This document shows positions 1 to 64,000 of a DNA stretch of 64,000 nucleotides, one piece after another. The first letter of the stretch is position 1, and each line of letters opens with the position of its first letter. The stretch spans positions 288,001 to 352,000 of the forward strand of contig CAWBOS010000006.1 of the NCBI GenBank assembly GCA_963790475.1, in the 5' to 3' direction. A program made the translations under genes and the position numbers. The notes under the pieces were generated by a model, which ran no database searches, had not been told where the DNA came from, and saw only the letters and a list, made by a program, of their open reading frames with translations. This DNA is from an uncultured delta proteobacterium (lineage in GTDB: Bacteria > Desulfobacterota > RBG-13-43-22).

Positions 1-348
1 CCGGGGTCACAGACCATTCCGCTGGATCAGGACCAGATTTATCGGGCTTTTTTAAATATTCTGTTGAATGCCGTTCAGGCCATGCCCGAGGGTGGGAAGA
101 TCGGAATCAAGGTTCGGTATATTTCCCGGGAGGCGATCATTGAGATCAATGATTCGGGGTCCGGTTTATCAGAGGAAGAGCGGGTTAAGGCCTTTCAGCC
201 TTTTTTTACTACTAAGGAGAAGGGCAGCGGTTTGGGGCTGGCCATTGTCAAAAATATCATTGAAGCCCATAAGGGAACCATTCAAATGATTAATTCGGAA
301 TCAGGAGGAACCGCGGTGGTTATTACCTTGCCGAGAAAAGGGGACTGA
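1..348 (+). CDS. Sensor histidine kinase, C-terminal HATPase domain (5'-truncated by window edge)
   Basis: Open from base 1 (..QIYRAFLNILLNAVQA); N box, G1 DSGSG, F box FQPFFTTK, G2 GSGLGL. Confidence 0.9.
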   Translation, partial: PGSQTIPLDQDQIYRAFLNILLNAVQAMPEGGKIGIKVRYISREAIIEINDSGSGLSEEERVKAFQPFFTTKEKGSGLGLAIVKNIIEAHKGTIQMINSESGGTAVVITLPRKGD

Positions 349-501
349 GGCATAGAAGGAAGATCCCGATTCCAATCACCTTACAGGGGCCCTCGGGGGA
401 TGCGAGTTGCGGTTATGTGTTTATAAAAACCGATCGTTGTTATCTTTCAACTCCTAACCCTGACCCGCGAAGCGTAACTCGTAACAAAGGTTTTAATAAA
501 A

Positions 502-1835
502 ATGGAAACAATTCTCGTTGTCGACGATGAAAAGAATTATCTTTTAGTGCTGAAAGAATTACTGGGGGAAGAAGGCTATGAAGTGGTTATTGCCCAGTCG
601 GCCTCGGAGGCACTAAAGGTTTTTCAAGAAACGGAACTGGATCTGGTAATCACGGACATGAAAATGCCCGGAATGAGTGGGATGGAACTGTTAGACGTTT
701 TGAAAGAAAAAGACCTTCATCTGCCGGTAATCATGATGACCGCCTATGGATCGGTGGAAAAAGCGGTGGAAGCCATGAAAAAAGGGGCCTACGATTATAT
801 CCTCAAACCCTTTGATAATGAGGTATTAAAAAAGGCGGTCGCTAAAGGCCTGGCCATGGGGCGGGTGATCAAAGAAAACAGGCTGCTCTCCGGGGAATTG
901 AAGGAAAAATTCGGACCCACCGACCTGATCGGCAACAGTTTTCCGGTGAGGCAAGTGAGGGACTTGATCTCTAAAGTGGCCGGAACCAAAGCAACCGTGT
1001 TGATCAGCGGTGAATCAGGGACAGGAAAAGAATTGGTGGCCCGAGCCATTCATTTCAATAGCCCCAGAAAAGATAAACCCTTGGTCTCGGTCAATTGTTC
1101 GGCCTTGACCGAAACTTTGCTGGAGAGTGAACTTTTCGGTCACGAGAAAGGTGCCTTCACCGGGGCCGTGGCTCAAAGAAAGGGACGGTTCGAAACGGCG
1201 GATGGAGGGACCCTTTTCCTGGATGAGGTGGGAGAGATGTCCCCTTCCGTTCAGGTTACCCTTTTACGGGTTCTGCAAAACCGGGAATTTGAACGGGTTG
1301 GCGGAAACAAGACTATTAAGGTAGATGTACGGGTCATTACAGCTACTAATAAAGATCTGAAAAGGGAGATTACCAAGGGGACATTTCCGCGAAGATCTCT
1401 ATTATCGTCTTAATGTGGTTCATATTGAAGTCCCTCCTTTGAGGGAACAGGAAAGAGGACCTTCCCTTATTGATACGATATTTTTTGGAGCGATTTACCC
1501 GGGAGATGAATAAAAAAGAGGTCCCGACCCTGGCCCCGGAAGTGATGGGTGCCTTGTTGGCCTATGACTGGCCGGGGAATGTCAGGGAACTGGAAAACAT
1601 GCTCGAAAGAGCGATTATTCTGAGTTCAAAACCGATTATCCAACTGGAAGATCTGCCTTTCACCAGCATTATTCCGTCAGGAGCCAAACTTAATGAGGTC
1701 CTGGAATTAATAGAAAAAAAGATGATTACTCAGGCCCTGGTCCTATCGGGGAATGTCCAGGCCCATGCCGCCGAACTGCTGGGCATAGAAAAGAATTTGC
1801 TGAAGTATAAGATGAAAAAATATGCTCTGGTTTAG
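502..1835 (+). pseudogene. Sigma-54-dependent response regulator (NtrC/AtoC family), split by two +1 frameshifts (possibly sequencing errors)
   Basis: Receiver domain (VVDDE, DMKMP), Walker [15 protein letters not shown]; [11 protein letters not shown] continues in +1 frame from ~1386; second shift at ~1448; WPGNVRELEN and Fis-type HTH in ORF 1470-1835. Confidence 0.85.
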
Positions 1836-2052
1836 GCCGGGGCAAAGCTCTCGTTTACGGTTTTTGTTGTTTTCCGAAAATCCTCCCTGCCCTGATCAGA
1901 GGTCTCGATCAGATATCTCCTGTTTTGGAGTTGTCCCCTGAAAATCCAGGAAATATCTGATCTCCGAACTAATCCCCTGATCACATCGAGTCCCTAATTC
2001 ATCGATCACCCAAGGTTACTCAAATAGCGGTGGATGGACAGGTACCGGCACT

Positions 2053-2706
2053 CTATTTCTTAAATTTACCTGGAAATTGCTTGACGATGCCATCGGTCAG
2101 TGTATCGGCCAGCATCAGTATATGGTCATGGCCTTTGTCGTAATAACTTATATCGCCATCCCAATCCTTTTTAAGTCTGGAAACCACTTCCCCCGTGGTA
2201 ACCGTCAGATGTTTATATAAACTATTGACCAGTTCCTGCTTGGGCCAATGCGGATTTGCGCCGCTCAGGAACGTAGCGATCTCTTCGGCATTATCCTCCC
2301 ATTTCTTTTTAGCGGTTAAGAACTCCTCCTGAGTGCCTTTTTTTGCCGATGTTACCACCTCAGCGGCAATCAAGATATGGTCTCGGAGCAAACCGGCTAA
2401 TTTTTTTCCGGCCTCCTCTCCGTAGAAGGGCTTTATCGCCTCCCCGATACTATCCTGATTTTTTAGAAGTCTCTCGGCAATTTTAGCGGTGTCTTGAAGC
2501 TCGGCCAGGGCACTTATGATGTAATTTCGTGTATAGGTAATATGGTCTTCCCATAGTTTCCTCATGGACATTCTTAAATCAATGACCGATTTTTTGCACA
2601 ACATGGTGCCGGTCGCCTTGCCCTTCATAGGTTCCGCATATGAAATACTGACCATAAAGATACCAATCAGTCCAATCAAGATCCCGGCTGATATTATTCT
2701 TTTCAT
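2053..2706 (-). CDS. Secreted all-helical protein of unknown function with repeated His motifs
   Basis: N-terminal signal peptide (MKRIISAGILIGLIGIFMVSISYA); LWEDH, LLRDH, LYKH, HDH motifs; RBS GGAGG upstream. Confidence 0.7.
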   Translation of the reverse strand: MKRIISAGILIGLIGIFMVSISYAEPMKGKATGTMLCKKSVIDLRMSMRKLWEDHITYTRNYIISALAELQDTAKIAERLLKNQDSIGEAIKPFYGEEAGKKLAGLLRDHILIAAEVVTSAKKGTQEEFLTAKKKWEDNAEEIATFLSGANPHWPKQELVNSLYKHLTVTTGEVVSRLKKDWDGDISYYDKGHDHILMLADTLTDGIVKQFPGKFKK

Positions 2707-2960
2707 GTCATCCTCCTGTATTAATTTTAGTTTAAGTAATGAAAGGTGAATTTTGAAAGGAATACTATCTTGCTTTTTTTAGGGATGCAATGAAAAATTA
2801 TGAGAATAATCCTGTTGGGTTGTTTAAGCCGGAATTTTTTAACTTGGGTAGATCAGGAGAAGAGAAAAAGTTTCAATAGGCCATTGACTAAAAGAGAAGA
2901 ACTTTATACTATCTAACATAATAAAGCCGATCATAAGGGTTTATACAAAAAGGAGTTGGT

Positions 2961-3656
2961 TTGAAGGAAGTGGCCGAGTTATTAAAACAGAATCCCCTCT
3001 TCAGCGGCCTTGATGAAGCTGGACTTGACAAGGTCAAAGGGATTACCTCACACCATTTTTATAAAAAAGGGAGCATCCTTTTCTCCCAAGGTGATGGGGC
3101 TCATGGTTTCTACCTGGTGACCGAAGGGAAGATAAAAATATATCGCCTGTCGCCTAATGGCCAGGAATATGTCATGCGCCTGGTTGGACCTGGAGAAACG
3201 ATCGCCGAGGCGGCGGTTTTTTCCGGAAAAACCTACCCGGCCTCGGCTGAGGCCCTGGAGGATAGCCGGCTCTACTACCTGAATAAATCGGATTTCACGG
3301 CCCTCATCCGAGAGAGTCCCCAACTGGCCCTTAATATGATGACCGGTCTATCTCTTTTGTTGAGGGATTTGGCCCAACAGGTGGAAGATCTTTCTTTAAA
3401 GGAAGTCTCGGCCCGTCTGGCCCGTTTTCTGATCGCTGAGGCTGAAAAAATTTCTTCTGTACCGGCCAATGGACTCAAAATTCCCCTGGAAATGAAAAAA
3501 AATCTTCTGGCCAGCCGCTTGGGGACCATTGGGGAAACCCTGTCCCGCACTTTGTCAAAAATGAAACAGAAAGAAATTATCCATATCGATAAGGGCATCA
3601 TAACCATCCGGAATTTTGAGACCCTGAAAGAAATTGCTGAAGGAATAAAACTATAA
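2961..3656 (+). CDS. Crp/Fnr family transcriptional regulator
   Basis: cNMP-binding domain (LFSQGD..FYLVTEGKIK) and C-terminal HTH GTIGETLSRTL; TTG start after AGGAG. Confidence 0.9.
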   Translation: MKEVAELLKQNPLFSGLDEAGLDKVKGITSHHFYKKGSILFSQGDGAHGFYLVTEGKIKIYRLSPNGQEYVMRLVGPGETIAEAAVFSGKTYPASAEALEDSRLYYLNKSDFTALIRESPQLALNMMTGLSLLLRDLAQQVEDLSLKEVSARLARFLIAEAEKISSVPANGLKIPLEMKKNLLASRLGTIGETLSRTLSKMKQKEIIHIDKGIITIRNFETLKEIAEGIKL

Positions 3657-3665
3657 GGAGGCCCT

Positions 3666-4643
3666 ATGCTTTTTCCAGACTATCGGCCCAGGAGGCTGAG
3701 GCGGAATGAATCTTTCAGAAGGATGATTCGGGAAACCTCACTTTCGGTGGATAACCTTATCTATCCTATGTTCGTCGTTTTTGGCAAAGGGATTCGTAAG
3801 CCCATCGCTTCCATGCCCGGGATTTTTCAACTTTCCACAGATGAACTCATTAAAGAGGCCCGCGAGGTCCTTTCCCTGCGTATACCGGCCATCATGCTTT
3901 TCGGGATCCCGGAAAAAAAAGATGAAAAGGCTTCGGGGGCTTATGATCCCAACGGGATTATCCAGCGGGCTATGAAAGCCTTAAAAGAAAAGGTTCCTGA
4001 ATTGATAGTCATCGGTGATGTCTGCCTCTGTGAATACATGAGTCACGGCCACTGTGGGATTATCCAAGAGGGTGAGGTCGATAATGATGCCACCCTGGAG
4101 CTGCTGGCCCGTACCGCCTTGTCCCAGGTCAAGGCCGGCGCCGATATGGTTGCCCCGAGCGATATGATGGATGGAAGAGTGGCCGAGATCCGTCAGGCCC
4201 TGGATGAAAACGGTTTTGAGCAAACTCCTATTATGGCCTATTCGGCCAAATATGCTTCGGCCTTTTATGGTCCATTCCGGGAGGCCGCTGAGTCGGCTCC
4301 GAAATTCGGCGACCGGAAAAGCTATCAGATGGACCCGGCCAATTTTCGGGAAGCCATTCGTGAAGTGACCCTGGATGTTGAGGAGGGGGCGGATATTATC
4401 ATGGTCAAACCGGCCCTGCCCTATCTGGATGTTATCTGCCGGGTTCGGGAAGAATTCGACCTTCCTGTGGCTGCCTATAATGTCAGCGGCGAATACGCCA
4501 TGATCAAGGCGGCGGCGAAACAGGGTTGGTTGGATGAAAACAAAGTGATGATGGAATCCCTGCTTTCCATTCGCCGTGCCGGAGCCGATCTGATCCTGAC
4601 CTATTTTGCCAAGCAGGCCGCCCCCCTTTTGAAAGCATCATGA
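3666..4643 (+). CDS. hemB: Porphobilinogen synthase (delta-aminolevulinic acid dehydratase)
   Basis: [19 protein letters not shown] zinc motif, [26 protein letters not shown]. Confidence 0.97.
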
Positions 4644-4683
4644 TGCGAGATCGTTTGCCGGCATGAAAGGTAATACTCATTAA

Positions 4684-5772
4684 ATGCCTTCTCACACAAA
4701 AGAAAAATCCGAATTTCCACTAAAAGTTCCCGAACTACGCCTGGTGGCCTGGGAAGTGACACGGCAATGCAATCTTTCCTGTCTTCACTGCCGGGCCTCG
4801 GCCGAATCCGGCCCTTACCCAGATGAATTAAGTACGGCCGAAGGTCTCCTTCTTTTGGATCAAATCCGGGAGGTCGGGCAGCCCGTGGTAATTATGACCG
4901 GGGGAGAGCCGTTACTTCGCCCTGACATTTATGAGCTGGCCCGGTACGGACATAATCTGGGCCTGCGGATGGTCATGGCCGTTAATGGCACCCTCTTGGA
5001 TAGGGAAAAGGCCCGGATGTTGAAAGAATCGGGTATTCAGAGGATCAGTGTCAGTATGGATGGAGCCGCAGCTGAGAGTCATGATTATTTTCGCCAGGTT
5101 CAAGGGGCTTTTAACGAGATACTAAAAGGGATCGAAGCCGCCAGGTCGGTTGGCCTGGAATATCAGATTAATACCACAGTCACCAGGCACAATCTTCATG
5201 AATTGCTAAAAATACAAGAAAAGACCATTGAATTAGGGGCCGTGGCCCATCATATTTTTATGCTGGTCCCAACCGGCCGGGGAAGGTCTTTGACCGACCA
5301 GACCATCTCAGCCGAGGAATACGAACAGACCCTGACCTGGCTGGTCAAACGCAAGGATGAGATCCCCCTGTCCATCAAGGCGACTTGCGCCCCTCATTAT
5401 TATCGAATATTGAGGGAGACAGCCCGCCAGGAAGGAAAGGAAGTCTCTTTCAAAACCCATGGATTAGATGCTGTTACCCGAGGTTGTCTGGGAGGGGTCG
5501 GGTTTTGCTTTGTCTCCCACAGGGGACAGGTTCAACCCTGCGGTTATCTGGAGGTGGACTCAGGAAATACGCGGAGACAATTCTTCGGGGAAATATGGAA
5601 ATCCTCTCCGGTCTTTCTGGCTTTAAGAGATCAATCCCAGTATTCGAACAAATGCGGTCGGTGTGAATATTTTCGGGTTTGCGGCGGCTGCCGGGCCAGG
5701 GCCTTTGAAGCCACCGGGAATTATTTGGAAGAAGAGCCTCTTTGCACTTTTCAGCCTAAAAGGCAGGCGTGA
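4684..5772 (+). CDS. ahbD: Radical SAM/SPASM heme b synthase (AhbD)
   Basis: AWEVTRQCNLSCLHCRA (CxxxCxxC), KATCAPHYYR, SPASM CxxC..CGGCRARA; context hemB/ahbA. Confidence 0.85.
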   Translation: MPSHTKEKSEFPLKVPELRLVAWEVTRQCNLSCLHCRASAESGPYPDELSTAEGLLLLDQIREVGQPVVIMTGGEPLLRPDIYELARYGHNLGLRMVMAVNGTLLDREKARMLKESGIQRISVSMDGAAAESHDYFRQVQGAFNEILKGIEAARSVGLEYQINTTVTRHNLHELLKIQEKTIELGAVAHHIFMLVPTGRGRSLTDQTISAEEYEQTLTWLVKRKDEIPLSIKATCAPHYYRILRETARQEGKEVSFKTHGLDAVTRGCLGGVGFCFVSHRGQVQPCGYLEVDSGNTRRQFFGEIWKSSPVFLALRDQSQYSNKCGRCEYFRVCGGCRARAFEATGNYLEEEPLCTFQPKRQA

Positions 5773-5815
5773 GGCGTGAGGTTTTTTTAATGATTCCTTT
5801 TTCATTGTTCGTCCT

Positions 5816-6334
5816 TTGCCGGAATTAAATAGAAAATTGGGAATAAAAGAGATAAAAGAAACCCCTGATAAAAAACCAATCTATAGGCTGGATCGGATTG
5901 ATCGGGCTATTCTCAATGAAATTCAGTCCCATTTCCCTCTTAAGGCCAGACCTTATCGAGAGGTCGCGGAACGTCTGGATCTCACGGAAAAGGAGGTCAT
6001 CTCCCGGGTTAACTGCATGGCCCAGGGGGGGATCATCCGGCGTATTGGGGCCAATTTCAACTCCCGCAAGCTGGGATTCACCAGTACCCTTTGTGCCGCC
6101 CGGGTCCCGATGGAAAGAATATCCGAATTTGTTGAAAAGGTTAATCAATATCCCGGCGTCACCCACAACTATGAGAGGGAGGGGGATTTCAATATATGGT
6201 TTACCTTTATAGCTGAATCCAAGGGACTAATCGATTCCGCTCTTGAAGAAATTAAGAATAAAACAGGCATTGAAGAATTGATCAGCCTTCCGGCCGAGAA
6301 TATTTTTAAGATCCGCGTTGATTTCGAAGTTTAG
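5816..6334 (+). CDS. ahbA: Siroheme decarboxylase subunit (AhbA, Lrp/AsnC-like)
   Basis: IQSHFPL..RPY, GIIRRIG, STLCAA, GVTHNYER..FNIWFT; exact start uncertain. Confidence 0.85.
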   Translation: MPELNRKLGIKEIKETPDKKPIYRLDRIDRAILNEIQSHFPLKARPYREVAERLDLTEKEVISRVNCMAQGGIIRRIGANFNSRKLGFTSTLCAARVPMERISEFVEKVNQYPGVTHNYEREGDFNIWFTFIAESKGLIDSALEEIKNKTGIEELISLPAENIFKIRVDFEV

Positions 6335-6555
6335 TGCAAAAATAGGATTTATGAAAATAGCGGATAACATAGCCCGGCGTAAATATCCCCAGATGTCATT
6401 GGGGCGGAAGGTGAAATTCAGTCAAAGGGAACTGGTCCCGACTTTCGCCGGGTGAGGGGAGTTGCCCGATGGAAGCATCTTGGTCAAAATCATATAACTT
6501 TATATTAATATTCATGGTTCTTAAGGCCCGTATCGGCCGGGGGTAAGGATAGATA

Positions 6556-7143
6556 ATGGAACAAAATCGGGAAGACAGGAAAGAACCGGAAGTCGAGGTT
6601 AATCAGGAACCGGAAGAATATTCTTCTCCCACCGGATTCAAAAAACCCAAGCGATCTTTTAGATTGAATAAATGGATGTTAGTGCCGATTTCCCTGGTTG
6701 GGATAACCGTTTTGGCCTTTGGGCTGTGGATGATCCTACAATCCGGTTTGTTTCCCAGTAAAGAACAAACCGAAATCCCTGAATTAAAGGCGCTCCGCAC
6801 AGAATTTCAGAGTCTGAAGGGTGAAATAGCCTCTTTGAAAAATGAAGTGCAATCCTTAAAAGAAGAACAGAAGGGTCTTCAGGAATGGACAAAGGCCATT
6901 CAAGGACAAGTTACGACCGTCAAGGACCAACAAACGGTTTTGGCAAAAAAAAGGGATTCCCAAGGAAACAAAAAGCCGAAGCCGAAGGTGATCGTCTATA
7001 AGATACAAAGGGGAGACACCTTGGCATCGATTGCTAAAAAATTTCGAGTGGGCCAGGATGATCTGAAGAACTGGAACCACCTTCCCTCGAAAGGAAAACT
7101 CAAACCTGGTCAAACCATAACAATTTATTCCCCTACTCCCTGA
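6556..7143 (+). CDS. Membrane-anchored coiled-coil protein with C-terminal LysM domain
   Basis: TM helix, heptad coiled coil, YKIQRGDTLASIAKKF..LKNWN..LKPGQ. Confidence 0.85.
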   Translation: MEQNREDRKEPEVEVNQEPEEYSSPTGFKKPKRSFRLNKWMLVPISLVGITVLAFGLWMILQSGLFPSKEQTEIPELKALRTEFQSLKGEIASLKNEVQSLKEEQKGLQEWTKAIQGQVTTVKDQQTVLAKKRDSQGNKKPKPKVIVYKIQRGDTLASIAKKFRVGQDDLKNWNHLPSKGKLKPGQTITIYSPTP

Positions 7144-8335
7144 AGCCAAACATGACTTTCTCGTAAGGTTCAAACATCATTTGATAAAGATCCATGGCAT
7201 AGCGGTCGGTCATTCCCGATAAATAATCGGCAATTATCCGGTGCCGGGTTTTTTTGTCCTTGGTCTGAAAAAATCGAGATTTAAAGACGCCAGGCAGCAT
7301 CTCCGGTTTTTCTTCCAGATGATGAAATATTCTGGAAATAATCAGTCGGCCTTTTTCATTCATGATGGACACCTGGGGGCGTTTATAAACATTTTCAAAA
7401 AGGAAAGTTTTCAGTTGATTGAAGTGGACCCAATCCTGATTTGGGGCAGTGACAATGGGGACCTCCTCCTTTCTAACTTCTTGAATACTTTTTATTTTCA
7501 AGCGACGTAGATTGTTGTGGGTCTGTTTAATGACCATAATGTTGGTTCCTTCGATCAAGGTCCTGACCAATAACCTGGCCCGGATGGTGGTATCGGCAGT
7601 GTCGAATCCGGGATAACGATCCCCACATTTTTTTAACACCTGGTCAACCAGGGGATTTTCCATTTTTGGAATATCATTCATAGATAAATATCCAGCAGTT
7701 AAAGCATCTTCCAAATCATGGGCACAGTAGGCCAACGGGTCGGCGATGTTGACTATCTGGGCCTCAAGAGTGGGAGAGGGATGTTCTCTGAATTCCTCCG
7801 AAGCGATGGGGTGATCATAAACGGTGGAATGCCGGGCAATACCCTCCCTGGTTTCAAAACAAAGATTGAGTCCGTCGTAAGCGCTATACCTTTTCTCCAA
7901 CAGGTCGACTATTCTCAGGCTTTGAAGATTATGCTCGAATCCCCCATCCTTTTTCATAAGCTCGTTTATAGTGGTTTCTCCCGTGTGTCCAAAAGGAGCA
8001 TGTCCCAAGTCGTGGGCATAGGCAATGGCTTCACACAAATCCTCGTTTAAACGAAGGGCCCGGGCCAGGGTTCGAGCATGCTGGGCGACCTCAAGGGTGT
8101 GGGTCAACCGGGTTCTGTAGAAATCCCCTTCGCTGATTAAAAAAACCTGAGTCTTGTACTGGAGATCCTTAAAGGCCTTGGAATAAAGAATCCGGTCCCG
8201 GTCGCGTTGAAAAACGGTCCTGAATTCATCCGGTTCATCCCCATGGAGGGTCCGTCCAATGCTTGCGGCACTTTTTGACGCATAAGCAGCAAGCGTTGAT
8301 TCCTCAATAGTTTCTAATTGCTCTCTGATTTTCAT
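7133..8335 (-). CDS. dgt: dGTP triphosphohydrolase-like HD protein
   Basis: FQRDRDRI, KTQVF, RTRLTHTLEV, HDLGHAPFGH, DYLSGMTDRYA. Confidence 0.92.
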   Translation of the reverse strand: MKIREQLETIEESTLAAYASKSAASIGRTLHGDEPDEFRTVFQRDRDRILYSKAFKDLQYKTQVFLISEGDFYRTRLTHTLEVAQHARTLARALRLNEDLCEAIAYAHDLGHAPFGHTGETTINELMKKDGGFEHNLQSLRIVDLLEKRYSAYDGLNLCFETREGIARHSTVYDHPIASEEFREHPSPTLEAQIVNIADPLAYCAHDLEDALTAGYLSMNDIPKMENPLVDQVLKKCGDRYPGFDTADTTIRARLLVRTLIEGTNIMVIKQTHNNLRRLKIKSIQEVRKEEVPIVTAPNQDWVHFNQLKTFLFENVYKRPQVSIMNEKGRLIISRIFHHLEEKPEMLPGVFKSRFFQTKDKKTRHRIIADYLSGMTDRYAMDLYQMMFEPYEKVMFGFRE

Positions 8336-8815
8336 AAATTCCTTCTTATTTTATTCGGTTGTAAAAACATCTTTTCCTGACCGGTCAATTTAAGGTCCAA
8401 AAGACTTTTCTGGGCTTTGGCTTATCATATCAGAAATGAAGCAAATTAAACAGTCAGTTATGGTGGACCGGTTCAAAATCCTATCGCAAGGTCTGCCATA
8501 GGCAGGGACTGATGGAATAGAATTTCAATTCACTTCAAGTGGCTATAGAATCCCCAAGGCAGGATTACCCGGCTCGCGAAAAGTTGTCTTCCATTTATGG
8601 AGACGTTATCCGCTATGACGTTTCGGTAAAAAGCCGTTGAGCGCTTATCCCGAGGGACCCCGGTAAAGGTCCGGGACTGGTGCTTTTATTAGTAACTATA
8701 TAATATTATTTACTTTAGTATGTAATTTGGCCTCACGATCGTTCTAAGCAAAATGGATCAATCTTGGTTTTTTAAAGGCCATCAGCCGTCAATTCATAAT
8801 ATCTCAATTTTGTAC

Positions 8816-8868
8816 TTGAATTTTAAAATTTAGTGTTTATATTAGCACTATCCAAAAGGGAGTGCTAA
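8816..8868 (+). promoter_or_regulatory. Sigma70-type promoter plus CIRCE operator (HrcA site) of groESL
   Basis: TTAGCACTA-N9-GAGTGCTAA at 8842-8868 (1 mismatch to CIRCE); TTGAAT 8816 / TATATT 8838. Confidence 0.92.
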
Positions 8869-8904
8869 CAAGCCCTATAACTATTTAGGAAGGAGAGTGA
8901 AAGT

Positions 8905-9192
8905 ATGAAGATCAGACCATTACATGATCGGGTCATTGTTCAACGAATCGAGGAGGAAGAAAAAACCAAGGGTGGAATTATTATCCCGGATACCGCCAAG
9001 GAAAAACCCCAGGAAGGCAAGGTTATTGCCGTAGGACCAGGGAAGATATTGGAAAACGGGACCAAGACTACGCTTGATGTCAAAGTGGGGGACAAGATTT
9101 TATTCGGAAAATATTCCGGGACCGAAATTAAGATCGAGGGCGAAGAATATTTAATGATGCGAGAAGAAGATATCTTAGGAGTGATTGAATAA
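8905..9192 (+). CDS. groS: Co-chaperonin GroES
   Basis: [26 protein letters not shown]. Confidence 0.98.
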
Positions 9193-10839
<1,647 letters not shown>

Positions 10840-10866
10840 TTCTGGAACCAAAAGGTAGTTTGTCTG

Positions 10867-10897
10867 AAAAGCCCCCTGGTCTCAGGGGGCTTTTTTT
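10867..10897 (+). terminator. Intrinsic terminator of groESL
   Basis: AAAAGCCCCCTG-GTCT-CAGGGGGC followed by T7. Confidence 0.9.
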
Positions 10898-10972
10898 ATT
10901 GTAATTCTCTTGACTTCCGCCTCAATTTTTGTTAAATAGTGCCTCATCCCACCTTTAATAGAGAGGGAAAAG

Positions 10973-11629
10973 ATGGCCTTACCTTTCGTAACCATCCTTA
11001 TTGGAGCCCTTTTGCTGTGCCCTTCCCACCTATGGGCCAAGACCATGTTTATTACCGACCGAATAGAACTTAGCCTGCGCTCCGGGATTGGATTGGAGTA
11101 TCGTGCTTTGACCATGGTAAAAACCGGTGACCGCGTCGAGGTCCTTGAAGGGGATAAGAACTGGTCGAAGGTCAAACTACCCAATGGAACAACAGGCTGG
11201 ATCAACACCTGTTTTTTGGTAGATCAAGTCAAGACGGTTTCTTCCCAGGATCCGAAATTACAGGAAGATCTGCGTGGGATGAAAGAAACCAATCAAAACC
11301 TGGTCCGGGAAAAAGAAATACTTATTCAGGAAAAAGACAGGTTGCTCAAAGAACTTGAAGAGGCCAAGAACCAGACCCAGACCCTCAATCAGGAAAATAG
11401 TAAACGGAATTCCCCTGAACTTTCCGCCCTGAAAACAAAGAATGAAGAATTAGAAAAAGAAGTCGCGCAATATAAGGAACAGATCGACCATGTCGATCAA
11501 AAGGGAAAAGCCGGGAGCAACGAAGAACAGATCAAATGGTTTTTAATTGGGTCGGTCGTGCTGGTTGTGGGACTACTACTAGGCTGGTTTTTGAGCCGGA
11601 GCCGGCGCAAACCGCACCGGTACTATTAA
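10973..11629 (+). CDS. SH3-domain membrane protein (YgiM/TIGR04211-like)
   Basis: Signal peptide, ITD..LRSG.G..Y, WSKV..GW SH3b, coiled coil, C-terminal TM WFLIG.. Confidence 0.85.
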   Translation: MALPFVTILIGALLLCPSHLWAKTMFITDRIELSLRSGIGLEYRALTMVKTGDRVEVLEGDKNWSKVKLPNGTTGWINTCFLVDQVKTVSSQDPKLQEDLRGMKETNQNLVREKEILIQEKDRLLKELEEAKNQTQTLNQENSKRNSPELSALKTKNEELEKEVAQYKEQIDHVDQKGKAGSNEEQIKWFLIGSVVLVVGLLLGWFLSRSRRKPHRYY

Positions 11630-11724
11630 AATAAAAGAGCTGAGGGTACAAGAACCTTAAGGTGTCAAGTGAAAGCCCCCCCTGGATTGTAAAATACTTG
11701 TACCCCGTTTCCGTTTAGGCCATT

Positions 11725-12354
11725 TCAATTTTTTTTTGGTAAAATTCGAACATCCACCAGGCCTTTAAGTAATTCCGCAAACTTCCTGGCATCCTCCTCC
11801 GTCCCCACTATGGCCCCATAGTGCATGGGAATGGCAATTTTCGGTTTCAGGACCTTGGCCGCTTCCGCGGCTTCTTGAGCAGTCATGACATAAGTCCCGG
11901 AAACCGGAAGAAAAGCAATGTCGGCTTTAATTTCTTTCATCTCCGGAATGAAATCCGCATCCCCCGTATGATACACTCGCACTCCCTCCAGGGTAACGAT
12001 AAATCCCAGCCAGCCCTTGGCCTTGACATGAAAATCCTTATTGGTGTTATAAGAAGGGACCGCCTCAATGGCTATTCCCTGAATGGTTTTGGTTTCGCCG
12101 GGTTTAAGGATCTCGATTTTCCCGGTAAGCTTTTTCGCAGAATCCGCTTCGGTCACAATAATCGTGTCCTTGGTTTGGATTTTTTTAACGTCATCCGGTG
12201 AACAGTGATCGAAATGATCATGGCTGATCAGGATAATATCCGCTGCCGGCCCGCCTGCGATTTGAAAGGGGTCAAAATAGATGACCTTTTTATTTTGGTA
12301 CAAAATGCCGTCGTGCCCTAACCAGGACAGTTTTTTAAATACTTCTTCTATCAT
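11725..12354 (-). CDS. Metallo-beta-lactamase-fold hydrolase
   Basis: WLGH, SHDHFDH, YHTGD, IPMHY. Confidence 0.9.
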   Translation of the reverse strand: MIEEVFKKLSWLGHDGILYQNKKVIYFDPFQIAGGPAADIILISHDHFDHCSPDDVKKIQTKDTIIVTEADSAKKLTGKIEILKPGETKTIQGIAIEAVPSYNTNKDFHVKAKGWLGFIVTLEGVRVYHTGDADFIPEMKEIKADIAFLPVSGTYVMTAQEAAEAAKVLKPKIAIPMHYGAIVGTEEDARKFAELLKGLVDVRILPKKN

Positions 12355-12819
12355 AAAGCACCTCCTCCACGTTCACTTTTCTTCCAGAATAATTTTATGA
12401 TTGACCAATGATAGTTGCTTGATTCTGCCATCTAAGAACCCTATTTTCATGACCTGCTTTTCTTCAAGAAACCCATTAGTGTTTTAATGAAGGAAGTATA
12501 AAATGAAGGGGACTTGGTAGTCAAGGGGATAAATAAATAATGGGGAAATAAACTTGATGAATCGTAAGGGGTCATCTTCAGGCGCAGGCGAGAATCCGCC
12601 CCCTACGAAACCAATTGAAACACGGGGGGATTCTCGCTCCCCGATCCGGGGCAGGACCGGTTTCACCCGAATGATTTAACCGGGCCTTCGGCGACTTTTT
12701 AAGAATGCATCAATCTTGAGCTTTGAACTTGACCCTTTTGATGAAATGTTATTATATGAATTTTTACCCTATAGTTCCAAAAGAAGTCAAAAATCCGGAA
12801 TCAAAAAGAGGCTAGTCTG

Positions 12820-13857
12820 ATGAACATTACATCGATATTGCTGTTGTTCGGAGGGGGAGTCGTGGTCGGACTTTTTTCTTCCCATCCTGTTGAAGCTTCT
12901 TAATTTCCAATTCTTCACCGACCTGACGGCCCTGGTGACCCGCCGGCTGGCCAGTCTGTCGGCTGGGATTGGACGTTTTTTTCGAAACCGTGGGGATTAC
13001 GGGGGGATGGAGGCCTTGGTCTCCCGGCAAGTGGATCCCCGGGAGCAGCAAATAAACGATTCGGCACAGGAAATCCGGACCATCCTGCTGATCCTGACAG
13101 GCCTTCTCCGGCGAAGCAGCCAGGCGGCCAGTGATTCTTCTTCAACCCCTGGAGATGCCGCACCACCATTGACGACCTGCAGCCTCTTCAAAATCTGGGT
13201 AAGGTTCATGATCTCCTTATCCGGGAGATTGACCGGGTAATCTCCAGCAACATGACTCTGAAAGAAGAACTGGCCCGCTCCCAGGAAAGTCTGGAGGCGC
13301 AGCGCAAACAAATCGATAACCTTAAAACCGCCGTCCGAATTGACGGTCTGACCCAGCTTGCCAATCGGGTGTATTTCGACGAGAAGCTGATTGAGATGGT
13401 TAATTTGCAAAACCGTTATCAGGACCCGTTTTCATTACTGATGATCGATGTGGACAATTTTAAGGTGATCAACGACTCCCTCGGCCACCAGGCCGGTGAC
13501 CGTATTCTCAAGGGGATCGCTTTAAAACTAAAAGCCAGTATCCGGGAAAGTGACTTTATGGCCCGCTTCGGAGGTGATGAGTTCGCCCTTATTCTCTCCA
13601 AGACACAGAATCCACCGGCGATTGAGGTGGGATGGAAGATATGCCGTTCCATGGAAGAGAGCCGTTTTCTCTTGGACAGAAAGGAGTTCTCTGTAACACT
13701 TTCCCTCGGGGTTACCGAGATGGCGGCTGGTGACACACCGGAGACCCTGGTCAATCGGGCTGATCGGGCCCTTTACCAAGCCAAGCAAGAGGGACGAAAT
13801 AGAGCGATAATGGCTCCCCTCCCTCCGGAAACTTCCGCTGGTCCCGGGGAAGATTAG
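12820..13857 (+). pseudogene. Membrane-anchored diguanylate cyclase (GGDEF), frameshifted in the N-terminal half
   Basis: ATG 12820 MNITSILLLFGGGVVVGLF; shift in T6 run ~12872; further shift(s) at ~13145-13165; intact DGLTQLANR...RFGGDEF domain in 13252-13857. Confidence 0.75.
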
Positions 13858-13982
13858 CCAAGGTAAACACCTCCCGCCCATTTTGGGCAGGATACAAAAC
13901 TATTTCACATCTCAAAATCAATTCCTTTCCTCATTCGATGAAAGAAGGGGGTGGGGGATTAAAAGAAGGAGAGCCGAATCTA

Positions 13983-14912
13983 ATGAAAAAAGCGGTATAT
14001 CATGGCATTTGTGATTTGCGGATTGAAGAGGTGCCCGAACCCATGCCCGGACCGGGACAAGTAAAGGTCAAGGTTAAATATTGTGGTATTTGCGGATCGG
14101 ATTTGCACGAATACCTTCATGGGCCATTTCCTCAAAGTCCCTTTGGCCATGAGGCTTGCGGCCTAATCGTTGAAATCGGCCAAGGGGTGAGCGGATTTCA
14201 AAAAGGAGATCCTGTGCTGGCATTCCAAAAAGGGGCTTATGCCGAATACCTGGTATTGCCTAAAGAAAGGGTGATCAGAAAACCCGAGGATATGAGCTGG
14301 GACCGGGCTGCCGTAGTCGAACCTTTGTCCGGGGCTGCTTATGCCATCGAAAAAGGAGGTATCCGAACGGACGATACCGTCCTGATCGCCGGTTGCGGCC
14401 CGGTGGGGCTTATGGCCCTGCTGGGTCTCAAAGCGATGGGTCTGGAGAAAATTTATATGACGGATCCTTCGGAAGCAAGAAGAAAAAAAGCCGAAGAGCT
14501 GGGGGCAACCCTGGTTTTGAATCCTCTGATCGACAAAATCCCTCCTCAGATCAAAGGACTTTCCGGCGGCCGGGGTGTGGATGTAGCCATTGAGGCCGTG
14601 GGTATCGAAGCCACCCTGAAGGATTGCCTGGCGTCCGTCCGCTATCAGGGCAAGGTCATTGTTCAGGGAATTTTTACCGACCGGGCTGCCGTGCATATGC
14701 TCGGATTTGTCACCCGGGAGACGACCATGATCGGTACCAACTCCATCAATCCTGCCTTGGCTATGGCCTGGATCGAGACCAAAAAGATCCGGCCGGAGTT
14801 GATTATCACCAAGATTATTCCTTTGGAGCAGATCTCCGAGGGCTTTGAAGCCTTGGCCCAGAAAACGAAGGAGCAGATCAAGATCCTGGTAGCACCGGAA
14901 ATGAAGACTTAA
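13983..14912 (+). CDS. Zn-dependent medium-chain alcohol dehydrogenase (butanediol/sorbitol DH-like)
   Basis: CGICGSDLH, GHE, GCGPVG; RBS AAGGAG before ATG 13983. Confidence 0.9.
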   Translation: MKKAVYHGICDLRIEEVPEPMPGPGQVKVKVKYCGICGSDLHEYLHGPFPQSPFGHEACGLIVEIGQGVSGFQKGDPVLAFQKGAYAEYLVLPKERVIRKPEDMSWDRAAVVEPLSGAAYAIEKGGIRTDDTVLIAGCGPVGLMALLGLKAMGLEKIYMTDPSEARRKKAEELGATLVLNPLIDKIPPQIKGLSGGRGVDVAIEAVGIEATLKDCLASVRYQGKVIVQGIFTDRAAVHMLGFVTRETTMIGTNSINPALAMAWIETKKIRPELIITKIIPLEQISEGFEALAQKTKEQIKILVAPEMKT

Positions 14913-15074
14913 ACTTCAAGGCCGTATCGATGCTTTTTATTGGCTTTGACCTCTCCTTAATCTTTTGCTTTTTTTCAGGAAAAAAAACAGAAGGGAAAGA
15001 GGCCGGTGGCTGACCCTTTTCCTTCTGTTTCCGTAAATAATTCGTCACCAAGTCATTTCTCCGACATGCAATCC

Positions 15075-15412
15075 CATTTTTCCAATTTCGTCAAGCCAAC
15101 CCGGGAAAGGTAACCTATGCCACACCCGGAACAGGGACAAGCCTCCATCTCACCATGGAAATGTTGGCCCTTAAACAAGGCATCCAATGGACCCATGTTC
15201 CATTCAAAGGAAATGCGGAAACAACCGAGGCCGTTTTAGCCGGTCAGGTTACGGTTGCCGCCGATGCCTCCGGGTGGGGTCCTAAGGTTGAATCCGGAGA
15301 CCTTCGCCTTTTGGTTACCTGGGGGGACAATCGATCTGCCCGATGGCATAATGTCCCCATCTTAGCTATATATAAAGCCCCCTCGTTGACCCTGTTCGCC
15401 GCCTTGAACTGA
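15075..15412 (+). pseudogene. Fragment of tripartite tricarboxylate transporter substrate-binding protein (Bug/TctC)
   Basis: ..ANPGKVTYATPGTGTSLHLTME..THVPFKG...AVLAGQV; lacks N- and C-termini. Confidence 0.75.
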
Positions 15413-15610
15413 AGGGTCAGCGAGGGGGGGCTGATTTTTAGCCTGTTTTTTCTTTCTGCCCTGTTGTCCCAACAAAAAAGGCTGTCATTTCCATCCCACC
15501 CATAAAATCTTGTTGACTTTTCTATGATATTTTTATTTGATGAAGAGAGACAATCCATAAAACGGAATTAAGGACTAAAAAAGCTCTACCATTCTTGAAA
15601 GGGAGGAACA

Positions 15611-17110
15611 ATGAGAACCAAAGAACAGTATATCCAGGGTCTATCCAAGATGAAGAGGAATATTTATTTTGACGGCCAGCGGATCGACCGAACAGACGAG
15701 CTCCAGCAGGACTGCTTCAGTACCATCGGCACCACCTATGATGAAGCCGCCAAGCCGGAGAACCAGGACCTGTGCACGGCCATCTCCCATCTTACGGGAG
15801 AAAGAATCAACCGCTTCACCCATGTCCATCAAAATACTGAAGACCTGCACCGGAAGCAGGACATGACCCGCATGCTCTGCCAGAAGGTGGGAGGCTGTAT
15901 CCAGCGCTGCATGGGAATCGACGGTACCAACGCCGTTTACAATGTTTCTTACGAGGCGGATAAACAGAACAACGGGGCCACCCAATATCATGAGAACTTT
16001 AAGAAGTGGCTGACCCGCTTCCAGACCGAAGACCTGGTGGGGTGCTGTGCCCAAACGGATGTCAAGGGAGACCGGCTGCAAAGGCCGGCCGATCAGGAGA
16101 ATCCGGACGCTTATGTGCGGATCAAGGAGAGACGCAAGGACGGCATCGTGGTCAGCGGCTGCAAGGTCCACATTTCAGAGGCCTCCGTGGCCGACGAGGT
16201 ACTGGTGCTCCCCACCCGGGCTTTGCGACCCGAGGATAAGGATTATGCCGTGGCCTTCGCCGTTCCCGGTGACTGGGACGGGTTGAAGCAGGTGGTTACC
16301 ATTCACAACCTCCGCTCCAGAGAACATTTCAAGCGGGGATTTGTTCCGGGTGCTACAGATTCTTACATGATTTTTGACGACTGCTTCGTCCCCTGGGAAC
16401 GGGTCTTCCTGGCCGGCGAATGGCAGCATGGAGGGGTATTGGCCCTGCTATTCGCCCTGTTCCATCGTCACTCTTATTCGGGCTGCAAACCGGCTATCGG
16501 GGATGTCTTGCTGGGTACCGCAGCCCTGGCCGCTGAAGTGAACAATATCCATAAAGCCTCTCATGTCCGGGAGAAACTGGCCGAGATCATCATGACCACC
16601 GAATTGGGTTATGCCGCCGGATACACGGCCTCCGACCTGGGAAAGCCGGAGGTCTATATGCCCGGGGTGGGCTTTGTACCCTACGGCCCCGGCTCCTATA
16701 TCCCCAATTCAATCTACTGCAACGTCGGCCGCTGTTTGACCGGTGAGGCGGTTTATCGGGAAACGGAGATCCTTTGCGATCTGGCCGGCGGTGTGGTGGC
16801 TACCTTCCCTCATGAGAAAGACTTTGTTAATCCGGATATCAAGAATCTGCTTCTCAAGTACACCAAGCGTAATCCAAAGATGGCCGTGGAGGATCAGGCC
16901 CAGTTCTGGCGTTACCTGGGGGATATGATGTGTTCGGCTACAGGCGGGATCAATAACGTGGGCAATTACCACGGAGGCGGCTCTCCGATAATGGAACAGA
17001 TCGCCATCACCACCCAGTACGACATTGAGGCCAGGAAGAAACTGGTTAAGTATATTGCCGGAATGAGCGGGGGAGACCGCGAGGCCATGACCAGGCTTGG
17101 AAAAAAGTAA
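15611..17110 (+). CDS. 4-hydroxybutyryl-CoA dehydratase / HpaB-family FAD-[4Fe-4S] protein
   Basis: CIQRC and HRHSYSGC cluster ligands, AQTDVKGDR, FVPWERVF, HGGGSP. Confidence 0.85.
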   Translation: MRTKEQYIQGLSKMKRNIYFDGQRIDRTDELQQDCFSTIGTTYDEAAKPENQDLCTAISHLTGERINRFTHVHQNTEDLHRKQDMTRMLCQKVGGCIQRCMGIDGTNAVYNVSYEADKQNNGATQYHENFKKWLTRFQTEDLVGCCAQTDVKGDRLQRPADQENPDAYVRIKERRKDGIVVSGCKVHISEASVADEVLVLPTRALRPEDKDYAVAFAVPGDWDGLKQVVTIHNLRSREHFKRGFVPGATDSYMIFDDCFVPWERVFLAGEWQHGGVLALLFALFHRHSYSGCKPAIGDVLLGTAALAAEVNNIHKASHVREKLAEIIMTTELGYAAGYTASDLGKPEVYMPGVGFVPYGPGSYIPNSIYCNVGRCLTGEAVYRETEILCDLAGGVVATFPHEKDFVNPDIKNLLLKYTKRNPKMAVEDQAQFWRYLGDMMCSATGGINNVGNYHGGGSPIMEQIAITTQYDIEARKKLVKYIAGMSGGDREAMTRLGKK

Positions 17111-17152
17111 TCCCAAATCGCAGTACAAATAAATTATAGGCTTAAGTTTATC

Positions 17153-17190
17153 GTGCCCCTTCCCGTTAGATCGGTAAGGGGCACTTTTTT
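17153..17190 (+). terminator. Intrinsic terminator
   Basis: GTGCCCCTT...AAGGGGCAC followed by T6. Confidence 0.8.
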
Positions 17191-17241
17191 CCCCCCTGCG
17201 TTGGTATAGACACTATCAGAATGAATCGCGGATAAGGAAGG

Positions 17242-18291
17242 GTGATGACCATGCGGGACAAACCTTGTTTTGCCGGGACGATGATGGGGGCGGTGCCTTA
17301 TCGGGAAATGGACCGGGCCTCTGAAGTTATTCTGAAATGCCTTCCGGAGGCGCCAAGTCTTCCGATCATGACCAGAGGCATCCGCTGGATGCTGGAGGGC
17401 ATACCCTGTCTGGTGTTCGACCGGGAAAGACGTATCGTTTATTTCGACCTGTCAACGGAAAGAGAAGGAGAAATTCTGGATTTCTATGACCGGATTGAGG
17501 CCGACGATTTGGACTATTTCGCCACTACCTCAAAAACAGCTCCATTTTTTTATCATATGATGGAGCGGATACAGAGTTCCCGGCCTTCCGGACTCAAATG
17601 GGTGGTTTTCCATACCTCCGGACCGTTGTTGTTTGGCGACATGCTCAAACAGGCCGACGGTACCCCTTCGATCCACAATGAAACCCTGCGGGATATCCTG
17701 ATCAAAGGACTGAACGCCAAAGCCCGGTGGCTGGAAAAAAAGATCAGGGCGGAAATCCCGGACGTTGAGGTGGTGGCTGATTTGCCGGAAACCACCCTGG
17801 TCAATTTTACTTCCTCGGCCGGAACCGGATCCCGGAAAGAAATTATTGAGGCCATCAACTTGAGCTTTGAAAATATAAACGGCCTGGCCTGGGTTCACTG
17901 CTGCGCTAATATCGATTGGTCGCTCCTATTCGAATCCCAGGTGCAAGTCGTCAATTTCGACGCCTACCAGCATGCCGAGAATGTCGCCCTTTATGCCAAG
18001 GAGGTCCAATCCTTCTTGAAGCGGGGAGGGATGTTGGGCTGGGGTATTGTCCCGGTGGTCAGCGATCATCTCCAGGGAGAAAATAGCGAGAGTCTTATTC
18101 AAAGGCTGGAGCAAGGGATCGAACGTCTGGTGCGGCAAGGGATCGATGAAAGGACCCTGGCCGAGTCTTCCTGGGTCCTGCCTTCCTGCGAGACGGTTCT
18201 TCTCACTCCAGAAGAGTCCGATCGGGCTTTAAAAATAACCAGTGAGATTTCTCGAGCGATGAAAAAGAAGTACGGCTTCGAACATCGTTGA
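17242..18291 (+). CDS. Core (single-domain) MetE-like / URO-D-CIMS superfamily Zn methyltransferase
   Basis: WVHCCAN and LPSC zinc ligands, FDAY, GWGIVP. Confidence 0.7.
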   Translation: MMTMRDKPCFAGTMMGAVPYREMDRASEVILKCLPEAPSLPIMTRGIRWMLEGIPCLVFDRERRIVYFDLSTEREGEILDFYDRIEADDLDYFATTSKTAPFFYHMMERIQSSRPSGLKWVVFHTSGPLLFGDMLKQADGTPSIHNETLRDILIKGLNAKARWLEKKIRAEIPDVEVVADLPETTLVNFTSSAGTGSRKEIIEAINLSFENINGLAWVHCCANIDWSLLFESQVQVVNFDAYQHAENVALYAKEVQSFLKRGGMLGWGIVPVVSDHLQGENSESLIQRLEQGIERLVRQGIDERTLAESSWVLPSCETVLLTPEESDRALKITSEISRAMKKKYGFEHR

Positions 18292-18312
18292 AAACAGGAC
18301 AACTTCCTTTTC

Positions 18313-18592
18313 TGCCACAGACCCACACGGACAAAAGGCGGACAGAGACTTGTCTCTCACAGAGCGCACAGAGGCGCTGAGAATAAAAATGTTTTCATTG
18401 CCAGTGAGGGTCCGGCAATGAAAAACCAGTCATGCGCTATCGCGCACTCTGGCCGAAGGCCGGAGAGGTTATGAAAAATCGGCCTCTCACCGATTTTTTA
18501 TAAAATATGGTCTTCTTTCTTTGAGAACTCTGCGGGCCCGAGTGACCGTAGGGAACGGGCGAGAGGAAAAATTAGTGCCTTTGTCTGTGACA
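18313..18592. repeat. Miniature inverted-repeat element with nested hairpins
   Basis: Ends TGCCACAGAC / GTCTGTGACA; internal hairpins TTTTCATTGCC..GGCAATGAAAA and AAAATCGG..CCGATTTT; left end shared with 45964. Confidence 0.6.
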
Positions 18593-18648
18593 AAAAAAAT
18601 GCTTTATTTATTAAATGGTGTAATAGGGAAGACAAACAGGGAGGAATA

Positions 18649-19506
18649 ATGCCATTCACACAGATCGATTACGAAAAGCGCGGCTCTGTGACGATCATCC
18701 GCTTCAACCGACCGAAGGTGCTCAACTGCATTGGTCTGACCACCCACCGGGAATTGGTCCAAGCCTGGTCGCAGTTCCGCGAAGACGATGAAGCTAAAGT
18801 AGCCGTCATTACCGGTATGGGTGACCGGGCTTTCTGCGCTGGAGGGGATCTCAAATCCGAAGGAGACTTGGTCCCCATGACCCCCTCGGAGATCGCTGCT
18901 CACAACCGGGGTGAGCGCCCGGGGATTCTCGGCCCCTCCCGGTGGACGGACATCTATAAGCCCATCATCGCCGCCGTCAATGGTGTCGCCTATGCCGGGG
19001 GACTCGAGTGGGCCTGTTTCGCCGATATCCGGATCGCCGAGGAGCAGGCCTCCTTCGGTGTGACCTGCCGGCGCTGGAATATCGGATTGGCTGATGGAGG
19101 CACCCAACGGCTGCCCCGGATCATCGGGATGGGCCGCGCCCTGGAGCTTATCATCACCGGCCGGGTGATTGATGCCCAGGAGGCCGAACGCATCGGCCTG
19201 GTCAGCGAAGTGGTTCCCAAGGGCAAGTCTCTGGAACGAGCCCTGGAGCTGGCCGAGTATATCTGCAGTCTTCCCCAGCCGGCCATCCGAACCGACAAGG
19301 AAGCCGCCGTCCGCGGTTTTGGGCTACCCCTTTCCGAAGGCTTAAGGATCGAGGCCGAGTGCTTCAACCGCTCTATTCATGATCCGGCTACTTTGGAGGG
19401 TCTGCGTCAGTTCAACCAGCGGGATCACCCGGATCGCCGGCGCGATCAACGGCCGCAGACACCGGGTTTGGTCAGGGATGAGGGTAGGGACGAGAGCGTG
19501 GTCTAA
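18649..19506 (+). CDS. Enoyl-CoA hydratase/isomerase family protein
   Basis: FNRP..LN, AFCAGGDL, KPIIAAVNG.AYAGG, GGTQRLPR. Confidence 0.92.
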   Translation: MPFTQIDYEKRGSVTIIRFNRPKVLNCIGLTTHRELVQAWSQFREDDEAKVAVITGMGDRAFCAGGDLKSEGDLVPMTPSEIAAHNRGERPGILGPSRWTDIYKPIIAAVNGVAYAGGLEWACFADIRIAEEQASFGVTCRRWNIGLADGGTQRLPRIIGMGRALELIITGRVIDAQEAERIGLVSEVVPKGKSLERALELAEYICSLPQPAIRTDKEAAVRGFGLPLSEGLRIEAECFNRSIHDPATLEGLRQFNQRDHPDRRRDQRPQTPGLVRDEGRDESVV

Positions 19507-19682
19507 GCTCAGGGAGAAGGAAAGGATGATTTCTTAACAATCCAATGCCTCCTTATTCTGAACAGTTGCCGTGGCCTGACCTCTTTTTGGTTTTCAATGA
19601 AGCTTAAAAGAAAAAAGGCTTTGATCTCAAAGAAAAACAAGCACGATATGGCAGGAAAAAGAATTTTTAAGATGGGCCTCCT

Positions 19683-19735
19683 GACCAGATAGACTATATA
19701 GACCAAACAGACCAGAAAGACCAGAGGACCAGAAA
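19683..19735. repeat. Degenerate 9-bp tandem array (GACCAGAWA x6)
   Basis: GACCAGATA GACTATATA GACCAAACA GACCAGAAA GACCAGAG GACCAGAAA. Confidence 0.75.
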
Positions 19736-19915
19736 AAGTTGACTTTAACCGTTTGTTATGGTTTATATTATAAAATTTTAATTTTGGCTTTAATGATTCC
19801 GGCAACCCCAAACCGAAAGGCTGGTCCATGAAGCAGTCCGATAATACCCCATTTTTTAATAAACGAGATGGGGTTTTTGTTTTGGACTCTGCAAAGTATT
19901 TCATGTGATAAGAAT

Positions 19916-22273
19916 ATGAAGAAAGCCTTTAGCGAACGCGATATTTGCTCCAAGTACATTACTCCTGCATTAACCTCTGTCGGTTGGGACCTCCATCATC
20001 AGATTCGAGAAGAGGTCGGTTTTACCAAGGGCCGAATCATTGTTCGAGGAAAGCTGATTACCCGAGGGAAGGCCAAACGGGCTGATTATATTCTTTACTT
20101 CAAACCCAACATCCCCATCGCCCTGATAGAAGCCAAAGATAACACGCATTCTCTAAGTTCCGGTATGCAGCAGGCGTTGGCCTATGCTGATATCCTGGAC
20201 ATCCCCTTTGTTTATAGCTCGAACGGCGACGGCTTTATGGAACATGACCGCACGATTGTCACAGGAAAGATTGAGAAGGAGCTCTCCTTAACTGAATTTC
20301 CATCCCCGGAAACCCTCTGGCAACGATATCTGGATTGGAAGGCGATTCCTTTGGAATCCGAATCTTGCCTGACCCAGGACTACTATGTGGAGCCAGACTG
20401 GAAAACCCCGAGATATTATCAGGTCATAGCTATTAATAAGACTATGGAGGCCATCGCCAAAGGACAGAATCGTATCCTTTTAGTTATGGCCACCGGGACC
20501 GGCAAGACTTTTACCGCCTTTCAGATCATCTGGCGTTTATGGAAATCCGGCAGAAAAAAACGCATTCTCTATCTGGCGGATCGCAATATCCTGATTGACC
20601 AGACCATGACCAATGACTTTAAGCCTTTTGGTAAGGTTTTGACCAAGATTAAAAATCGGAAGGTAGACAAGTCTTACGAGATTTTCCTGGCTCTCTATCA
20701 GGGTATATCCGGCACGGAAGAGTTCAGGAATATTTACCGCGAATTCTCCCCTGATTTCTTTGATCTGATCATGATCGATGAATGTCATCGGGGCAGTGCC
20801 GCCGAGGATTCCGCCTGGCGTGAGATTCTGGATTATTTTAATAAGGCTACCCAAATCGGTATGACCGCAACACCCAAGGAAACCCGATTTATATCCAATA
20901 TCCATTATTTTGGTGAACCGATTTATGTCTACTCCTTAAAACAAGGTATTGATGACGGCTTTCTGGCCCCTTACAAGGTGGTACGTATTGATCTGGACAA
21001 GGATTTCGGCTGGCGTCCGGAACGGGGGAAACTCGATAAATTTGGGGCGGAGGTGCCGGATCGGGTCTATAACCAAAAGGACTATGATCGCGAGATGGTC
21101 CTGGAGCAACGAACCGAAGTTGTAGCTCAGAAGGTAACCGAATTCCTGAAGAAGACCGACCGGTTTGATAAGACCATCGTTTTCTGTGAAGATATAGACC
21201 ATGCCGAGCGGATGCGGGTAGCCTTGGTGAATGAGAATCCGGACATGGTTTCTAAAAGCAATCGATATATTATGCGAATTACCGGCGATAACGAAGAAGG
21301 CAAGCTGGAGCTGGATAACTTCATCGACCCCGAAAGTCCCTATCCGGTTATCGTCACTACCTCCAGGCTCATGACCACCGGCGTGGATGCTCAAACTTGC
21401 AAGTTGATCGTTCTGGATAAATCCATCAACTCCATGATCGAATTTAAGCAGATCATCGGCCGGGGCACCCGTATCAACGAAGAGTATGGTAAGTTTTTCT
21501 TCACCATTATGGATTTCCGCAGGGCAACAGAACTTTTTGCTGATCCCGCTTTTGACGGGGAACCGGTGCAGATTTATGAGCCGGGGCCGCAAGACCCTCC
21601 GGTCCCCCCAGATGAACCCGGAGGAGAAGATGATAAAGATATTATCGGTGATCCTCCTCCACCCGGACCGGGGGGCGATGAAGGGGGTGGCGGAGGCGAG
21701 GAAGGCCGGACTAAATATTATGTCAATGACGTACCGGTTTTTGTGCTCCGTCAACGGGTTCAGTATTACGGCCCGGACGGTAAACTCATCACCGAATCAC
21801 TGAAAGATTACACCCGTAAGAATGTCCTCAAAGAATATGCCTCTTTGGACGATTTCTTAAGAAAATGGACTGGCGCGGATAAAAAGCAGGCGGTGCTTGA
21901 AGAACTATATGAACAAGGGGTAATATTCGAAGCCCTGGCCGAAGAAGTTGGAAAAGACTTCGATCCTTTTGACTTGATTTGCCATGTCGCCTTCGATCAG
22001 CCGCCTCTGACCCGGCGGGAACGGGCCGATAATGTTCGGAAGCGTGATGTTTTCACCAAGTATGGAGAGCAAGCCCGGGCCGTGCTGGAAGCCTTACTTT
22101 TGAAATACCAGGATGACGAGGTCACCGAACTCGACGACCCGCAAATCCTGAGAATCGCGCCCTTCGATACCATGGGCACCCCGATGGAGCTCCTGAAACC
22201 CTTTGGAGACCTCAAAGGTTTCGAGCAAGCTGTCCATGACCTCCAAGCCGCACTCTACGAAAAGGCAGCCTGA
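19916..22273 (+). CDS. hsdR: Type I restriction endonuclease subunit R (EcoAI/EcoEI-like)
   Basis: ADY...IEAK nuclease motif, MATGTGKT, DECHRGSA, QIIGRGTR, EcoEI-type C-terminus. Confidence 0.95.
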   Translation: MKKAFSERDICSKYITPALTSVGWDLHHQIREEVGFTKGRIIVRGKLITRGKAKRADYILYFKPNIPIALIEAKDNTHSLSSGMQQALAYADILDIPFVYSSNGDGFMEHDRTIVTGKIEKELSLTEFPSPETLWQRYLDWKAIPLESESCLTQDYYVEPDWKTPRYYQVIAINKTMEAIAKGQNRILLVMATGTGKTFTAFQIIWRLWKSGRKKRILYLADRNILIDQTMTNDFKPFGKVLTKIKNRKVDKSYEIFLALYQGISGTEEFRNIYREFSPDFFDLIMIDECHRGSAAEDSAWREILDYFNKATQIGMTATPKETRFISNIHYFGEPIYVYSLKQGIDDGFLAPYKVVRIDLDKDFGWRPERGKLDKFGAEVPDRVYNQKDYDREMVLEQRTEVVAQKVTEFLKKTDRFDKTIVFCEDIDHAERMRVALVNENPDMVSKSNRYIMRITGDNEEGKLELDNFIDPESPYPVIVTTSRLMTTGVDAQTCKLIVLDKSINSMIEFKQIIGRGTRINEEYGKFFFTIMDFRRATELFADPAFDGEPVQIYEPGPQDPPVPPDEPGGEDDKDIIGDPPPPGPGGDEGGGGGEEGRTKYYVNDVPVFVLRQRVQYYGPDGKLITESLKDYTRKNVLKEYASLDDFLRKWTGADKKQAVLEELYEQGVIFEALAEEVGKDFDPFDLICHVAFDQPPLTRRERADNVRKRDVFTKYGEQARAVLEALLLKYQDDEVTELDDPQILRIAPFDTMGTPMELLKPFGDLKGFEQAVHDLQAALYEKAA

Positions 22274-22279
22274 TCGATT

Positions 22280-23719
22280 ATGAACGTAAGAACCACCGTT
22301 AAATCCATTCAAGATATCATGCGCCAGGATGTCGGTGTTGACGGCGATGCCCAACGCATCTCTCAGCTCTGCTGGATGTTTTTCCTCAAGATCATTGACG
22401 ACAAAGATAAAGAGCTGGAGACCTTTCAGAAGGGTTACCGTTCGCCCATTCCCCAAAACCTCCAGTGGCGGACCTGGGCCGCAAACCCCGAAGGCCTGAC
22501 CGGGGAGGGCCTGCTGATCTTCATTAATGACGAGCTTTTCCCAAAGCTTAAGGAGCTGCCCGAGGCCGGGCAAAACGGCCGCCGATTGGTGGTGCGTGAT
22601 GTTTTCGCAGATGCTTACAATTACATGAAGTCCGGCCAGCTCCTGCGACAAGTTATCAATAAGATCAGTGAGGTTGATTTTAACAATTTGGTCGAGCGGC
22701 AGCATTTCGGCGACATTTACGAACAGATCTTAAATGATCTCCAGAGTGCCGGCAATGCTGGTGAGTATTACACCCCGCGGGCCGTCACGGCCTTTATGGC
22801 CGACCGCATCGACCCTAAACCGGGAGAAATCCTCCTTGACCCGGCCTGCGGCACCGGCGGTTTTCTGACCTGCGCCGTTCGCCATATGCGCGAGCACTAT
22901 GTAAAAACCCCGGCCGATGAACAAAAAATGCAAAAGGCTCTAAGGGCTACGGAGAAGAAACAGCTTCCTCATATGCTCTGTGTCACCAATATGTTGCTTC
23001 ACGGTATCGACGACCCCTCTTTTGTCCGTCATGATAACACCCTGGCCCGGCCCTATGTCAGCTACACCAAGTCCGATCGAGTGGATATTGTCCTCACCAA
23101 TCCGCCTTTCGGCGGGCGTGAGGAAGACGGCATAGAGACCAACTTTCCGAAAAATTTCCAGACCCGGGAGACGGCCGACCTCTTTCTGGCCTTGATCGTT
23201 CGCTTGCTCAAACCAACCGGACGCACGGCCATCGTCCTGCCCGACGGCACCCTCTTCGGCGAAGGGGTTAAAACCCGCTTGAAGGAACATTTGCTTACAG
23301 AATGCAATCTCCACACCATCGTCCGCCTGCCCAACAGTGTCTTCAAACCCTACGCTTCTATCGGCACCAATCTTCTTTTTTTCGAAAAGGGCACATCTAC
23401 CAAAGAAATCTGGTTCTATGAGCACCGCGTCCCTGAGGGCCAAAAGGCCTACTCCATGACCAGGCCCATTCGATTCGAGCACCTGAAACCCTGTGTCGAG
23501 TGGTGGGACAAACGGGAAACGAATGAGGTCGCCTGGAAAGTGACCATCGATGAGATTAAGGCCCGAAACTATAATCTTGATTTCAAAAATCCCCATACCG
23601 TGGAGGAAGATCACGGAGACCCGGTGGAATTAATGGCCAAGCTGCAAGAGAGCGAACGGGAAACGGCCAAACTGCGGGACAAATTAAAGGCTATACTGGA
23701 AGAGGCCTTGCTTCGATGA
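22280..23719 (+). CDS. hsdM: Type I R-M N6-adenine methyltransferase subunit M
   Basis: GEYYTPR, DPACGTGGF, NPPFG. Confidence 0.96.
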   Translation: MNVRTTVKSIQDIMRQDVGVDGDAQRISQLCWMFFLKIIDDKDKELETFQKGYRSPIPQNLQWRTWAANPEGLTGEGLLIFINDELFPKLKELPEAGQNGRRLVVRDVFADAYNYMKSGQLLRQVINKISEVDFNNLVERQHFGDIYEQILNDLQSAGNAGEYYTPRAVTAFMADRIDPKPGEILLDPACGTGGFLTCAVRHMREHYVKTPADEQKMQKALRATEKKQLPHMLCVTNMLLHGIDDPSFVRHDNTLARPYVSYTKSDRVDIVLTNPPFGGREEDGIETNFPKNFQTRETADLFLALIVRLLKPTGRTAIVLPDGTLFGEGVKTRLKEHLLTECNLHTIVRLPNSVFKPYASIGTNLLFFEKGTSTKEIWFYEHRVPEGQKAYSMTRPIRFEHLKPCVEWWDKRETNEVAWKVTIDEIKARNYNLDFKNPHTVEEDHGDPVELMAKLQESERETAKLRDKLKAILEEALLR

Positions 23720-23981
23720 AACCGCAGAATACATAGGAAGATATAAACCGCAGAATACGCAGAACAAGCAGAAAATTATCTTCGATTCCTTCCCTTCTGC
23801 GTCCTCTGCGTGTTCTGCGGTAATAAAATACCCGTGGTTTTTCTGGTTTACAAAGGCATCTTTACTGTAATTTCCGAGAAGCTTTCTCGGGAATCGGGAT
23901 ATGAACAGCAGAATACGCAGAACAGGCGGAAAAAGACAATTGGTTTAGACCCTTCTGCGTCCTCGGCGTGTTCTGCGGTTT
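23719..23981. repeat. Cluster of inverted-repeat arms (AAACCGCAGAATAC / CCTTCTGCGTCCTCNGCGTGTTCTGCGGT)
   Basis: Left arms 23719, 23745, 23904; right arms 23793-23821 and 23951-23981; further right arms at 25037-25067 and 25921-25947. Confidence 0.85.
23836..23894. repeat. ~59-bp repeat with palindrome TTCCGAGAA-GCT-TTCTCGG, copy 1
   Basis: Near-identical to 31963-32022. Confidence 0.85.
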
Positions 23982-24005
23982 GTGGTATTGTGACCTATTT
24001 TTTTC

Positions 24006-24093
24006 TTGACATTTACGGGATGATAATGGCAAAATACTTTCAACAATACCCGCCAAGCCTCTCAACGATGCTCAAATTGGCGGGTTACTTTTT
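24006..24093 (+). promoter_or_regulatory. Putative promoter and hairpin leader RNA (candidate abiF-type RNA/attenuator) upstream of the Abi gene
   Basis: TTGACA 24006; ACCCGCCAA(24048-56)-N20-TTGGCGGGT(24077-85) then TACTTTTT, just before the RBS. Confidence 0.6.
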
Positions 24094-24104
24094 GGTGGGA
24101 AGGG

Positions 24105-25022
24105 ATGAACGCCAATAAACCGCCAAAGACCTACCTCGAACAGCTTGAAATCCTTAAGAATAGGGGTATGGACGTCAAAGATGAAGGCAAGGCCATCCAT
24201 ATCCTTGAACACCATAATTACTATCGCCTTTCAGCTTACCGTTTTCCTTTTGTAGAAAAATCCAATCCTGATCGATATCTTCCTGGGACGACCTTCGAGG
24301 ATCTGTGGTCGTTATACTGCTTTGATCGCGGACTTCGTCAATTGGTGAACGAGGCTTGTAAACGTGTTGAAATCTCAGTCCGGGCGCGGTGGGCCTATGT
24401 GCTCGGGCATGCCTACCGCCCTCAGGCTTACAAAGACCCTGCCAATTTTCGGGACCATCCTCTACATACCAGACAACTTGCCACTCTTGATGAAGAACTA
24501 AATCGCAGTGATGAGGTTTTCGTTACCCATTACCGGAACAAATACGGGATGAATCGTCCGCCTATCTGGGCTGCCTGCGAGGTTATGTCCTTCGGGCTCC
24601 TAAGCCGTTTTTATACAAATATTCGGCGAGATCGAGATAAGAAACAGATTGCCCAGACTTACCAACTATCCATTGATAGCTTAAAGTCTCTACTGGAACA
24701 CACCGTTTATCTGCGCAACCTATGCGCTCACCATTCACGGCTCTGGAACCGTCGGTTTACCGTAACCGTGGCTTTGCCTACCTCAAGGCCGCCCGCGCTG
24801 ATCCCGAATTTCTCTCCGACACAAGACCGACGTCTCTATAACTCTCTTGTCCTGCTTATCCATATGCTGCAGATCATCGAGCCGGATAGCCACTGGCCGT
24901 TGAGGTTGATGGATCATATCAGACGTCTTGACCCAAAACTAATCCCTAATATGGGCTTCCCGACCGATTGGCAGTTGCTCCCGATCTGGCAGGGAATCCT
25001 GGGCAAAAGAAATACCGTATGA
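24105..25022 (+). CDS. Abi family protein (Abi_2/AbiD/AbiF-like HEPN RNase)
   Basis: EQLEILKNRGM, NYYRLSAY, LYCFDRGLR, PPIW..EVMSFG, HEPN RNLCAHH. Confidence 0.9.
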   Translation: MNANKPPKTYLEQLEILKNRGMDVKDEGKAIHILEHHNYYRLSAYRFPFVEKSNPDRYLPGTTFEDLWSLYCFDRGLRQLVNEACKRVEISVRARWAYVLGHAYRPQAYKDPANFRDHPLHTRQLATLDEELNRSDEVFVTHYRNKYGMNRPPIWAACEVMSFGLLSRFYTNIRRDRDKKQIAQTYQLSIDSLKSLLEHTVYLRNLCAHHSRLWNRRFTVTVALPTSRPPALIPNFSPTQDRRLYNSLVLLIHMLQIIEPDSHWPLRLMDHIRRLDPKLIPNMGFPTDWQLLPIWQGILGKRNTV

Positions 25023-26791
25023 AAATTGATTCCCATCCTTCTGCGTCTTCGGCGTGTTCTGCGGTTTTGCAATATTTCGACCAGATCAGCGAAGCCCCCG
25101 ATTCCATCCAGCGCCTGCGGCGGTTTATTCTTGACCTGGCTGTGCGGGGGAAGTTGGTAGAGCAGAACCCAAACGATGAGCCGGCGGCGGAGTTGTTGAA
25201 GAGGATCGAGGAGGAGAAATACCGGATACAAAAAGCAAGTCAAAGTAAGAAGGAGAATTTTTTTGGAACTATTAAAGAAGATGAAATCCCATTTTCTGTT
25301 CCACCAAGCTGGGGTTGGGCCAGATTAGGGAATATCACTACTTATATTCAGCGTGGAAAATTGCCCCAATATTCAACTGGGTATGGCCCTTCTGTTATTT
25401 CACAAAAATGCATACAACGGGATGGCCTTCATATGGAGTGGGCAAAATTCCTGGTGCCGGAGTCCTTAGAAAACTATGAACCTGTTCGGTTTCTACAAGA
25501 TGGCGATCTTCTTTGGAACTCAACAGGAACCGGGACCATTGGCCGTGTAATTCGTGTTGATCATCCATCCGAGCCGCTAGTTTGCGATAGTCATGTAACT
25601 GTCATCCGTTGCCTTTTTGTTGATGAGAGATTTATCTGCATTTGGCTTCGCGCAGATTATGTTTATGGAACAATAGAGGATCGAGCAACAGGGGCTACGA
25701 AACAGGTTGAATTGACGGCATCAATGGCAAACAGCCAAATTACACCCCTTCCACCTCTCGCCGAACAACACCGGATCGTGGCCAAGGTGGATGAACTGAT
25801 GAAACTTTGCGATGAGCTGGAAGCAGCCCAGCAGAAGCGTGAGAGTCGACGGGACCGGTTGATTACCGCCGCGCTTAACAAACTAACCGATGAAACAGAA
25901 AATAAATCAATTCTAAAGTTTTCTATATCTTCCGCCTGTTCTGCGGTCTCACGGCCTACACATATACACCAACTCCGCCAGACCATCCTCAACCTCGCTG
26001 TCCGCGGCAAAATTGTCTCACAAAACTCAATGGACGAATCTGCTTCTGATCTGCTCGAACTAATCGCTCAGGAGCAACGGCTCTTAATAGAAAATGGACA
26101 CTTGAAGAGACGCATGCATTTGGATGATTCAAAGGTATTCCGTGGTCCTCATTCTATCCCAAAACACTGGCTTTGGGTCCCATTGGCCAAGTTAATTACC
26201 TTCGGGCCGCAAAATGGTGTTTCCCCGAAACCGACGAACGATGTGAAGGCGCCGAAGGCTTTAACGCTCACGGCAACTACCTCCGGCTATTTTAATTCCA
26301 CCCATTATAAGCATATTGAACTGAATGAGGCAGCCTGTGAACATTATTGGCTCAGTCCGGGTGACGTCCTTTTTCAGCGGGGCAACACAAGGGAATACGT
26401 TGGGATTGCGGCGGCATTCGACGGTCCGGAACAATCCTTTATCTTTCCCGATCTGATGATTCGAGTCCGATTTTCGAAGTCCCTGGATCTTCGATATATT
26501 CATACGGCACTTATTTCACCACCATTACGCCGATACTTTTCAGAGAGAGCATCTGGAGCATCGTCTTCGATGCCTAAGATTAGCCAAGGGGTCTTACTCA
26601 ATGCGCCTATTCCGCTACCACCCCTATCTGAACAACATCGGATCCTGGAGAGGATAGACATACTTATGGCGCTGTGCGCTGGCCTGGAAGCCAGCTTGAC
26701 TACCACTGCAACCACCCGCCTTCAACTCCTCAATGCCACCCTTGCCGAAATTTTTTCTGAGAGGAGTGAACTTCAAAAAGTAACCATATGA
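25019..26791 (+). CDS. hsdS: Type I R-M specificity subunit S
   Basis: ATG overlaps Abi stop (ATGA); two LR..IL.LAVRGK conserved blocks, two TRDs, PLPPL.EQHRI twice. Confidence 0.93.
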   Translation: MKIDSHPSASSACSAVLQYFDQISEAPDSIQRLRRFILDLAVRGKLVEQNPNDEPAAELLKRIEEEKYRIQKASQSKKENFFGTIKEDEIPFSVPPSWGWARLGNITTYIQRGKLPQYSTGYGPSVISQKCIQRDGLHMEWAKFLVPESLENYEPVRFLQDGDLLWNSTGTGTIGRVIRVDHPSEPLVCDSHVTVIRCLFVDERFICIWLRADYVYGTIEDRATGATKQVELTASMANSQITPLPPLAEQHRIVAKVDELMKLCDELEAAQQKRESRRDRLITAALNKLTDETENKSILKFSISSACSAVSRPTHIHQLRQTILNLAVRGKIVSQNSMDESASDLLELIAQEQRLLIENGHLKRRMHLDDSKVFRGPHSIPKHWLWVPLAKLITFGPQNGVSPKPTNDVKAPKALTLTATTSGYFNSTHYKHIELNEAACEHYWLSPGDVLFQRGNTREYVGIAAAFDGPEQSFIFPDLMIRVRFSKSLDLRYIHTALISPPLRRYFSERASGASSSMPKISQGVLLNAPIPLPPLSEQHRILERIDILMALCAGLEASLTTTATTRLQLLNATLAEIFSERSELQKVTI

Positions 26792-26899
26792 AATCCTTCT
26801 TATCCTGTTATGATAGGCGCCGATTACCGATCACTAACCGTTCTGTCGGAGAAAACTGAAAAAGGAACAAATTTAAGACTCGAATGGGAGGGGGAAGAC

Positions 26900-28771
26900 A
26901 TGAAACTTAAACGGCTCCGCGTTAGGAACTTCCGCTGTTTCAAAGATGAAATTGCGTTTGATTTTGATGAGATGACTGCTTTTGTCGGGAAAAATGATGT
27001 AGGAAAGTCTACTGTAATGGATTCCCTTGATATTTTCTTGAACGAAGGTACGCCTGATAAGAATGATGCCTCCAAGCATGGTGATGGGAAGGATCTCACC
27101 ATCATCTGTGAATTCACGGATCTCCCTGATGAAGTTATCATCGATGATAATGTTCCAACTACCTTTCAAGGTGAGTATTTACTGAACGAAAATGATTCTT
27201 TGGAAATTCACAAAACATATAGCGGCCATACTGCAACGCCGAAGTGTACAAATATCGCTGCTTATGCCGTACATCCGACCGCAGAAGGTGCCAATGATTT
27301 ATTGCAGTTAAAAAATCCTGAATTAAAGAAGCGGGCAAAAGAATATAAGGTTGGCTTGGCGGGAGTAGATCAAAAGGTAAACGCACAATTACGTAGGGGT
27401 ATTCGGGACTCTATTGGGGACCTGAAACTACATCCCGTCATGGTACTGCTTAACGAAGAAAATGCAAAGAAAGCATGGGATGGGATCAAGACATACATTC
27501 CATCATTAGCTCTTTTTAAATCTGACCGCCAGAGCACCGATCAAGACCCGGAAGCTCAGGACCCGTTAAGGATGGCTGTTAAGGAGGCTATCAAGGAAAA
27601 GGAGACTGAACTTAACGCAATCGCTACTCATGTGGAAGCCGAGGTAAGACGGATTTCTGAAAAAACCTTAGAAAAGCTTAGAGATATGGACCCGAACCTG
27701 GCAAGAGAATTAAACCCGCAGATAAATATCAAAAAGTGGGATACACTATTTAATGTCAGCATAACTGGTGACGAAAACATCCCAATCAATAAGCGGGGTA
27801 GTGGTGTAAAACGGTTAATATTGCTAAATTTTTTTAGGGCCAAGGCAGAACAACAGGCCAGGGAGCGAAGTGATGCCCCTATCATTTATGCAATCGAAGA
27901 ACCTGAAACCAGCCAACATCCACATAACCAAAGGCTGTTGGTAAGCGCTTTAATGGATCTGTCTTTAGATAATCAAATCATCATAACTACCCACACACCG
28001 GTGCTCGCCAGGATGTTGCCTGACCAATGTCTTCGCTACATTCATCTAAAAAATGATGAGTCTCGGGAGGTGCTTCAAGGCGGTGGGGAGACTAACAAGC
28101 TGTTGGCAAAATCTCTGGGTGTTCTTCCGGACAATTCGATTAGGCTCTTCGTAGGAGTTGAGGGAAAGCATGACATCACCTTTCTTAAAAATATTTCGAA
28201 GGTGTTGCGACAAATGGGCGTGGATGTCCTCGACCTCGAAAATATGGAGTTGAACGGTGAACTTATATTCTTTCCCCTTGGTGGCTCATCTCTGGCGTTG
28301 TGGACTTCTCGTCTTGAGCCTTTATGTCGACCCGAATTCCATCTTTTTGATCGTGAAAACCAACTACCGATAGGAGCCAAGTATCAGGCCGAGGCTGATG
28401 CCATAAACCTGCGGGATAGATGCAAGGCCTCTATCACTGGTAAGAAAGAGATGGAAAATTATATTCACTTCGAGGCAATCAACGAAGCGTACACCCAGCA
28501 GTCCGGCCTCTCGCTGGGGCTTACAACAAATTTCGATGACTTCGAAGATGTACCAGCCAAGATTGCTGAACTCATTCATAACAAATCTGAAACTAAAAAG
28601 CCATGGACAGAATTGGAGATTGATACTCGAGACAAGAAGATTTCAAAGGTAAAGAAAACCCTTAATCACTTTGCGGTACAGTTGATGACGAAAGAACGAC
28701 TAAATCAAGTTGATCCGGACGCTCATGTTCTTGGATGGTTTCAACAAATGAAGCAACTGATCGAGATGTAG
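26900..28771 (+). CDS. OLD-family ATP-dependent nuclease (ABC-ATPase + TOPRIM)
   Basis: NFRCF, GKNDVGKS, RGSGVKR, IEEPETSQHP, TTH, TOPRIM VEGKHD and FDRE, EMENY. Confidence 0.88.
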   Translation: MKLKRLRVRNFRCFKDEIAFDFDEMTAFVGKNDVGKSTVMDSLDIFLNEGTPDKNDASKHGDGKDLTIICEFTDLPDEVIIDDNVPTTFQGEYLLNENDSLEIHKTYSGHTATPKCTNIAAYAVHPTAEGANDLLQLKNPELKKRAKEYKVGLAGVDQKVNAQLRRGIRDSIGDLKLHPVMVLLNEENAKKAWDGIKTYIPSLALFKSDRQSTDQDPEAQDPLRMAVKEAIKEKETELNAIATHVEAEVRRISEKTLEKLRDMDPNLARELNPQINIKKWDTLFNVSITGDENIPINKRGSGVKRLILLNFFRAKAEQQARERSDAPIIYAIEEPETSQHPHNQRLLVSALMDLSLDNQIIITTHTPVLARMLPDQCLRYIHLKNDESREVLQGGGETNKLLAKSLGVLPDNSIRLFVGVEGKHDITFLKNISKVLRQMGVDVLDLENMELNGELIFFPLGGSSLALWTSRLEPLCRPEFHLFDRENQLPIGAKYQAEADAINLRDRCKASITGKKEMENYIHFEAINEAYTQQSGLSLGLTTNFDDFEDVPAKIAELIHNKSETKKPWTELEIDTRDKKISKVKKTLNHFAVQLMTKERLNQVDPDAHVLGWFQQMKQLIEM

Positions 28772-28817
28772 AAAAATGAGATCTAATCGCGGATACACAG
28801 ATTAATTGGATAGCGCC

Positions 28818-31097
28818 ATGCTAGAACGGAAACCGTCAAAAGTTCAAGCTGGGGAAGTGACCTATGAACTGCATTCTCTTGGCTGGAAAGCCTTTCAGAA
28901 CCTTTGCATTACGATAACCTCAGAGGTGTGGGGTCAAGTTGTCCAGAGTTTTTTCGATTCTCGTGATGGAGGGAGAGATGGTGCTTTTCATGGAACCTGG
29001 GAACCAATCGCCGGCGAATCGTTTCAGGGATCGTTCACGGTACAGTGCAAGTTCACCGCCAAGGCTGACAAGAATCTTCAACTTTCCGAACTAAAGGATG
29101 AATTTGCCAAGGCTCAACGCCTTGCCTCGCGTGGGTTGGCGGAGAACTACTTCCTCTTCACCAACTCTCGCCTGTCCGGAGTGACCGATGAAAAAATAAA
29201 AGAAGCTTTTCAAGCCGTTCCAGGCATCAGGCGTTTTGCAGCTTATGGTTATGACTGGATTTCCCATATAATTCGAGAGTCTCCACGACTCCGAATGTTG
29301 GTCCCACGTGTTTATGGTCTCGGCGACCTTAGTCAGATTCTCGATGAACGGGCTTACACACAAGCACGAGAAATCTTGAGTGCGTTAGGGGACGATTTGG
29401 CGAAATTCGTTATCACGGATGCCTACCAAAAAAGTGCCAAGGCCTTGGTGCAGCATGGCTTCGTACTGCTACTTGGGGAACCCGCTTGCGGGAAATCAAC
29501 TATTGCTGCCGCATTGGGGCTTGGCGCTTTGGATGAATGGGGTTGTTCAACCATAAAGATTCGTGACGCTGATGATTTTGTAAAACACAGTAACCCTAAT
29601 GAGCCAAAGCAGTTCTTTTGGATGGATGATGCTTTTGGAGCAACACAATTCGACTGGGCTAGCACGACCGCATGGAATCGAATATTTCCTCATATGCACG
29701 CCGCAATTCGTAGGGGTGCCCGTGTCCTTTTCACATCTCGCGACTATATCTATCGTTCGGCACGACAGCACCTCAAAGAGACTGCCTTCCCACTAATGAA
29801 AGAATCGCAGGTTGTTATTTACGCCGAGAAGTTGACCAACGATGAACGCGAGCAGATTCTCTACAATCACATCAAGCTTGGAACTCAACCCAAGGAGTTT
29901 AAGGGGAAGGTTAAACCTTTCTTACCGGAAGTAGCTGCTCACCGCAGATTTAGCCCCGAAATCGCACGAAGATTGGGTGACCCTATATTTACGAAGCAAC
30001 TTAATATAACACAATTTGGTCTAGATAATTTTGTAGCCAATCCTTTGGATTTACTCTGTGAGATTATTCGTACGCTTGACGCCAACAGTCGATCAGCTCT
30101 CGCCCTCATATTTATGCATTCAGGAATCCTGCCAAGTCCAATCGAGATAGGCGAAGAAGAGCGAAGTGCAATATCTTATATCGGTGGTTCCGCGGGTGGT
30201 GTCCGGGAAGCACTCAATGCGTTAAATGAGAGTTTACTCATTCAGTCTTTTCAAAACAATAGTCATGCATGGCGTTTCAAACATCCCACTATTCGCGACG
30301 CTTTTGCCACTCTCATTGCCGAGAATACTGAATTAATGGACATTTATCTCTCCGGGACACCAATTGAAAAGTTGTTTGAAGAGGTGTCCTGCGGCGATGT
30401 CGGCATTCAAGGTGTGAAGGTTATTATTCCTTCTAGCCGATATGATGCCTTACTTACACGTATTGAGAAAGGTGACCTCAAGAAGAATGGGACCTTATAT
30501 CAGTTTCTTGCTTACCGGTGTGATCGTGAGTTCTTAACACGTTTCATCGAAAGGCAACCAAAGTTCATTTCGAATTTACAGGTATGGTCCTATCTGTATG
30601 CGGTTTGGGATGTAGATGTCATCGTTCGTCTACATGAATTTGGCCTTTTGCCAGAAGAGAAGCGAATCGGTGTTGTGGCCGCTATTAAAAATTTGGCCGT
30701 TGATACGCCAGATGCTGGTTTCCTGCAAGGACGAACCCGCAACATTTTTACCGAGGCCGAACTTATAGACATTATTGAGCATGTCCAGGAGAGATTGCTT
30801 CCTGATCTTAACAGTCAAATTGATAATTGGCTCTCGAACTATAACAAAGATACTGACGAATCAGACGAATATTTCAGTGAGCTAAAAAGTGCCCTGGAAG
30901 ACTACCGTAATGAGTTTGAGGATTACCATGATTCCCTTGAATATATCGATGCCGGATTGGCTCGTATTGAGAAAGTCAAAGAAGATTTGCGTTCTGAGGA
31001 TCATAAAAAACCTGACTCAGATGATTACTACGGAAAGGACTCACCAGGCAACGACAGCAATGGGTCTCGATCGATTTTTGATGATGTTGATCTTTAA
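28818..31097 (+). CDS. Restriction-endonuclease-like N-terminal domain fused to STAND-type (nSTAND3-like) NTPase; probable defence protein
   Basis: DGGRDG...VQCK (PD-(D/E)xK-like), Walker A GEPACGKS, Walker B WMDDAFG, TSR, F.HP..RD. Confidence 0.75.
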   Translation: MLERKPSKVQAGEVTYELHSLGWKAFQNLCITITSEVWGQVVQSFFDSRDGGRDGAFHGTWEPIAGESFQGSFTVQCKFTAKADKNLQLSELKDEFAKAQRLASRGLAENYFLFTNSRLSGVTDEKIKEAFQAVPGIRRFAAYGYDWISHIIRESPRLRMLVPRVYGLGDLSQILDERAYTQAREILSALGDDLAKFVITDAYQKSAKALVQHGFVLLLGEPACGKSTIAAALGLGALDEWGCSTIKIRDADDFVKHSNPNEPKQFFWMDDAFGATQFDWASTTAWNRIFPHMHAAIRRGARVLFTSRDYIYRSARQHLKETAFPLMKESQVVIYAEKLTNDEREQILYNHIKLGTQPKEFKGKVKPFLPEVAAHRRFSPEIARRLGDPIFTKQLNITQFGLDNFVANPLDLLCEIIRTLDANSRSALALIFMHSGILPSPIEIGEEERSAISYIGGSAGGVREALNALNESLLIQSFQNNSHAWRFKHPTIRDAFATLIAENTELMDIYLSGTPIEKLFEEVSCGDVGIQGVKVIIPSSRYDALLTRIEKGDLKKNGTLYQFLAYRCDREFLTRFIERQPKFISNLQVWSYLYAVWDVDVIVRLHEFGLLPEEKRIGVVAAIKNLAVDTPDAGFLQGRTRNIFTEAELIDIIEHVQERLLPDLNSQIDNWLSNYNKDTDESDEYFSELKSALEDYRNEFEDYHDSLEYIDAGLARIEKVKEDLRSEDHKKPDSDDYYGKDSPGNDSNGSRSIFDDVDL

Positions 31098-31305
31098 GCG
31101 GAAAGGGACTTAGTTCACTTCATTTAGTAATCGAACGATCATGAAGTAATAAATTAGGGGTCTTTAATCTTGAATACAGCGGTGGGCAATAAAATTTATC
31201 CAGAGATCCTTTGATTTCGAAAAAATCAAGATGGATTAGAAGTTATGCCTTTACCTCTCAGCATCCCTGAGATCCTCAGTAATCGTCCATTAGAATGAGA
31301 GCAGC

Positions 31306-31425
31306 ATGAAATTTATCCACACCGCAGACTAGCAGTTGGGCATGAAGGCCGCCCAGGTGGGCGGGGCCGGGGAACGGGTCCGTGCCGAGAGGCTCAAAAC
31401 CGCGGAGCGGATTGTCAGTCCATAG
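31306..31425 (+). pseudogene. 5' remnant of an SbcD/Mre11-like metallophosphoesterase
   Basis: Reads MKFIHTAD*QLGMKAAQVGGAGERVRAERLKTAERIV; motif HTADW(Q/H)LG with TGG>TAG, then truncated. Confidence 0.7.
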
Positions 31426-31454
31426 TACAGGATTGGGGATACAGGGTTAGTAAG

Positions 31455-31760
31455 TTAAGCTTGTGCTTTTTCCTGTTCGATTCGTTCATGAAGCCACATA
31501 GCCATAAGTTGAGAAAAGGGAATCCCTTTAAGCCTGGCGATTCGTTTGGCCATAGACAAATCAAAAGGATCCATTCGGAGGGAAACCGGCTGACGAGCAG
31601 GACGTTGCGCCATGAAAAGTTCGGCTTCTTCAAGAAGTTTATTAACTTGGACTGAAGTTTCACGGGCAATTCGGGTGTCCCAGTAGGAAGCTTCTTTATT
31701 AAGTTCTCTCTTGATTTTTTTAGGAAGTTTACTCATCTCTTTTTCCGTATGTAGCGTCAT
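31455..31760 (-). CDS. CopG/BrnA-like ribbon-helix-helix antitoxin (orphan)
   Basis: EASYWD, PVSLRMD...AKRIARLKGIPFSQLMAMWLHERI; no adjacent toxin ORF seen. Confidence 0.65.
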   Translation of the reverse strand: MTLHTEKEMSKLPKKIKRELNKEASYWDTRIARETSVQVNKLLEEAELFMAQRPARQPVSLRMDPFDLSMAKRIARLKGIPFSQLMAMWLHERIEQEKAQA

Positions 31761-31962
31761 TTTTTAATTACGTCAAGTAAATTTATTTCCCCAAACGAAA
31801 AGAGGGACGTTCTTCATTCCATTCAGAAATTAAGGGAAAGTTGGGTGGTTGAATTCATTGAATTGGCAGGAGGAAAATAATAAAAAAATGGGACGCTGTC
31901 AGAACGATTGACTCCTGAATTGTAGCGTGGCTTTTCAGAAGATAACCTCTCCAATATGAGAA

Positions 31963-32022
31963 GGTTTTTTCTGGTTTACAAAGAAACCTTTACAGGAATT
32001 TCCGAGAAGCTTTCTCGGAAAT
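31963..32022. repeat. ~60-bp repeat with perfect palindrome TTTCCGAGAA-GCT-TTCTCGGAAA, copy 2
   Basis: Near-identical to 23836-23894. Confidence 0.85.
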
Positions 32023-32244
32023 TGTCGCGAAGAGTGGGACGCTCTTTTATAATTTAATTAACAGCATATCTATTTGAAGTTATATTTAGAAATATGCTAA
32101 ACGGTAACATGACTGTGCTGACTGACCCCCGAAGTATCAGTCATGACTTCGAATACACAGGGGTCAACTTGCGTAAGAAATCGAAATTCGTAGGGACGAA
32201 GGGCGGATCTATTAAAGACCCGCCCCTCGCTGCTTGATAAGGGA

Positions 32245-33837
32245 TTATTTATTTAAAATATCCAAAGCCTCCTGACGATAGGAATTCATGAGATAAGGGA
32301 TCCCTGTTACCTTGGCGCATTCTTCAGTCAGGGACATAATATCCTGGCGGCTGATAGAGGCCACATCAAAGCATCTGGCCCCGGCCATAATCTGCTGGAG
32401 ACCCACATGAAGTTTATTGGCATAACTGTAAATCCCGATGGCCCCCAGGGGGATATTTTTGATCTCTTTTTTGCCGACCAGCTCGGCCACATTTTCGTAG
32501 CAGACAAAAATCTCTTCCGGGGTGGTCCCGAATTCACTGACCGTTTTTGGCAGATCATTTTTCTTTATCCACTGGGCGATGTTTTTCCCGACCATGCCCG
32601 GAATCATCAGGGCCCGTCCCATACAAACCGCCTTGACATAGGGAGAACCCAGGGCCAGGGCCTTGAAAATTCCATCTTCAGAACTGAAACCTCCGGCAAA
32701 GGCCAGACTGGGAACCCGCTCGCCCTTCTTAGTCAGGATCTGGGCAAACTCAGAAGCAGCGGAATGGAGATACAGGGAAGGCATACCCCATTCTTCCATC
32801 ATCCGCCAGGGACTCATACCCGTTCCGCCCGGGGCCCCGTCAATGGTCAATAGATCGACTTTGGCCTTAGAACCCCATTTGATGGCCATGGCCAGTTCGC
32901 GCAGGCCATAGGCACCGGTCTTCAGGGTAACTCGTTTGAAGCCCAATTTGCGGAGTCTGGCTACTTCGGCATAAAAACCTTCTTCATCGATAAAACCCAT
33001 CCTGCTGTGGCGTTCAAATTCTTTGATAGCCCCGTCCTTGAAGGCCGACTGGCTGACCGGGTCCGATGGATCCGGGGTGACGATATAGCCTCTCCTTTGC
33101 AGTTCCAAGGCCCGTTCTAAAGAGTTGACCTTGATTTCTCCGCCGATGCATTTGGCCCCCTGGCCCCATTTCAATTCAATGGTTTCGATCTTGTGTTTGC
33201 TGATGATATATTCGGCCACCCCCAAACGGGTATCTTCCACATTCATTTGAATCAGTAGTTCCCCTAATCCCCGGTGATAACGGCGGTAGGCTTCAATCCT
33301 CCGATCCATATCCGGAGATAGGACGATTTTATTGTTTTTATCCAGCACCAGACCGGGATCGATTCCGCAGACGTTCTCCCCGCAGACGATGGTCACCCCG
33401 GAGATGGCCGCCCCAACCGCGAAATGTTCCCAGTTTTTCCGGGCGATTTCCGTGGATCCCAAGGCCCCGGTAAAAATCGGCATGGCCATTTTAACTTTAA
33501 TATCCCAGCCGTAGTCGGTTTCGGTATTCACCGAAGGGAAACGGGCCGTGTCCGGATTGCCTTCGATTCCCGGCGGAAGTCCTTTGGCCCCCAAGGCATA
33601 GCCGTGGATATTCAAGTGAGAGTAATCAATGGGATAATTCTTGTCTCCGCCGGCCGTAATATCCCCGAATGGCCCGGGATAGATCAGTTCCCGGCCCCGG
33701 AAGGTGGACTTGAAGACCTCACAGTTGCCCCGACAACCGTCAATACATCTCGAACAAATGCCGCTCATGGGGACCACACTTTTGGATCTGTTGAAGGTCC
33801 TGGTGGCTTCATTGGAATTGGGCTGTTGCAGATTCAT
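32245..33837 (-). CDS. FMN-binding glutamate synthase family protein (stand-alone, archaeal-type)
   Basis: N-terminal CxxCxxxCxxxC, ELKWGQGAKCIGGE, DGAPGGTG, KALALG..VCMGR. Confidence 0.88.
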   Translation of the reverse strand: MNLQQPNSNEATRTFNRSKSVVPMSGICSRCIDGCRGNCEVFKSTFRGRELIYPGPFGDITAGGDKNYPIDYSHLNIHGYALGAKGLPPGIEGNPDTARFPSVNTETDYGWDIKVKMAMPIFTGALGSTEIARKNWEHFAVGAAISGVTIVCGENVCGIDPGLVLDKNNKIVLSPDMDRRIEAYRRYHRGLGELLIQMNVEDTRLGVAEYIISKHKIETIELKWGQGAKCIGGEIKVNSLERALELQRRGYIVTPDPSDPVSQSAFKDGAIKEFERHSRMGFIDEEGFYAEVARLRKLGFKRVTLKTGAYGLRELAMAIKWGSKAKVDLLTIDGAPGGTGMSPWRMMEEWGMPSLYLHSAASEFAQILTKKGERVPSLAFAGGFSSEDGIFKALALGSPYVKAVCMGRALMIPGMVGKNIAQWIKKNDLPKTVSEFGTTPEEIFVCYENVAELVGKKEIKNIPLGAIGIYSYANKLHVGLQQIMAGARCFDVASISRQDIMSLTEECAKVTGIPYLMNSYRQEALDILNK

Positions 33838-33861
33838 GGTGTTTCCTCCTTTAGATTAGCT

Positions 33862-33951
33862 AAAATAAAAAAGGCGTCTCCCCTTAGTGATGGAAAGACG
33901 CCTTTGTCCTCAACAATCGCAAATATTTCTTACTTCATTGTAAGAAATATT
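33862..33951 (-). promoter_or_regulatory. ANTAR-target dual-hairpin RNA overlapping an intrinsic terminator
   Basis: Minus strand: AAUAUUUCUUAC-AAUGAA-GUAAGAAAUAUU and GAC-AAAGGC-GUC (hexaloops with A1/G4); second hairpin overlaps the AAAGGCGUC..GACGCCUUUUUU terminator. Confidence 0.88.
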
Positions 33952-34088
33952 CATTATTACTATCTAATAAGTAATAATTTTTAGTTAAACTTATTGTGAT
34001 TGTCAAGAACTTTTTGCCATATTTATAAAAAATTAGTTTTACTTAATTAATGTGAAGTGAGGGATTATGGGTAAGCAAAGATCAGGAG

Positions 34089-34781
34089 TTATACTTCTTC
34101 TGAAAGCAGGACGGCCTCAGCCACTTCCCGCATGGATTTCCGGGAATCCATGCTCCGTTTTTGTATCCAGCGAAAGGCCTCCTCACCACCCCAATTCCGA
34201 CGCCGGATGAGGACCTCTTTGGCCTTTTCCACCAATTTTCGGGTCTCCAATTCTTCCTGAATGACCTTGGATTTGACCATCAATTCGGTATTGAAAATGG
34301 CTACCGCCGCCTGATTGGCCACCGTAGTAAAAAGATTCTGTTCGGTCTCGGTAAAATTATGGGGGACAGAGGTATAACAATTGATGACGCCGATGACCCT
34401 TTCCCGGACACTCATGGGTACGCTTAACATGGAAATCAGCCCCATTTTTCGAGCCAGGGCTTTTTCCTTATAGAGGCTATCCTCCAGGACATTGGGGCAA
34501 AGGTAAGGTTTGTTGTACCGGGCTACATACCCTACTACCCCTTCCCCGACTTTTAAGGAACGTTTTTTGAGATAATCCCGATTGATACTTTGAGTGGCCC
34601 GGATGGTCAGGGATTGAGTTTTGTCATCCAACAGCCAGAGAGAACAAACCTTGGAATTCATGGCCTCGGCCGTGACCAGGACAATGAGCCTCAAAATATC
34701 CTCCAGGTACTGATCGGAGGTAATGGCCCGGCTGATAATGGTCAGGGCTTCAATAGTCTTATCGTAAGATTGGGAATCCAT
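34089..34781 (-). CDS. GAF-ANTAR RNA-binding antiterminator
   Basis: GAF domain; LETRKLVEKAKEVL...EEAFRWIQKRSMDSRKSMREVAEA. Confidence 0.92.
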   Translation of the reverse strand: MDSQSYDKTIEALTIISRAITSDQYLEDILRLIVLVTAEAMNSKVCSLWLLDDKTQSLTIRATQSINRDYLKKRSLKVGEGVVGYVARYNKPYLCPNVLEDSLYKEKALARKMGLISMLSVPMSVRERVIGVINCYTSVPHNFTETEQNLFTTVANQAAVAIFNTELMVKSKVIQEELETRKLVEKAKEVLIRRRNWGGEEAFRWIQKRSMDSRKSMREVAEAVLLSEEV

Positions 34782-34787
34782 ATGGGC

Positions 34788-35813
34788 TCATACTAATTTA
34801 AACCGCTTCCGGAGTCTAACAGAAAGATCGCGGATCATTTGAAACGCCATTTCGACGGTTTTCTCTCCATCAGGATTGACCAGACAACAGGTGGCCGGGG
34901 AAATCAAGCTTCGAGAAATGAGAAATTCCAAGTCAAGACCTTTTTGGGCTAACAAATTCCAGTGACCTGTCAACCGTTCCTCCAGGGAATCAAGTTGCTC
35001 ATTTTCAAAGGGTTCGAAGTTGGTGGGCACAATCCCCCAGACCAAGACCCCGCCCCGGTCCAAAAATCTCCGAATGGATTTATGGTAGGAAGAGAAAACC
35101 TCCCCATTGGTATAAATATCGAGGGAAAGTATATCCAGGTCCAACCCTAAAAGGAAATCCCAATCGGGATTACCGCATAAATGGACCCCCCGGGGCTTTT
35201 CGATCAGGGAAAAGAAATATTCCATATCTTTTCGAGCGGCCTGGTCGCCATACCCGGCCATGGCGCTGAACAAGAATTGCAGCCCCGGTTCATCTACATA
35301 CATGAAGGCATTGGTATTTTTTCTTTTTAATCGGGTTAGCTGGGCGTTGACCCGCTTGGCCATAAATTCAAGTAAAAAAGGGCGGACCGTATCATCAAAA
35401 ATGATCGGCCGTCCTTCTTCGTCCTGGACATTGAATCCAAAACTAATCGGTCCTTCCATCTGGCCGCGGATGGCCGGCCGATCCGACAGATCGAGTTCCA
35501 GATAGCGGTGATAGACCACCGAATACTTTGGGCTGATATCAAAATAATCCGGTTCCTCAAAATGGCTCAAGGCCTCTTCCAATTCAAGGGCAAACTTTTC
35601 TTGTGAGAAACGCAAGGTCCTTTTTTCCAGATCCAGAAGGATACCGGGAAAGTGTTCCGAGGCCTGGACATACATATCTTCATAATAGCTGACATGGGGC
35701 AACTGGGGCCAAAAAGGGATATCCAGGGACAGGGCGGCGGAAAGGGCCTGATTCACATCCTTATGGGGCATGACGGCCATGGCCGTGGTCAACAGATTTC
35801 CCGGAATGGGCAT
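34788..35813 (-). CDS. Core MetE-like folate-independent methionine synthase (MesB/MesC-like)
   Basis: IPFWPQLP, GPISFG, DEP, GVHLCGN, WGIVPT, SPATCC. Confidence 0.7.
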   Translation of the reverse strand: MPIPGNLLTTAMAVMPHKDVNQALSAALSLDIPFWPQLPHVSYYEDMYVQASEHFPGILLDLEKRTLRFSQEKFALELEEALSHFEEPDYFDISPKYSVVYHRYLELDLSDRPAIRGQMEGPISFGFNVQDEEGRPIIFDDTVRPFLLEFMAKRVNAQLTRLKRKNTNAFMYVDEPGLQFLFSAMAGYGDQAARKDMEYFFSLIEKPRGVHLCGNPDWDFLLGLDLDILSLDIYTNGEVFSSYHKSIRRFLDRGGVLVWGIVPTNFEPFENEQLDSLEERLTGHWNLLAQKGLDLEFLISRSLISPATCCLVNPDGEKTVEMAFQMIRDLSVRLRKRFKLV

Positions 35814-35832
35814 AATAAAATTCCTTGTAAAG

Positions 35833-35906
35833 AAGGTCTAAGGCCCAAGGTTCAAGGTTTAAGAAAAAACCGAATCCCCTAAACCCTAAACCTTATACCT
35901 TATACC
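35833..35906. repeat. Heptamer arrays in inverted orientation
   Basis: AAGGTCT AAGGCCC AAGGTTC AAGGTTT ... CCTAAAC CCTAAAC CTTATAC CTTATAC. Confidence 0.7.
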
Positions 35907-35955
35907 CGAAGTTTTTGATTCCTCAGAACTTCAAACCAAATTTTCTTAAAAAATT

Positions 35956-37026
35956 TCATGAGCTATGCCTGATATGCACAATTTCTCCATCCCGGACCAC
36001 ATACTCCTTACCTTCCAGGCGCAGCCTTCCTTTTTGTTTAACCTGGTTCAAACCACCCAGTTCGATCAACTCATCATATCCCGCCACCTCGGCCCGGATG
36101 AAACCCCTGGCCAAATCGGAATGGATGGCGGCCGCGGCCTCCAGGGCAGTGGCCCCGCGCCGGATGGTCCAGGCCCGGACTTCGTCTTCTCCGACGGTGA
36201 AAAAGGATTGCAGGCCGAGCAGGTCATAGGAAAGCTGCAACACCCGGGTGCGGCTCAATTCAGTAATGGCGTATTCCTCCATAAACAGGGCGGCATCCTC
36301 AGGGGATAATTCGGAGATCTCCTTTTCCAGCCGGGCGGACAGATGGACCACGGCACTGGCTTGATGGGAGTAAGAGATCTGGGGTCCCTGCCCGTCATCT
36401 CCGGTGTTGACCACCACTAAAACCGGTTTAAAGGACAAAAATCCGTAGCCCCGCAAGGGTTTGATTTCCTCGGGGGTCAAGCCCATATCCCGCAGGGGTT
36501 TTTCTTGTTCCAGGGCCGTCCTCATAGTTTCAAATACTGTTTTCTCTTTGAGGGCCAGGTCCCGGTCCACAGCCCCTTTTTTCAAACCCTCCAACAACCG
36601 GTCATACCGGCGTTCAACGGTTGTGAGGTCTTGGAGTAAGAATTCGGTATCGAGAAGGGCCAGATCCCGGACGGGATTGATAGACCCTTCACTATGGGCT
36701 ACGGCCGGATTCTCAAAGGCCCGCAAGACATGGATAAAGGCATCCATCTGACCCAGGAGGTTGACGAAGGCCCCGGGAAGGCCTTTTTTACTAACCCCTT
36801 TATCCAGCCCGGCGATGTCGGCAAAGGTGACTTGGGCATAAATGGTCTTTTTAGGTTTAAAAATCTTAGTAAGCTGATCCACACGGGGATCGGGAACTTC
36901 AGCCACGGCCGTATGGATTTCCAATTGGCCGGAAGAAAAAGCCGAGATCGCCTTTTCCCCTCCGGCCAGGGCTTGAAAAAGGGTCGTCTTTCCTGTTTGG
37001 GGGAGTCCGATTATTCCAATTTGCAT
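35956..37026 (-). CDS. ychF: YchF/Obg-family ATPase
   Basis: GLPQTGKT, VPDPR, DIAGL, FFTVGEDEVRAW, IHSDLARGFIRAEV, RLEGKEY. Confidence 0.88.
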   Translation of the reverse strand: MQIGIIGLPQTGKTTLFQALAGGEKAISAFSSGQLEIHTAVAEVPDPRVDQLTKIFKPKKTIYAQVTFADIAGLDKGVSKKGLPGAFVNLLGQMDAFIHVLRAFENPAVAHSEGSINPVRDLALLDTEFLLQDLTTVERRYDRLLEGLKKGAVDRDLALKEKTVFETMRTALEQEKPLRDMGLTPEEIKPLRGYGFLSFKPVLVVVNTGDDGQGPQISYSHQASAVVHLSARLEKEISELSPEDAALFMEEYAITELSRTRVLQLSYDLLGLQSFFTVGEDEVRAWTIRRGATALEAAAAIHSDLARGFIRAEVAGYDELIELGGLNQVKQKGRLRLEGKEYVVRDGEIVHIRHSS

Positions 37027-37129
37027 GTTTATTAGTATGCCCTAATAAGGGACGGGGGTCAAGGGTAGGTTGTCTTATTATTCTTTACTTTTAGTGGAAG
37101 GTGCAGATAATATCAGCAACCAATCAATT

Positions 37130-37310
37130 TTGATGAACCATTAATAAGTCATCAAAGAAGACGACAAAGAAAAAAGCTCTCCCGCCTATCGGCGGGACCA
37201 GGCGCGCAAATCCTGAGGAATGATGGGTACACAGAAGTACGCTGCAATGACGGAGGATGCAGTGCAATCCCGCGAAAGGCGGGGCAATGGTCTTTTTACC
37301 AAGTCGTCAA
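37130..37310. repeat. Miniature non-coding element (MITE-like)
   Basis: TTGATGAACC...TTTTACCAAGTCGTCAA ends, internal hairpins CCCGCC..GGCGGG; similar end words at ~12692 and ~51955. Confidence 0.5.
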
Positions 37311-37337
37311 TTTTCACTCGGGTAAGGAGGAAAGGGG

Positions 37338-37661
37338 ATGGAAGGAACCGGTGCCTGCGGGATCAACTGTTACACCTGTAAACTTTTTACCGAAGGCCGG
37401 TGCAGTCCCTGCGGCTCCGGCCTGTCGGAACAAGCTACCCGAAAGCTGGCCTCCCAGTTGCGGCTGATGGGTGGAGTCTGTCCTATCTTGAATTGCGCCG
37501 TGGAACGAAAAGTGGAATTCTGCCTCAGGGATTGCGAAAGTTTTCCCTGCCCGCATTTCAAATTCGGCCCATACCCCTTCAGCGACGGTTTTCTACAGAT
37601 GCAGATGCGACGAAGGGGAGGACCTGCCTCGGAAAATCCTCCCAAATCCCAGATCCATTAA
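37338..37661 (+). CDS. Small Cys-rich protein (DUF3795-like)
   Basis: ACGINCYTC, CSPC, CPILNC, FCLRDCESFPC; RBS AGGAGG. Confidence 0.75.
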   Translation: MEGTGACGINCYTCKLFTEGRCSPCGSGLSEQATRKLASQLRLMGGVCPILNCAVERKVEFCLRDCESFPCPHFKFGPYPFSDGFLQMQMRRRGGPASENPPKSQIH

Positions 37662-37733
37662 AAAAACCCTTCGCCAATTTTTCTTCGTTTTCCAGGGAAT
37701 ATTCTCCTTTCATCCCCCGGAGTGGCCAGGGGT

Positions 37734-39194
37734 TTAATTTATCTTTCGGATGCCGTTGTCTTTTTGAAAGCGGTAATACACGGCCAGTCTGGCCAACGCT
37801 CGACTTGCCCCGGCCAGCGTACCATAAACGGGAATCCCTTTCTTGGGGAGTTCCCTTCTGAGTTTGGCGCGCAGTTCGCTCTCCCAGGGGTCATTGGCAA
37901 AGGAATGGAATACCAGGGCAACAGGTTTTCCGGCCGGGTTGTTTTTGGCGAAATCCGATAAATATTCCACCATAAGGTTGACCTGCTCCAGGCCGGCATG
38001 GCGGGCCATATCCAGATGGGGCATAACGATGAGCATGTCTATCCCCGGATCAGCGGTGACCAGCTCCATCTCCCGCATCATCGTTGAGGCATTACGAAAC
38101 ACCAGACCTGTGTCCAGGGGGTTCCGGATACTGGCCCCGGCCAGGGAAATAAATTTTTTTAGTTCATTCTGGGTACTCTGACTTAAAGGTGGAACATCCA
38201 GCCCTTCCCGGCTGCAGGTATCGGCCGCGGCCACGCTCGTACCCCCTCCAAGTCCCATAACCGCTACCCGCTTGCCCTTTGTCGGTTTTATATAAAGAAA
38301 GGACATGGCCGTTTCGGCCATTTCTTCTAAGGAGAAGACCGGCACTGCTCCGGTTTGAGCGAAGAACCCGCGCCAGACGGCCTCCTGGCCGGCCAAGGAA
38401 GCCGTATGGGAGGCAACCGCCCTTGATCCATGATCGGTAAGCCCGGCCTTCCAGAGGATGACGGGTTTGACCCGGTTAATTTCCCTCACCTGTCGAAGAA
38501 GCTTTTCGCCGTCCTTAATCCCTTCCAGATAGATGCAAATAATCTTCGTTTCCGGGTCCGTGGCCAGATACTCCAGGAAATCGGTGCTGTCCAGGACATA
38601 GGCATTACCAAAGCTGATGACCTTACTGAAGTTGACCCCGTAGTTCGGGCCATAATGGGCGTACCAGTTGCAATGGCCCCCGCTCTGGGAGAGGAAGGCG
38701 ACAGAACCGCTTTCCTTGGGTAATTGGTCAAAGGTCCCGATGCCGGCTGAGGGTACATACAAGCCCATACAGTTGGGACCGATGAGGCGCAGCCGGCCCC
38801 GTTCGGCAATCTCCCGGACCTTGAGGCCTAAGGTGATGGCTTCTTCCTCGCCGGTCTCTTCAAAACCGGAGGTAAAAGCATGAATGTTTCTGGCATTGGC
38901 TTTGATACAATCTTCAAGGACGGCGGGCAGTGCCCGGGCCGGAACCGCCGCAATTACCAGATCGATGGCCTCAGGGATGGACGAAACGGTGGGGTAGGTT
39001 TTATAGCCAAACACTTCTGCCGCCTTAGGATTGACCGGATATAGGCGCCCGCTGAAACCAAGCTGCTCATGGCTGGTAATGAAGGACGTCCCTCCCGGAG
39101 CCCAGAGTGCCCCCCGTTTGGCATCGGACGATACGCCGACAATCGCTATGGTTTCCGGATGAAAGGCCCTCTCCAATCCTGCATCCCAGGCCAT
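37734..39194 (-). CDS. Acyl-CoA synthetase (NDP-forming) alpha subunit / CoA-binding protein
   Basis: IAIVGVS, YPVNP, GPNCMG, SQSGG, phospho-His SHTASLAG, NPLD. Confidence 0.88.
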   Translation of the reverse strand: MAWDAGLERAFHPETIAIVGVSSDAKRGALWAPGGTSFITSHEQLGFSGRLYPVNPKAAEVFGYKTYPTVSSIPEAIDLVIAAVPARALPAVLEDCIKANARNIHAFTSGFEETGEEEAITLGLKVREIAERGRLRLIGPNCMGLYVPSAGIGTFDQLPKESGSVAFLSQSGGHCNWYAHYGPNYGVNFSKVISFGNAYVLDSTDFLEYLATDPETKIICIYLEGIKDGEKLLRQVREINRVKPVILWKAGLTDHGSRAVASHTASLAGQEAVWRGFFAQTGAVPVFSLEEMAETAMSFLYIKPTKGKRVAVMGLGGGTSVAAADTCSREGLDVPPLSQSTQNELKKFISLAGASIRNPLDTGLVFRNASTMMREMELVTADPGIDMLIVMPHLDMARHAGLEQVNLMVEYLSDFAKNNPAGKPVALVFHSFANDPWESELRAKLRRELPKKGIPVYGTLAGASRALARLAVYYRFQKDNGIRKIN

Positions 39195-39372
39195 TGATAA
39201 ACTCCTTTCAAATTTTTTGATTTATCGGTATGTCTTTTTAGGTGAAAGGAGTATAAAATGATGGGTAAATAGGAGTCAAGGGGAAAAGGGTTGCAGGATT
39301 AGGGTGCACTATTTCGGCGGGACTGAGAATCAGAATGCTACCCGAAGATAAGAACAAAAGGAGATATTAGGG

Positions 39373-40017
39373 ATGAATATAATGGCCTTTAACGGAAGTC
39401 CGAGAAAAAAATGGAATACGGCGACTCTATTGACCAAGGCCCTGGAAGGCGCGGTCTCCCAAGGCTCGGAGACGGAACTTGTTCACTTGTATGATCTTAA
39501 TTTTCGAGGATGCCTGAGTTGTTTTTCCTGCAAAAAAAAAGGGGGCCGAAGTTATGGAAGATGCGCGGCCCGGGATGACCTCACCCCGATTCTGAAAAAG
39601 GTGGAGGAGAGCGATGCCTTGATCCTGGGCTCCCCGATCTATTTTGGAACGGTTTCCGGAGAAATGAGATCTTTCATGGAACGTTTATTGTTCCCTTATC
39701 ACATGTATACCTTTCCTCCCCGCTCTCTTTTTCCCAAGAAGATCAAGACCGGTTTTATTTATACGATGAACGTCCCTGAAGAGTGGATGAAAAATTTGGG
39801 TTACGATAAAATGGTCGGTTCTAATGAAAGGCTCTTGAAGACCATATTCGGTGCCTCAGAGTCTTTGTGCAGCTTTGATACTTATCAGTTTAAAGATTAT
39901 TCCAAGGTGGTAGTGGAAATTTTTGATCCGGAGCAGAAAGCCAAGAGGCGCAAGGAAGTATTTCCCATAGATTGCCAAAATGCTTTTGAGATGGGGGTTG
40001 GATTGACCGGAAAATAG
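39373..40017 (+). CDS. Flavodoxin-like iron-sulfur flavoprotein (NADPH-dependent FMN reductase family)
   Basis: NGSPRKKWNT, CLSCFSC..C, GSPIYF. Confidence 0.88.
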   Translation: MNIMAFNGSPRKKWNTATLLTKALEGAVSQGSETELVHLYDLNFRGCLSCFSCKKKGGRSYGRCAARDDLTPILKKVEESDALILGSPIYFGTVSGEMRSFMERLLFPYHMYTFPPRSLFPKKIKTGFIYTMNVPEEWMKNLGYDKMVGSNERLLKTIFGASESLCSFDTYQFKDYSKVVVEIFDPEQKAKRRKEVFPIDCQNAFEMGVGLTGK

Positions 40018-40075
40018 GTCCTGAGGTCCATTTTGTTTATAGTTACAATGAGACCCTTAATCACCAGGAGGTTTT

Positions 40076-40294
40076 GTGAACTGGGAAAAACTGATCACTT
40101 TGGACAATCAATTTCAGGCCGATCTCCTGACCGATGCTTTAGGAAAGGCCGAAATACCTTTCCTGGTCAGGGAATACAAAGATACCGCTTATGATGGGTT
40201 GTTTGTAACCCAGAAGGGCTGGGGAACGGTCATGGTCGAAGAAAGCAAACTGGATGAAGCCAAGGCCATTGCGACAGACGTACTTACTTGTTAG
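40076..40294 (+). CDS. Small DUF2007-like protein
   Basis: NQFQADLL..AL....IPF, V.E....EA; GTG start after AGGAGG. Confidence 0.65.
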   Translation: MNWEKLITLDNQFQADLLTDALGKAEIPFLVREYKDTAYDGLFVTQKGWGTVMVEESKLDEAKAIATDVLTC

Positions 40295-40438
40295 ATCGGG
40301 ATTCCTGAGGCTTATTTCAGTATCACTGAGAATCCCACGGGCAGGCACTTAATCCATCATTGGGACATCATGAGGGCCCTCCTTGGGGTGAAAGGAGCCC
40401 TCGTAGAACAATTTTTATGCAATTTCGAAGGAGAGGTT

Positions 40439-40921
40439 ATGGAAGAGTTTAATCAGCCTAAAATTGAAAAAGATTTTTGGAAGAATTGGGAGAAACGTAA
40501 GACCTGGGATGAGATCCGGCCGGGGGAATTACGTCCTTCAATTCCTGTGATCCTGACTAAAGAGATGATTCAAAAGTATGCCCGGGCCATCGGGGACTTG
40601 AATCCTTTATATTTTGACGAGGAGTATGCCAAGAAAACCCCCTGGGGCGGGCTCATCGCCCCGCCCAGCATCCACGTTATGCTCATGTTTGCCTGCACAC
40701 CTGATGATGATTGGATGAGGGAACCGGGGACCATCAACGCCGGTCAATCCTGGTTCTACAATATCCCGGCCCGGCCGGGTGATCGGATTCGGCTGGTTTG
40801 CAAGGCCCTGGATCGGTTTATCAAAAAGGATCGTCTTTTTGTCATCCATGAAAATGTCTTTTATAATCAAAACGACGAAGTCATCTGCTCGGGGCGGGGC
40901 TGGACCATCCGCCCCAGGTAA
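40439..40921 (+). CDS. MaoC-family dehydratase subunit
   Basis: YARAIGDLNPLYFDEEYA..WGGLIAPP. Confidence 0.85.
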   Translation: MEEFNQPKIEKDFWKNWEKRKTWDEIRPGELRPSIPVILTKEMIQKYARAIGDLNPLYFDEEYAKKTPWGGLIAPPSIHVMLMFACTPDDDWMREPGTINAGQSWFYNIPARPGDRIRLVCKALDRFIKKDRLFVIHENVFYNQNDEVICSGRGWTIRPR

Positions 40922-40939
40922 GGAAAGGAGACGAAGTCG

Positions 40940-41398
40940 ATGAATTCAAATAGCTTTGAGGGAATTCAAGTCGGGCAAGTCATAGAGGGACGTCCTATGG
41001 AAATAACCAGGGAGACTATCCGCGAGTTTGCCGAAGCTTCCCTGGACTTCAATCCCCTCCATCTGGACAGCGAATATATGGCCAGGCAGGATTTTGGAAA
41101 GACAAAATTTAAACAGGTGATCGCCCATGGGATGACCAATTTTTCCTTGATCACCCGGATGATGACCGAATGGCTGTGGCCTATCGGGGGAATCCATCGC
41201 CGATTGGAAACCCGGTGGCTCAAACCGGTCTATTCGGGAGACACGGTTTCCCCGAAGGCCATCGTTTCCAAAAAATTAAAAACCGAAAAAGGGCAGTGGG
41301 TCCTTTTCAATATTGAGGTCAGGAACCAGGAGGGTATTCTGGTCTCCAGTGGAGAAGCCATGGCCGAATTCCCCGGAGTCGATTCCACTGCCCGCTGA
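40940..41398 (+). CDS. MaoC-family dehydratase subunit
   Basis: FAEASLDFNPLH, IAHGM, KPVYSGD. Confidence 0.88.
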   Translation: MNSNSFEGIQVGQVIEGRPMEITRETIREFAEASLDFNPLHLDSEYMARQDFGKTKFKQVIAHGMTNFSLITRMMTEWLWPIGGIHRRLETRWLKPVYSGDTVSPKAIVSKKLKTEKGQWVLFNIEVRNQEGILVSSGEAMAEFPGVDSTAR

Positions 41399-41449
41399 AA
41401 GGCCGGGCATTTAAATGATCAAGAGAAAATATTCGATCTCAACTCCGGG

Positions 41450-42241
41450 TTACAGGCGCCCTTGTCGGTAAGCTTTGATATAATCCATACAAAAGCCGTC
41501 CCCGCCCATGACCATGATCGCGGTCTTGAGCACACGGTAAAGATCGCGGTCGGTGGGGTCCAGAATAGCGGAGTCCATTCCGGAGGCCATGGCGGCGGTT
41601 AAAAAAGTCCGGTTGATTAGTTTCCGATTCGGAAGTCCGTAAGAAATGTTGGTCAAACCGCAAATGGTATGGACGCCCGGATAGTCTTTCATGATCCTGG
41701 AGATAGCTTGAAGAACATTCACTCCGGATTTGATGTCATTGGCCAGGGGAAAAATAAGGGGGTCCAGGTAAAGGTCCCCCAGGGGGACACCGGCAGCGGT
41801 TACCGTTTCAACCAGCCGCCCGGCCAGCTCCACCTTGGCTTGAGCGGACTGGGCCAGTTGTCCCTGACCCTGGCAGAGTCCGATTACCTTGGCCTTATAT
41901 TGGACTACCAGAGGCAGTATGGATTCCAGACTATGGGGTTCCAGGGTAATGGAGTTGATCATGGGGGGCGAATTCACCAGCGGGAGAACCGAGGCGATGA
42001 CCTGGGCATCGGGGCTGTCCAGACAAAGGGGAAGGGAGGTCGCGCCCTGGACGGTCTCGATGACCCACTTCAGCCGTTCGGCTTCCTCTTGAGGGAAGAC
42101 ACCGGTATTGACATCGATATAGTCCGAGCCGGCTTCCTCCTGTATCCTGGCTTCCCGCTGAATGAACCCTCTGTCGCCGGAGGTTACAGCCCGGGCGATA
42201 GACTTCCGGGAGGAGTTGATTCTTTCTCCAATGATCAGCAT
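41450..42241 (-). CDS. Methyltetrahydrofolate:corrinoid methyltransferase (AcsE-like pterin-binding)
   Basis: IIGERIN, YIDVN, LDS, INS, DPL, GLTNISYGLPNR. Confidence 0.88.
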   Translation of the reverse strand: MLIIGERINSSRKSIARAVTSGDRGFIQREARIQEEAGSDYIDVNTGVFPQEEAERLKWVIETVQGATSLPLCLDSPDAQVIASVLPLVNSPPMINSITLEPHSLESILPLVVQYKAKVIGLCQGQGQLAQSAQAKVELAGRLVETVTAAGVPLGDLYLDPLIFPLANDIKSGVNVLQAISRIMKDYPGVHTICGLTNISYGLPNRKLINRTFLTAAMASGMDSAILDPTDRDLYRVLKTAIMVMGGDGFCMDYIKAYRQGRL

Positions 42242-42437
42242 CGATGACCCTTTCCAAGGAGCAGATTCATCTGAGGGCTTATCTCTGACATTTTTTCTTA
42301 CGAGCTATATTGAGATGCTTAAAATCCAGAAGTCAGAATCCGGAAGCCAGAATAAGCCCCAAATCTTTTGGATGATTCATCCTCATTCTGAATTATGACT
42401 CCTGGCTCCTGGATTCCAGAATTCAAAATTTATTTGA

Positions 42438-43577
42438 TTAATATTCCTTTCCGAAATTAGCCGCATTCCATTTCCGGCCCTCTTCCAGCATAGCCAGGTA
42501 ATTGGGGAAATGGATGTAACTGGCCACGGAGTTCCCCGTGCCCAATACGTAACCCCCTCCGGCCCCGCAAACGTCCAGAATCTGCCGCGCCCGGTTTCTG
42601 ACTTCCCCTTCGCTCCCTGAGGCCAGCAGGTTCACGTCCACTCCGCCGATCAGACTGATCCTCTTCCCCCAACGGCGATAGACCTCCTCCACCGGCATGA
42701 TCTTGTCCTCGAAGCTGTGTTTTCCATCCAGGCCGGTGTCGCAGAGATCATCCATAATGGCTTTCAGGTTGCCGCAGGAATGAAGCAAGGCCAATTTCCC
42801 CCGGCTATGAGCCAGATCCACCATCCTTTTGAGATGGGGGAAAAATTTTTCCCGCAAAACACCGGGATCTATCATGGTGCCGCTGAAAAACCCCATATCA
42901 TCGCCGATAAAAAATCCGCCGCTCTCCGGCAAATCGATAAATTCTTCGGCCCCTTTATAAATAATCTCCGAAATCTTGTTCAGTAAAGTGTCTACCAGGT
43001 AGGGCTGGTCATACAAAGCAAAGGAAAAGGGAGTCATGCCCATTAACCAGGTGATCCATTCAAATAATCCGCCGGGCAGATTCAGGATTTTCATTCCCTC
43101 GGGGAGAATGAAGGCAATCTCTTTGGCCCATAGATTGATTTCTCCGGGACTCTCCGGCCATTGATATTTCTCAAAAGTCTCCCAACTGGTTATAGGACCG
43201 GAATCGCTGACCATGAAAGACCTCCGGCCGCCTTTGATCTGCACCGATTCTTTAGCGGGGGACTCTCTTCGTACTCCCGAAAAACCTAAAAGCCCGTGGA
43301 CGGTTACAAAATCCCAGCCCATGGACAGATAAAAATCGACCGATCGCTCCAGATATAAGGAGATTTTGTTTTTTGCCGTGTAGGATGGGTCCCGGAATCC
43401 GGAATTTTCATGGAGATACCCTTCGGTTCCCGTATTGAAAAAGGCCCGGAGGGTTCCGGGGTCGGCAAACAGGTCCCCTACGGGTACCGGTCCCGGTTTG
43501 CGCTCTAAAACAGTCCGGCGAAATCGCTCAAAATCCGGTTTCCATCCTTCCGGCACAATATGGTATCTGGTCGGCAT
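42438..43577 (-). CDS. URO-D/MtaA-family corrinoid methyltransferase
   Basis: GDDMG, HSCGN, GGVD, GGYVLGTGNS. Confidence 0.82.
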   Translation of the reverse strand: MPTRYHIVPEGWKPDFERFRRTVLERKPGPVPVGDLFADPGTLRAFFNTGTEGYLHENSGFRDPSYTAKNKISLYLERSVDFYLSMGWDFVTVHGLLGFSGVRRESPAKESVQIKGGRRSFMVSDSGPITSWETFEKYQWPESPGEINLWAKEIAFILPEGMKILNLPGGLFEWITWLMGMTPFSFALYDQPYLVDTLLNKISEIIYKGAEEFIDLPESGGFFIGDDMGFFSGTMIDPGVLREKFFPHLKRMVDLAHSRGKLALLHSCGNLKAIMDDLCDTGLDGKHSFEDKIMPVEEVYRRWGKRISLIGGVDVNLLASGSEGEVRNRARQILDVCGAGGGYVLGTGNSVASYIHFPNYLAMLEEGRKWNAANFGKEY

Positions 43578-43590
43578 ACAAGGATCCTAG

Positions 43591-44682
43591 CTACGATTTA
43601 TTCCGGCTCATGTCCTCATTGGCCAAAGTCTTTAAAAAATCCCGGGCAGATTCCAGGGTCGTGGGACCGATGACGTATAAGATGAATCCTTTTCCGCCCA
43701 ATTCCTTAACGATGGTCCGGGCCCCTTCAGCCGTGACGAAGACCTGACAGAACTTGCCCCCGTCCCGGATGCGCCGGAGCAGGTCCGGCCACTCTTCGGC
43801 CGGGGGCTGTCCACCGCCGGAAATCCATTGAATGCCTTTCAGACTATCCAGGGAAAGGAGCATTTCCAGGTGAGGTATCTGGCCTTTACCGTCAAGGTGA
43901 TAAAAGGCGTGATCCATGGTGCTGAAAATGGCATCCAGGTCCGGCAGCACGAAGCGTTCGAACATTTTGGGAGAAATCATATAACAGAAGTCGGACTGAT
44001 GCATGCAAGTTCGGCCCGGCGACCAGACGCAGGCCCAGTTGGAGGTGCCCCGGCCGGCAGGTTTAATGATGTCGTACAACCGGTTATAATACTCTATCCA
44101 GGCTTTGGTGATCCCGGCCGACAACCGTTCCACTTCTTCGGGGGCGTCATACAAGTCATATAACAGGTTCTGGGAGGAACGGAAGGCGGCCAGGATATCG
44201 AGGTTGCCGCCGATATCGGTGTGGGCCATGGAAATCTTGTTCCCCCAGCGCTCCACCGCCTGGCGGGTGATGCCTTCCACCCGTTTCCACCATTGGTTGT
44301 CCGGATCGAACTTAAGGTGTAATTCATTCAGGAGAACCGGTTTTTCCAAACCAAACCAGACAGTCCCCTGTTCCGGCATGCCGGTGACTTCGGCGCCCAG
44401 AAAACCGGCGGCAATACCGGGCCCATGGTTGACGAATATCTTGGGCCAGGCGTCACCGAAATAATAGGTTTTATCCAGTTGGCCCTGATAAAAATTTAAT
44501 ACCTCGTCGATTGGTTTTTCCAGCATGAATTCACGGCTGAGAACCAGAGAAGGTTTGGCATAGAGCATATTCCAGGTTTCCATAACAACCATGGGCCGGT
44601 CCAGTTCTCCGGCCAAGAAGGCCGACCAATCCCGTTCGATTCTCTCCCAGTCTTCTTCAGTGAAATTTATCCGGTCAATCAT
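43591..44682 (-). CDS. URO-D-family corrinoid methyltransferase-like protein
   Basis: QSDFCYMISP.MF, YHLDG, IQW. Confidence 0.75.
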   Translation of the reverse strand: MIDRINFTEEDWERIERDWSAFLAGELDRPMVVMETWNMLYAKPSLVLSREFMLEKPIDEVLNFYQGQLDKTYYFGDAWPKIFVNHGPGIAAGFLGAEVTGMPEQGTVWFGLEKPVLLNELHLKFDPDNQWWKRVEGITRQAVERWGNKISMAHTDIGGNLDILAAFRSSQNLLYDLYDAPEEVERLSAGITKAWIEYYNRLYDIIKPAGRGTSNWACVWSPGRTCMHQSDFCYMISPKMFERFVLPDLDAIFSTMDHAFYHLDGKGQIPHLEMLLSLDSLKGIQWISGGGQPPAEEWPDLLRRIRDGGKFCQVFVTAEGARTIVKELGGKGFILYVIGPTTLESARDFLKTLANEDMSRNKS

Positions 44683-44698
44683 CAGATCGTTTTCCTTT

Positions 44699-45886
44699 CT
44701 AACTGTAGGACCCCACCGTGTCTACGAGCCGGCGTATCAATTTGAAGTTCTCGGGTAAGGCCCCGCGGGGCGCCACATCGGCACTCCCCAGCATCACACC
44801 CCGGAAAGGCTTGAGCCGTTCCAGCAGGCCGGAAATCTCGGCTTCCACGAAGGCCGGATCCGGACTGATAAAGGTCGTCGGGTCCACACCGCCGATGACC
44901 ACTTTTCCGGGAAGACCCGCCGCGGCTTCATCCAAAGGGAAATCCCCGGTGGGAGGCGGCGGTGCATCAATGATGCCGTGAAAGCGGCCGGCCGCCAGGT
45001 CTTCTTTAAATGCCCTTAATCGGCCGCACATGTGGATCAGATATATTTTCCCGGCCGACCGGAGAATCCCGGCGTATTCATTTAAAAAGGGAAGGACGTA
45101 TTTCCGGAACATCTTCGGCGAGAGCAAGGTACTGGAGGTGTTTTCATATTCAATAACCACCTGGGCCGGACTCTCGACGATAACCTCCAATTGTCTTTTG
45201 AGGGAAAGATGCAGTTGTTGAAGGATGTCCTCCACTTCCCGGGGATAATCGTTAAGGAGATAGTAGGTATTTTCAAGGCCCCAGACCATTTCAATCAGGA
45301 ACATCAGGGGTGTATTGTTGAAGGAAGTCGTGGCGATCCCGTCGTCACCGATATCTTTATCTACCAGATTGAAATTTTCGTACAAAGGTTCGGGCCGGTT
45401 ACGGTCCATATGATCAACCGCCCAGTGAAAGATTTTCATTTCCTCCAGGTTGTTTACCACGTGTTTTATGGCATGAGGAATAGAGCCCACCTTATCGGAA
45501 AAGGCCCATTGGCCGGTCAGGGTTCCTATGGGGGTGACCAGGGTCTCCTCCAACACGCTGTCCTTAAAATCGATTTTTGTCTCCACCTCCGGACCAAAAC
45601 CACCGAGCAGCTGCATATGGACTGCTCCTCGATGAAATCCCATCACCGGAACGTGGCGGATCATCAGGTCACACCCCAGGGCCCTGGAGGCGGTTGCCAT
45701 CCTGGCCGGGTAAGGATCGCGGGTGGTCAGACCTCCTATGATTGCCGGAGGCATGTCCATCAGGGTGAAGTGATCGACCAGTGGTACAAAGGGAATTTTA
45801 TCCACCGGATCTAAGGCCAGGGCGGCCATTATCCGCTCCCGGCCGGTCATTTCCAGATTATTGGCCATCGATTTTTCACCCGACAA
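44699..45886 (-). CDS. URO-D/MtaA-family corrinoid methyltransferase
   Basis: MTGRERIMAAL..DKIP, SP.MF.KY, HMCG, PPPTGD, GGVD. Confidence 0.8.
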   Translation of the reverse strand: MSGEKSMANNLEMTGRERIMAALALDPVDKIPFVPLVDHFTLMDMPPAIIGGLTTRDPYPARMATASRALGCDLMIRHVPVMGFHRGAVHMQLLGGFGPEVETKIDFKDSVLEETLVTPIGTLTGQWAFSDKVGSIPHAIKHVVNNLEEMKIFHWAVDHMDRNRPEPLYENFNLVDKDIGDDGIATTSFNNTPLMFLIEMVWGLENTYYLLNDYPREVEDILQQLHLSLKRQLEVIVESPAQVVIEYENTSSTLLSPKMFRKYVLPFLNEYAGILRSAGKIYLIHMCGRLRAFKEDLAAGRFHGIIDAPPPPTGDFPLDEAAAGLPGKVVIGGVDPTTFISPDPAFVEAEISGLLERLKPFRGVMLGSADVAPRGALPENFKLIRRLVDTVGSYS

Positions 45887-45963
45887 CTCTAAAAATTTAT
45901 CTCTAACTCTCGATACTAAGGTTCAAAATTTCGTAACATTTTATTTTTTTGAAAAACTTTTTT

Positions 45964-46120
45964 TGCCACAAACCCGCACGGACACACACGGACCTTTTCC
46001 CTTGCGGACCTTCGCAGGTGAAAACCTGCTTGGCCGAAAAGGCCGGCAGGGGTACTGATTGATAGGTCATCAATCAGTACATTTCTTTCCGTCCGTCTTT
46101 GTCTGCCTTGTCTGTTCCAA
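45964..46120. repeat. Miniature element related to 18313-18592
   Basis: Starts TGCCACAAACCCGCACGGACA; internal hairpin GTACTGATTGAT..ATCAATCAGTAC. Confidence 0.55.
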
Positions 46121-46197
46121 AAAATATTCAGGACGTGCCTTTTTAAAACCCTAAACTGATACAAAATTTCAAATATATTCGGCTAGTCCTTATTGGC

Positions 46198-46638
46198 TCA
46201 GTGCACATCCATTTTCAAAGGGGCAACGACATATTTGCCGGCCCGCTCGGCCAGATCCATATAGGGTTTATAAGGTCTGAACAGCTTGGGATCAGCCAGA
46301 TCCGGGATCCGGTAATCGACCAGTTTTCCTAAGTCGGCCAGGGGGTAATCGAAAGCATGGTCCCAACTCCGGCCGGTCACTTTCTGACCCACACCCCATT
46401 CGTCATAATAGACCGCTCCTTTTTCCCGGGGAGGCCGAGCTTCAGGTCCGGGCAACAGAAAGCGGACGATAATCGCTTCGAAGAAGTCACTGCCGAAAGG
46501 TGCGAGAAGACTATAAGGGAGGCGTGGAGGTCCGTCAAACTCGATAGCCCGCTTCACGATTTCGCGGCTGGTCAGGCCGGGAGGCACGGGTTGCGGTTCC
46601 AGGTATTTCTCCAGGAATTTTGGGATAAAAATTTTCAT
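46198..46638 (-). pseudogene. 3'-truncated URO-D-family methyltransferase
   Basis: TSREIVKRAIEF.GP.R.P, DEWG, YPL; stops at 146 aa before the HxCG motif. Confidence 0.7.
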
Positions 46639-46644
46639 GCCCGC

Positions 46645-47280
46645 CTATGATCTGCTCAATAATTCTTTGGCCTTTCTACCGGCACCGGCGGCGTCGTCGG
46701 CATAGCCGTCGGCACCGATCTGCTCGGCGAAGGTCTGGGTGACCGGTGCGCCCCCGACGAAGACCTTGACACTATCTCTCAGATTATTTTCGATCAGTTT
46801 TTTTATAACGTCTGTCATTCCGGACATGGTGGTGGTCAGCAGCGCAGAGAGGCCGAGCAGATTCGGTTTTTCGCTCCGAACAACTTCAATGAACCGTTCC
46901 GAGGAAACATCCGTTCCCACATCGATGACTTCGAACCCCGCCCCCTCGAGCATCAGCCCGACCAGGTTTTTACCGATGTCGTGCAGGTCTCCGGCCACCG
47001 TCCCGATGACGACCTTGCCGACCGGTTTTACCCCCGAATCGATCAGATGAGGGCTGAGAATGGCAACGCCGGTCTTCATAGCCCGGTCGGCTATCAGCAT
47101 TTCAGGGACAAAGAATTCTCCCGATTCAAAGCGCTTGCCGACTTCATCCATGGCCTTGATCAGTCCCTCATTTAAAATCACCTCCGGCTTGGTATCTTCC
47201 TCAAGGGCCCTTTTTACTCCGGCTTCCACGGCGTTCCTGTCGCCACTGATCACGGCTTCATAGATCGAATTTATGTTCAT
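46645..47280 (-). CDS. Corrinoid (B12-binding) protein
   Basis: GDLHDIGKN (DxHxxG), SALLTTT, GGAP. Confidence 0.95.
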   Translation of the reverse strand: MNINSIYEAVISGDRNAVEAGVKRALEEDTKPEVILNEGLIKAMDEVGKRFESGEFFVPEMLIADRAMKTGVAILSPHLIDSGVKPVGKVVIGTVAGDLHDIGKNLVGLMLEGAGFEVIDVGTDVSSERFIEVVRSEKPNLLGLSALLTTTMSGMTDVIKKLIENNLRDSVKVFVGGAPVTQTFAEQIGADGYADDAAGAGRKAKELLSRS

Positions 47281-47410
47281 CTTTCCTCCTTCTCGTCAGA
47301 ATTCTTCTCTGATTTTTTTTCACTCACATAATATCCGGTCGATTCGGCAGATTCTGTAAAGAAAAAAAACTCTCTTTCATGTCTTCAAAAAATCTCTCGG
47401 AGACGGCGGT

Positions 47411-49234
47411 TCAATAGGTTAAGCCGTGCCCGAAAGGGAAAAGAGGATTTTCCGAATCGTAAGGAAGGTCCTCCTTTTGTTTCCTGACCGCTTCCATGGA
47501 AGAAGGCAATTCAAAGGGCAGCTTCCCTGATGGATTGAACCGTCCGAAAATCACATCAAGGACGGCTGAATCGGAAGCCCCGAATTCGCCCAGCAGTCCG
47601 GCGCTTTTTTCAGCGATCTCCGGCATCACCGCCGGTCGATCCAGGTGGATGACCACAATGGTCGTAACCCGTTCCAGAATATCCAGGATGCGTCTCTTTT
47701 CTTCTCCTTTGAAATCCAGATCTCCGGCATGAAACCTCCTTTCCAGAAATCCTTCCCGCGATTCAAAGGGGGCATCAAGACGGAGAATGGCCAGATCGGC
47801 CTCCTCCAAACGATCAACCACCCGACCATATTCACCGGCCGTCTCTGCTTTTATATTTTCAACAAAGATTTTGGGATTATTTTTTGGGGGAAGAATCGGT
47901 CCTCGGGCGCTCAGGGCGTTTTTCAATAAGACGATTGATTTTCGCTGGGCCAACTCGCCTGCTCTTCGGAAGTCTCTGCTCCCAACGGTCTTTTCCGCCG
48001 AATCCGGATCGACATAGGGGCTATCAAACAATCCTAACCTGAATTTATCCCTGAGCAGGCGCCGGATGGACTCATTGATCCGCTCCTCAGTAATCCGACC
48101 TGATTGGACCAATTGGACGATCACCTCGGGGCTGGCTTCGCCGCCGAATTGATCCACACCGGCAGCGATCGCTTTTTCGACCCGTTGTTCAAGAGTCAGA
48201 TTCTCCACCCCCCAGCACTTGGCCTCCACCCGGACTTGTCCATCGATAATGACCGGGGAGAGGAGCCGCCAGTCGGTGCAAACCACCCCCCCGAAACCCA
48301 GCTTTTGCCGGAGTAAGCCCGTGATGATATCCTTATTAAATCCGAAACCGACCTCTTCCACAGGCAGACCGACCGGCATGCCATAGTAGGGCATGATCTG
48401 GGCCGTGCCCGCCTCCAGGGCGGCTTTAAAGGGGAGAAGATGGTAGTCAAAATTATTCCCGGGATAGACCTGTTCCCGCCCGTAACTGAAGTGAGGGTCT
48501 TCGCCGTCCTTTTGAGGACCGCCTCCGGGGAAGTGCTTGGTCATGCAGGCCACGCTGTTCGGCCCTAGTTCATCTCCCTGAAAGCCTTTGATATAAGCGG
48601 AGACCATCTGGGAAGCAAGTTCGGCATCCTCGCCGAAGGTCCCCATGATTCTTGACCATCGCGGTTCCGTGGCCAGGTCGGCCATGGGATGCAGAGCAAC
48701 CCGGATGCCCACTGCCAGGTATTCCTGCCGGGCGACATCACCGAAGGTCTTTACCAGGGCCGGATCCCGGGTCGCGGCCAGACCGATCGGTTCCGGCCAT
48801 AAGGAAAAACTTCCGGCCGTAATACTGGCGGCCAGGTTCTGGCTGAAGCCATGCCGCGGATCGGAAGAAATAGTGACCGGAATGCCCAGGCGGGAGCTTT
48901 CGGCCAGTTTCTGCAGCCGGTTATACCATTGGGCGAATGACCTTGGCTCGACCTCCGCATACACGTTGAAATGATTAATATGCCGGTTAATAACCAGATT
49001 GGAGCTGGAATTGCGCGATAAAGGTCCGTCAGACTCCTTAAGGAAATCGTTATCGTTCACATCGATCCAGGTGTGGAACATCATCCCGGCCTTTTCTTCC
49101 AGGGTCATCCGCGTCAGCAAATCCTCGATCCGTTCTCGGATCGGCCGGCGGTGGTCCTCATAAGGATCCAGACTTCCGTTATTATTCAAATCACGAAAAA
49201 CAAAATCATCCCCGGCTTTCTTCCGAACGCTCAT
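47411..49234 (-). CDS. Glycoside hydrolase family 3 (beta-glucosidase-like)
   Basis: SRLGIP..SSDPRH, KHFPG, MPYY, VCTDW nucleophile, GKLPF. Confidence 0.92.
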   Translation of the reverse strand: MSVRKKAGDDFVFRDLNNNGSLDPYEDHRRPIRERIEDLLTRMTLEEKAGMMFHTWIDVNDNDFLKESDGPLSRNSSSNLVINRHINHFNVYAEVEPRSFAQWYNRLQKLAESSRLGIPVTISSDPRHGFSQNLAASITAGSFSLWPEPIGLAATRDPALVKTFGDVARQEYLAVGIRVALHPMADLATEPRWSRIMGTFGEDAELASQMVSAYIKGFQGDELGPNSVACMTKHFPGGGPQKDGEDPHFSYGREQVYPGNNFDYHLLPFKAALEAGTAQIMPYYGMPVGLPVEEVGFGFNKDIITGLLRQKLGFGGVVCTDWRLLSPVIIDGQVRVEAKCWGVENLTLEQRVEKAIAAGVDQFGGEASPEVIVQLVQSGRITEERINESIRRLLRDKFRLGLFDSPYVDPDSAEKTVGSRDFRRAGELAQRKSIVLLKNALSARGPILPPKNNPKIFVENIKAETAGEYGRVVDRLEEADLAILRLDAPFESREGFLERRFHAGDLDFKGEEKRRILDILERVTTIVVIHLDRPAVMPEIAEKSAGLLGEFGASDSAVLDVIFGRFNPSGKLPFELPSSMEAVRKQKEDLPYDSENPLFPFGHGLTY

Positions 49235-49330
49235 GCGGTTCCTCTCTTATTGATGAGTGCATAATTACCTACGCCTGCCAGGGAGCTTTTTTCTTGCGCC
49301 TTAGGCTAAGGGTTTGGATTTTCTCTGCGC

Positions 49331-49719
49331 TTATTGAAGCAAGCGTTTTATAAGGTCCGGATCGTCCTCAAACATCCGTAGAAAATTCCCCTGAATCAAG
49401 TCTGTCATTTGTTCAACAGTGGTATTTTTCACTGCGGCCAATTCAGAAATCACATCGATGATGTTCCTGGGTAACCCCAGGGCATCGGGCAGACTGAGTT
49501 TAACCAGTGGATTGTCGGTTTCGGTCAGCAGCCGCTCCAAGGGTATTTCTCGAGCGATGTTTTTTATATGATCTGAAAATAGAATTTCAACACCGATGGT
49601 AAAATAGGCCCCCAGAGAAACCAATGGAAGTAGAAAATCCGATATTGTTTTGTCTCGGCCAGGGCCAGGGCTTCGTTTTCGCTAAACAGATCGAAATGGG
49701 TATGGGCGTCGATCAGCAT
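49331..49719 (-). pseudogene. TatD-family hydrolase remnant with internal deletion
   Basis: MLIDAHTHFD start at 49719 joined out of frame to IPLERLLTETDNP; ~390 nt versus ~750 nt expected. Confidence 0.75.
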
Positions 49720-49859
49720 CACCATCTCTTGCTTCGTTGATTTATATTAAAATAATCGGACTATGAAATTAGGAGATTTGACCTTGCATGTCAAGGAATA
49801 AGGTCTCGAGCATCCGGGACCTGACCTTTTTGGTCGGTAGTTTGAATAGCGAAACGCTT

Positions 49860-51818
49860 CTTAGGCGCTTAGTGAATCAACATCGACAAAGTTTTGTCGA
49901 TAATATTATGCTGCCATTTTATAAATTTCAAAAATTTGTTGCATCTCATGTTGGATATTTTTGTAATGAATATCGATAGTAGAGAAGTTTCCAGGTTTTG
50001 GTCCGGGATGATGCTTTTCAGCGCCAGCGAGCAGAGGAATCAATATTTTTTCCCGCAGAACAAGGACAGCCGTCATCGAACGCAAGCCCACCGGGGTGGC
50101 CATATAACAGCGCGAATGGCCGATCATTTGAACCAGATCTTTACCTCTAAACTTTTTCAAGTCATAAGAAGCCTGCCGAGCCTGATACCGGCTCTGCGGG
50201 ATTCTGAGAATTTCCCGGACTTTTTCTGCCAGATTCGCAGCCGTAAATCCACGGGGATGGATAGAAAGAGCAATAACAGCTTCCATGACCGCCCGGATAC
50301 GAGGCCGATTGATATCGACCCCTCCCACGGAGGTGGCTCCAACCTTAGAGGGCAGAGGCCACTTCTCCAAGGTACCGTTATCAATAAAAGAAACATCGAC
50401 CCCGTTCAGAACGGTGAGGAATCTTTCCAGGACTTCTTTAAGGGATTCGCAGATCTGTGGGAAACGATCGATCCGTTTTCCGCAACGCAACTGACTCGTA
50501 TTGTGAATAATAACCTCGGTTCGGAGAACCCTTTCGCCTTTGCTATACATCTTGACCGTCATTTTTCCAAAATGGATTTTGAAGATCGTCAGATCATAGA
50601 CAGGTCTCTCGACCGTGATCTCGAATCGAGGCAACGGTTTCTTGCCGTGATGACTGAATGGCCGGTGTCGATAGCCAAAAATAGTTCGAACCGTCTTGAG
50701 ATTCAAAGGGGCTCTGGTTCGATCGATCAAGCCCTGGAACACCTGATCCAAAGTTCGGCCTCGGTTAAAAAGCAGATTGCGGCTATACTCCATCTGATAA
50801 ACAGAATAACTGTAATGGAAGCCACTGGCTTTCTGCTCCGAAAGATCCAAGGCAAAACAAAGACAGGCCGAATAAATCCATTGATCGCAGGTCCGAACCA
50901 GACGCCCTACAGAGCACGAGGCCCTCATGGTATCCGCGATGTGGTCCAGACCTGCGCTATCGGTCACTGCCGTAAAGCAGTTACCTTCTTTAGTAAAGAC
51001 AAGCCCTTGTTTCATGGCCTGACGGGATAGATATTCATGTCCGTTCAGGATGATCTGGGCATTAAAAGGAGGATGGGGACAGAGTTTGATGGTCAGATGT
51101 CCCCATTCCGGATCCATTATGTGGAACGAATAATGGTTGACATAGGGGTAAGGGGTCTTGGTGGAAATGTTACTGATCCCCCCGCTTTTAGATCGCTGAA
51201 TGTGGAAAAGGGGTGCCGGAGCAATCCCGGCCAGAATACAAAATACACCCCGAAAGTTCGGATCCCCGGGAATATATTGCTCGGCCACCTCGTGCTTTCG
51301 TTCACCGCGCTGGCAATGGATCAAGGGAATACCTTCTTTCTTAGCATAGGCATGAATCCGTCGGCTGAGTCGTCCGGCAAAACGCATCAGGTTGGTATCA
51401 TTCAGATCGTTATCTGTTCCCTTCAAGGCCCGCCACCAGGTTCTAAATCCTCCAGGGGACTGGCCAAAAATGAAATAGGCATTGAGCACAATACGATCAA
51501 TACAATCATAAATGCCGTCAAGGTAGTCTTGATATTGCTTGCAAAATTCATCTGCCATGATCATCGGTCTTTCCCTGGTCGATCTTTTGATATGGAGGGC
51601 TCCCCAGTCATTGCCGGGGCCCCTTCTCGGCGGCTGCGAGAATGGGCCCCTGAGCGGCTCGTCGGAGCAGCCGCCTCAATTAGAGGTTCTTTTACAGCTA
51701 ATATCGGGGCTACCCCTTAAGGGAAAGACCAGATTAAAGACTCCGGGCTTTTAAGTCAACTGCCCTGTTAGGGGCCACCTCTTCCGGGGAACTCCCGGAC
51801 GAGGCGTAGTAACTTAGG
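49860..51818 (-). mobile_element. Putative TIR-less insertion element (rolling-circle/Rep_trans-like)
   Basis: CTTAGG direct repeats at 49860 and 51813; subterminal hairpin ATCGACAAA-GT-TTTGTCGAT; single large ORF; flanked by gene remnants. Confidence 0.6.
49906..51564 (-). CDS. Putative transposase/replication-initiator-like protein with C-terminal winged helix
   Basis: DRIVLNAY, HYSFHIMDPEWG, LNGHEYL, QMEYS, KMYSK....LRTE, SYDLKKFRGKDLV. Confidence 0.6.
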   Translation of the reverse strand: MIMADEFCKQYQDYLDGIYDCIDRIVLNAYFIFGQSPGGFRTWWRALKGTDNDLNDTNLMRFAGRLSRRIHAYAKKEGIPLIHCQRGERKHEVAEQYIPGDPNFRGVFCILAGIAPAPLFHIQRSKSGGISNISTKTPYPYVNHYSFHIMDPEWGHLTIKLCPHPPFNAQIILNGHEYLSRQAMKQGLVFTKEGNCFTAVTDSAGLDHIADTMRASCSVGRLVRTCDQWIYSACLCFALDLSEQKASGFHYSYSVYQMEYSRNLLFNRGRTLDQVFQGLIDRTRAPLNLKTVRTIFGYRHRPFSHHGKKPLPRFEITVERPVYDLTIFKIHFGKMTVKMYSKGERVLRTEVIIHNTSQLRCGKRIDRFPQICESLKEVLERFLTVLNGVDVSFIDNGTLEKWPLPSKVGATSVGGVDINRPRIRAVMEAVIALSIHPRGFTAANLAEKVREILRIPQSRYQARQASYDLKKFRGKDLVQMIGHSRCYMATPVGLRSMTAVLVLREKILIPLLAGAEKHHPGPKPGNFSTIDIHYKNIQHEMQQIFEIYKMAA

Positions 51819-51855
51819 AATAGAATTCTACTCAAATTGGATAGAATATTTCGTC

Positions 51856-51937
51856 GTCATAAGGTCTCGCGGAGGCGGGAATCCAGGCTATTCTCAACTT
51901 ATTAAAAACACTGGATTCCCTTTTTCAAGGGAATGAC
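51856..51937. repeat. GTCAT...GGAATCCAG / CTGGATTCC...GGAATGAC palindromic miniature repeat
   Basis: Same architecture as 58836-58903. Confidence 0.7.
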
Positions 51938-52160
51938 GAAAATAGGCTTTCGGTGACTTTTTACGAATCCACCAAATGTTACAATATTTCAAATATGGTT
52001 CCGGCTTGTCCGGGTTAGGGTCTACCGGACTGTAATAAAGGGGATGTTTCTGAATATATCTTTATTTTTTTGCTCTAATTCCAATGAGGCCCAAAATGAT
52101 TCTTCCTGCAAGTACAAGGCCACTCAAAATGGGTGACAACGGGAAGGTCTTTTTGGTTTC

Positions 52161-52364
52161 ATGAGTAGCAAGGCATCATTGGACGGTCAGCCGGGAGGCT
52201 TTTCGGTGAACGGAAACAGTAACTCTACCGGAAGCTTTGTATCAAGACTGGGAATTACTGCCCAAGGACGGGGCAAGGCCTCTTTCTACCTTCGGTATGA
52301 GGGAGACTTCCGTTCCGATTATATGGGCCAAAGCATAAACGTCGGCATTCGTGTGGCTTTTTAA
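52161..52364 (+). pseudogene. C-terminal remnant of an autotransporter-type beta-barrel
   Basis: Amphipathic strands ending YLRYEGDFRSDY..INVGIRVAF (terminal Phe); rest of gene missing. Confidence 0.55.
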
Positions 52365-52581
52365 GGAGATTTTGAGACCCATTCTCAAACCGAAAGCCCT
52401 TGAACTTCAGATCGCCTCATAATTAACCTTGATTTCCTTATAGCAATTTCCCGAACCCAATTTCAACAATATTTGTAACCAGAAACGCTTCTCAGCTATT
52501 AACTGTCGGTAGTATGCTGGTTTTTAAATTCAATCCCCAAAGACTTATTCCCCCGGAAGATAAATATTTTATTTTTTACTC

Positions 52582-52635
52582 TTGACAAGGATTAAAATCT
52601 GCTTTATATATTAGATAAATATCATCCTATTTATC
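52582..52635 (+). promoter_or_regulatory. Sigma70 promoter and candidate Rrf2 operator
   Basis: TTGACA-N17-TATATA; palindrome GATAAATA-N6-TATTTATC at 52614-52635. Confidence 0.65.
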
Positions 52636-52662
52636 CTGTATAAACCAAAAGGAAATTCAAAA

Positions 52663-53094
52663 ATGCGCCTGACAAGGGCCGGAGAATACGCGGTGCGATG
52701 CGTTTTGCATCTTTCTTCCCAAAAAGAAGGATCAATCGTCAGCCGCCGGGATATTTCCAAACAGATGGAAATACCTGATCAATTCCTGGGTAAAATAGCC
52801 CAGCAACTGGCCCGGGCGGGGTTGATCGAAATCGTTCAAGGGGCCAAAGGCGGCTATCGACTGCTGGTGTCGCCTTCCAAAATATCCCTTCTCACCGTGG
52901 TCGAAGCGGTCATAGGCCAGATCTTTCTCAACGATTGTCTAATGAGACCGGGATCCTGTAAACGCAGTTTTTCCTGTTCGGTCAATAAAATATGGGAAAA
53001 GGCCAGAAACCAGTTAAGAGAAACCCTTCAGGGAGTTTCCTTCGAACAATTGCTTCAGGAAGAAAACTGTTTTCTTCCTGATGTTTCACCCTGA
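52663..53094 (+). CDS. Rrf2-family transcriptional regulator
   Basis: LTRAGEYAVR, GAKGGY, three Cys (C.....C.....C). Confidence 0.92.
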   Translation: MRLTRAGEYAVRCVLHLSSQKEGSIVSRRDISKQMEIPDQFLGKIAQQLARAGLIEIVQGAKGGYRLLVSPSKISLLTVVEAVIGQIFLNDCLMRPGSCKRSFSCSVNKIWEKARNQLRETLQGVSFEQLLQEENCFLPDVSP

Positions 53095-53230
53095 CTTTTT
53101 TCACGTTGCGGAGACAGTCAATGGTTTTTTTGATCCAATTTATTTTTCCGAGGTGACTTATTAACCTGATGGGCCTTCTGGATTTTAAATCGCCGGTGAA
53201 GGTCAACGATAAAAAGAGAAAGGAGAGGCT

Positions 53231-54538
53231 ATGGATGCTTTAATTCTTTCCCGGCTGCAGTTCGCGGCGGCCACTATTTTTCATTTTTTATTTGTGCCCT
53301 TGACCCTGGGTCTTTCCATTATGATCGCCATCATGGAAAACCGTTACGCTCGAACGGGAGAAGAGGTCTATCTGAAAATGACCCGATTCTGGGGCAAAAT
53401 CTTTCTGATCAATTTTGCCCTGGGGATCGTCACCGGCATTACCCTCGAATTCCAGTTCGGTACCAACTGGTCCCGTTATTCCGCCTTTGTGGGGGACATC
53501 TTCGGATCCCTCCTGGCCATAGAAGCCACGGCGGCCTTTTTTCTGGAATCCACTTTTATCGGGATCTGGATCTTCGGCTGGAAAAAGCTTTCGCCTAAGG
53601 CCCATGCCATAGTGATGTGGTTTGTTGCCGGGGCTTCCACCCTTTCCGCTCTCTGGATACTTACGGCCAATGCCTGGATGCAACATCCGGTAGGTTATGT
53701 ATTGCGAAACGGACGGGCGGAACTGGAGAGCTTCACCGCCGTCATTTTTCAAGAATTCGCCATCCTGGAAATTCTCCACACCCTCAGTGCCGCATATATT
53801 CTAAGCGCCTTTTTTGTCATGGGGATCAGCGCCTATCATCTCCTCAAAAAACAGCATGTTGATTTCTTCACCCGTTCCTTTCGAATCGCCTTAACCTTCG
53901 GACTGATCTTTTCCCTTTTTGAAGTGGTGGAAGGCCACCTTCACGGCTCCGATCTGGCGGTGAAACAACCGGCCAAATTGGCGGCCATGGAAGCCCACTG
54001 GGAGACCTCCAAGCAGGCCCCGGTCTATCTTTTCGCTCTTCCTGATGAGACTAATGAAAAAAATACCCTTGAAATTCTACCCCTGCCGGGGGTGCTCAGT
54101 TTGCTGGCCACCCATTCCCTGGATGGAGTAGTCAAGGGCCTCAAAGATATCCCAAGGGGTGAAAGGCCGCCGGTACTTATCAATTTTGCCTCATTTAAAA
54201 CCATGGTTGCCTTAGGCATGTATTTCGTCCTCATGACCCTGGTCGGTTTTTTCAAAAGAAACCGTCTTTCGGAAAGCCCGGGCTATTTGAAACTGATGCT
54301 CTATTCAATCCCCCTGCCTTATATCGCCATTGAATTGGGATGGGTCCTGGCCGAAGTGGGGCGCCAGCCCTGGATTGTTTACGGCGTCATGAAGACTTCC
54401 GAAGCCTTCTCTCCTGTGGCCACGTCCCAGGTTTTGACCAGTTTAATAGCCTTTATCCTGATTTATGGAATTTTGGGGGCTATTGGATACTTTCTCATCA
54501 TCAGGCAGGCCAGAAAAGGGCCCGAGCTTGCCGGATGA
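53231..54538 (+). CDS. cydA: Cytochrome bd ubiquinol oxidase subunit I
   Basis: FHFLFVPLTLG, EFQFGTNW, WMQHP, QPAKLAAME, EVGRQPW. Confidence 0.97.
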   Translation: MDALILSRLQFAAATIFHFLFVPLTLGLSIMIAIMENRYARTGEEVYLKMTRFWGKIFLINFALGIVTGITLEFQFGTNWSRYSAFVGDIFGSLLAIEATAAFFLESTFIGIWIFGWKKLSPKAHAIVMWFVAGASTLSALWILTANAWMQHPVGYVLRNGRAELESFTAVIFQEFAILEILHTLSAAYILSAFFVMGISAYHLLKKQHVDFFTRSFRIALTFGLIFSLFEVVEGHLHGSDLAVKQPAKLAAMEAHWETSKQAPVYLFALPDETNEKNTLEILPLPGVLSLLATHSLDGVVKGLKDIPRGERPPVLINFASFKTMVALGMYFVLMTLVGFFKRNRLSESPGYLKLMLYSIPLPYIAIELGWVLAEVGRQPWIVYGVMKTSEAFSPVATSQVLTSLIAFILIYGILGAIGYFLIIRQARKGPELAG

Positions 54539-54593
54539 TTGAACCATCAAAGGGGCCTTCTATTACCAGTCAGCTCAAGAAAGGAGAGGGACA

Positions 54594-55610
54594 ATGATTT
54601 TACAAGATATATGGTTTTTCGTCTGGGGGCTGTTATGGGCCATTTATTTTTTAACCGATGGTTTCGATCTGGGGATAGGATCGCTTCTTCCTTTCCTGGG
54701 GAAAGATGAGGATTCAAAAAAAGTCATGATTGCGGCTATGGGACCTTTATGGGACGGCAATGAGGTCTGGTTGCTGACCGCGGGAGGAGTAACCTTCGCC
54801 GCTTTTCCTCAAGTCTATGCCGTCATGTTCAGCTCCCTCTATTCGGCATTGATGCTGATCCTCTTTGCCCTCATCCTGCGGGGGGTTTCTCTGGAATTCA
54901 GAAGTAAAATCGAAAGCCCGGGCTGGAAGAAGCTGTGGGATACCTGTCTGTTCCTGGGAAGTCTATTGCCGGCCATTCTCTTCGGGGCGGCTTTTGCCAA
55001 TATTTTTCGGGGAATTCCTTTTGATCAAAACGGCGTTTATCAGGGCACTCTCTTCACCCTGCTCAATCCCTATGGGCTTCTTGGGGGCATCCTCTTTCTC
55101 TTTCTTTTTTTGGTGCATGGCGCCAACTGGCTGGCCATCAAAAGCGATGGGGAACTCCAGGAAAGGGCGATTAAAACCGGAAAATATTTGTGGCCACTTT
55201 TGTTAATCGCCGCCGTCATCTTTCTCGGAGCTACCTACTATTCAACCCCTCTTTACAATAATTATTTCAACCATCCCCTTCTTTTCTTAGTCATCCTGGT
55301 GACCGTATCGGCCCTGCTGGGCATCCGTTTTTTCTTGAGTTCCGGAAGTCTGTGGAAGGCTTGGTTTTCCTCTGCCCTGACCATTATAGGCGCTACCTTT
55401 TTTGGGATCATCGGCCTGTATCCGAATATGTTCCCATCAAACCTGAACCCGGTTTATAGCCTGACAGCCCACAATGCCTCTTCCAGTCCCTTGACCTTGA
55501 AAATAATGTTGACCGTGGCCCTTATTTTTGTGCCCGTTGTCCTGGTTTATCAAATCTGGACCTACGTTCTGTTTAAAGGAAAAGTCAGCAGCGAGGATTT
55601 GTCTTACTGA
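54594..55610 (+). CDS. cydB: Cytochrome bd ubiquinol oxidase subunit II
   Basis: DGFDLG, GPLWDGNEVWL, FAAFP. Confidence 0.97.
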   Translation: MILQDIWFFVWGLLWAIYFLTDGFDLGIGSLLPFLGKDEDSKKVMIAAMGPLWDGNEVWLLTAGGVTFAAFPQVYAVMFSSLYSALMLILFALILRGVSLEFRSKIESPGWKKLWDTCLFLGSLLPAILFGAAFANIFRGIPFDQNGVYQGTLFTLLNPYGLLGGILFLFLFLVHGANWLAIKSDGELQERAIKTGKYLWPLLLIAAVIFLGATYYSTPLYNNYFNHPLLFLVILVTVSALLGIRFFLSSGSLWKAWFSSALTIIGATFFGIIGLYPNMFPSNLNPVYSLTAHNASSSPLTLKIMLTVALIFVPVVLVYQIWTYVLFKGKVSSEDLSY

Positions 55611-55782
55611 CGATGTTTATTGATATATGAGGAGATTGACAAGGCCACGCCGGTCCCTCCTCCTCATCGTCGCTTAATTAGTTTCCATCCGGAAACGTTT
55701 TCGAATGAGGTTTAAGGCCTTACGCCTTAGACCATAAACCTTAGAACTTTTATATAAAAAATCTAATAAAGGAGGAATCAAA

Positions 55783-56208
55783 ATGGAAACATTAGTCATC
55801 GAAAATCAGATTGGAGCCGCCAAAGGTACCGACGTGGAAAAGGAGGTCATGGATAATTTCCGGGGCGAGACCGCCGAGGTGGGTCTTTATCTGGCTATGG
55901 CCCGGCAGGCCGAACGTGAAGGCTATCCCGAAGTGGCCAGGGCTTTGAAGGATATCGCCTGGGATGAGGCCAACCATGCGGCTCAGTTCGCTGAGCTAAA
56001 TGGCCTTATCTCCCCCAGCACCAAGGAAAACATCGAACGGATGCTGAAGGGAGAACGGATGGCCAATAAAGGTAAACAAGAGGCGTCAATAAAGGCGGCC
56101 CAATGCGGTCTGATTTCCTGCCAGATCTTTTTCGGCGAATCGGCCAGGGATGAGGGCCGTCATGCCCGGGCCTTGGAAGGACTCTTGAAGCGCCACTTTT
56201 CGTCATAA
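55783..56208 (+). CDS. Rubrerythrin-like ferritin-fold protein
   Basis: GETAEVGLYLAMARQA, EANH and EGRH di-iron motifs. Confidence 0.88.
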   Translation: METLVIENQIGAAKGTDVEKEVMDNFRGETAEVGLYLAMARQAEREGYPEVARALKDIAWDEANHAAQFAELNGLISPSTKENIERMLKGERMANKGKQEASIKAAQCGLISCQIFFGESARDEGRHARALEGLLKRHFSS

Positions 56209-56218
56209 AGGCTTGGTT

Positions 56219-57763
56219 CTAATTCGGGTCCAACAAAAGCGAATGACCTTCCCAATAGACATCTCGGAGAAACCGCTTTTTAAGTTTTCCGCTGGCCTCA
56301 CGGGGGAGGGCCTGGTGAAAGTCGATCGACTTGGGGCATTTGAACGAAGCCAGTCGGGTGCGGCACCAGGCAATAAGCTCAGCGGCGGTTTCCTCGCCGG
56401 CGGCAAAACCTTCCTGTAACTCGATAGCCGCTTTGACCTGCTCCCCGAATTCGGGATCAGGGATGCCGAAGACTGCGGCGTCACGCACGACGTCATGTTC
56501 GAGCAGTACGGCTTCGATCTCCGCCGGGTAGACATTGACCCCACCGGAAAGTATCAGATCGACCCGACGATCGGCAAGGTAGATAAAGCCTTCGGCATCC
56601 ATCCAGCCCACATCGCCGACGGTGAACCGCCCGTCCGGGAGACGACTTTTCTCGGTCTTCTCGTCGTCGCCGTGATAGACAGGGGGACCATCAACCCGGC
56701 GGAAATACAGGGTCCCGATGGACCCGACCGGGAGATCATTCCCCTGATCATCGACCACGCTGGCTTCGAGCCGGGGATTGGGTCGCCCGATGGTACCGGG
56801 GTGCGACATCCACTCCTCACTGGTGCAGACCACCGGCCCGGTACCCTCACTGGAACCAAGAAACTCAATAATGATCGGGCCCAGCCGGTCGATAAGGGCC
56901 TGCTTGGCCCAGGCCGGACAGGGTGCTGCCGTGTGGCAGATCCACTTAAGCAATGATGTATCAAATCGCGCCCATTCCTCCGGAGGAAGCTTGGCCAGGC
57001 GAATGATCAGTGTCGGGACTACCGGTGCTGAAGTTATGCCTTCCCGTTCTACGGTTTCCAGGAAGTCGAGGGGATCGAAGCGGGCTTTGATGACCATACG
57101 GTGGCGACGGGCCAGGAATGATCCCAGGACTCCTCCCCCGAAGGAAGGATAGAGAGGGGTGGTGATCAAGCCTGTGCCTTCTTCCGGCATGAGAACTGCT
57201 GAAGCCCACAGATTGATGGCTGTACCCCAAAGCTCCACCGGTCCACCGGTGTCGGAACGAATAACGCCCTTCGACCGGCCTGTTGTTCCGCCGGTGTAAA
57301 GTAAAGGTGCTCCGGCAATGTCGTCGCGGGGATTGCTGTCGGGGAAGCCGGCAATCCAATTATCAAAGGCCGGACCGAGCACGAAGATTCGTTCCGGGGC
57401 GATTCCCACGGCCAGAGCGGCGGCGCGGCCCTTCTCCTCATTGGCCGGATCGACAATAAGCATGGTGGCGCCGCTGTCTTGTAATAAATATTCCAACTCC
57501 GGCACTGCCAGGTGCCAGTTGAGAGGGACATAACGGGTACCGGCCCGGGCATTACCCAGGGCCAGTTCCGGCCACTCCACCCGGTTATGAGCCAATAATG
57601 CCCAACGGTCACCGATTCCCAGTCCGAGGGATTCGAGCGCGTGAGCAAAGCGCCGGGCATTCGTCTCCAGTTGACGCCAGGTGCGGCTGCCATTTTCCGC
57701 GGATACGGCTTCCGCGTCCGGGTGTTCAATGGTGGAGGGGAAGAGATTAGTATAATGTTTCAT
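56219..57763 (-). CDS. AMP-dependent acyl-CoA synthetase
   Basis: YTGGTTGRSKG, GD..D, SGGVNVYPAEIE, GKL; start uncertain (57763 or 57853). Confidence 0.9.
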   Translation of the reverse strand: MKHYTNLFPSTIEHPDAEAVSAENGSRTWRQLETNARRFAHALESLGLGIGDRWALLAHNRVEWPELALGNARAGTRYVPLNWHLAVPELEYLLQDSGATMLIVDPANEEKGRAAALAVGIAPERIFVLGPAFDNWIAGFPDSNPRDDIAGAPLLYTGGTTGRSKGVIRSDTGGPVELWGTAINLWASAVLMPEEGTGLITTPLYPSFGGGVLGSFLARRHRMVIKARFDPLDFLETVEREGITSAPVVPTLIIRLAKLPPEEWARFDTSLLKWICHTAAPCPAWAKQALIDRLGPIIIEFLGSSEGTGPVVCTSEEWMSHPGTIGRPNPRLEASVVDDQGNDLPVGSIGTLYFRRVDGPPVYHGDDEKTEKSRLPDGRFTVGDVGWMDAEGFIYLADRRVDLILSGGVNVYPAEIEAVLLEHDVVRDAAVFGIPDPEFGEQVKAAIELQEGFAAGEETAAELIAWCRTRLASFKCPKSIDFHQALPREASGKLKKRFLRDVYWEGHSLLLDPN

Positions 57764-57913
57764 AATTACTTTTTGGTATCCTTTCCGGCCGGCTGATGGC
57801 GGAAGGGTAAGGCTGTCTTTGCTTTCGCCGTTCGTGTCTATTCCGTTCCCCATATTTAGTTAGAAGTCTTTAAAATTTAAAAAATGTAATAGCGTTTTTT
57901 ACAATCATTGGTC

Positions 57914-58711
57914 CTAAGTTTTGATCCTGCCGCCCCAAAAGAGCAATCGTTCCTTAATGAATTCCAGGATTTTTAAATGTTCTGTTTTCCCGGAACCGAC
58001 GATGGGGAAAGAGCTGCCGAATTGCATATAAATGGGCTTCTCTCGATGGACAGGGCCGACGTCTCTGAATATGGATCCATTACCCCAGAAATCTGTTTTG
58101 ATCGCTACCGGGACTACTTGAACTCCGGCTTTTCTTGCAAGGATAATTCCCAATGTGTTGAAAGTTCCGGGGTCGAATATTTCTGACCGTGTGCTCTGGG
58201 GAAAGATGATGATCGATGTTCCGGAACGAAGTAGCTCTTGCCCCTTTTCAAGAACAATGGTCAAATCTTCCCTGGCATTCTTACGAAGGACCACGATAGG
58301 GTTTCGTGACCGCATTACCGGACCGAATGCGGAATGTTTGACCAGACTCTCCTTTACGACATACGTAACAGGCATTAGGGGGGCTATAATGGAAGGGAAG
58401 ACAAAGGTTTCCAGCATGCTCATGTGATTACTGATGAAAACAACCGGTTCCTTGAGGGACCTAACATTGCCCATCCCTCTCAAATGCAGCCGTCCGCCAC
58501 AGCCTTCGATAAGCTTGACGATCCTGTAAGAGGATTGCGACCAGGCTTCATCGTTATAAAGATTTTTGATCGCCAAGCCCCGTGACCTTAAAATCTCCAA
58601 ATAATAGCCTACTGCAAAATACCACCTGGTTCCAAGGAAGAGACGGTCCATGAACCTGCGAGGTGTTGCAGGGTCAGTGTCATAGGTGTCGTTTGGAAAA
58701 AACTGAAACAT
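57914..58711 (-). CDS. Lysophospholipid acyltransferase (PlsC-like)
   Basis: SNHMSMLE (HX4D-like), IFPQSTR. Confidence 0.85.
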   Translation of the reverse strand: MFQFFPNDTYDTDPATPRRFMDRLFLGTRWYFAVGYYLEILRSRGLAIKNLYNDEAWSQSSYRIVKLIEGCGGRLHLRGMGNVRSLKEPVVFISNHMSMLETFVFPSIIAPLMPVTYVVKESLVKHSAFGPVMRSRNPIVVLRKNAREDLTIVLEKGQELLRSGTSIIIFPQSTRSEIFDPGTFNTLGIILARKAGVQVVPVAIKTDFWGNGSIFRDVGPVHREKPIYMQFGSSFPIVGSGKTEHLKILEFIKERLLFWGGRIKT

Positions 58712-58835
58712 ATAGGAACCGTTGCCAGATATTCTATGAAGCCCTCAACTAAGTAAGATTGATAGCCCCATAAGGTGTCAAATTAAAAGACAGGGAGAAG
58801 AATCCAATTTCCCCTTCACAATATCGAGTGTGGCC

Positions 58836-58903
58836 GTCATTCCTGCGAAAGCAGGAATCCAGGTTGAAAAGACTGGATTCCGGATCAAGTCCAGAGGAAT
58901 GAC
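58836..58903. repeat. GTCATTCC...GGAATGAC palindromic miniature repeat
   Basis: GTCATTCCTGCGAAAGCAGGAATCCAG...CTGGATTCC...GGAATGAC. Confidence 0.75.
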
Positions 58904-58941
58904 AACCGAGGAAAGTGATTACTGTTATTGTACACTAGGGC

Positions 58942-61230
58942 TTATTGCCGGCCCATGGCCACATTAAAGTCCCCCTCCGGATCATGGTGCGCATCGCCCT
59001 GAACATCCACCACAACTTTTTTCAAGGTCCCGGAGAAAGAAAAAGGACACTGGTAATTTTCGCTCACCGGGGTGGTTGTGTCGCGTCCGATTTCGAGGCC
59101 CTCTGAAATCGAATTGCGGATAGGGACGGTGCGGGCAATCTTCCCCTCCCCGACTTTGGCCTTGTTGATAAATAGCGCCCCCTCGCCTTGGTGCTCCCCG
59201 GTTTTGCTGAAGACAAACCGCAGGGTCGAAGGGCCTTTGGGCACCTCGACTTCGGAAGTCACAACATAGTGCGCGGTCCCCAAAAAGTTGTGGTCATATA
59301 TCAGGCGATTGTTCTGCAGGTAGAGGGTGTAGCCTCCGAACCGGCCTCCCCGGGCCAGCAGGACACCTTCGGCCCCGCCTTCGGGAATTTCGACCTCGGC
59401 GCTGATGGAGTGGGAACGGTTCCGGGTGTCGGGAGCGATCCCCTCCGGGATCATGGAGGTGCCCGGGTAAAAGGTAAAAGAAGTCCTACCCTGGTCCAGC
59501 CGGGGTTTTTGATCGGTAAAGCGCAGACCGGTGCGATCATCGAGGGGCAGGACCTGGTATTTACCGGCCTCAGCCCACCAGCGATCCACCAGTTCGCGGA
59601 GCTTTCCGGGTTCCGATTGAGCCAGGTCGTGACACTCGGAAAAATCCTGGTCCAGGTGGTATAACTCCCAGTGGTCGTCGTCGAAGTTTCCCCCTGCCCT
59701 CGGCGAGTGGTAGGTCACGGCCTTCCAGCCATCGTGCCAGATACCCCGGTGTCCGAACATTTCGTAGTACTGCACTTCCTTACGGGTTGGGGCCTGCGGG
59801 TCTTCGAAGCTGTAAAGCATGCTCAGGCCCTCGATGGGTTTTTGGGTGATCCCGTTCAGCACTTCGGGCGCCTCAATCCCGATGGCTTCCAGTACGGTCG
59901 GGACTATGTCGGTAACGTGATGATACTGAGTACGAATGCCCTCCTGCACCCGGATGCCCTTGGGCCAGTGCCGGATGCCCATGGGCCAGTGAATGATGAG
60001 GGGGTCCCGGACACCACCGCCGTGGGTGTTCTGCTTGTAGCGCTTGAGGGGCGTGTTTCCGGCCATGGCCCAGCCCCTGGGGTAGTGGTTGAAAGTCCGG
60101 GGCCCGCCGAGTTCGTCGATCCGGGCCAGGTTCTCCTCCAGGGTCTCGGGCAGGGCGTTGAAAAAGCGGTTCTCATTGAGCGAACCATGCCAGTATCCCT
60201 CCTGGCTGGCCCCGTTGTCTGAAATCAGGATGATCAGCGTATTATCCATCTGATCGGTTTCTTCCAGGAAATCGAGGAAGCGGCCGATATGATGATCGGT
60301 GTGGTCCATAAACCCGGCAAAGACCTCCTGCATCCGGGTGTACAGACGACGCTGGTCATCGGAGAGTTCGGCCCAGGCCTTGATCCCCGGGTTGCGCGGG
60401 GCAAGCTCGGTTTCGGGAGGAACGATCCCCATCTCCTTCTGCCGGGCCAGGACCTCCTCGCGCTCCGCGTCCCAGCCCCGGTCGAACCTGCCTTTGTACT
60501 TGGCGATAAATTCCTTGGGGGCGTGGTGTGGGGCATGGCAGGCGCCGAAGGCCATCCACAGGAAAAAGGGCTTGTCCGGGTCGATCTGCCGCTGGTCTAA
60601 AACGAACTCTATGGATTTGTCGACGATGTCCTCGGTCAGGTGATAACCGGGGCGGTCCGGCTGCTGGATCCGATGATTGTCGTAAACCAGGTCCGGGTTC
60701 CACTGACTGGTATCCCCTCCCAGGAATCCGTAAAAACGATCGAATCCCATTCCCAGCGGCCAGCGGTCGTAGGGGCCGGCGGCGCTGGTCTCTTCCTCCG
60801 GGGTGTTATGCCACTTGCCCACGGCAAAGGTGCCGTAGCCGCTTTCTCTGAGGATATGGGCCACGGTCCCGGCACTTTTCGGAATCCGGCCATTGTATCC
60901 GGGGTATCCGGTGGAGAGTTCGGTGATGATCCCCGTCCCGACTGAATGGTGGTTTCGTCCGGTGAGCAGACAGGACCTGGAGGGTGAGCACAAGGCCGTG
61001 GTGTGAAAGTTGTTGTAGCGCAGACCGCCGGCCGCCAGGCGGTCCATGTTGGGTGTTTCAATCCCGGCTCCGTAGCAACCCAGTTGGGCGAAGCCGACGT
61101 CGTCCAGGATGATGAAGACGACATTCGGGCTTCCTTTGGGGGCCCGCTTGGGTTTCGGCCACCAGGGGGTAGACTCGTTGATAGTTCGGCCGATGACTCC
61201 CTGCCAGGGTTCGGACTTCCGGTTTGACAT
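58942..61230 (-). CDS. Arylsulfatase (Cys-type, formylglycine-dependent)
   Basis: LDDVG, CSPSRSCLLTGR, GKWH, SDNG. Confidence 0.95.
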   Translation of the reverse strand: MSNRKSEPWQGVIGRTINESTPWWPKPKRAPKGSPNVVFIILDDVGFAQLGCYGAGIETPNMDRLAAGGLRYNNFHTTALCSPSRSCLLTGRNHHSVGTGIITELSTGYPGYNGRIPKSAGTVAHILRESGYGTFAVGKWHNTPEEETSAAGPYDRWPLGMGFDRFYGFLGGDTSQWNPDLVYDNHRIQQPDRPGYHLTEDIVDKSIEFVLDQRQIDPDKPFFLWMAFGACHAPHHAPKEFIAKYKGRFDRGWDAEREEVLARQKEMGIVPPETELAPRNPGIKAWAELSDDQRRLYTRMQEVFAGFMDHTDHHIGRFLDFLEETDQMDNTLIILISDNGASQEGYWHGSLNENRFFNALPETLEENLARIDELGGPRTFNHYPRGWAMAGNTPLKRYKQNTHGGGVRDPLIIHWPMGIRHWPKGIRVQEGIRTQYHHVTDIVPTVLEAIGIEAPEVLNGITQKPIEGLSMLYSFEDPQAPTRKEVQYYEMFGHRGIWHDGWKAVTYHSPRAGGNFDDDHWELYHLDQDFSECHDLAQSEPGKLRELVDRWWAEAGKYQVLPLDDRTGLRFTDQKPRLDQGRTSFTFYPGTSMIPEGIAPDTRNRSHSISAEVEIPEGGAEGVLLARGGRFGGYTLYLQNNRLIYDHNFLGTAHYVVTSEVEVPKGPSTLRFVFSKTGEHQGEGALFINKAKVGEGKIARTVPIRNSISEGLEIGRDTTTPVSENYQCPFSFSGTLKKVVVDVQGDAHHDPEGDFNVAMGRQ

Positions 61231-61410
61231 CTTGGCCTCCTGTTTAATAAGGGGGAAAGACCCCAGTCATAAATTTTTATAAGAATTCTTTTGGGATGGG
61301 GAAATTATAGAATAAGGAAAAGGGGGTATCAAGGAGAAAAAAGGGAACCGTAGGCCAGGGGGGGAGGGTAATACATTTTTCCCGATGCCGCGGAATTCAA
61401 CCCTTAATCA

Positions 61411-62067
61411 TTAAATCCGAAATTTTCGGGCATGTTCTTCTGACCAGAAGAAAACACACTCCGTTCAGAATGAATCGATAATACTATCGTCTTTGAGTTT
61501 GGAAAAATCTATATCCGGTACAAGAATTACCGGCTGGCATCTTTCGTCTCTGGCTTTATAGTGTAAATCGTTGTCAATCTCGATTCCCATGGGACGAGAG
61601 CAGTGGGCGCATTCGGTTTCAATGTGCACAATCAGATGTTCGTTTCGCAATTTCCCTTGCACGAAGGGCGTTGCAAAGGCATCTGCCGCTCAGGCGGCAT
61701 ACAATTTTTCACCGGTACTAAAAGTAATTTTGTGAGGCGTTTCATCAACTGTCACCGGATAGGCCCAGACCACCTCCCCCTCTCTGTTTCGGTAGAGAAA
61801 GGTCAGGCGCTTTTCCAAATAATCCAAAGCTTTTTTAACACGATCGACAGGAGAGCCAATGTCGTCCGATATAAATTCCGGGGATAAAGGCTTGCCTTTA
61901 CGCGGAAGTTCTCTCACCACAAAATGATGAACCCGGCGATATTCTTCGGATAGAGCGCCTTGCTCTTTTTCAAATCTTCTTTTTCCCTTGGCAATTTGTT
62001 TTTGCCATAAAAATGGCGGCACATTTACTATATACCGCCACAATCCGAGCATGAGTTTGTTACTCAT
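61411..62067 (-). CDS. MerB-like organometal lyase, probable selenoprotein with two in-frame UGA codons (218 aa)
   Basis: ORFs 62067-61690 and 61662-61465 are in the same frame; read-through gives AYP..TPH..LYAA-U-AAD..ECAHC..SF-U-TECVFFWSEEHA; TAA at 61411. Confidence 0.8.
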
Positions 62068-62143
62068 AGATCACCCCCGGGGCATGTTCTCGAAGGTCCC
62101 CTTGCCCTACCGATATGACCTCTTAAGCAAAGTTCCTCGATGA

Positions 62144-62692
62144 TTAGAACAAGAACTTTGCCCCGAAGAGAACAGAGACAAAGAAATTATCACTCCCCCG
62201 GACATCAAGATTGGTGAAATTGAAGAGGACGGTACCATCCAACGATATCGAATTTGTCAATTTATACTCGGCCCCCAAACCTAAAGGAATAAGGAAATTG
62301 GTATCGTTTTCGCTTCCCCCTCCTCCCGGTTTAAAATCAGCATAGGCCAATCCGAGGCCAGCCTGGACGTGGGGTTTGAGGTTTGGAAGGCCCCCGAGGT
62401 CGAAGGTATATTTTGCCTGGACAGTTAGACCCATTAAAAAGAGATCATTGGTGAATCCCATTTGGAGAAGCGGACCGACTGAGAACTCATTGGTAAGGTA
62501 GTAATCGCCGGAAAAGGCAACAGCAAAGGCGGTATGATCAGGTGTATTGGCTATAAAACCCACAGCAGGTTCAAAGGTAAACCTCCCCATTCTGTCTGCG
62601 GCCCCGGCGAATGAGACTTGTGAAACAATCACCAAGGTAATTACGACCCCGACCAGGAAAGGCATGATGTTGGATGGCTTTGTTGCTTTCAT
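62144..62692 (-). CDS. Outer-membrane 8-stranded beta-barrel protein
   Basis: Signal peptide, alternating strands, PHVQAGLG, terminal Phe. Confidence 0.75.
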   Translation of the reverse strand: MKATKPSNIMPFLVGVVITLVIVSQVSFAGAADRMGRFTFEPAVGFIANTPDHTAFAVAFSGDYYLTNEFSVGPLLQMGFTNDLFLMGLTVQAKYTFDLGGLPNLKPHVQAGLGLAYADFKPGGGGSENDTNFLIPLGLGAEYKLTNSISLDGTVLFNFTNLDVRGSDNFFVSVLFGAKFLF

Positions 62693-63001
62693 TGTTAAAT
62701 CTCCTTTTCGCATTTTATTGGTTATGAAGGCATTGACAAATTGACACTGTAAAATCGGTTTGGATGGTCGGCCCCCGGCTCCCGGAGGACTCAATAAGAT
62801 ATTAATTTCTGTTATGTTGGGTTAAGAAAACGCCAACATAAGTCAAATATAACCTTGGCTTCTTTACAAAAAAGTTTAGCAGGAACGCTCTCAAGAATCA
62901 ATAAGATCAAGTCTGTATTTTCGTCCTGAGAAAACTGTATTTTATCGACCAAGACGCAGAAATGGAACTCTTGGAACAACCGTCTCAGGTTCGCTGAAGA
63001 T

Positions 63002-63655
63002 TTATTTCGTGCCGGGTTGCATCCCCAGGCGAAGTCCCAGCCCCAGCGCTCCTGTGGCCACCATCTGGATAAGATGACAAATTCCATTATGGTCGAACGG
63101 GAACACGATGCGAAGCGATACATCACTGGCCTGCACCCCCGCAGCAGCCAGATTGCACAGGATTGCCAGAGAGACGACTCCGGCGCCCTTCAACCGCCTG
63201 GTGGCAGCAAGAAATGAGTAGATCGTCAGCGCGATCAGCGTCGCAGCGGCCGCATAAACGGCGAAGACGATGAATCCCCCCAGCAAAAACGCGGTCAGCG
63301 CGAAAATGGCAACCCCCACTCCAATGCTCCAGGGGATGAGACGCCCCGCCACGGCTCGCCCCCGCCAATCATAGACAGCGCCCACTAAGAATAAGGCGGC
63401 GAGAATTTCCAAGGTTAAAATGAGAGGCATCCAAAGGGCTGCACGCATGGAATTCGGCAGCTCGAATCCATGGACAATAGCCCCGAGAAAAGACGAAAAG
63501 GCTATGAGGCCAAATACCCAGCACCATAGCCCGGTTCTCCATCGATCACCTGATGCGGTTCGCCACAGGTATACGGCCATCATGACAGCCTCGAAGGCAA
63601 GCAGGGCATCGGTGGCGCTGGTCGTCAGCTCAGTCGGTTGGATAGTCATAATCAT
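63002..63655 (-). CDS. Multi-pass membrane protein of unknown function
   Basis: ~7 hydrophobic helices; TSATD, GAIVHG, FDHNGICH motifs. Confidence 0.65.
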   Translation of the reverse strand: MIMTIQPTELTTSATDALLAFEAVMMAVYLWRTASGDRWRTGLWCWVFGLIAFSSFLGAIVHGFELPNSMRAALWMPLILTLEILAALFLVGAVYDWRGRAVAGRLIPWSIGVGVAIFALTAFLLGGFIVFAVYAAAATLIALTIYSFLAATRRLKGAGVVSLAILCNLAAAGVQASDVSLRIVFPFDHNGICHLIQMVATGALGLGLRLGMQPGTK

Positions 63656-63698
63656 GGCGAGCGTGTTGATTCAACCCCCTTCCGTCTCTTGCTTGTTC

Positions 63699-64000
63699 TT
63701 ACGGCACTCTAAAATCAAAAAAATTGTGGCACTTGTTACAATAGGATTCCGATTTACGATGAGCCTTGTGGCACAGACCGCATTCGATATTTCCTGAATG
63801 AGATTCATGGGGATTGGGTGTCAAACCCCTGGTCAATTTGGCTACCTCCGGATAGTTTTTATGACAGGAGAGGCATTGGGCGGTGGTCAGCGCCTTGTGA
63901 GAAGTGGCTTCGCCGTGGCAGTTCCGGCAGGAGATCCCCTTCCATAGATGCAGATGGCTCAAGGGGACTTTACCCCAAAGGTTTTGTTCCTTACGACTGT
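63699..64000 (-). CDS. Small tetraheme cytochrome c (5' end outside window)
   Basis: Four CxxCH: CRNCH, CLSCH, CGLCH, CNKCH; NPH.SH. Confidence 0.88.
   Translation of the reverse strand, partial: SRKEQNLWGKVPLSHLHLWKGISCRNCHGEATSHKALTTAQCLSCHKNYPEVAKLTRGLTPNPHESHSGNIECGLCHKAHRKSESYCNKCHNFFDFRVP

Follow-up and report, generated by a model that had tools for sequence, protein, structure and literature searches.

A probable family of MerB-fold selenoproteins with selenocysteine at both metal-binding triad positions, and a recently truncated member in an anaerobe-type genome

The locus described here very probably belongs to a widespread and well conserved group of MerB-fold selenoproteins, a family in which selenocysteine (Sec, U) takes up both metal-binding positions of the catalytic triad and the equivalent of Asp99 is kept. 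MerB-like chemistry is proposed for the family, and the copy in the window (the whole 64,000-nt stretch of DNA that was analysed) appears to have been truncated recently at its 3' end.

Gene structure and relationship to MerB

Two short open reading frames on the minus strand, of 125 aa (62067-61690) and 65 aa (61662-61465), lie in one frame and each end in TGA. Reading TGA as U joins them into a single protein of 218 aa, with U126 and U201, that ends at the TAA at 61413-61411. The original prediction, that the two frames are one read-through protein with these two Sec residues, is thereby reproduced together with its coordinates; the 218-aa product does run through to the TAA at 61411, but it is not the normal form of the family, about 31 codons having been lost through an 86-bp deletion. 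The features of the locus are:

61411..62067, minus strand: coding sequence of this copy of the MerB-like selenoprotein, 218 aa and a TAA stop, with two UGA codons read through
62071..62078, minus strand: putative Shine-Dalgarno-like sequence GGGGGTGA, directly 5' of the ATG, read from the sequence
61690..61692, minus strand: UGA codon 126 (predicted Sec, MerB Cys96 position) in the motif U-A-A-D, with Asp129 as the Asp99 equivalent, from alignment to PDB MerB
61652..61670, minus strand: putative SECIS 1 hairpin (CG)CCCUU-CGUGC-AAGGG(CG), loop start 26 nt past UGA126
61465..61467, minus strand: UGA codon 201 (predicted Sec, MerB Cys159 position), aligned to the PDB MerB C160S mutant
61430..61457, minus strand: putative SECIS 2 hairpin GUGU.UUCUUCU-GGUC-AGAAGAA.CAUGC, loop start 19 nt past UGA201
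61421..61422, minus strand: junction of the 86-bp deletion relative to the closest orthologue (blastn against G008), with a frame shift leading to the TAA at 61413-61411
61376..61421, minus strand: remnant of the former 3' end (final codons, region of the original stop, 3' flank), out of frame, 46 nt with 87% identity to the gene end and flank in G008

When the protein was translated with UGA as U and searched with the Pfam MerB profile (PF03243), a check suggested alongside the original prediction, residues 106-217 scored 43.6 bits against a cut-off of 27; in a six-frame search of the genome the window gene scored 27 bits with the same model, right at the cut-off. Alignments to PDB sequences by phmmer pair LYAA-U-AAD of the window protein with LYAW-C-ALD of MerB, and SF-U-TECVFF with SF-C-SHVHFF of the MerB C160S mutant. 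Because the partner in the second alignment is the C160S mutant, the second Sec site corresponds to Cys159. The accessible part of Haft and Gwadz (10.1101/2022.07.06.499078) gives the MerB active site as Cys96, Asp99 and Cys159, and the alignments place the two UGA codons on its two cysteines, as had been claimed.

All three triad positions are thus filled, and they are invariant, with Sec, Asp and Sec standing in place of Cys96, Asp99 and Cys159. The counterpart of the proton-donor Asp (D129) is invariant in a 65-row family alignment, made for the structural comparison from 63 of 79 relatives (those of 240-262 aa with an M start), the G008 orthologue and the window protein, and the U-x-x-D motif occurs in 80/80 of the best 80 of 169 loci introduced below. 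Sec is chemically similar to the triad Cys that it replaces, and may act there in an equivalent way. A profile of the family matches PDB MerB2 and MerB with E-values of 5e-7 to 9e-5. An AF2 model, built for a full-length orthologue and not for the truncated protein of the window, reached a pLDDT of 81.7 and a pTM of 0.82, and its 11 best Foldseek matches in the PDB were all MerB or MerB2 (E 1.7e-12 to 4.9e-8). Pfam, PDB alignment and Foldseek agree on one MerB-fold gene concealed as two ORFs. Scores against the NCBIfam MerB equivalog models NF009710 and NF033555 stay below the cut-offs both for the window protein (52.6 against 193 and 43.8 against 200 bits) and for the full-length orthologue (47.7 and 41.0 bits), so far below that the substrate may differ from that of MerB.

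Conservation of the two UGA codons

Matches to the window protein were found in 11 of 61 related genomes, the genome of the window included. The eight full-length orthologues among them, 53-82% identical and drawn from three genera of one family, all carry exactly two TGA codons, at the same two positions (8/8); that of G008 is 82% identical to the window protein over residues 1-217. The remaining matches comprise a 32-residue piece (G020), a weak match without stops (G055) and a weak second match with two TGA and one TAA (G007). A wider scan, with one genome per species, yielded 169 loci encoding a relative, and the best 80, all from metagenome-assembled genomes (MAGs), were kept. TGA stands at both sites in 80/80 of these best 80 of 169 loci (71 by a strict pattern, 9 by inspection), well beyond what chance would give, at least seven of the 80 being contigs already counted as orthologues in the search of the 61 genomes. 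The titles of the 80 MAGs name Desulfobacterales, Syntrophales/Smithellaceae, Desulfomonilaceae, Desulfatiglandales, Nitrospirota, Anaerolineales, Dehalococcoidia, Candidatus Abyssobacteria and others. All alignment, hairpin, codon and dN/dS counts cover the window and 79 of the 80 loci; the locus left out (L117) also has TGA at both sites.

The segments that lie past the apparent stops are under constraint equal to that on the segment ahead of them. For 315 moderately diverged pairs the median dN/dS amounts to 0.176 in the part ahead of U126, 0.232 in the part that separates the UGA codons and 0.13 in the part beyond U201. In the ECAHC motif the second Cys is present in 70 of 80 sequences.

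Among 5.8 billion proteins in a sequence collection, 1790 match at E <= 0.001, and the best 120 of these 1790 are mostly pieces of 120-125 aa that stop just before U126. Full-length JGI calls have W at both sites, the gene caller having chosen TGA = Trp. Two proteins (P0004 and P0007) carry Cys at site 1 and end right before site 2, which points to Cys/Sec exchange at site 1. The alternation of TGA and Cys codons looked for among homologues was therefore seen at the first site but not at the second, where no Cys form was met within the double-Sec subfamily and Cys occurs only in distant MerB. The window gene is a member of a real, widespread double-Sec MerB-like family that lies fragmented in databases.

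Putative SECIS hairpins

The 63 nt from each TGA were aligned for the window and the 79 loci. The hairpin UUCUUCU-GGUC-AGAAGAA that had been proposed after the second UGA, with its loop 19 nt downstream, is present and conserved. Its family form is GUGU.UUCUUCY-GGUC-RGAAGAA.CAYGC, in which 98.6% of cells pair; sliding the 3' partner lowers this to 39-66%. The hairpin of the window copy has a folding energy of -15.0 kcal/mol (z -3.06). The pair that closes the loop is U-A in 64 sequences, C-G in 12 and U-G in 2, the compensatory change consisting of a Trp/Arg codon change that is matched by a synonymous change in a Ser codon.

The element after the first UGA is better described by a hairpin other than the one originally put forward. 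The helix of the CGUGC-loop hairpin has 5 bp in the window copy and 7 bp in most relatives. Pairing holds in 92.9% of its cells; at pair 24-40, 63 sequences have G-C and 5 have U-A, and five cells are compensatory. The loop contains G and U. The longer, G-less fold of the original prediction does exist as the minimum free energy structure of the window sequence taken singly (-15.9 kcal/mol, z -1.34), where it is preferred over the CGUGC-loop hairpin, but family-wide a different fold is conserved: in the G-less one 86.9% of cells are paired, covariation is absent, and 58 of 78 distinct sequences break pair 15-38. As a candidate element after U126 the CGUGC-loop hairpin thus fits better than the G-less fold.

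The strongest evidence for both putative hairpins comes from frozen synonymous sites. At conserved residues, fourfold codons have a synonymous entropy of about 1.5-2 bits throughout the gene, except at the two hairpins. Codons 134-138, within SECIS 1, are nearly frozen (CCC 79/80, TTC 80/80, GTG 80/80, CAA 67/80 and GGG 80/80), as are codons 206-211 within SECIS 2 (TTC 80/80, TTC 80/80, TCA 65 or TCG 15, GAA 80/80 and GAA 72/79). Judged on these sequence patterns, support is strong for the putative SECIS 2 and moderate, stemming mainly from the frozen synonymous sites, for the putative SECIS 1.

Selenocysteine machinery, paralogues and genomic setting

The host genome (6.34 Mb in 20 contigs, contamination 9.68%) contains the complete set of sel genes for which the original prediction had called: tRNA-Sec, located on the window's own contig (74.3 bits, gathering score 47; anticodon TCA by ARAGORN), SelA (543 bits), SelB, and SelD, which has one in-frame TGA of its own. 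The host had been taken for an anaerobe, and the anaerobe-type assignment is supported. The genome encodes hgcA (438 bits, cut-off 275) adjoining hgcB (117 bits, cut-off 99). No protein genome-wide reaches the MerA cut-off (best 353.9 against 454.45 bits).

A search of the host genome with the window protein returned only the window gene itself. The Pfam MerB model finds five genes there, each with two in-frame TGA codons: the window gene and four paralogues that surfaced with the Pfam model alone. The paralogues form a second double-Sec subfamily:

Host genome (G000), C1:164.5k, C12:1018.6k, C12:164.0k and C10:951.2k: four paralogues of the second double-Sec subfamily, Pfam MerB 46-55 bits

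Like the window gene, these paralogues have their two in-frame TGA codons at the same two positions and a FRSEEH peptide after site 2 (YA-U-STMNLFRSEEH), and they share the type of hairpin that follows site 2, in a form of their own (CUUCC-GGUC-GGAAG). They differ from it in that the acid is Glu (WFGQ-U-GFE) and not Asp, in their length of 226-235 aa and in a C-L-D-C motif, and their divergence is too great for a search with the window protein to detect them. None of the four reaches a cut-off of the NCBIfam MerB and SaoL models, and their neighbourhoods are unrelated to one another. A double-Sec site had been expected to be unusual; in fact it is the commonest state of the MerB domain in an even sample of the phylum, in addition to the five genes of this genome. 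Among 151 evenly sampled genomes, 21 have a MerB-domain match, and of the 29 matches 21 contain two TGA codons, one contains one and seven contain none, a count of stops inside an open frame whose positions were confirmed for the genes of the host genome and the subfamily of the window.

The window gene lies outside any mer operon, as claimed, and its neighbours are unrelated. Pfam assignments of the ten neighbouring ORFs include a 762-aa sulfatase (58942-61230), an acyltransferase, an AMP-binding enzyme, an OMP beta-barrel protein (62144-62794), DUF6962 and cytochrome c3, and no mer genes (merA, merR, merT, merP context) were found among the ten. Beyond the gene itself, the window and the G008 locus align over just 46 nt of 3' flank. 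When the ORFs of nine loci were clustered, the sole recurrent neighbour was a MarR-type gene, present at 7/9 loci and absent at the window locus; of the 75 loci with at least 500 nt of upstream sequence, 23 have a MarR-type regulator immediately upstream.

A 3' deletion in the window copy

All eight orthologues (8/8) are 247-249 aa long, 29-31 aa longer than the window protein, and end in ...HR.RGAY..Q......IQSA.FG(W/F). The tail past the second Sec amounts to 17 aa in the window. Of 79 relatives, 77 have a tail of at least 46 aa, one has 31 aa and one has 74 aa. A blastn comparison with G008 (87% nucleotide identity) shows 86 bp to be absent from the window right after ...EEHAR. A loss of 86 bp, not divisible by three, puts the reading frame out after residue 215, and the protein ends at the TAA. 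In G008 the lost segment is flanked on either side by AATAT, and these repeats suggest a deletion by slippage.

What is missing corresponds, in the AF2 model of the full-length orthologue, to one strand (residues 225-229) plus the terminal helix (residues 230-245), which align to the C-terminal part of MerB2. With it the window copy has lost residues conserved in at least 90% of the family (H221, R222, R224, G225, Y227, Q232, Q241, S242 and F245). All family-invariant residues up to R217 are retained, and dN/dS between the window gene and G008 is 0.167; with the rest of the gene thus undamaged, the lesion is taken to be recent. A 240-nt contig of run X1 (depth 3.5), covering 61357-61596, is 100% identical to the window and crosses the junction, reaching 65 nt beyond it in one direction and 175 nt in the other, although it may share its source sample with the assembly. 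Contigs of other relatives cease to align exactly at 61422, and the unaligned end of one of them, read in frame, gives Y-RRETHRVRG, the intact sequence of the family. No contig with the intact form at 99% identity or more was present among the four runs examined.

With the conserved terminal strand and helix gone, the window copy is probably inactive or weakened, and the four other double-Sec MerB-like paralogues of the genome could cover its function. For annotation, the fragments of the family should be joined, and in this genome the window copy should be flagged as 3'-truncated.

Comparison with SaoL and MerB

Among described proteins the nearest is SaoL (NCBIfam NF040728, 'selenocysteine-assisted organometallic lyase'), a MerB-like protein for which the accessible part of Haft and Gwadz (10.1101/2022.07.06.499078) reports one Sec, in a C-U dipeptide, an SAO locus of nine genes, and occurrence in Clostridia, spirochaetes and some deltaproteobacteria. 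Like the window family, SaoL has the MerB fold and the PF03243 domain, keeps the Asp and carries Sec at the equivalent of MerB Cys159; it is likewise a selenoprotein of anaerobes, cut at its UGA in databases and encoded outside a mer resistance operon. However, SaoL as described in that part of the source keeps Cys at the Cys96 position, whereas the window family has Sec at both positions and F-U at the second (80/80 loci, the best 80 of 169). With the SaoL model the window protein scores 45.4 and the full-length orthologue 41.5 bits, below the cut-off of 140, and none of the nine-gene SAO neighbourhood (ABC transporter SaoABP etc.) was found by Pfam among the ten ORFs around the window gene. 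The window family also comes mainly from sediment MAGs of Desulfobacterota, Nitrospirota and Chloroflexota and not from Clostridia or spirochaetes.

MerB and MerB2 (EC 4.99.1.2; PDB 3F0O, 3F0P, 3F2F and 5C17) share the fold of the family, with Foldseek TM-scores of 0.74-0.80 (target-normalised), as well as the order of the three active-site positions along the sequence and the C-terminal strand and helix. They are only about 16-19% identical to the window family and have Cys where it has Sec, while the window family has some 40 extra N-terminal residues and the conserved E-C-A-H-C motif. Two reviews, in their accessible portions, list SaoL as the sole MerB-like selenoprotein entry, and the accessible portion of a 2026 review counts 119 prokaryotic selenoprotein families, mostly with one Sec and a small subset with two or three. 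A search of the running text of articles found no description of a two-Sec MerB-like protein, and the double-Sec form appears to be undescribed.

Alternative explanations and proposed function

Three alternatives concern the reading of the gene itself. Were both TGA codons nonsense mutations in a decaying pseudogene whose downstream frame is open by chance, the splitting of the gene at its TGAs by gene callers would be explained, and this copy does have one real lesion, the 3' deletion. Yet the want of conservation downstream of the UGA codons that such decay would bring was not found: dN/dS is 0.13-0.23 downstream of each TGA, the hairpins are conserved, Sec machinery is present and TGA occupies both sites in 80/80 loci (best 80 of 169) from several phyla. 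The pseudogene explanation is highly improbable for this gene and at the level of the family already refuted. An altered genetic code, with TGA read as Trp or Gly in this organism, would accord with the W at both sites in the full-length JGI predictions, but TGA terminates this same gene in 7/8 orthologues and, at the conserved protein end, in 42/79 relatives, the two sites align to catalytic Cys and not to Trp, with Cys as the substitute in P0004 and P0007, and dedicated SECIS hairpins exist along with the full Sec machinery, leaving this explanation barely conceivable. The 86-bp deletion, for its part, might be an artefact of assembly or consensus, or a minority variant, the real gene being full length and functional. 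The genome resembles a metagenome bin, with its 20 contigs and 9.68% contamination, the sole support for the junction is one contig of depth 3.5 that may come from the same sample, and the rest of the gene is intact, every family-invariant residue to R217 being kept. That contig was, however, built separately and is 100% identical across the junction, no contig with the intact form at 99% identity or more occurs among the four runs, and the AATAT repeat flanking the gap in G008 is as expected for a real slippage deletion; an artefact is accordingly judged improbable, and we treat the window copy as a truncated member of a double-Sec family.

In the mechanism proposed for that family, SelB with Sec-tRNA(Sec) would bind each hairpin, Sec would be inserted twice and one polypeptide would result. 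Its MerB-like fold, with a Sec-x-x-Asp...Sec diselenolate site, would bind a soft metal, and Asp-assisted protonolysis would then cleave the metal-carbon bond, as in MerB. By analogy the substrate is likely methylmercury or another organometal, and it is from the fold and the triad that we infer methylmercury cleavage. Since the genome has no MerA, release of the Se-bound metal must take another route; two selenolates would hold Hg(II) very tightly, and with no MerA catalytic turnover on mercury is uncertain. The protein might instead be no lyase at all, and serve through its two selenolates as a stoichiometric binder, sequesterer, chaperone or sensor of soft metals (Hg, Cd, Cu, Ag) or of selenium. 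Consistent with such a role are the lack of MerA or other mer genes to remove the metal, the scores far under the MerB equivalog cut-offs, the presence of five paralogues per genome in unrelated neighbourhoods, the MarR-type regulator directly upstream in 23/75 loci, and the binding of other metals by MerB at its active site, reported in the accessible part of Haft and Gwadz (10.1101/2022.07.06.499078). A pure binder would have no obvious need of the proton-donor Asp, however, which is invariant in the 65-row alignment and, as U-x-x-D, in 80/80 of the best 80 of 169 loci, and the whole MerB core is conserved, substrate-side elements included. Binding without catalysis is in our estimate possible though unlikely, and MerB-like cleavage is the reading we prefer.

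Significance

The proposed active site consists of two selenolates and an acid, in what is the commonest form of the MerB domain in the phylum sample (21/29). Counts of selenoproteomes and surveys for 'merB' in anoxic environments miss the family, as its members are held in databases as 125-aa stubs or with Trp at both sites.

The occurrence of the family beside hgcAB in this genome makes it a concrete candidate for methylmercury degradation in anaerobes without a mer operon. As a speculation, and a distinctly doubtful one, the enzymes still missing from the mer-independent turnover of organometals in anaerobes may be the double-Sec MerB-like proteins, which would cleave methylmercury and possibly other methylated soft metals at a diselenolate site in sediment bacteria that carry hgcAB, the host of the window with its five such genes and no MerA being one. 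If this were true, the same cells would both make and destroy methylmercury, and the net production of methylmercury in sediments would depend on the supply of selenium.

Selenocysteine positions in public records and related genes

Among the best 120 of 1790 matches in the protein collection, full-length public calls (P0002, P0003, P0005, P0008-P0012 and others) place Trp at both Sec positions of the MerB-like protein, because the gene caller went over to a code in which TGA specifies Trp on short contigs. The substitution of Trp for Sec in public calls of this double-Sec family is a systematic database mistranslation. One full-length relative, P0099, has Gly at the first position and Leu at the second, each codon being a single base removed from TGA; this could mark a protein that has lost its activity or taken on another role, or could be an error.

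In each of four additional MerB-domain genes of the source genome (loci L119-L122) both catalytic positions are in-frame TGAs:
C1:164529-164891, + strand, MerB-domain gene with two in-frame TGAs
C12:1018588-1018938, + strand, MerB-domain gene with two in-frame TGAs
C12:164021-164383, - strand, MerB-domain gene with two in-frame TGAs
C10:951246-951593, - strand, MerB-domain gene with two in-frame TGAs
These form a second subfamily (226-235 aa) with the motifs Q-U-G-F-E and A-U-S-T-M-N-L-F-R-S-E-E-H, and share with the study gene a GGUC-loop hairpin 3' of the second UGA; none of the four reaches the cut-off of the NCBIfam MerB or SaoL models. Within the family of the study gene, only the first Cys of the conserved E-C-A-H-C motif (C153, which aligns near MerB Cys117) is invariant, the motif being replaced by E-C-A-(L/V)-S-K in five relatives (L087, L092, L094, L097, L104).

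Selenium machinery

The source genome encodes the following:
C10:1969676-1970587 (L035), + strand, SelD, one in-frame TGA
C20:712-1809, intact SelA on a 3.2-kb contig
C13:443527-444625 (L010-L013), + strand, second copy of SelA in several frames
Given the in-frame TGA in its gene, the selenophosphate synthetase SelD is probably itself a selenoprotein. The second SelA, broken up across several frames with one TGA and one TAA internally, could be a damaged gene, a result of faulty sequencing, or sequence from a different strain that is part of the bin.

Genomic context and mercury genes

Of the 75 family loci with at least 500 nt of upstream flank, 23 have a MarR-family regulator gene immediately 5' in the same orientation, mostly across gaps of 28-105 nt, for example:
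L029:8121-8570, + strand, MarR-family regulator, 149 aa
It is absent from the window and from its closest relatives. In the vicinity of the MerB-like gene are:
53231-55610, + strand, cytochrome bd oxidase subunits I and II
55783-56208, + strand, rubrerythrin
63699-63998, - strand, cytochrome c3
Such oxygen-defence and electron-transfer genes are typical of an anaerobe.

Nothing in the source genome reaches the cut-off for MerA. At one locus (L132, C10:445500-450500) hgcA adjoins hgcB:
L132:1892-3109, - strand, hgcA, 438 bits (cut-off 275)
L132:1589-1879, - strand, hgcB, 117 bits (cut-off 99)
The source organism counts as a putative mercury methylator.
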